Source of the DNA: Atractiella rhizophila
Lineage: Eukaryota
Assembly: GCA_021432655.1 (NCBI GenBank)
Contig: MU271624.1
Span: 1 to 38,243 of the forward strand
Direction: 5' to 3'
DNA length: 38,243 bases
The notes under the pieces are model-generated. The model searched no databases. It worked only from the letters and a program-made list of their open reading frames with translations, and was not told the origin of the DNA. Numbering within the stretch: position 1 is the first letter of the stretch; each line of letters begins with the position of its first letter. The position numbers and the translations under genes were made by a program. Shown one piece after another: positions 1-38,243 of this stretch.

Positions 1-23
1 ATTTCCACTTGAGGCAAGCGTGA

Positions 24-3000
24 ATGAAGGCTGACGAAAGCGACGCAGACTACCCAAACGCTCAACTTATCAGCCAAGCGCAGTACAATGCCAGCTTGCT
101 ACCACTTCAGCCGCCTATTTCTTGTCCCCTTACTGCCGAAAGACGCAGTCGTAGTCACATGTCAGCTTCATCTTCAGCTCGCGAATCCACCCCTCTCAGC
201 ACGACTGAAATTGGAAGTGCTCCCTCACGAATCACGGGATACGAATCACAAGTTGAGATTCAAAGCCAAGATCAAGAATCTTCGTCTTCAGCGCCAATAT
301 ACATTCCTTCTCTCCTGGAAACACCGATTTTCACTCGCACAAACAATATTATCGACCTCACATTAAGCCCTTCCCCGAATAGGGCATCCTTGAGTTTGGA
401 GGACAAGCGGAAGGACGCTATTAAGAGGCGGGAGGAGACTATTAGAAAGAGGGAGCTCGAAGCTAAGTTGGAAAAGGCGAAAAAAGAGCGAGAATTGGGT
501 TTGAAATATTTGAACGCTTATGGCCATGTCGCGAATCAAGGAGCCGCCGTTAGGCAGAGAAGACCTGAGGTATTTGCGAGAGAACGAAGTGGACAGGAAT
601 ATCTCCCAATTCTCGACGGAATGGACCAAGAACTGGAAGGAGATTCACCAGAAGAGATCACGAGGAAGAAGGAGCAAGCAGCCAGGTTAGCAAAGGCACG
701 ACGGGAACGAGAATTAGGATTGAAGGCTTTGAACGACTACGGCCACGTCGGAAATCAAGCTAGCAAGGCCAGGCAAAGCAGTGTTGAGGAATATGAGAAA
801 GAAGAAACAGGAACGGAGGAGGTGCCCATTCTTGATGGGTTGACTCAAGGAGTCTCAAGAGGTTCAGGTCATGGTTGGTTTCCAGGTACGGCCTCTTCCT
901 TATGTACCATATGCTAAGAGGAGTCTCCTTTCGAAGATCCACTATGCTCCGAAGAGCAGCTTGAAGTCCTTGACCTTGTTAGGAATGGACGAAACGTCTT
1001 CTTTACAGGTTCTGCCGGTGTGGGGAAATCTTTCCTTCTGGGAGAGTGGGTAGTCTCCAGCCTCCTTTCGCCAGTGCCATAAGTCTCACAGATGGCCTTT
1101 ATAGGATTAAGGGCATGCTCTCCTCTCGTGCTTGCAATTTCACACTCACTGCGCCAACGGGAATCGCTGCCGTCAACATCGGCGGACGCACCATACATTC
1201 TTTCGCTGGCGTCGGATTGGGGAACAAAGGCGTTGGCGAACTTCTGGATGGGATCAAGCAGAGTAGGAAGAAAACCAACGAATGGGCGAGGTGTCAAGTG
1301 TTGATAATTGATGAGATTTCGATGGTACGCCATAGCTTTCGCATCGTTCTGCTTGCCTTCACACGAGGAACTAGACTGAACCAGATCTCTTCATTAAACT
1401 CGATTTGATCGCTCAAGATCTCAAAGGCAGCAAAATGCCATTCGGTGCGTCCTTGTTCCATCTTGCCCTCGGATTTGTGCTGATACTCTGGATCAGGTGG
1501 AATACAAATAATCGCTTGCGGCGATTTCTTTCAGCTCCCTCCAGTGCTGGGACCCGACACCTGTATCCGCTGCAACTCCAATCGCTTCCCACCGAAGCCA
1601 TCCCGCTCGGACAGAGGCGGCAACAGTAGCCTTCTTGCCGATGAGATCAAGCCCTGCCTCGATTGTGGGCTCGAGAAACGGTCGTATACTTACTGCTTCC
1701 AGGTACATCTTACTCTTTCTCCATCATATTTGCTCAGCAACGGTGATGGTGTGGCAGACAGAAACATGGCAAAGGCTCAACTTCGTCACTAAACAGCTTA
1801 CAAAGGTCTTTCGTCAGTCAGATGAAGAGTTTATTCGCGTTCTCAACAAGATTCGAATTGGAGATAGCGAGAAGGGAAGTGTGAAAGAAATCAACAATTT
1901 CATCAAGGATTGTTCAAGGAATCTGACCAATCGCGACATCAAAGTATGCTGCTCTGATGTTCCCTTGTCTCTATCATGTGTCCTGATGATGGGTTTTTGA
2001 ATAGCCGACCAAGCTGATGGCTCGCAAAGCGGCTGTCGAAAAGGAGAACAAGACCGAGTTCAACCGCCTCACAACCCAGCTTTATTCGTTCGAAGCCTTT
2101 GATGACTTCAAAGGTCATTTTGCAAAGAACTTCAGGCGTCGAGTATGTATTTCTACTCACTAACGATGGCAATATCGACGTTGAGGCTGGCGCTGTAGCT
2201 CGACGATACGCCTGCACCTAAAACTCTGGAACTCAAAGTCGGAACCCAAGTTCTGTTGACGTGCAATTTGGCAGTTGAGAGTGGACTGGTGAATGGATCC
2301 CGAGTAAGTTTATTCTAAGCTCGCAAACTGGCAAGTGATATTTGCGTCAAGGGTGTGGTGATTGGATTCGAAGATCTTGACTACCACCCTCCACAAGACA
2401 ATTCTCAAAACGCCATTGAAGTTTGGCGGCGTGAGAGGTACACTCTATCATGCTTCTTTATCCCGCATTGACAGGGAGACGGGTAGTGCTCAATCCTTTC
2501 TCGACAAACAATCAGACTCCATACTGCCTAAGATTCTCTTTGCGAACGAACAAGAACGGTTGGTGCCCATCCACTTTCTTAGAAGATGTGACGTGATGCT
2601 GGATGGATGCATATAGGATCATAGCGCCGTACACCTGGGTTGTGGATTGTGACAAGGAGAATAAAGTCAGTCGAGCCCAGTTCCCGCTTATGCACGCTTG
2701 GGCAGTGACCATTCATAAGAGTTTGTCGTCACCTACCTCTTCCCTTAAGCCTTTGCCTTGAAAGGATGGAATTGATGATGCGACACGAAGGTCAAGGATC
2801 ATCCCTCGATTCAGTACGCATCGATATGAGTGGCATCTTTGAAAATGGGCAAGCCTACGTCGCCTTATCACGGGCTCGGACGAAAGAAGGTACAGCTTCC
2901 CTTCGTGTGCGCCTAATCTCACAAAGATGTTGCTGACACCATCCCTCGTTGGTGGTGGGCTAGGGATGCAAGTGACCAATTTCACGGACAAGACCGTGCG

Positions 3001-3472
3001 GGCCGATCCACTCGTCAAGCGTTTCTACAGCTCCCTGTCTTCAGGGCAGGCATACGACAGTGGACGTCATCCCCTCCTTCCTCAGATGAAGGATATGGTG
3101 AATTGGCCGGATCCTCCTTCGCCTGCTCCGAACCAACAAGCCCCAACTTCATCGCCTTCCCATCCCCCTTTTATCGCCAGAGGGGAACCAGACAGCTGGC
3201 AGTCCGCTCTCGCTTTGGCTGTGGACTTGTATGCGCGTCAGTTTCAGGTGCAAGAAACTGGAGCACGCATGGGAATGGAGTTGAATGGGTTCTTGAAGAG
3301 GACGAGGGAGATTTTCGAGGAACGGTTCCCGCCCACACCTGTCGATGCTAATAGCGTAAGGGTGGGAGGTGCAGAGCAGATGGTGGAGGAAGAGTTTGGG
3401 GATGAGATGGAGGTCATTAGGGAGATCGAGAGAGAGGAAGAGGAGAGAGCGATGAAGAGGTTCAGGGAGTAG
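24..3472 (+). CDS. PIF1: Pif1-family 5'-3' DNA helicase, multi-exon
   Basis: Spliced exons give the SF1B motifs in order: [26 protein letters not shown] (Walker A, ~950-1030), [29 protein letters not shown] (Walker B), [96 protein letters not shown]. Exons are separated by short GT-AG introns. It may be a paralogue rather than the orthologue, and the start codon is uncertain. Confidence 0.92.
462..849 (+). repeat. Two copies of an internal protein repeat (73-aa period) in the helicase N-terminus
   Basis: [26 protein letters not shown]...LPILDGMDQ versus [26 protein letters not shown]...VPILDGLTQ; the ELG codons start at 492 and 711. Confidence 0.85.
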
Positions 3473-4229
3473 AAGTCTTTGTAAATCTCTTCATCCATGA
3501 CATGATTCGTAGTCTGCTTGATCCTTTGCACATTCTTGTATCTCATATGATGTATAATGTTGAACGTATAAAGCACTATCCATCGACCATTGAACTGCCT
3601 CAATAAGCTTCACTGACAAATCAGATATATTTGCCATTGTATATTTCAATATTCTGCACATATTCACTGCGCTCGAAACATTGCGGAGATCGGAACCAAA
3701 TGTCAGTGTCCCTGACCGCGAGTGCTCACTTTGCTCCAGAGTCGCGCAATCAGGCACCATTTGTTTCGCGCACCCGAAGCATTTATCCTGACAATTTCCC
3801 ACCCAATTCATCCACCATTGATGCTGACATTTCCGTTCGACGCCTTGAACGTGCGAACTTGAGGGAAAGTCGCAGACAAAACAATCATCAGTCAGCTCAG
3901 ACGCACAATTGGAAGAAGCATAAAAAGCTCAAGAGATAATATTCGGATTGCAAGGGAGATGGCAGCAGATTCCCTCAGCCAAACGTTGTAAGTTCCCTCT
4001 TCCTTGCACGTGTGCAGAACTCTGCTGAGCCTTTGAACCTGCGGATGTTGTTGCAGGGATGGGACTTTCAAAGTTCCAGCACTTCCAGATCCAATACCCA
4101 TACCTCACCACAGTCACCCGGACTCTCTTCTCCTTCTGTTCCTTCTCCCATACCCCATACCTTCTCTGCTATCTGGCAAGTCACCTGGACATCGCGGCAG
4201 TGGGCAAAGTAAAATTGCCATCAGTCTCC

Positions 4230-5640
4230 CTCTCCGGCTGACTCCCATCGTAGTAAGAACCACCAGGCGGAAGTTACAAGAAACCGCCTCCTGGCTCGTT
4301 GTTACTGGGGGGGCAAACGGGTTGTCGTCCTTGTTGAGGTCGGACCTGTCGACTTGTCCCGAGGCAGTCGGCCAGCGATGCTACCCGCACCTATGGCAGA
4401 TAGGAGAGGTTGACAGCTAGTCGGGAAGTAGGACGGTGGCCAAGGGTATGGGAGCCAGTAGAGAGTTGGAGGTAGAGTTGGGGTTAGCGTCGGCGCCTGA
4501 GGAGCGTGCGGTCCATTGTCTAGAGGAGGGCGGTATGGTGGAGGTTGACGGGTCGATGGCGTCTATGGAAATTACAGCTTAAACAGCGCGTTGCGGAGAA
4601 GCTTGCTTAGGTGCTCGCGCCTTTTATAGTTCTGCCTAAGTCTATTCAGCGCCCGGAGGGACGGAAGATATGTCTCACCCCATAGTGAGTTATCGCGGAA
4701 GAGGGACAGGTTGAAAGGGCAAGGTGGCCAGGGTCCTTACCCGCTCCTCCATCTTCCTTTTCCTTCTTCCCTTTCGAGTGATGGCAGCTAGATGTGCAGC
4801 AGGTACGATGGCTACGGCAGTTGATGCAGCCAGAAGTAGCTACTACTCTGGAAGGATAAGCCCTGGGTAGGGGCGGCATGGTTTATTAGGTTCCCTAAGC
4901 TTTTGCTCGCAACGGAGCAGCTGTCCCTGGCGGTTTCCACGGCGTCACTTACAGTGCAGCAAGTAACCGCCGCCGTCCCCCTCGTATCCTGGGCACGAAA
5001 GCTCACCACCTCATCCGAATTCCTTCAGGTACGTGAGCTTCTTTGGCTCACTACGAGAGAGGTGGGAAGGGCTTCCTAGGCTGGAGAGTCTAGGGTGGTG
5101 AGGGTTGGGGACTGTGGCTGGCTCTAAGCAGTTCGAGTTACCCACCCTTCCTGTCCGTCGTTGGAGTGGGAGGGATTGAGGCGAGGGTAGGGACGCGGTT
5201 TAGGGTTGGGCTTAGGCTTAGGGTTGGGAAGTAGGCGAGGGTTGAGCAGAATGCGAGGACTGGCCAGTAGGGGTTGCCCTTCTCCTGGGCCGAACGGGAG
5301 ATTAGGAGCAGGCTTTGCGTTCCGCAGCTGCCTGAGCCTTAGGAGTGTTACCTGACGGTCGCGGTTGTGCTGGGGAGAGTGCTGCCACCTGCCTGTGCAT
5401 TAGCGGGTCAGTCCAAGATTGAGAAGTTAGATGTCGATGCTAGGTTTCGCGCGGAAACTTGCAGGTGCAGGAGGTGGCGAAGTCGAGTAATTCCTCCAGA
5501 GCTTACTCTCTGATGGGGAACGAGTCCTAGGACACGGACGCCAACCTCTCTCCTTCAAATCCTCGTCTTGCCACCCTTTCCTGGTTTAACACCAAGACTC
5601 CGGCCGTCGCACTAGAAAATCGAAGATCTACCTTAACTAA
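4230..5640. other. GC-rich, stop-riddled, TpA-enriched degenerate sequence (decayed gene or repeat element)
   Basis: No long ORF despite high GC. The minus strand reads like a broken Pro/Ser-rich frame, and TAG/CTA/TTA are conspicuous. No transposon domain is recognisable. Boundaries are approximate. Confidence 0.4.
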
Positions 5641-6170
5641 CCTCCTTGTCCTTCCATATGTGAATTAACAATCCCAACAACTCTTATAAAAGACCAAGAT
5701 TGTACGTGCAGACGTATCGTTCAGAACTTCTGAGCATATAGGAATACATAAAGTATGGATCAAGAGTAATGAGGACGCTACGGTAGTAGTAACCTATGGC
5801 GACTTGAGTACCTCATGACGTGACTCTTCCACTTGAGACGTTTTGCTTTCCTGCTTGTGTCTTATTCTGGTGGGTTCGTTCAGTTTTTTCCTTCTCTACT
5901 CGTTTGTAGAACGAATTCTCTTCTACTCCCTCACATTTCTCTTCTCAACCAGTCGGAGCGCGTCGAGAAAGGTATTGATTTGAGAAATCGTCGAGCAAGA
6001 CGAAGAAGTCGAGAAAGCGAAGGAGGAGGATTATGTGGAGTAATCAGTTGCGCTCTATGCTGTCTTCGTCTTTGCGTGGTCAGGGAAGTGGAACTATAGG
6101 TCGAGTAGTTGGCAGGAGACGTTGAGGAGGTAAGCGCGGAAGAAGGAGCGAGACTTGGAGTGATATACAT

Positions 6171-6733
6171 GTATGCTACTCTAATCCTTTCCTTTCCCTT
6201 CTTCCTTGTCTGGTCTTCGGAGCCATAAAAAGAAGGAGGAGCACGAGAAGAAGCTGGGCGACGGGCAAAGGCCGACGAGGAGGAGTATAAGTAGGAGCTT
6301 GAGGAGGAGTGGGAGGGAGAGACCCAGATGTCAACTGCTCGGTCGCAGGCTTTGTAAGCGACGTGGTCCTCGCCTGGTGTACCGGTCTAACCTGTCTAAG
6401 CGTCCGTACCTACGACTCCGACTACGTCGATTACCGCAGCTACAATTCCCACTTCACTTGCTGCAATTTCACCCCAACTCTGTCTTCAGCTCCCTACTCG
6501 CCCCATACTCCATGAACATGCCGCGTCTTAGTAGGGTACTCATGAGGGTGACCGTTGATGACCTCCTCGACTACGCTATCATCACTCACTCCCTCCCTCA
6601 CCCTTCCACTGCACTCTCCTTCGCCCTCCCCTACTGAAGAAACGCATTCACACTCCTCTTCTCCGACTGCCCTTACTCACCCGACCTCTAACCCTTCCAC
6701 GCACGCAACCTCCTCCCCCAACCCTAAACCGCA
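6171..6733. other. Second TpA-enriched degenerate segment, abutting an assembly gap
   Basis: Same compositional style as 4230-5640 and shares a 16-bp inverted match with it. Confidence 0.35.
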
Positions 6734-7013
6734 NNNNNNNNNNNNNNNNNNNNNNNNNNNNNNNNNNNNNNNNNNNNNNNNNNNNNNNNNNNNNNNNNNN
6801 NNNNNNNNNNNNNNNNNNNNNNNNNNNNNNNNNNNNNNNNNNNNNNNNNNNNNNNNNNNNNNNNNNNNNNNNNNNNNNNNNNNNNNNNNNNNNNNNNNNN
6901 NNNNNNNNNNNNNNNNNNNNNNNNNNNNNNNNNNNNNNNNNNNNNNNNNNNNNNNNNNNNNNNNNNNNNNNNNNNNNNNNNNNNNNNNNNNNNNNNNNNN
7001 NNNNNNNNNNNNN
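6734..7013. other. Assembly gap (N run)
   Basis: Run of N bases. Confidence 1.
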
Positions 7014-8492
7014 CCCGTCCTCCAGGTGGACCTAACCAGCTAGGTATGTTTGAGCTCCGACGAATGACTGGCCCGTTCCATCCCATCTCATCCTGCCCCA
7101 CCCTCACCTCATCTGGCCGCGGAGGCCGCAGAGGAGGTCCTGGGACGGGGATGGTTTGTTCCGATCGAACAGTTTCTGTGGTGGGAACAGGGAGGGAGAG
7201 GACGGAAATTGCATCCTCCGACTTTGGCGATTCGATCTTTTCCAACAAGGGAGGGTGAGGAGGGTCGAAAGAGAGGGAATCTCGGATTGGTCGTCGGACA
7301 TCTGAGATGACGAGGTCGATGAGATAGATGTAGGTCTGAACGACGCTGAGGAAGCGTCCAACAGGGGTTTCTGAGAATCCGAGGATGGGAAAGTTGGGGA
7401 CGGCGTTCGCGACACCTATTACATTTCCGAACAACACCGGGAAGGCACTTTTGTTCGCAGGCACTTGTCAACAATCATAATTTTGGATCGAGGGGAGGAC
7501 GCACTCGCGATAGTTCTCCCAACGCGGTTTATGGTCCACTGTGTAGGTCGACTCGACAATTTTGATCGTGAAGATGGCAAGATAGGCAATCTGTAGCCCA
7601 TGACTGGCACGATTGACGACTGCGAATTTATTGACATCCTGCGGATCCAACACGCAGCAAAGAACGCAACTTCAGTACCATGTCGTGGGAGAGGGGAGAA
7701 GAAAGACGAACAGTCAAGAATCCTATCCTCCATAACGCCTCCAACACTCCCACGGCAACGACGACGGCGAGCATGGTGAACTTAATCATGCTCCCTGTGA
7801 TGCCGAAGCGTTCCCAGCTAGCAGAATGGAGGACAACCTCTCCCTCCCTAGGACGGAAGCTCCACCGACTAAGACGACGCATCACACTCTGTTGCTCCAA
7901 TCCTGTCTTGATGATGATCTTTTTCTCGAGGACTGCGGCTTGAGTGGCGCGCCGGTAGAGGTAGAGGAGACGGAAGACGGTGGTGCCAGCTAAGAAGAGA
8001 GTGGTGGTGATGGAGAGGGAGGAGAGACGGATAGTGCTCGTCCCTTGCGAATAGAGCAGGTTTCCCAAGTCGATGATTCCCCCAAAGAGCGAGAAGAGTG
8101 TGGAGAGCAGGATGTAGAGTAAGGGACGGTTGAGGCGTGCGAGTCCGATCCAAACCGTTCCTACCCCTAGACCGAGGATGCCGATGGAGATGAGGGGGAT
8201 ATCAGCTACGAGCTGCAATCCACCGGTCCATCAGTTTGCGACTTGACAGTGGGAGAACGAGTGACAGACGAACCTGCTCTATCATCAGACTGTTCGACCA
8301 CCTCACTCCGAACGGCATCTCGAAGATGGCAGCTGAGAAAGCCTCGAACCCAGTGACTTTGCCATCGGTCGCATTCGAGCTGAAGGATGACGCAAGAGAA
8401 GAGGAGGAGTTAGATGTTGAGGAGTGGGTGGAATTGACATGGGCGGCGGCGCGGATAGTGAGGTGGACAAAGGATTTGGCAGGATGTGACAT
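7014..8492 (-). CDS. Predicted 7-TM integral membrane protein, copy 1 (3' end runs into the gap)
   Basis: Exons ~8492-8274, 8212-7712, ~7640-7505 and 7464-gap, joined by GT-AG introns. Seven hydrophobic segments are followed by a Pro/Ser-rich tail. The HSASWERFG motif resembles an uncharacterised basidiomycete membrane family (from recall). Confidence 0.8.
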
Positions 8493-11400
8493 TTTCTTTT
8501 GAGAGAAAGAACGATTGGGTTAGGTTGGAAAGAACGAATAGGCCGGCTTTCGAGTGAAAAGTCAGGCCAGCTTGTCGCAACCATTTGTTAGTAAAAGTGA
8601 ACAGCTGAAGGAAGGAAAGCATAGATGGCATACCTGACCAAGTGTACAACCGGCCAGCGTTTTACTTTTACCAAATCAAAAGAGAAAAAGAGGTCGACGT
8701 TGTACAACTGCAAGAGCTCGACGTCGATGCTCGTTACGCATCAAGGCTCCAGTTACTCAACAGTAGCTCGCTCCTCCGAGGCGAAGGTTGGAGGTGGGCA
8801 GATGGAGAGGGCGGGAGAAAGAGTTATGAATTGTCGATTGTCGTCCAGACAACCGAGGAAGCAGGCGACTCTGCTTCCAGCTTCTTGCGACCTTTCTATT
8901 ATTCAAAGGGTGTGGGCAGATCGCAACGCTTTTGTTGAACACCTACCTAGAGCTCTTGCTCTTGCTCGCACGTCACAGCTTCTTCCTTATCCCAACCTCT
9001 TTCAGAACAAGCTGATTCCTTCGGTGCAAATTGCTCGACCTCCCAGCGAATTCGAGCTCACTGATGTACACAACACATAGAAACAACAAAAGGAATGGAG
9101 ATGAAGAAGCTGAGGTCGCTGAGACTTTGAGGAAAGGTCAATGCGAAACGCGTGTCGTTTCTTTCGATCATAGAACAATAGATGATATCCGTCCGCCCGC
9201 TGAACCCAAAAGAGTTTACGGTTGGCACAGGGTTTGGATAGGATGGGAAACGCGAAGTACGCAGACCAGTTTCTGTAGGAAGTTGAGGTTGACGTGACCA
9301 GGTGCGAGTTCATGTGCTCGCGATTTGACATTTTGAACTCAGCTTCAGCTTCAGCGGTCCGCTATTTGACATGCTTCAATCCTGTTATGTTCATTATCAT
9401 ACACAATTTTGCTAGTAAAATCTCAAACATCGGGAAGTCGTCCCCGGCCTATTGAAGGCAATATTTTTGACAAGTAGTTAACAGTCGTTCTCTATCGAGG
9501 TAGTTGCCTTGGTCGCTCAGCGTAAACTTATGAACCTGAAGTTTGCATTTCGACCTACATGTAGCATGAAAACTTCTCCACTACCCACTTCTTTCCACAT
9601 TTCATTCTCGGCCGTCCTGGGTCGTACAATTTTTCGCAGAAGACGTCCTTTGGTCTGGTTATTCTACAGCTCAAGTATGCGAAGAGAGGAAACATCAGGG
9701 GTTCAAACAGAGTACTTGCCGAAGATGGTCCCTTCCCAGAGGGCTAGTCGTTGGACGTACTATATAACAAGAACAACATTGGACGATGCCATGTTAGGTA
9801 GTAGATTCTTGTCATAATGGTGTTTGTTTGCGCACGTCACATCTTCATCTTTTTCCAATCTTTGTCTCCATTGCTTAAATGACCATTATTCGGTGAAGAA
9901 GTGGCTGTAATGGATGCGGCTTATGACAGAAATTATTCTGCTAGCTTTTCCAGTCAAGCTGACTCCGCCTCGTAGAATTGTGGACCAGGTGGACCTAACC
10001 AGCTAGGTATGTTTGAGCTCCGACGAATGACTGGCCCGTTCCATCCCATCTCATCCTGCCCCACCCTCACCTCATCTGGCCGCGGAGGCCGCAGAGGAGG
10101 TCCTGGGACGGGGATGGTTTGTTCCGATCGAACAGTTTCTGTGGTGGGAACAGGGAGGGAGAGGACGGAAATTGCATCCTCCGACTTTGGCGATTCGATC
10201 TTTTCCAACAAGGGAGGGTGAGGAGGGTCGAAAGAGAGGGAATCTCGGATTGGTCGTCGGACATCTGAGATGACGAGGTCGATGAGATAGATGTAGGTCT
10301 GAACGACGCTGAGGAAGCGTCCAACAGGGGTTTCTGAGAATCCGAGGATGGGAAAGTTGGGTACTGCGTTCGCAACACCTATTACATTTCCGAACAACAC
10401 CGGGAAGGCACTTTTGTTCGCAGGCACTTGTCAACAATCATAATTTTGGATCGAGGGGAGGACGCACTCGCGATAGTTCTCCCAACGCGGTTTATGGTCC
10501 ACCGTGTAGGTCGACTCGACAATTTTGATCGTGAAGATGGCAAGATAGGCAATCTGTAGCCCATGACTGGCACGATTGACGACTGCGAATTTATTGACAT
10601 CCTGCGGATCCAACACGCAGCAAAGAACGCAACTTCAGTACCATGTCGTGGGAGAGGGGAGAAGAAAGACGAACAGTCAAGAATCCTATCCTCCATAACG
10701 CCTCCAACACTCCCACGGCAACGACGACGGCGAGCATGGTGAACTTAATCATGCTCCCTGTGATGCCGAAGCGTTCCCAGCTAGCAGAATGGAGGACAAC
10801 CTCTCCCTCCCTAGGACGGAAGCTCCACCGACTAAGACGACGCATCACACTCTGTTGCTCCAATCCTGTCTTGATGATGATCTTTTTCTCGAGGACTGCG
10901 GCTTGAGTGGCGCGCCGGTAGAGGTAGAGGAGACGGAAGACGGTGGTGCCAGCTAAGAAGAGAGTGGTGGTGATGGAGAGGGAGGAGAGACGGATAGTGC
11001 TCGTCCCTTGCGAATAGAGCAGGTTTCCCAAGTCGATGATTCCCCCAAAGAGCGAGAAGAGTGTGGAGAGCAGGATGTAGAGTAAGGGACGGTTGAGGCG
11101 TGCGAGTCCGATCCAAACCGTTCCAACCCCTAGACCGAGGATGCCAATGGAGATGAGGGGGATATCAGCTACGAGCTGCAATCCACCGGTCCATCAGTTT
11201 ACGACTTGACAGTGGGAGAACGAGTGACAGACGAACCTGCTCTATCATCAGACTATTCGACCACCTCACTCCGAACGGCATCTCGAAGATGGCAGCTGAG
11301 AAAGCCTCGAAACCAGTGACTTTGCCATCGGTTGCATTCGAGCTGAAGGATGACGCAAGAGAAGAGGAGGAGTTAGATGTTGAGGAGTGGGTGGAATTGA

Positions 11401-12960
11401 CATGGGCGGCGGCGCGGATAGTGAGGTGGACAAAGGACTTGGCAGGATGTGACATTTTCTTTTGAGAGAAAGAACGATTGGGTTAGGTTGGAAAGAACGA
11501 ATAGGCCGGCTTTCGAGTGAAAAGTCAGGCCAGCTTGTCGCAACCATTTTGTTAGTAAAAGTGAAAAGCTGAAAGGAAGGAAAGCATAGATGGCACACCT
11601 GACCAAGTGTACAACCGGCCAGCGTTTTACTTTTACCAAATCAAAAGAGAAAAAGAGGTCGACGTTGTACAACTGCAAGAGCTCGACGTCGATGCTCGTT
11701 ACGCATCAAGGCTCCAGTTACTCAACAGTAGCTCGCTCCTCCGAGGCGAAGGTTGGAGGTGGGCAGATGGAGAGGGCGGGAGAAAGAGTTATGAATTGTC
11801 GATTGTCGTCCAGACAACCAAGGAAGCAGGCGACTCTACTTCCAGCTTCTTGTGACCTTTCTATTATTCAAAGGGTGTGGGCAGATCGCAACGCTTTTGT
11901 TGAACACCTACCTAGAGCTCTTGCTCTTGCTCGCACGTCACAGCTTCTTCCTTATCCCAACCTCTTTCAGAACAAGCTGATTCCTTCGGTGCAAATTGCT
12001 CGACCTCCCAGCGAATTCGAGCTCACTGATGTACACAACACATAGAAACAACAAAAGGAATGGAGATGAAGAAGCTGAGGTCGCTGAGACTTTGAGGAAA
12101 GGTCAATGCGAAACGCGTGTCGTTTCTTTCGATCATAGAACAGTGGATGATATCCGTCCGCCCGCTGAACCCAAAAGATATTTAAGTTTACGGTTGGCAC
12201 AAGTTTTGGATAGGATGGGAAACGCTGGGAAACGCGAAGCACTCAGACCAGTTTCTGTAGGAAGTTGAGGTTGACGTGACCAGGTGCGAGTTCATGTGCT
12301 CGCGATTTGACATTTTGAACTCAGCTTCAGCGGTCCGCTATTTGACATGCTCCAATCCTGTTATGTTCATTATCACACACAATTTTGCCAGTAAAAAATC
12401 TCAAACATCGGGAAATCGTCCCCAGCCCATTGAAGGCAATATTGTTGACAAGTAGTTAACAGTTGTTCTCTATCGAGGTAGTTGCCTTGGTCGCTCAGCG
12501 TAAACTTATGAACCTGAAGTTTGCATTTCGACCTACATGTAACATGAAAACTTCTCCACTACCCACTTCTTTCCACATTTCAGTCTCGGCCGCCCTGGGT
12601 CGTGCAATTTTCGCAGAAGACGTCCTTTGGCCTGGTTATTCTACAGCTCAAGTATGCGAAGAGAGGAAACATCAGGGGTTCAAACAGAGTACTTGCCGAA
12701 GATGGTCCCTTCCCAGAGGGCTAGTCGTTGGACGTACTATATAACAAGAACAACATTGGACGATGCCATGTTAGGTAGTAGATTCTTGTCATAATGGTGT
12801 TTGTTTGCGCACGTCACATCTTCATCTTTTTCCAATCTTTGTCTCCATTGCTTAAATGACCATTATTCGGTGAAGAAGTGGCTGTAATGGATGCGGCTTA
12901 TGACAGAAATTATTCTGCTAGCTTTTCCAGTCAAGCTGACTCCGCCTCGTAGAATTGTGG
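7022..12960. repeat. Direct tandem duplication: copy 1 7022-9983, copy 2 9985-12960
   Basis: Both copies begin ccaggtggacctaaccagc and end ctccgcctcgtagaattgtgg. They are colinear throughout, with scattered SNPs and small non-coding indels, and the ORF track repeats at an offset of ~2963. Confidence 0.97.
9954..11455 (-). CDS. Predicted 7-TM membrane protein, copy 2, C-terminally truncated at the duplication junction (~440 aa)
   Basis: Protein identical to copy 1 up to ...WLGPPG, then PQFYEAESA-stop read from sequence across the junction. Confidence 0.75.
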
Positions 12961-13689
12961 TGATGTATAATTTTCATGCCATAAAAAAATAATCATGAAC
13001 CGTTGCGACCTAGGCTTTTGATATGCTCGACAGGTCAATTTGTGACCCTATGACTGGTTCCCGCTCACTTGCAACCCCTTCCAGGTTCGGGCGAGCACAA
13101 GGCGATACTGTGCAGAGAGAGAATCAAACTTCGACCAACCCTGACGAATTCATCGAGATTACGCTTGGAGCTTGAACGCCATAGTGACGAAGTCACCTCG
13201 TTGTCACTCTAAACCCTCTGAAGGTGGCATGGAGCGGAGGCGAGTTTAAAGCGGGGCAACCTACGTATGACGTTCGATGGTAGATTGGGATTGTTTCATC
13301 GAGCAGGAATGACTGTCGCTCAATAAGCGTCAAATTGGGATTCTAATTTGTTTCAACTTGCAAGGATTTACGAAGGCACAATATTGAAATATCTATAAAC
13401 GCTTCTCTCGAATATTACTCTACAGCTCCTCCGTCATCACCAGTCGATCTTTGCTCCGGATCCACCAATCGTCACCATCACCCAGCAATTTGAGAAGCAG
13501 GATCAGAGAGAGATTGCGTCGATGTCGATCTTCCCATTCTGCGATGAACGTTTGTGGCTTTGACTGTGGCTGTAATTGCAGCGAGTTGGATGCGATTGCT
13601 TGTGGGCAACTCTGATTACATGACGTTGGCATTCAAAGTCCAAGAGTAGTCGTCACGATAGTGGGGTGCAAAATCAGGCTCTCCAAAGG

Positions 13690-13696
13690 TATAAAA
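13690..13696 (+). promoter_or_regulatory. Putative TATA box of the hydrophobin gene
   Basis: TATAAAA about 115 bp upstream of the ATG at 13811. Confidence 0.5.
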
Positions 13697-13810
13697 AGGG
13701 CAATGGATTCTGGGACAACCCATCTTCTCAAGGTCCACAGGTTTCGTTCTCTCCAACCATCTCTCAAACACCTCCAAGTTTCATTTTTGCAAGAAAATCG
13801 TATTATAGCT

Positions 13811-14257
13811 ATGAAATTCTTCACTGTCATCGCCAGCCTCGCTGTTTTCACCGCTGGTACGCTTCCCTACACAACAAATGTCAAAGCTAACCCGGATGAC
13901 AGTGGCAGCGTCCCCCGTGGAGACTCGCCAGGTCTACCAGTGCGCATCTGGCTCTCCTCAATGCTGCGCCACGGACGTATTGGGATTGGCGGATTTGGAT
14001 TGTGCTTCTCGTTCGTCTCCCTTATCTCTCCGTCAAGAGCTCGTGTACTAATTTGATTCATGTGAACCTTGTACTGCAGCTCCTACGACGCCAACTTCCC
14101 AGACCAACTTCATTGATATCTGTGCTGACATCGGACAAAGGGCTCGCTGCTGCATCTTGCCCGTCGTACGTCTCTTCTCCGTCTAGCTCACAATCACTAG
14201 TTATTGACACCTGTCCTGTGGCAGTTGGGTCAAGCTTTGATCTGCAGCAACCCTTGA
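13811..14257 (+). CDS. Class II hydrophobin (cerato-ulmin/HFBII/MHP1 type), 90 aa, secreted
   Basis: Exons 13811-13856, 13903-14010, 14080-14165 and 14225-14257 give MKFFTVIASLAVFTAVAASPVETRQVYQCASGSPQCCATDVLGLADLDCASPPTTPTSQTNFIDICADIGQRARCCILPVLGQALICSNP. This is a signal peptide plus C-X6-CC-X11-C-X16-C-X8-CC-X10-C. Confidence 0.95.
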
Positions 14258-14912
14258 AGAAACTCTAGTGCATGCTCACGACGCAAAACGTCGATGGCTG
14301 AGAGGGACACTATGTAGTGAACAGTAAAGCCTTGGTTTCTCGTCATTTTTTGTCCATAGCTGGCATTTTTCCCAATAAATTTAGTCCAAATTTTCTTCTC
14401 ACTCCAAGGTGCCTTACCTCAGAGCTCTATCAGATTGATTGGCGTATACCCTGACGGTAGGTCCGGCATTCAACATTCAGTGTTCAAATTTCAAGCTCTA
14501 GCATTCATGATAACAATGAGGAGAGGGCGGAATCGTGGTCGGGTGAGATCAGGGACGGGTATAGCGATGACGATGGTATAAAAAATGATATTTTACGTCC
14601 ATTCACTTCTACACATCCAATGAACGGTCACAAAAGCAAAAGCTGGCACACCTCACTTTCATCTCCAACCGCGACGTGAACACCAACTGAATGATAAATA
14701 CCAGAAACGAATAAATCGATCTACTTCTAGAATATACGAATGATATGGAATCCTCCGTCTAAGGATGTACAGGGTAATGACCCTGTTCTTTTTTCGTGGA
14801 TAAAGGATGCATGGTTGGTCGAACGCTGGCAGGAGACAGGATAGAATGTACGTTGCATGAGGCGGCGTGATTGATGAGAGACGGGGATGGAAGGAGCAGG
14901 AAGTGATGTCTT

Positions 14913-16296
14913 CTACTTCCTCTGTGCAACCCAAACCTTCACATAACTGCCACCGAATCAGTAAATTTGACTTAAGTGGGCAGGAAGGAGGACGTACTCA
15001 GCAAAGCTGACCATACAAACTGTCTGCCATGCTCCTAAACAAATCCTCGGCGTCACACCACGGTACAAGCCTTTGAGTCCATTCTCTTTGTAGATATAAG
15101 AGAGCGTGTTAAAGATCGTCATCTTCTCCGGACGGTTAACGGATGTCTGTTTGGCCATACTCTGCATCTCGACTCGGACGACTTCGATGGGTTGATTCCA
15201 GCAAGCTAGCGCTCCACCTTGTAATATGACGGTGTGAGAACAGATTCAACGAAGGTAGAAAGAGTGGAGACAACGGACCGAGAGATGAAGCCACAACCTT
15301 GTCTACTGCACCTAGCTTCGCGTCCTCTCCGACACCTCTCGACTTCCGAATCATCTGTTCAATGAGACGAGCGAATCCCATTCTACGACCCGACATCGCA
15401 GTTAACACTTTTCTCCACGACCCAAGGCAAAAGAGAGGCATACCGAGAACCCCAGTTTGTCATTTGCCTCAACGCGACAGCGTTTACTCCTTTATTGATA
15501 CCCTTGATACCTTCCCGTCGCCAAATGTCGCCGAAAACGGCCCAAGTGGAAGGAGGTTTAATTCCAGCTTCCATTTGCTTATGTCGCGTGCTGGTCGGAA
15601 CCATCAGGTTCTTGGTCAGTGCGAAGAAAGGGGAAGAACGAACATCTCGGCTGTTTTCATTGCCTGTAAGGTAGCGCAAGATATTAGCGCTTGCACAACA
15701 GAAGAAGAGGATGACGCACAGTACAGAAACCCATCGTTGCATAAGCTTGACAAATACCACCTCCCATACCTCCTATTAAACCAGCAGAGGCTGGGGAGAC
15801 ACCAAGAGCGTTGACGGAAGCGTTCTCGATTTCAGCGGCTGTGAAGAGAAGGACACCTCCTTTCGTGCTCGCTTCAATCCATGCCTGTTTTTGTTCAGGC
15901 TCCGACTTCAGATTGAAGGAAGCTGACACACCCATGGTATGAGACCTTGGTAGACTGCATTCCACACGTAAGATTAATGTCAAATACAGAGAAACAAAAG
16001 AGAGCCGTACACCCAAGAACTCCACCGCGATTCCACACCTTCCCAACAGCCGTGGCCATACTATCTCCCCTCTGAGCAGCCATCTGGGTCTTCAAAACCT
16101 CAAAGGGCTGTCCAAGCGTCGTAACCTCAAACATATTCATAATAGCGCCTAAGAACCAACCCGAAAACAGCACACGTCAAATACCCAATTCTACGCTTGC
16201 TAATTGAGGTCGAGAAGACGTACCAACAGCGATATTGGACCAGTTGACCTTCTTGCGTTGGCCTGGAATGACGGGTTCTGAAGCTACTGGTGCCAT
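14913..16296 (-). CDS. YHM2: Mitochondrial citrate/2-oxoglutarate carrier (Yhm2-like), multi-exon
   Basis: [92 protein letters not shown] and [13 protein letters not shown] are Yhm2-specific carrier segments. Confidence 0.93.
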
Positions 16297-16942
16297 TGTT
16301 ATGCTGCTTGGTGTGAAGGGAGGGAAGTGAAGCGAGGGCGCAAAAGAGGGAGTGGTGGAAGATTGGAGAAAGAAGAGGCTGAAAAAGCGTTGGGGAGCCG
16401 TAAGTTACCGATCCCTTGGGCCGAGGGTTGGGTTGGGTGCTGCATCCCAAACAACCAAGAGTTCTTTGAGGAATCCAATATTATTATCTGCTTTCTCCAA
16501 TGTGGAAACAAAGTCCGATGCTTGGAACAAGGGCTGACTTCGGCGGATTGAGGCGATGGTTCTGACCAAGCGTTGGTCTTGAAAGAGGTATTGTACTACA
16601 AACGAGAAGAGCTGTGGCATGTAATCCAAAGTTTGTCAAGTCTTTTCCATGAGCTCCTAGGTACTGTGTTGTTTGCTACCTCAAGCTTTTCCTGCCAATG
16701 ATGCAGGTAGTCAAATCGACGTGTGTCGCTACAAGTACGACTGTTCATAATTTGAAACAAGCAGCTGTATCATTTCGTCTTCAATAGTTATTCTTTATAA
16801 ACTATAACAACATTAGCAAGGTTCCATAACGCTATACGAGTTTGTAATTAGAGTTGCTGCAAACTCCAAGACAATATCTGTAGTCAGTGTTATCATTATC
16901 CGTCAGTAAAATGAGGAAATCTATAAAAAAAAAAAACCTTAC

Positions 16943-17779
16943 TCAAGGTCTAATAAACCATTCACAAAGGATAGCGAGCGCAGTCCCTTCATTTGTCTTA
17001 CAAGTTGCAAAATGAGTTTTAATGACACTGGGCCTCTTCTTGGCAGTCGTGAACCTGCCACAAGGGCAATTTTGATAAAGTAACCAGTCATTGGCGTTCT
17101 CCGTATCGGGGAATATCTCTTGTCCATCCACTTGAACGCTATTGTATGTCCCTGGCGCGAAGACCACATATTCGCGGAAAGTGGGCGCTCGTGTATCTTC
17201 TTGACTGGCCAACGAAAGAAGGACGTCGTTATGGACTATCAACGAGAATTCTTCGGAGAACCAGAGTGTGAAATGTGTCGTGCTGTTGAAGATTTGGATG
17301 CCTAGGACTTGCTTCAGTGGCTCTATCCATGCTGTAAATGGAGAGACCTTTGCCTTACCCGACATGATGAGACGTTCTATGTTGCAGTAGCGCTGCTGGT
17401 GTTTTTTGCGTTTCGGCCTGACACCTCTGAATGAGCTCAAACGTACAACGCTTCTCATACTACATTTTATACTGTTTCGCTGCACGGACCCTCGAGTGCT
17501 CCTTTCAAACTCCGAACCTGTCAATGTTTGTGTTATGATGCTAGGGATTATCTCAGAACTTCGTTTAGCCTGAACAAGGATCGGCCCACCGAAGGAAGGA
17601 TTGTCATTACATGAAAAGGCATCATTCTGAATGAAAAGTTGGGCCGGACGTGTGGGTGCGCTCCACATCCTGAATATGGATGGGTCTCCAGGTAGTATTA
17701 TCTCCCATGTCGATTGCGTAGGACACACGGGGATACCCAAGTTTGCAAACATTGACAAGTTCCCCGAAACAATGATCAA
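16943..17779 (-). CDS. Orphan 278-codon ORF, hypothetical
   Basis: Long stop-free frame in an otherwise unexplained interval. No family recognised and the start is uncertain. Confidence 0.3.
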   Translation of the reverse strand: MIIVSGNLSMFANLGIPVCPTQSTWEIILPGDPSIFRMWSAPTRPAQLFIQNDAFSCNDNPSFGGPILVQAKRSSEIIPSIITQTLTGSEFERSTRGSVQRNSIKCSMRSVVRLSSFRGVRPKRKKHQQRYCNIERLIMSGKAKVSPFTAWIEPLKQVLGIQIFNSTTHFTLWFSEEFSLIVHNDVLLSLASQEDTRAPTFREYVVFAPGTYNSVQVDGQEIFPDTENANDWLLYQNCPCGRFTTAKKRPSVIKTHFATCKTNEGTALAILCEWFIRP

Positions 17780-18289
17780 TGATCAATCAAGCCCATGAAC
17801 CAATCTATTCCGTCCATTCCACTTGTCGCTGACGTCGCGTCGTCACGACACCGACATCTTTTGAATCCGATTGATCTCAAAACATTCATCGTTCTTTCTT
17901 CGCTTTTACAAGCGTAATCAAGCTAATCATGGTTACTCATTCTGATGTCTTTCGCTTACGGGGCATCATTAGATGATGCTCGGCTGCCATCTTCTTGAAT
18001 GTTATCTTACGAGGGTCATTTCAGCCTTTGTTGTTTTCGTTGCGCTGGTTTGGCTTGATGCCTGTGTTTATCGCCAGGTTCACAATCTCAAGTGTCGTGC
18101 TCCACTTTGCCATATATTTATTTAATGAATTATGAACCTCCTCTTTTTTCTCTGAGGGGAGGTGCGGAATGCGTGACGTAATGTCCACTACCCAACGCGC
18201 AGGTACCACCATCCAGACCAATAACATTGGATAACCCAGGATAACGCACAGGCGCCTGATAAACCTAGTCCTAAGCGAGAAATACGACC

Positions 18290-18699
18290 ATGCCTCCTTG
18301 TGGATGTCCCGATCGCAAGCTCCCTGATGGAAGCATCCAAAAGTGCCAATGTGGGGTGCGTTGAATCCACTTACTTTGCCCATCGCGTTATCCGTTCATC
18401 TCCCTTGTCGTCAGCCCTGTTCATCAGGGCAGCTTTCTGACTGTACCTGCAACAAATCTACTGGCTGCGCGTGCCAGGGCATCTCGTGCGTCTCCACCTC
18501 CCCCAATTAACGTGTGCTGAGCCGCAGTTACGCAAGTGACCCTGATTCGAGCGTGAAAGCGTGTGTTTGTGGAGACGGATGCTCCTGCAATGATTGTGTT
18601 TGTGGAAAGGCCAGTACAGAGGTGAAAAAAAGTGGGGAGGGCAAGGGGAGCTGTTGCAGTGGTGAAAAGACTAGTGGCTTGGGGAGTGCCTTGACTTAA
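18290..18699 (+). CDS. Metallothionein, 102 aa, 17 Cys
   Basis: Exons 18290-18355, 18415-18485 and 18528-18699 give MPPCGCPDRKLPDGSIQKCQCGPCSSGQLSDCTCNKSTGCACQGISYASDPDSSVKACVCGDGCSCNDCVCGKASTEVKKSGEGKGSCCSGEKTSGLGSALT. Seven CxC motifs plus CC, no signal peptide, a single aromatic residue. Confidence 0.88.
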
Positions 18700-18945
18700 C
18701 GAAGGGAAGCAGGGAGTGAGTTCTGATTTTATCTTAAGGGACCTGGAGTGTAAAGTTGTTGCGCTCATTCAATGATATGGAATCTTTTTGAAACCGAAAT
18801 AATTTTCACGCTGAATTCATCGAAAAGCGATCCATAGTGGAGATTGGGGCAATAGAGCCCACTTCTGCTAGCACTACTGTGTTCGCCCATTCCTAGCCAA
18901 TAAATTCACGTATTCCCGCAGACTATTTACTAGCACTGTGTCTGT

Positions 18946-19677
18946 TTACTCTGTTTCGCTGTCAGCAATGATCGTCTTCTTCATATACTGTCCAATGAAT
19001 CAGGTCAATGATTTGAAGATTAAAATGCGTCTTACCGAGCCAGTGATCCAAAACTGCTCGTTGCTCTGAATGTCCAGCTCCATCCATGATGGTGCATAAT
19101 TGTAGGTCACATAGCCTTTTCGTTTATACATTGCCTCCAAATTGTGCCCCGACTTTCTTTCCTTCCCCGTTCTCCTCCAATAATCGTCATTCCAAAATTC
19201 TTGCTCAGCCAAGCCGATGATGGTCATGTTTCTCACATTAAACCTTGTAAGCGCTACTTGCTCCATCTTATCGATGGCGTCCGAGGCGAAGCCATATCCA
19301 CGGAAGGCGGGCAGCACGAAAAGAGTGCATGGGCTCGCTGAGGGCGAGAGGGAAGGGTCATGTCTAAGCTGAGGAAGGTGCTCGTTTCCATTCTTTTCGA
19401 CGCCGACATGTCCGACTGGGTAGAAAACATGTCCATCCTCATCTTCGATCGCGCGAAGCTCCTCACTGTGGGATTGGAAAAGGGACAGAGGCGTGGTTGG
19501 GACAATCCAAAACATGAGGCGATCCCCTCTGGATACTGAGGCTTCCCAATGATGAATCTCCTCTATTCCCCAACAACAAATAACCCGTTGACGACGTAGC
19601 TCTTCAACGTGAGACGGCGAGTTGAAATTCAGAGGAACATAGCGATTCGATGAGAAAGACTGGATGACAGAGCCCAT
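18946..19677 (-). CDS. GNAT-family N-acetyltransferase
   Basis: PVGHVGVE, LFVLPAFRGYGFASDAIDKME (acetyl-CoA motif A) and MYKRKGY. A terminal intron at 19035-18988 gives the typical ...YMKK end. Confidence 0.85.
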
Positions 19678-20207
19678 TGCTGAGGTGTGCGATAACCACT
19701 GATTGTGAATTGGCTTTCTCAAAGGTCATCATCAAGAAATTATTAGCTGATCTCATTTCAGTGGGGCTCGGCCTTTTCGAGTCAGACTGAGCAACCTCAT
19801 ACTTTCTACACATCATACTGTGAGATCTGGAGTTAATGAGGGATTCACCTAATACATGGACTGTACATTGGTGATTAAAGAGCTAAAATACGCGCACGAT
19901 ATTGATTGGTAACACATATCAACTTCAAAAACACGCCAACAAGCTGGCAGAAAATGGACTAGTTCTGCTCAATAAGGAATGTTCATCGTGGAGCCAACAT
20001 TTAGAAAAGTGGAGGTGGACAACTCCGAGCTCCGTCTACACCTGAGCTCTCGTCCTCTTGCATCGGCGTGACAATCTCCAATGTGGAGGACATCCTTCCC
20101 CTCTGCCCCCGTCTTAGTGGAGCTAGCATGGTAATAAAAAGGCGTGGAGGCGGACGTTTAACTCTAACAAGACAACTGGAGATATTCAGCAGAAGGTTAC
20201 CGTAAAA

Positions 20208-21407
20208 ATGGGAGTTTTCAGATATGATCCTACTCAAGACCTCAACCTCACCGAGCGTACAACGTCGTATGCTGCCATCGACGTGAGAAGGAACGAGAAA
20301 ATACGGGAGGGGATTAAAGGCAAGGTCGTGTTGATAACCGGAGCATCAAAGTTTGTCCTGTCCCGTCAGAGAAGCATACCTCCACTAAAACCAGGTGAAG
20401 GGGGATTGGGAAGGCTATCGCTGAGGGTTTCGCCCTTGCTGGCGCTGCCTCGTTGTACATCTGTGCGAGGGGAGAAAGTGGGCTGTTGAAAGCGAGAGAA
20501 GATATTTTGGAACTCTTAAAGAGTGAAGGGAGAGGAATGCCACGGATTGATTGGAAAGTCTTAGACGTGACCAGCACTGAAGGTGTCAAAGCTACGATTG
20601 AAGACTGTGTGAAAATCAACGGGCGGCTGGATATTGTCGTTAACTGTGCGGCTGTCATGCCGTTATCGACCCCATGTGAGCATTCTCCTCCTTCTCTAGC
20701 TACTCCATCGGCTCACGAGGTCGCTCGGTGCATAGTCCTAGAGACCGATCCTGCGACATGGCATAGCACTATGACCACTAACCTCTTTGGGAACTATTTA
20801 ATCTCACGATTCTCCCTGCCTCACCTTATAACGAGCAAAGGGTACCTGGTTCTCATGTCCACTGCCGGGGCCCAACAAATATTGACTGGCATCAATGACT
20901 ATCAAGTCTCTAAGCATGCGTCAAACAGGCTGGTTGAGATGATTGATTTTGGTAAGTTCTCTGGCCTCTCTGCCTTGTTGCTTCGAACAACCGTTGTGTA
21001 TCATCAGAACATGGCAAAGATGGAGTGAAATGCTTTGCTGTCCATCCTGGAGGCGTCAAGTACGTTCTTATAACGCCTATAACACGTCGTTTTGAACTCA
21101 TTTTCCTTAGGACGGACATGACACTTGGTTTTCCTGACTTGGAAGCATTCATGACCGATGATCCAAGCCTTCCAGGACATGGAATTGTCAGGTCTGCTCC
21201 CCCACCGCATCATTTGTATTATAACTGAGCACATTTCGCTTGCGCAGGTTATGTTCAGGGACGGAGGATTGGCTGTCTGGCCGTTACGTCGCCTGCCCTT
21301 GGGACATTGACGAGTTGAATAGAGAGGATTTGAAGAGGAAGATAATTGAGACGGATGCGCTCAAAAACAAGTTGTTGGTGCCGGAAGGCTTCCGAAAGTC
21401 GGGTTAA
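20208..21407 (+). CDS. Short-chain dehydrogenase/reductase (classical SDR), multi-exon
   Basis: VVLITGASK/GIGKAIAEGFALAGA (TGxxxGxG), GRLDIVVNCAA, YQVSK (YxxxK), FAVHPGGVKT, DWLSGRYVACPWDIDEL. Confidence 0.92.
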
Positions 21408-22057
21408 AATAGATTTTTGGGAAGGATTGCTCATTGCTCATAGCCAAATTGAAATTTCACCACTCAATCAAGTATTATGTTAAAGTGTGCGTGGTACTCG
21501 GAAACTTGTCTTCAACCTCGCGATGGCACTGATCAAATCAGTTGGAGAAGCGATGCGGCATGGTTGAAAAGTAAGAAATGAAGAGAGAGAGAGAACGCGC
21601 ATGCTAGGAATTCCGTGTTGACGAAAAGAAATCTCCTTTCCACTCTAGTCGACTCCGCAATGAAGTAGCATCACAACCTTCTAGATTACCCTGTATGAGG
21701 TTATGACGATAAAGGGTTACGCATGCATGCTTCCTCGACACTTGCATATAACAACATGACTTTATTTCCGGAAGACTGTTGTGTGATGAATTTTCTATCG
21801 CAGCCCGCCAATTTGGATGACTGCCTTGCGACATATTTATTGGGATGTGGAATTTGCCAGGTTCTGTAGTCCCACATATCTCACTCGTTGGCTGAAGGTA
21901 TTGCCTGACTGCAATTTCCAAGAAAGTCACAATGTTACTGCACGTCTAGTTGAAGAATGCAACAGCCAAATGCAATGCGAACTATTGACATATGGTGGAA
22001 ACATAAAGCGAAGAGGAGCTCCCAAATAGACGCGTGATTAAAAGGATAACTCACTGA

Positions 22058-23288
22058 CTAATTCTCCATCTCGCCTTCCTCCATGCTCCCCCTCCTACTC
22101 CGACGTCTGCTCCTCTCCTCTTCCATTTCCTCATCTTCATCTTCCCTTCGCCTCTTCCCAAGTCCCTCTTCTTCAACTCCCATCTTCACGTCTCCATCTA
22201 CATCCGTATCGCCTTCTCCATAATTCACCATCCTTCGCCTCACAGTGGCACCAGACTCTTCCTTATCCCGAGAGTTCGAGCGACGAGGTGTGTTCTCACC
22301 CGTCTCCATCTCACCCGGTTCCCGAGATCCAAGCCTCGAAGGAAGCACCGAACCTGAACTTTTTGGAATAAAAGGCGTGGCATCAGGGTTGAGACTGCCT
22401 TTGCGCTCCCCTCTTTCTTCTCCCTCTTCACCATCATCTCCCTCCCTTCGTTCTCCCTCTTCTCCTTCTCTCACCTCTCCCTCGCCTCCATCTCCATCTC
22501 CGACTTCTAAAGAATTATTCTCATTCTCCTCCGCGTCAGCAGCTTCCAAATCCACATCTCCAGCCAAACGTCGTGCTTCCCTGAACTTCTCCTCCTTGAT
22601 TGCCTCGCCCAGTTCATTCAGCGTCGCCACCGCTGCATCAAACACTTCTCTCCTTGCCGCCCACTTGGATCCGTAGCCGTCTCGCTCGGATTGGAGTTCT
22701 GCGATCTCAGACTCTAGACGCTGGATGGTAGAAACGGAGGAAGCACGGGAAGGGTGAGAGGCGATTTGGCGGGAGAGGGAGTTGTATGCTAGCTTTCTGG
22801 AACGAGAGAGGAGAGAGGATTCGAGCTGAAGCGTGAGGGTGGAAATTTGGGCAGCCGTTTGTTCGCACGCTCGTTCTGTGTTATGTACCGATATGAATTG
22901 ACACTGTCCAAGTTGTACCCAAAACTTAATGGAGTTGCATACCAATTTTTTCCTTTTCTGTTTCAATAGCACCCTCATTATCATCAGTGACCATTCCGTC
23001 ACCAGCACCCAAAGCCATTCGCTCCTCCTCCGCCCATTTTCTCACACCAATCACCTTCTCCTCCCACTCCTCCTTCCACTTCCCAAAATCACCCAACAGA
23101 TAGAAATAGTTGGCCAAAAGATCTTCTCTCCATTCTTCTACTTCCTCCGCGCTACTGGTCGAGGGGAGAGCTGAGCAGGATGAGACGGCGACGAAACGCT
23201 TGATGAATCGTCTGACTGCACGATCGTCGGGTTGCTGTTGGCGCAGGTGTGAGAGTTTGGAGGACGCCTTTTCTGTAGCTGCTGACAT
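22058..23288 (-). CDS. THOC7: THO complex subunit 7 (Thoc7/Mft1-like)
   Basis: DDRAVRRFIKRF N-terminus; coiled-coil ISTLTLQLESS..RSRKLAYNSLSRQIASHPSR..IQRLESEIAEL..WAARREVFD..L; acidic disordered tail. One intron near 22940-22880. Confidence 0.75.
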
Positions 23289-25985
23289 TATTGGTGCTAC
23301 TAGGCTCTACCACAATGGAAGTCACTGAGTTTGGGTACTGTTGTCGATTAACCTTTGAAGATGCATTCAATCGCCATTCAATGGACAACATGTGTACGCC
23401 CTGTGTCTTTGCCCTGGCTCTCAAACTTTTCTAACCAATGCATCATTGGTAAACATCAGGATATGAATATTGAAACGAGACGCGTGGTCCAGTCAAATTC
23501 AGTCAACAATTCGTGGATGGATTGAACTGAAAGAACGTTGGGTTCGCGCAATTTCCGATGATTGTTTCTAAACGGCTACTCTCAGCTGTCATTGTTCAAG
23601 TTGTTTGTGGAAGACTGAGGAAGAATAACCTTGGTATGCAGTCGCTTGCCGAGACCGGACCCAGTGCAAACGAATATACATCCTCGCGTTATGATTTATT
23701 GATTTATTCATAATGAACGTGTGCCGGACTGTGCAGAGAACCTTTTAGCTCCAGCCTGCCGATTCCGCGATCCGACTTTGCTGCTAAGCAGCCGGCGCTT
23801 CTGTCTCGACAAGTACCTTCTCAGAACTCTATTGCATGTTTGCTTCATTTCAACTTTGGTTCTTCAGCTGGTAAACTTGATGTTTTCGTTGTGCATGAAA
23901 TCTCACGTGAAAATGGTGGCATGAACTAACCTTTTCATGTTAGAAATCCTTTGAAGTTGTCTTCGATATTTCAAGACGAATGAGGTCTGGTTGTAATATC
24001 CAGAGCAAGGTGGCAACCTCTACAATTTTTTTGGAGGAATTACCGACCTGTTATTGCACTTTTTCGTTCAGAGCAGAGAGAAAGGGGCGAGGAACGCAGT
24101 CGAGTCAAGTTCGCTTGCAAGAAGCAGTTTCAGCAACTGCTCGATAGGGAGATTCCAGTTTAGCGACACATCGAACAGGCAGTTTGCTATGTCTGAACAA
24201 CGCACTTTCTTATATTCTTTAATGTCCGTTCTGTCCTCCGTTCAATGATCGGTACACAAAAAGCGACTCGCATTAGACCCCTGCACGTCCTCCCTCGGGA
24301 GTACTGCTGCAGGCGTAGGTAGTTGCATGGAAACTAATGCTGACAAGCCACACCGAGACAGCTTTGATGGGAATTTATGCTGGGTGAGGGTTTGTCGGAG
24401 GCGGTCTGAGGGAAGGGATTCTAAATATCCTTAGAAACCGTTCAAATTGATAAGCATTGTTTTTGTGCGTATCATTAGATGCAAATATCTTCCTCGTGTT
24501 CCCCTCTTGTGAAAATCTTATGGTCGACAGGGGATATGATGCAATTTTGCAGGATTCTTTAATTTTTGTTCAGCGTTAACCTCAGAGCTGTCTAGGAAGT
24601 TCCCAACGCGTATTAGGATTGCAGCATGCAGCCTTGATGGTACTTCCTTTCTATTATTTAATCTACAATGTTTTTCTCTGGTATGCAGATGCTCGAACTG
24701 GATGTAACATGCTGGAGTGTGAGCGGTAGGCAACTATGGCAGAACGCCTGAGGAGTGCTCCGAACTCAGAACTGGCTGAACAGTCACGCATTCTTCACTC
24801 CTACATTGATATTTCGCAGTTGCCCGTCCGAGTCCCGTACGGCAATTGATCTGTGATCTGAGCAGATCTTGCAAGAGTCAGCTGCTGATTTCTTCATTAG
24901 TAACCGAACTGTCACCTAATTGCAAGATCCTAGTGTGATTTCCTAGTTTGAAAAGCTAACGAAGGACCAGGTTGTCAACGTGGCATTATGTCACAATTGG
25001 ACTGAGCGCCGAAAGGAAGGCGGCTGGTTAGCCTGGTTGATCGTGGGATGCCAAATAAACGCATGATGCAGACCTTCTCATGTTATTTACATCATTAGGG
25101 TCAAGACGTTTGATCTTCAGTGACACACATTATTTGCTCCCGCACCTGCCCAAAAGTGACATCCAATGCAATGAGTTGTTTCATTGCCCGCATTTAAAAA
25201 CCGCCATTGACTGGGACTCTGCCTTTGACTTGAATACCATCGTTTCAACCTCAATGGTTGGCCGGGGCTGGCAGGATGGCCCAACATCAAGAGACTCTAG
25301 AGCTCGAACTGCATCACCAGCTAAAAAGGTGGAATGTAACGGAAGCCGGGTCTGTGAAGGGTTCGGATAGGAACGAACCAGGACAAGGTGGGTGCTGATC
25401 TCCTCAAGGTTTAAATAAACAGAAGCAGACGGTGTCGAGGGCGAACGCTGAGGATTTTTTATTGTTGTATGGTTGGAAGTTGTCCACGTCCAACTTCAGC
25501 TTCAGCTTCAGTTTTCGGTTAATTCAGCCCTTCCTGACGATCTGCAGTAATCTCTTCTAATGTGCAGATAAACTTCGAAAACATTAACAAACTTTCTTAG
25601 CACGAAGGAGACAAAATGTTAAAACCAATTTTCAACAACTTAAAAAACTTTAAGCATTATACAGAGAACCATTTTCGTTTTAGCTCGCAATGAAGAGCTA
25701 GAATTATGCTGTTGGTACACAAAGATGGCTTTGATCGATGTTGATGCAGCGCAGATGGTGAAAGCACCCTGAAGCACGGACTGTTTTGAGATTGTTGTGC
25801 ATTTGTTTTCGCGTCGCTTACAAGGCACTTTAGCGACGCTAAACAGCAGAACAATAGACATATCCCTCGCTTGCAACCTTCGGGACTTTTAGATTTGCTG
25901 GCATCGCGTGTTGTTAAAATATAAGATGTCACGAACTCTATATCGTTCGTTCACCCCCACAGCGTCTTAATTCTTCAGACTTACG

Positions 25986-27956
25986 ATGCTGCCTACACTT
26001 CTTGGGGAAGAAGGAGGGCCTGGTAGGGGGGGTGCTACTCTTTCTTCCAGACGGGGGTCCAAACCACGTTTTTCTCGCAGTAAGAAAGGTTGGTTCTTGA
26101 TCGAAGTTGCCACTTGAACCAGCGACTGACCATTGGTTCTGAATACTTCAGGTTGCTTGACTTGCCGACAACGTCGGGTAAAATGTGGCGAAGAAAAGCC
26201 TGAATGTGCGAATTGCGGACGGCTATACCTCAACTGTGTCTATCCAAAGACCCCTGAACCTGCAACTCAGGATCTCACAGACCAAGACCAACAGTCCGAT
26301 TCTCAAGCAGCAGCCTCCTCCCAACCACCTGCGCAGCCGACTTCTCAAAAAGCTTCAACATCATCTCAGGTGCCAGACCAGAATCTCCACATCTCTCAAC
26401 CATCATCCTCGTCCACTGTTCGTTCGAGCGCTCTCCCGATCGCTCCCAAAGGCACATCGCGCGGTCCACCAAAAGGTCAACGAGACTCGGTTAACCGGCC
26501 TATGCAGTCCACATCGAAGACGGAACAACCCATCCCGCCACTCGCACAAACCGCACCGGGATCCTCTTCACTCTCGCATGAGGAAGTCGAAAAGCAAGGT
26601 GGTGTATTCCCACAAGAACGACCAATCCAATTATCAGTTCAAGACGCCAGTCTCATTCGACACTTCCTAGACGTCCTTGCACCGACAGCCAAAGCTATTG
26701 AACCTCGACAGCCCAATATTCTTCTCGAACTGTTTGGAGCCTCCCTCTTCTGCGCTCCACTTCATGATGGTGAGCGGATATTCAAAATAACAGGGCTGAC
26801 ACTTAGGAATAGGGCTCATTGCGTATTCTGCGCTCCATCTCAGCAGGCGGACAGATCGACCTGATCTCCTGAATATCGCTCATTCTAAACATCAGAGGTC
26901 TTTGATGCTTCTCAAGTACCCTTGGGATAGTTCCGCTGCCTCGCTTAACATTGATCTCATTCTTCCGACTTTGGTCATTTACGCTCTATGGGAGGTCAGC
27001 AACGGGACTACTTCTCAAGCAATGGACCTAGTTTTCGACATGGCAAGAGAAGCACTAGCTCTCACAAACAATACCTTTGCGACCTTGTCTTCCATCGCTC
27101 AATCCAGCGCTATTATTCTCGCTCGCCTTTGCCTTACCTCATCCTCCTTCGGAGCTAGGGTGCCAAAATTCGCGCATTGGCTCCTGCAGCCTACTTTCGG
27201 AACTTCAGTAGGTGAAAACCTTACCGTCGACGTTCCTTCTGAGTACATAGACTGGTTACAGTGAGGCAATTGTTTATTCGCGATCAGCGTTGACATTAAA
27301 GGGATAATATAGACTTTATCAATTTGCAGTTCGAGCCTCGATGCTCGATCGCGAACTGCAATCCCTTCGCAGCTCCTTCGCGACCACAGAGCAATTTGAC
27401 GTCGTGATCCAAGGGGGCAAGACCATACTTCAAAGTATGACTTCGTTCAAGGACCAACTGGAGAGCGGCGACAATCTCCAGCAGATTTATGACATCGCCA
27501 ACGTCCCAATCGTTTCTGTCAATTTTACCCCCGACTTGCTCAACCTCCTCTACAAATCAGTGTTTTTCAACTCTCTCGTCATTTATCTCAGCCGAATTAT
27601 CCACATTCGACCCGACGGTCTTTATAGTTCGAAAATTGTAACAGCTGCAGCGAGGATAGCCCAATCTGGAGAGGAGCCTTCATACCATATCTTCCCTCGT
27701 TGCTTGTTTTTAGCAGGGTTGGAAGCTCGCAACTCCCAGGATGTAAGTGCCCTTCCCCATGAACTATGCTTTACTGATGCCTTACAATCTCCAGTATCAC
27801 TGGATATCGGCTTGCTTCGACCGTATGGCTTCCGCTGGTTGGATCTCTACCAAACCAAAGCAGCTTATGGACCAAATCCGTGAGGAAGAAACCAAATCTG
27901 GACGAATGCAGTTGGCGGAAACCATCCTACGATCCGAGCATTTGGTTGTTTTGTGA
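25986..27956 (+). CDS. Zn(II)2Cys6 fungal transcription factor, multi-exon
   Basis: RSKKG|CLTCRQRRVKCGEEKPECANCGRLYLNCVYP with a phase-1 intron at G, followed by a helical fungal-TF-specific-like region ending ...FPRCLFLAGLEA. Confidence 0.9.
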
Positions 27957-28408
27957 TTGTGATATTGAATGTGACAAAGTTGTGCACCGTAGGTCTCAGC
28001 ACTTCTGTTTGTATTAGTTCTGCTTGTTTGCTACGTAACAGGCTATTGGTAGGTTAGTCGCAGTGAAGTATATCTCATATGTAAATAGTACACGGTGACA
28101 AGTTCCCAATGGTTGATAGACTCTAAAGTTTCTCTTGGTTCGGAAACGGTGCATCCTCAGGCTGTCCCGAGTCAGACAGTCCAACCAGCAGGGTTCAAGT
28201 TGTAAAACCTTCGCATCGATCGACGGGCCACCTAGGAAGCTTCATCCGACTTTATGGTGTAGTAACAGGACGTTTAGATCCTTTAGATCATCTCTAGACA
28301 CAGTTAAACGAGGAACATTGTAGCGTGGCCAAGCCACGAAGTTAAGATACGAGTCAACGCTCCCTGGCCTACACACCACGTCCACTCAAACGCTCCCTTC
28401 GCAACGTC

Positions 28409-29992
28409 ATGGCTACTCTGAGCTCCGAGATCGGCATATCTTCCGCTGGACATCAGAAGCGTTTGGAACGGGAGAGGAAACGAGAGGAAAAGAGGACAGC
28501 TCAGAAGATTGCAGAAGCATCTGAACCCCCTCCTTCGATAAAGAGGGAATGGGAAGATATACCGAAACTGTCAATGGATGGAGAATCGGGAGATTATGAC
28601 ACCTGGAAGTTGAAGATTGTCAGTTGGAATGTGAGTCTCCGTCCCTTTCGCTCCAATCCTCGCTGATAACGTGGATCACAGGCTTTGGCGCAGGCACTGA
28701 TTAAGAGGGAGCTATTTCCAGGATCTGATTGTTTGCGGTGGAATCAACGAGGACCCTTTATCATGAAAGAGGTCTTGCAGCACTCTCCAAGCGTTGCTTG
28801 CCTACAGGTTTGTAGTTAGTCTCGGTGTTATCATCCTTTTGATGTTTCGAAGGAAGTAGATTCAGATCGATTGGCTTCTACCCATTCTGCAACCTTGCGT
28901 TCAGCGGGATACTCCTACGCTTTCACTACTGGATATGAGAAGAAGCATCACGGTCTACTCGTCGCCTGGAAGGACTCCGAATTCTCAAAGATGTCTGAGA
29001 AAGTCGTTCTTCTAGATGATTTCGAGATTGAGCCTGGGAGGAAAGGAGGAAGTCGGACGACGAGGAATCTCGCTCTGTTGGTTGCGCTTAAAAGGACCAA
29101 TGGAGAAGGAGGGATAGTGGTGTCAAATACCCATCTGTTCTGGCACCCGTCTTACGTTTACGAAAGGGCCAGACAGTGTGGCATCATCGTGAGAGCCGCG
29201 AGAGAATTTCGAGAGACGGAACTTGGAGGGAAGTCGTGGCCTTGCGTTTTAGCGGGGGGTTCGTGATGTGGATCTTTCGCTTGTCATCCTAATAAAGCTG
29301 GCGATAGACTTCAACGTTCAGCCATCAGAGATCGCGTATTCCCTCCTCGCAGGCACATCCTGTTCTTCTCTCACCGAAACCCAAGTGTCTGAATTCGAAA
29401 GCTCTCGAATCATCCATGTTTCCCTAGATCCTCCATATCCTCCACACCCCAAACTACCATGGATGCGGAAGAAGACGACACAGATCGAGTCCTCTCCAAC
29501 TTCCGTCCCGCCAAGGTCAGCGACAAGCTGCTCACTCTCGAAGAGATCGTCCAACTGTACGGCGGTCTACGATTGAAGTCGAGCTACGGATCATACCATC
29601 ACCTCCTCCCGTCTAACAACGCCTTTCTCCCGCAAAATATGCCTTCCCGCCATCTCTCTTCCCCCTTCTTCTTCAATCGTATTGGAGGAAATGGAATGGT
29701 TTATCGGGATAGTGCCTCCCTCCCCTCGCAATCTTCCGAGTCTGACGATACCTCAAATGCGAAACTTCCTTTTCCGCATGAGAGGCCAGGAGCGTTCGAG
29801 CCTTCTTTTACAAACTTCACGCCGTTGTGGAGATGCACTCTGGACTACATCTTTGTGGAATGTGACGGCAGGCGGCGCGTCGCGTCCCTCATGACCATTC
29901 CCCCAGCTGGAAGCCTTGAGCCTGGGCTGCCGAGGAAAGGGGTTGGCATATCAGACCACATCCCAATAGGAGCTGTCTGGGAGATAACCTAG
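28409..29992 (+). CDS. NGL2: Ngl2/Angel-type CCR4-family EEP nuclease/phosphatase, with an apparent frameshift near 29430
   Basis: IVSWN|ALAQALIKRELFPGSDCLRW, ACLQ|EVD, NTHLFWHP, ERARQ, LAG|DFN, FTNFTP, TLDYIF and SDHIPI: the full EEP catalytic motif set without LRRs. Confidence 0.85.
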
Positions 29993-30231
29993 ACAAATGA
30001 GAAAGGTTAACGATAACGTTGCAGTGAGGTGAGGTCGGTGGCTAGGACTCTTGAAATACAATTCTTCTTCATTGATTCGTCAACTGCGAACAAAGGCTAT
30101 GAACAATTTTTCAACGACTCATCATCAGAGAAAACCAGGCAGCCGAACTCAGGCATGAAATACGCAGCGGAAATATAGCTAATAGAAAAGTATCGAAATA
30201 TGGACACAAATTCATATCCAGAAACGGGAAA

Positions 30232-30995
30232 CTAGTACTCATGCTGTTGCTGTTGGCAATCAGGACAAGTGTGAGTATGATGCTGACACTGTGTAAGCTT
30301 TGCAGACAGATCTTGACGCATTACGTCTCTTTCGTATCTGAGATTATCCACGATAGTCTTCAGTTTGATATTTTCGTTCGTCAATTGCTCGACCTCTGAG
30401 TAACATGAGTTAACACGGAAGTAAGAAAACTGAAAGCTACGCACTCCCTGACAAGTTGTCAATCCATGCCTTCTTTTTCTTTCGTGACTTAGCAGCGGAT
30501 ACTCGATTTTTGGCAAGGCGTTCTTCTCGCGTTTCGGTGTACTTCTGAGGTAAAGTCCCCGATTTCTTCTTTTGTGAGCTTGAGCTCTTCTTCTGTTATC
30601 CGCAGACACCGTGAGAAAAGGAAACTGGAAGAGCCACGAGCGTACCTCGCTGTAATCCGACCCAGAGTCTGATGCAGGCGAAGGAGCAGGGGATGGAGAC
30701 GAATCCATATGTGCGACAGGATTTGGATAAGAGGGCGATTGAGCAATCGTATCGTACTCTGACGAGGGGGGTAGAGGAGGGAGGAAGCCTAAGAAACGAC
30801 ATTATTTTTTCTGACCCACCAGACCGGCAAACAAGGACATTGATTGGACTTGCCTAGAAAAGGGTTTCCGTATGAGCTCGTGGAGGCTTGGAAAGCGGAA
30901 GGTGGCAAGCCAGCCTGAAAACTCGATCGTTGCAGCGCGTGCAAATTGGCTGCGAACGCGTCTTCGTTTAACAGCTGTGGACTTTCGAACATCAT
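30232..30995 (-). CDS. bZIP transcription factor A (ATF/CREB-like basic region), 4 exons
   Basis: The spliced product contains TLPQKYTETREERLAKNRVSAAKSRKKKKAWIDNLSG|KVEQLTNENIKLKTIVDNLRYERDVMRQDL...HTHTCPDC. The basic region is not shown in the ORF track. Confidence 0.88.
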
Positions 30996-31161
30996 GACAA
31001 GAGGTGGATCGACGAGTTGGGTCAGGTTGGATCAGGTCGTTAAGCGTCGAGAGAGGGGGGCAGCCGTCGCTCAGTTGACGAAAGCTGGGGCAAAAAAGGG
31101 CCATCGCCGCAGGGGAAGAATGGTAAAGAGGAAATTTAAGCGACGCTTCGCAGCGGGTCCG

Positions 31162-31196
31162 TTTGACGTCAAATGACAAGAAACTTTGTGACGTAA
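31162..31196. promoter_or_regulatory. CRE-type elements: TTTGACGTCAAA palindrome (31162-31173) and TGACGTAA (31189-31196)
   Basis: Exact CRE octamer plus a one-mismatch variant, 170-200 bp upstream of bZIP A. Confidence 0.5.
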
Positions 31197-32063
31197 CCGA
31201 TGAAGTGTTGAAACACAGGCCCATCCAGGCCCTCGGCATTGGATTGTTTTCGAGATAAGGATTGGCCGGAAAAGAAGCGCGCTGCTGTCAACCTTGAACT
31301 CGACTTTGCGGCATCGAGATCTGTCAGATCTGTCGCAGCTTGGCGATGAGCATTTAGGGGAGCAACCTTCGTGGAGAATAACTTCAAGGCAAGTCCTTCA
31401 AAACTTCTACATCCACATCCAAGTCCCCAGCAACTTTCCAGGGCCATGTCGTCAACTCAACTGTCGAAAAACCTCGATCCCTGGACACTGTTCTAAACGT
31501 CGCTTTCCTGGAGATCTGTAATAAATCTCATAGGTTTTGACGCAGCTTCTTGATCAGAAGAAGCTTCAGATCACCTTGAATTCTGAATCACGTGACAGAT
31601 TACATGACCGTGGGTCAAACACCCTCTCGAAACGAAGCCAGGAATACAACATACAACATTCCTGTCCAAAGACGCTTCTGAAGAGCAGCAAAGCGACCCT
31701 GAATCTAAATCAAATGCAGGAGTCGTTGAACGCTGAAACGGGGTCCCGTTGGAGTATCTGAGACCGGTCGAGTAATTGTGGGAGGTTGTACTATCTCCTG
31801 TACAATATATATGCTAATGCGTAGTCATGATCGTGCGAAAAGCTGTGAAGCACGCGAAGTGTTGTTACAAATGCATTTATATCGAACCCAAATTGAGATA
31901 TTGAATTTTGGGGGTTTCAGTCCTCCATCCTTTCACGCTCCTACGCTTTGTTGGTCGTCATTTGCTCACAACCATAGTCACTTGTGAGAATCTTACGCAA
32001 CATCTTTCCTCCCAATCCACCGTGTTCACCCAATTTTGCGAGACGGAATACACAAAATCTGGG

Positions 32064-33327
32064 ATGTCGCTCCCCTCAAACGGTGGAGCCTGGCTGCCAG
32101 ATAGCGGGCTCGACCCGCGAGCCTACACCTTGAGCGGGGTTGTGGCTGCAACTGGACTTTGGGTTGATCAAAACCAGCCCCTCGATTCTGGGTTCCCCAA
32201 CTCAAACGGATACGCTAAAGCGCTACCTGAAGGCTCTCTTGGTGCGCAACAATCTTCCTCTTTTCCCTTCTCTTTCGCTCATACTAAGCTGAAGGCTTTG
32301 AGAAAGGCTCCTCACACAGTGCTCGCGACGAATTTTCGCATCCTGAATACTTTGGCACGGACATACGTTCCACAAGCACCATCGGAAACTCTTTGTCACC
32401 CTCCTTCATTTCTCCATTTCATTCTCACGTTCCTTGTGAGCAATCCTTCGACAGTCAGTTATTCGAAATGTCGACCCAGCAGCAAGCATTGAATGAGAGA
32501 CGCCAAGAGACTAATGACCGTCCGCCTATTTCTTACGTGGTTTCTCAAGACATGCCGAACGAGGGAACCAACCCTCAAGAGACGTCCTCTTTGGTTGGTG
32601 TCTTAGAGATATAATGTTCCCATACTGAAAGAAGTCGAGCTGCAGAACATGCCTCCCGTTCATTTCTACAACCCTTATCCCATAATCATAAATCAGATCG
32701 ATGCTTCGCCGACTGCTTTCACTCCACACCTCCCTCTTCCTGGACAAGATCTCAACACGTCATCTGTGCGCAATGTTCAAGATAGGGCTTGGGGCGAAGG
32801 TAATCGACAGCTCAGCTGGACAACGGGAGTGTCGTCCGAAGAGATCGCCGCGAGTTCAAATGAAGGAGACGAATCCCCTGGATTCGATGGTTCTCCCGAA
32901 GAGCAAAGCTTTCACGCTCAACTAGCAAGTCTCTTCCAATACTATCCTCTCTCGGATTGACTTGTTTGATCTAGATCCCACATCCAAACTCCTCTCCCAT
33001 CATGTATCGATCGAAAAAGCTTCCTCTTAAGCTCACAGAGACGCCGGAAGAAAGACGCCACAAAAATCGAATAAGCGCGACCAAGTCTCGTTTGAAGAAA
33101 AAGGTCTGGGTGGAAAACCTGACGGCTCGTAAGCAGCCTCCGTCCAAACATGATGACCAACTCTAGAGCTCATTTTGGCGAGTGCAGAAGTGCAGGAGCT
33201 CCATGGACAAAATGAAGGTCTCAAGTTGGTGATTGACAATTTAAAGTTGGAGAAGGAACAAATGCAGGAAGAATTAAACAAGAAGGAGCACCTCTGCTCT
33301 CGTTGCAAGAGGTGTGAAGAAAAATGA
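32064..33327 (+). CDS. bZIP transcription factor B, paralogue of A, about 5 exons
   Basis: The spliced C-terminus reads KLPLKLTETPEERRHKNRISATKSRLKKKVWVENLTA|QVQELHGQNEGLKLVIDNLKLEKEQMQEELNKKEHLCSRCKRCEEK-stop. The N-terminal exons are low-complexity and less certain. Confidence 0.85.
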
Positions 33328-33695
33328 AGAGGATGCGTCAAAAACGCCTCCTAAACAATGCATTCCGGTACGCCACTACTTCTCTCCCAAGATGTTTCAA
33401 GAGATGGTCTGAGGATGTGCTAGGGTTTTATCATAGGTATTAACGGTGTTGTCAAAGCATGTTATGTAGCGGCTCTCTCAGTCTCGGGTCAGTGGTTCTC
33501 AGTCTCAGCGTTCTCCACCCCATCGTCACCACCCTCATGATCGACGCTACGCGACGATTAACAAAACATTTGTATCTCTCCTCAGATTTTAACGGCAATT
33601 GTATACAATATCTCTGAGAGTCTGGCTCCTCCAACGCAGAAGTTACGTTCTGAAGCCTCCTTCTATACCCCAAATATACGGCTTTTCGGACGGAC

Positions 33696-33760
33696 CTTTC
33701 CAGCCCCATCCTATGACTTTTGCACCATCTTTCCAGCTTCATCCTAGGACTTTTACACCA
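33696..33760 (+). repeat. Two-copy 33-bp tandem repeat
   Basis: ctttccagccccatcctatgacttttgcacca / ctttccagcttcatcctaggacttttacacca. Confidence 0.8.
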
Positions 33761-34191
33761 CGGAATAGGAAGCATGTAAGCCAAACGTGCCGCATGGTGT
33801 CAACTAGCTTCAACTAACAAATTCATTATCATCACTGAAGTTAAACGCAGTGAATTTGGACGAAAATGCATCTTAGATCCCCAGATTTCGGGATTCATCT
33901 GAGGATACACAAGCGGCCTCAATAAAGCAAATGAACACCGAGTATTGAGAACCGATAAAGCTCCAATAAAGTAATCCAAACGAGGAAGTCATTTGAGCGT
34001 AGAACCGACCCACCAATTTCGCTGAGCTCTCTTTCTCGACACATTCCTCCTGATTGCGTTCTTTCCACATCAACCTCTTAAAGATTACCGTGCCTATGCT
34101 ATCCCAGCCCTTGATGATTGGTTTGCCACATCCCTCTTCAGAAATCGATTGAAGTTGGGATTCAGGGTGGCAATTTTAAGCGACGCGTCCG

Positions 34192-37052
34192 ATGGTGACT
34201 CACGCTGCGGTTCTTTCAACTTCCAACCAGTCACAACCACAACCCCTAAACAACATACCTTCTCATCCCTCTGCTNNNNNNNNNNNNNNNNNNNNNNNNN
34301 NNNNNNNNNNNNNNNNNNNNNNNNNNNNNNNNNNNNNNNNNNNNNNNNNNNNNNNNNNNNNNNNNNNNNNNNNNNNNNNNNNNNNNNNNNNNNNNNNNNN
34401 NNNNNNNNNNNNNNNNNNNNNNNNNNNNNNNNNNNNNNNNNNNNNNNNNNNNNNNNNNNNNNNNNNNNNNNNNNNNNNNNNNNNNNNNNNNNNNNNNNNN
34501 NNNNNNNNNNNNNNNNNNNNNNNNNNNNNNNNNNNNNNNNNNNNNNNNNNNNNNNNNNNNNNNNNNNNNNNNNNNNNNNNNNNNNNNNNNNNNNNNNNNN
34601 NNNNNNNNNNNNNNNNNNNNNNNNNNNNNNNNNNNNNNNNNNNNNNNNNNNNNNNNNNNNNNNNNNNNNNNNNNNNNNNNNNNNNNNNNNNNNNNNNNNN
34701 NNNNNNNNNNNNNNNNNNNNNNNNNNNNNNNNNNNNNNNNNNNNNNNNNNNNNNNNNNNNNNNNNNNNNNNNNNNNNNNNNNNNNNNNNNNNNNNNNNNN
34801 NNNNNNNNNNNNNNNNNNNNNNNNNNNNNNNNNNNNNNNNNNNNNNNNNNNNNNNNNNNNNNNNNNNNNNNNNNNNNNGAAATTGCTTCATGGCTGTTCC
34901 AGGATGCAACTATATATCCCGATCCTGGAGCGAAGGACGATCCAGCATTGGAGAATATCTTCTATTGTAAAGATTGTTTTGCCGCCAGATTCAGTAAAGG
35001 CGACTGGTAGGAAGCCCTCTCCTCATGTAACACCAGCTGATCGGTACACGCAGCGATAACTGTCAAAAGGGGATTCTTGGAGATGAGAAATTTGTTATGC
35101 ATAACACTCGCGCGCCAAATGGTGAGATCAAGAAACGTTTCTGGCACAAGTCCTGCTGCTTTTGCCACTACTGCGAATCTCGGAAGAATATATTCAACAA
35201 TCCGACTGTGGACCCTTTCGGACTCCTTTGTTGTGAAGCGTGCTTTGACAAAGGCGCGTTCCTTCAGTCGTCCCCTGCCGTTGGCGTCCAGAAGTCGTCC
35301 CCAGTTGGTGGCAGCCGATTAGGAGCGAGCACCGACTTCCCTCGAGACTTGAGGATGTCGCTTGGCGGATCTGGGACTAGCAGACCGACTGTTCCAAGGT
35401 TGAGCGAGACCGTTGGGGAAGCGGAACGGAGAAAGAAGTGGTCGGAGCCTGCGCTTGGAACCAGAAGCAGAAAGGAGAGCTTCGATGAACGATCAAGGAT
35501 TGACGCTTCCGAGAGGTCGCGGTGGGACAGATCAAATCCGATCAGTTCTCCTGTTGCCAGCAAAGAACCGATACGACATCACACTACTTCGACATTTCCG
35601 CCCCCCGTCGCATCACGTTCCTCAAACTTTGCTGCTGGCCACGCCGCATCTATGCAATCCACCAGCTCCGAGTCTTCCTTGCCTACTCGAAATATCACCC
35701 GAGAGACAAACAATCCCATCACTAGTCGTGCCTCTCCTCTGGCTCCAATGTTACAGTCCCCCACAGTTTCCTCCCCCTCATCGTTTGGACGGACGTCCCC
35801 TCAAGTCGGCTTGACCGTGGATACAGAACGTGTCCCTTTCCCTGTAGTGGATGGCGAAGGAAAGGATGAAATGAGACCGGAAAGAGTAAATAGCCCACTA
35901 TCTCCGTCAGTAGTGAACGAGATGAGAAAGAAATTTGGAGAACCCGCCATTACGAAAAAACCTGCAGCAATTCCCACCACACGGTCCAAGTCGACGTCTG
36001 CTGCAGATTCAGACGTCCCAACGCCTCCGAAAGTTCTGTTTCCCCGACAACAGGAACGCTTCGACTCGACCTTGTCCTCTAGTTCAGACGCTCCAATTTC
36101 TAAGGGTCCACGCTTCAGTCATAACGCCCGTTCAAAATCAATGAACATGTTTCCTTCAGCGACGGCCAGTCCGGACCCGATGAAGTCTTCCTGCAAAGGC
36201 TGTGGAAACAACCTCTTTTCCATTGATTCAGTGAAAGAAGGAGAGACGCGATTTCTGACGCTCAGGAATTCAGGAGATATGTATCACTTGGAGTGTTTCC
36301 GGTGCGGGAAGTGCGGCATTGGCTTTGAGGAAAAAGGCGGGGGAAGATACGTCGAGGAGGAAGGATGGGGAGCCGTTCACGTCGAAGTTTGTATCACAGT
36401 TTCCCTTGGGTCAATCTGTCCTAATACTTCTGTCATCAGTGCGCGTCGCCACTCCATATGCCTCTCACCTCTAGCCGACCAGTTCCATCTCAACCTCCAC
36501 CGGCGACCCAGAAGCCATACGTTCCAAGGACCTACACTTCCTCCTTCTCTTCTACCACCTCTACATCATCTACGCAAATCAAGTCTCCTACAACCACCTA
36601 CACACCTCCAGTGATCACACCAAGACCATATCAACACCCTTCCTATCCTTATACTCCTACAAGTCCTTCTCCTTCCTTGGGAATGTTTGCGCACGATGAC
36701 GGAAAGAAGGAGCGAGCTCCCGTTCTCAGGAAGCTAGGGGGACTGCCTCCCTGCCCTTCTTGCCTTATACCCGCCACAGTTAGAGAGACAGTGAATGGTC
36801 CAAAAGGACAGAGGGTTCGTCATTTGCGATCATTTTGACAAACCATTTCTGATGTTAGGTGGATAATAGTGGCATGGGTCTTGTCTGAAGTGTTCGGCCG
36901 GTGGTAGAAGAGGAGTTGGGTGTGGAAAAGCTTTAGATAGTGGGGCGAGGGTGATTGAGTACGATAATCTAAAGGGGAAAGCAGAGAAGGCGGTCTGCAG
37001 AGAATGCTTTGGAGCTTTGAATACCAAGTCTCCTAGGCTTGGTGCAGAGTGA
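34192..37052 (+). CDS. Multi-LIM-domain protein; the 5' part spans the gap and the start is uncertain
   Basis: FYCKDCFAARF; CDNC..WHKSCCFCHYC..CCEACF; CKGC..YHLECFRCGKC..HVE|C; LGGLPPCPSC..GPKGQR|WHGSCLKC..GCGKALDS..CRECF. Long Ser/Pro-rich linkers separate the domains. Confidence 0.88.
34276..34878. other. Assembly gap (N run)
   Basis: Run of N bases. Confidence 1.
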
Positions 37053-37323
37053 TGACAAGAAGGCATCACATCACATCACAACACACCTGCATGGACATTC
37101 AAACGGTCTAAGATTCGTATTTATGTTGTCGTAAGGTATTGGAGTCTCTTCCTTTCGTGATTCAGTTCGACCATCAGTTCATATGTAAAAGGCACATGCA
37201 ATCCATCTCGTTTCCATTGCAATCAACCCATTACGACTCGGGAAGAGCGAGCGAATTGAATCAAATTGTCTTCCATGAATACTACGACATGCTTCGATGA
37301 GGCCTAGAAAAGCGAACATCTCC

Positions 37324-38243
37324 CTAGCTAGTAGCCACCTTGGCTTTCAAACGTCTCACTTCTTGAGGTGTAAAATGCAAAACCGTCCCCAGGACGTTAA
37401 CAAGATGCGGCTAGCAGAGTTCCTGAGCAGTGGTTCCGCAGGGAAAAGGAGGACGTACCCTCATTTCCTTCTTATCCAAGAACTGCATGATAACATTCCT
37501 CAAATACTCAAAGTTGAGGGCTTCGTCGCTCTCCTTCTCTTTGTTCGATACCGCAGTACTGTCCTCGCTCGCCCTCTCGGAGGCAGGAACAGAAGGTTGT
37601 GATCCGATTTCGGTGGTGGATGTTGGTTTGGCGGTTGGAAGTGGAGAGGATGGATTGGAAGGGAGTGTGGTGGACGAACGGGAGAAGGAGCTAAAATATC
37701 CCACGCCTGGATTTCTGTTCTCTTCCGAGAGGAAGACTGAGGATTGTAGACGCCGTAGTTTCTCTTGTAGACTCTGTTATAGCGTGCACATGCATAAGAG
37801 GGCCATAAACCCAGGAGATGGAATAATAAACTTACCTTGTTAGTGGATTTGAGTTGAGAATACGCGTTTGTCATCTCTTCGTAAGACTCTTCCGTCTTCT
37901 CCAACTTCCTCAGCACCTCTCCTAGTGCCTCTTTCGTCGCGGCTTCATTAGATCTTCCCTCTTCCCCTTCCCTCCTCGCCTCCTCCAGTTCCGTCTCCTT
38001 CTCTCTCAAAGTTAGTTCCAACTTCTCACTCCTCCTTTTTTCCTCCTCCATCGCCTTATCCCACTCCCTCTTGGCACCAACAGACGCTTCATATTCCATC
38101 TCTTTTCGGCGGATCTCCCTCCTTAGTTTCTCGACCTCCTCCATCCTTCCCCTGAGATTCCTTCCCATCTCCTCCTCGTTCTCCCTCCTTTCTTTCTCCG
38201 CAATCCTTAAGCGCTCCAACACGCCATCCATCGCCAGGGCATG
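37324..38243 (-). CDS. IMH1: GRIP-domain coiled-coil golgin (Imh1-like), 3' part only
   Basis: Long E/K/R coiled coil followed by LNFEYLRNVIMQFLDKKEMR|PHLVNVLGTVLHFTPQEVRRLKAKV (GRIP domain). The gene continues beyond the window. Confidence 0.88.

Follow-up and report, generated by a model that had tools for sequence, protein, structure and literature searches.

The closest described counterparts of the locus presented here are ATF/CREB-type bZIP paralogues that exist in a genome beside a canonical Atf1 orthologue. In Aspergillus, according to the accessible part of PMC10512269, the proteins AtfA-D form all pairwise heterodimers, and in the corresponding part of PMC9785671 AtfB is described as having a bZIP domain only. 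In Schizosaccharomyces pombe, Pcr1 is presented as a short bZIP partner of Atf1 at CRE-like sites (the relevant section of PMC8390427). A different kind of comparison is offered by the HD mating-type loci of basidiomycetes, which, as outlined in the accessible text of PMC12510652, consist of divergent homeodomain genes with allelic differences in their N-termini. In the literature searched, which leaves most subscription journals outside and was surveyed at the level of listings, there was no paper on the two genes described below, on any head-to-head fungal bZIP pair, or on a bZIP expansion in this fungal group.

The two genes, here called A and B, resemble Aspergillus AtfB, AtfC and AtfD in being extra paralogues of this type and in containing only a bZIP domain (Pfam). 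In contrast with AtfB-D, they belong to a clade of their own, for which no close outside relative was found and which occupies 12 loci with decaying copies, and they have an altered basic motif, a terminal CxxC found throughout the family and a head-to-head arrangement; the likeness would be one of function. With the Atf1-Pcr1 pair they have in common the short bZIP, here a candidate partner of Atf1 at CRE-like sites, and neither A nor B corresponds to the Atf1 side, the Aft1_HRA domain being found on C635 only. Among solved structures the best matches are human ATF-2, CREB and AP-1 proteins, over the bZIP domain only, and both A and B have Ser in the basic region at the site of the first Ala of ATF proteins. 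The HD1/HD2 loci are alike in having two divergently transcribed transcription-factor genes (accessible text of PMC12510652), whereas A and B are bZIP rather than homeodomain genes, are paralogues of one family, have near-identical haplotypes and have lost their partners in copies elsewhere.

On balance, A and B probably represent two live loci in a species-level, 12-locus ATF/CREB-type bZIP expansion and serve as subunits of the Atf1 network; no other Atractiellomycete was present among 30 outside matches checked by name, so the expansion may in fact be one of the genus or the class. The family itself is best read as a birth-and-death expansion, in which copies multiply and decay. Were this true, a single root-associated fungus would show the gain and decay of copies in a stress-regulator family with an altered basic region and a kept CxxC tail, and the case would be useful for understanding the growth of bZIP dimer networks, although the process itself is known.

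Structure, transcripts and selection of the A/B pair

The window, i.e., the entire stretch of 38,243 nucleotides analysed, is the whole of contig C445 in an assembly of 51 Mb and 1,998 contigs; its NCBI proteins carry the name Atractiella rhizophila. The pair, its spacer and the gene adjoining it are arranged as follows (X3, X4, X9 and X12 denote RNA runs):

26130..27970, plus strand: Zn2Cys6 gene (Pfam), adjoining the A/B pair
30232..30995, minus strand: gene A, small ATF/CREB-type bZIP, 198 aa, 4 exons
30995-30854, 30788-30646, 30592-30445, 30395-30232, minus strand: exons of gene A
30789..30853, minus strand: GC-AG first intron of A, 65 nt, RNA joint in X3, X4 and X9
30396..30444, minus strand: phase-1 intron of A at the boundary of basic region and zipper, 49 nt, joints in X3 and X9
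30996..32063, no strand: spacer from the ATG of A to the ATG of B, 1,068 bp
32064..33327, plus strand: gene B, ATF/CREB-type bZIP, 345 aa, 5 exons
32064-32241, 32307-32593, 32646-32924, 32975-33128, 33188-33327, plus strand: exons of gene B
33129..33187, plus strand: phase-1 intron of B at the boundary of basic region and zipper, 59 nt, joint in X4, X9 and X12

The layout proposed in the initial annotation, two bZIP genes facing outward about 1.07 kb apart, is therefore confirmed. Both proteins have a basic region with its Asn and Arg and a heptad leucine zipper, and both exceed the Pfam bZIP_1 cut-off of 27.6 bits, with 45.7 for B, whose model is the 345-aa NCBI protein P0001, and 52.4 for A, scored on NCBI model P0005, which has exons 2-4 in common with A. 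The first exon of P0005 (window 30854-31227) was rejected for A, being contradicted by the RNA joint 30786-30852 in three of the four runs and also by the C203 paralogue, in which the GC donor of the first intron of A is likewise present. Over their last 120 C-terminal residues A and B are identical at 47 positions (39%, BLASTP), and upstream of this part BLASTP gives no significant match, in keeping with the dissimilarity of the N-terminal regions noted earlier. The motif, the codon of the phase-1 intron, the zipper register and the Cys tail that had been listed as shared are indeed present in both genes, but they are common to the 12-locus family and not peculiar to the pair.

Four public RNA runs (X3, X4, X9 and X12) among 24 listed were examined as assembled contigs, which show splicing and from which levels, strands and start sites are not readable. 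Spliced contigs of both A and B occur in X3, X4 and X9, while X12 contains B alone at low cover, the missing cover on A in this run being uninformative; each of the seven coding introns of the two genes is documented by a joint in one run or more. X4 and X9, which come from two different studies, carry variants other than those of the assembly, and X3, which has no named study, may represent the source strain. Contig depth favours one gene in X4 and the other in X9, depth being unable to rank the genes.

Estimates of dN/dS were obtained by a counting method. For A and its copy on C203 the ratio is 0.09 over the bZIP domain and 0.18 over the whole (182 codons), with dS about 0.8; for the bZIP domain of B and its copies on C139, C37 and C2 it is 0.24, 0.17 and 0.31, respectively, with dS 0.22-0.27, and between A and B synonymous sites are saturated. 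The earlier concern that one of the genes might be silent or pseudogenic did not hold, as both are spliced in three runs and both are under purifying selection.

Several smaller features of the window were also recorded. The 3' untranslated region of B contains an intron at about 33368-33423, some 40 nt past the stop codon (X3, X4 and X12), and on a longer transcript form of A an upstream frame of 165 codons starts from the ATG at 31104 (31104-30490, minus strand) and overlaps A. The 5' part of this frame is polymorphic, the X4 and X9 contigs begin downstream of it, and X3 has a one-base gap there. Convergent with A lies a gene of the exonuclease/endonuclease/phosphatase family (28346-29992, weak Pfam match), and one X3 contig spans the 3' ends of both. 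At 7022-12960, adjoining an N gap, there is a tandem duplication of about 3 kb with 97.9% identity, which may have arisen recently or may reflect two haplotypes that the assembly placed one after the other.

The 12-locus family and its relatives

Searching the genome with the basic and zipper exons yielded 12 family loci once haplotype pairs were merged (A, C203, two in tandem on C43, C149, C337/C783, C604/C90, B, C139, C37, C2 and C5), a count that is a lower bound. Two bZIP-domain trees were built over 75 columns, the first with outside proteins 1-60 of the 143 parsed and the second with 33 chosen ATF- and AP-1-type proteins; both include 11 of the 12 loci, C5 being omitted because an insertion splits its basic exon and C149 being joined at a non-canonical acceptor. 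In both trees the 11 loci form one clade (support 95/88 and 99/99), inside which six loci make up the A clade and four the B clade and C604 stands by itself, the A/B split being among the deepest. The direct question of whether A and B are sisters, raised in the initial annotation, was answered in the negative (p-AU 1e-11); this is due to the later copies of each gene and therefore says nothing against an old duplication.

Transposon remains adjoin family copies. C43 (57026-60248) carries a tandem of two A-clade bZIP genes with the same strand and a distance of about 2.4 kb, and the NCBI model P0007 of one of them is without a zipper exon. The NCBI model P0008 on C783/C337, of 1,331 aa, joins the basic exon of a family member to a membrane-protein gene that lies upstream, and is probably an annotation error.

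A profile of six family proteins, searched against 1.84 billion representatives, found no close outside relative: proteins in the profile score above 200 bits, versus 71.7 bits at most for outside matches. In sequence the family is nearest to ATF/CREB proteins of the ATF-2 kind, the best solved match of the profile being ATF-2 (1t2k_D, E 1.1e-08), with CREB, Fos and Jun also matching and outside matches being mostly ATF-type. The basic motif with AA, of ATF/AP-1 type, is present in 126 of the 143 parsed outside bZIP regions, and the SA position of the family motif KNR[IV]SAxKSR is common to 16 of them. In the trees the family stands, without a firm position, outside the ATF clade on a long branch (0.71 plus 0.17 in the second tree), and its nesting with the ATF-like gene on contig C452 is not rejected (p-AU 0.38).

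The genome contains two ATF genes with which the family can be compared. Canonical Atf1 is encoded on contig C635, the sole match of the Aft1_HRA domain in the genome, and groups with other fungal Atf1 proteins with support 100/99; its gene has two introns within the basic region and none at the site of the family's phase-1 intron. Pfam finds no Aft1 domains (OSA, HRA or HRR) in A and B, which do not qualify as orthologues of Atf1/AtfA, and the proposed distinction of both genes from Atf1 stands. The second is a larger ATF-like gene on C452/C438, which has a phase-1 intron at the same codon as all 11 family loci examined. Its protein is the second-best outside match of the family profile search, and no family member is closer to Atf1 than to this protein (27-42% vs 33-45%); the trees do not themselves place the family with it, and neither a grouping with it (p-AU as given above) nor one with Atf1 (p-AU 0.18) is rejected. 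Judged mainly by the shared phase-1 intron, the family probably descends from this second ATF-like gene and not from Atf1.

Linkage and spacer in copies elsewhere in the genome

The closer copies of the two genes, one of A (C203) and four of B (C139, C37, C2 and C5), are all without the partner gene. The copy of A on C203 is intact; its contig carries no B, and upstream of the gene lies an element which from its motifs we take to be copia-type. No A was found within 24-40 kb around each of the four B copies, and among the five loci of the B clade the gene is fully intact only in the window: exon 2 of the C139 copy contains a stop, and a transposase-like insertion is also present (its NCBI model is a 171-aa short form), while the C37 copy has a 5' truncation and a frameshift, the C2 copy several stops, and the C5 copy an insertion in the basic exon. 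The earlier suggestion of a cassette kept as a unit is not supported on this point, all five closer copies being single and the pieces of the spacer having separated as well. The split between A and B is deep and their synonymous sites are saturated, which makes an old local duplication plausible. In a metagenome scan for relatives of the locus in other species, none of 210 protein pattern matches was confirmed, and three loci picked up with a 20-base motif were dismissed as chance matches.

The spacer contains the following sites:

31164..31171, no strand: perfect CRE palindrome TGACGTCA, the sole one in the window
31189..31196, plus strand: second CRE-like site TGACGTAA
31448, no strand: breakpoint, the C139 and C5 copies of B matching the window only from here
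31588..31595, no strand: G-box palindrome TCACGTGA, within the B-side portion of the spacer and absent from the C5 copy

The palindrome is the ATF/CREB consensus site (as given in the accessible part of PMC8390427), and the CRE motif had been chosen in advance as the site expected for the family; none of 2000 dinucleotide shuffles gave two CRE-like sites in the spacer. The two sites lie 170-200 bp from the start codon of A and about 870-900 bp from that of B, and this pair of sites points to A as a candidate target of ATF dimers, with no sign from it of shared control of A and B. The spacer has been passed on as two separate pieces. On C203 the segment 31127-31238 is kept (nhmmer E 0.0014), with the counterpart of TGACGTCA degraded by one base and the ACGTCA core of TGACGTAA kept. 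C139 and C5 keep the B side from 31448 onward and C2 from about 31860, and upstream of this part the three have a common sequence that is absent from the window.

As at the pair in the window, a Zn2Cys6 paralogue flanks both the C203 copy of A and the C37 copy of B, with the orientation preserved on C37, and this hints at an old block. The flanking genes on C203 and C37 are not sisters of the Zn2Cys6 gene in the window, and the one on C37, at 69.5%, has diverged much further than the B gene beside it (84%). The Zn2Cys6 genes are themselves a second transcription-factor expansion in this genome, with members on 16 contigs, several of them with stops (besides the window: C203, C304, C270, C3, C248, C2, C71, C94, C37, C1020, C171, C159, C160, C1329 and C1939).

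Dimer partners and competing explanations

Possible partners were compared by counting attractive and repulsive g-e' charge pairs over heptads 1-4, following the general rule as stated in the accessible parts of PMC1479088 and PMC4599898; binding constants for bZIP pairs are referred to in PMC4335062, in its supplement. The counts are +4/0 for A-A, +2/0 for A-B and 0/0 for B-B, +3/0 and +2/0 for A and B, respectively, with Atf1, and +2/-1 and +1/-1 with the C452 protein. The preference for an A-B heterodimer predicted earlier does not emerge from this charge code, A-B showing no gain over the mean of the homodimers, a heptad count being weak evidence: for plant C/S1 bZIPs that do heterodimerise the code predicted homodimers (PMC5662769, as far as its accessible text goes). 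All four zippers (A, B, Atf1 and C452) have Asn at the second 'a' position, and on this rule, as worded in the accessible part of PMC4335062, their pairs are compatible. At the fourth 'a' position Arg or Lys is found in nine of the ten family zippers tabulated and Ile in both ATF genes. A basic residue at 'a' favours a partner with an aliphatic residue there; as Arg would still face Lys in A-B, this pairing would relieve nothing, and Atf1 would be the better partner for B.

In the reading that we prefer, an old local inverted duplication at the locus in the window would have founded the A and B clades, from which later copies left singly. A and B would then work as short subunits of an Atf1 stress network, by analogy with Aspergillus AtfB-D or fission-yeast Pcr1, and would dimerise loosely with Atf1, the C452 protein and each other. 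Atf1-type dimers may bind the two CRE sites beside A and induce it, and output could be tuned at CRE promoters. CRE binding by the predicted bZIP of either A or B is itself not assured, given the Ser that replaces Ala in the basic region.

A dedicated cassette, i.e., an old inverted duplication kept for the sake of a bidirectional CRE-driven promoter and an obligate or preferred A-B heterodimer, would mean that a fungus has two linked bZIP genes under common control whose products heterodimerise, and seems to us improbable. It agrees with the joint presence of spliced A and B in three of the four runs, the deep, saturated split and the Zn2Cys6 flanks of a lone A and a lone B, which fit an old Zn-A-B block. 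Damage in all four unlinked B copies, versus an intact linked B, would likewise fit a need for linkage, and with a basic residue at the fourth 'a' in both proteins and no g-e' salt bridge in B-B, B may need a partner. These points are met by the absence of a charge-pair gain in A-B, where the basic residues still oppose each other, by the strong constraint on the lone C203 copy of A, and by a spacer whose pieces move separately and whose CRE pair, far nearer to A than to B, went with A only. A more far-reaching version appears improbable to the same degree: the locus would be the cradle of a new bZIP subfamily, with a CRE-driven, co-regulated A-B heterodimer of new DNA specificity, whose two CxxC motifs would clamp its C-terminal end, either by binding one metal ion together or through a redox-sensitive bond, and departed B copies would decay for want of a partner. 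The terminal CxxC is invariant in six aligned family proteins, and a metal or redox role for it is speculation. Slightly less remote, yet still unlikely, is the idea that the family left the Atf1 network and acts through independent homodimers of changed DNA specificity, A-A reading a non-CRE site and B acting alone or with the B-like C604/C90 protein. The all-attractive pairs of A-A, the long branch and the derived SA motif speak for it. Opposed basic 'a' residues disfavour homodimers, however, and they occur in every homodimer but one; the two CRE sites next to A also suggest a connection with regulation by ATF proteins.

The layout itself may be young, a doubtful but less improbable proposal that concerns origin only and is compatible with the preferred Atf1-network reading: a B copy would have been inserted at 31448, upstream of A, during the radiation of the B clade (dS about 0.2-0.27). 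The three B copies with a common upstream sequence missing from the window, the unrooted tree, in which C139 is apart from C2 and C5, and the C203 copy of A without B are all in its favour. Rooting on the B of the window, however, gives the same pattern by a single export, and a clade of C139, C2 and C5 is not rejected (p-AU 0.11), so that the upstream sequence fits either one export from the locus or a late arrival of B. Landing by chance beside a family member would also be unlikely in an assembly of 51 Mb, and the linkage of Zn2Cys6 and B on C37 in the same orientation is a further argument against; an old local origin is taken as the likelier of the two. As to the comparison with HD1/HD2 loci, a switch of mating-type or self/non-self kind, which would require divergent alleles of A and B to come together, is largely refuted and to be regarded as extremely improbable. 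It would accord with the outward orientation of two genes for dimerising factors, which HD loci also show (accessible text of PMC12510652), and with the two haplotypes present in the assembly. These haplotypes are near-identical: C725, the second haplotype of the locus, is 99.5% identical, with 29 differences over window 28621-34275, none in the coding sequence of A and four in that of B, two of which change a residue, both outside the bZIP domain. In the runs of two other strains, 10 of 17 listed coding positions are silent and one more is a stop-to-stop change. Of the HD1/HD2 features the divergent gene pair is present, homeodomain classes and divergent alleles are absent, and the two-gene structure is broken in the closer copies within the genome. 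Among the 9 and 11 homeodomain matches in the genome none lies on C445, and none of them could be recognised as the genuine HD mating locus of the genome. The two STE3 receptor genes of the assembly, used as a control, have a protein identity of 33-50% and no BLASTN match to each other.

These deeply diverged STE3 genes, at C314:26517-27406 and C512:21234-22121, fit an assembly that is dikaryotic or diploid and contains both mating types.
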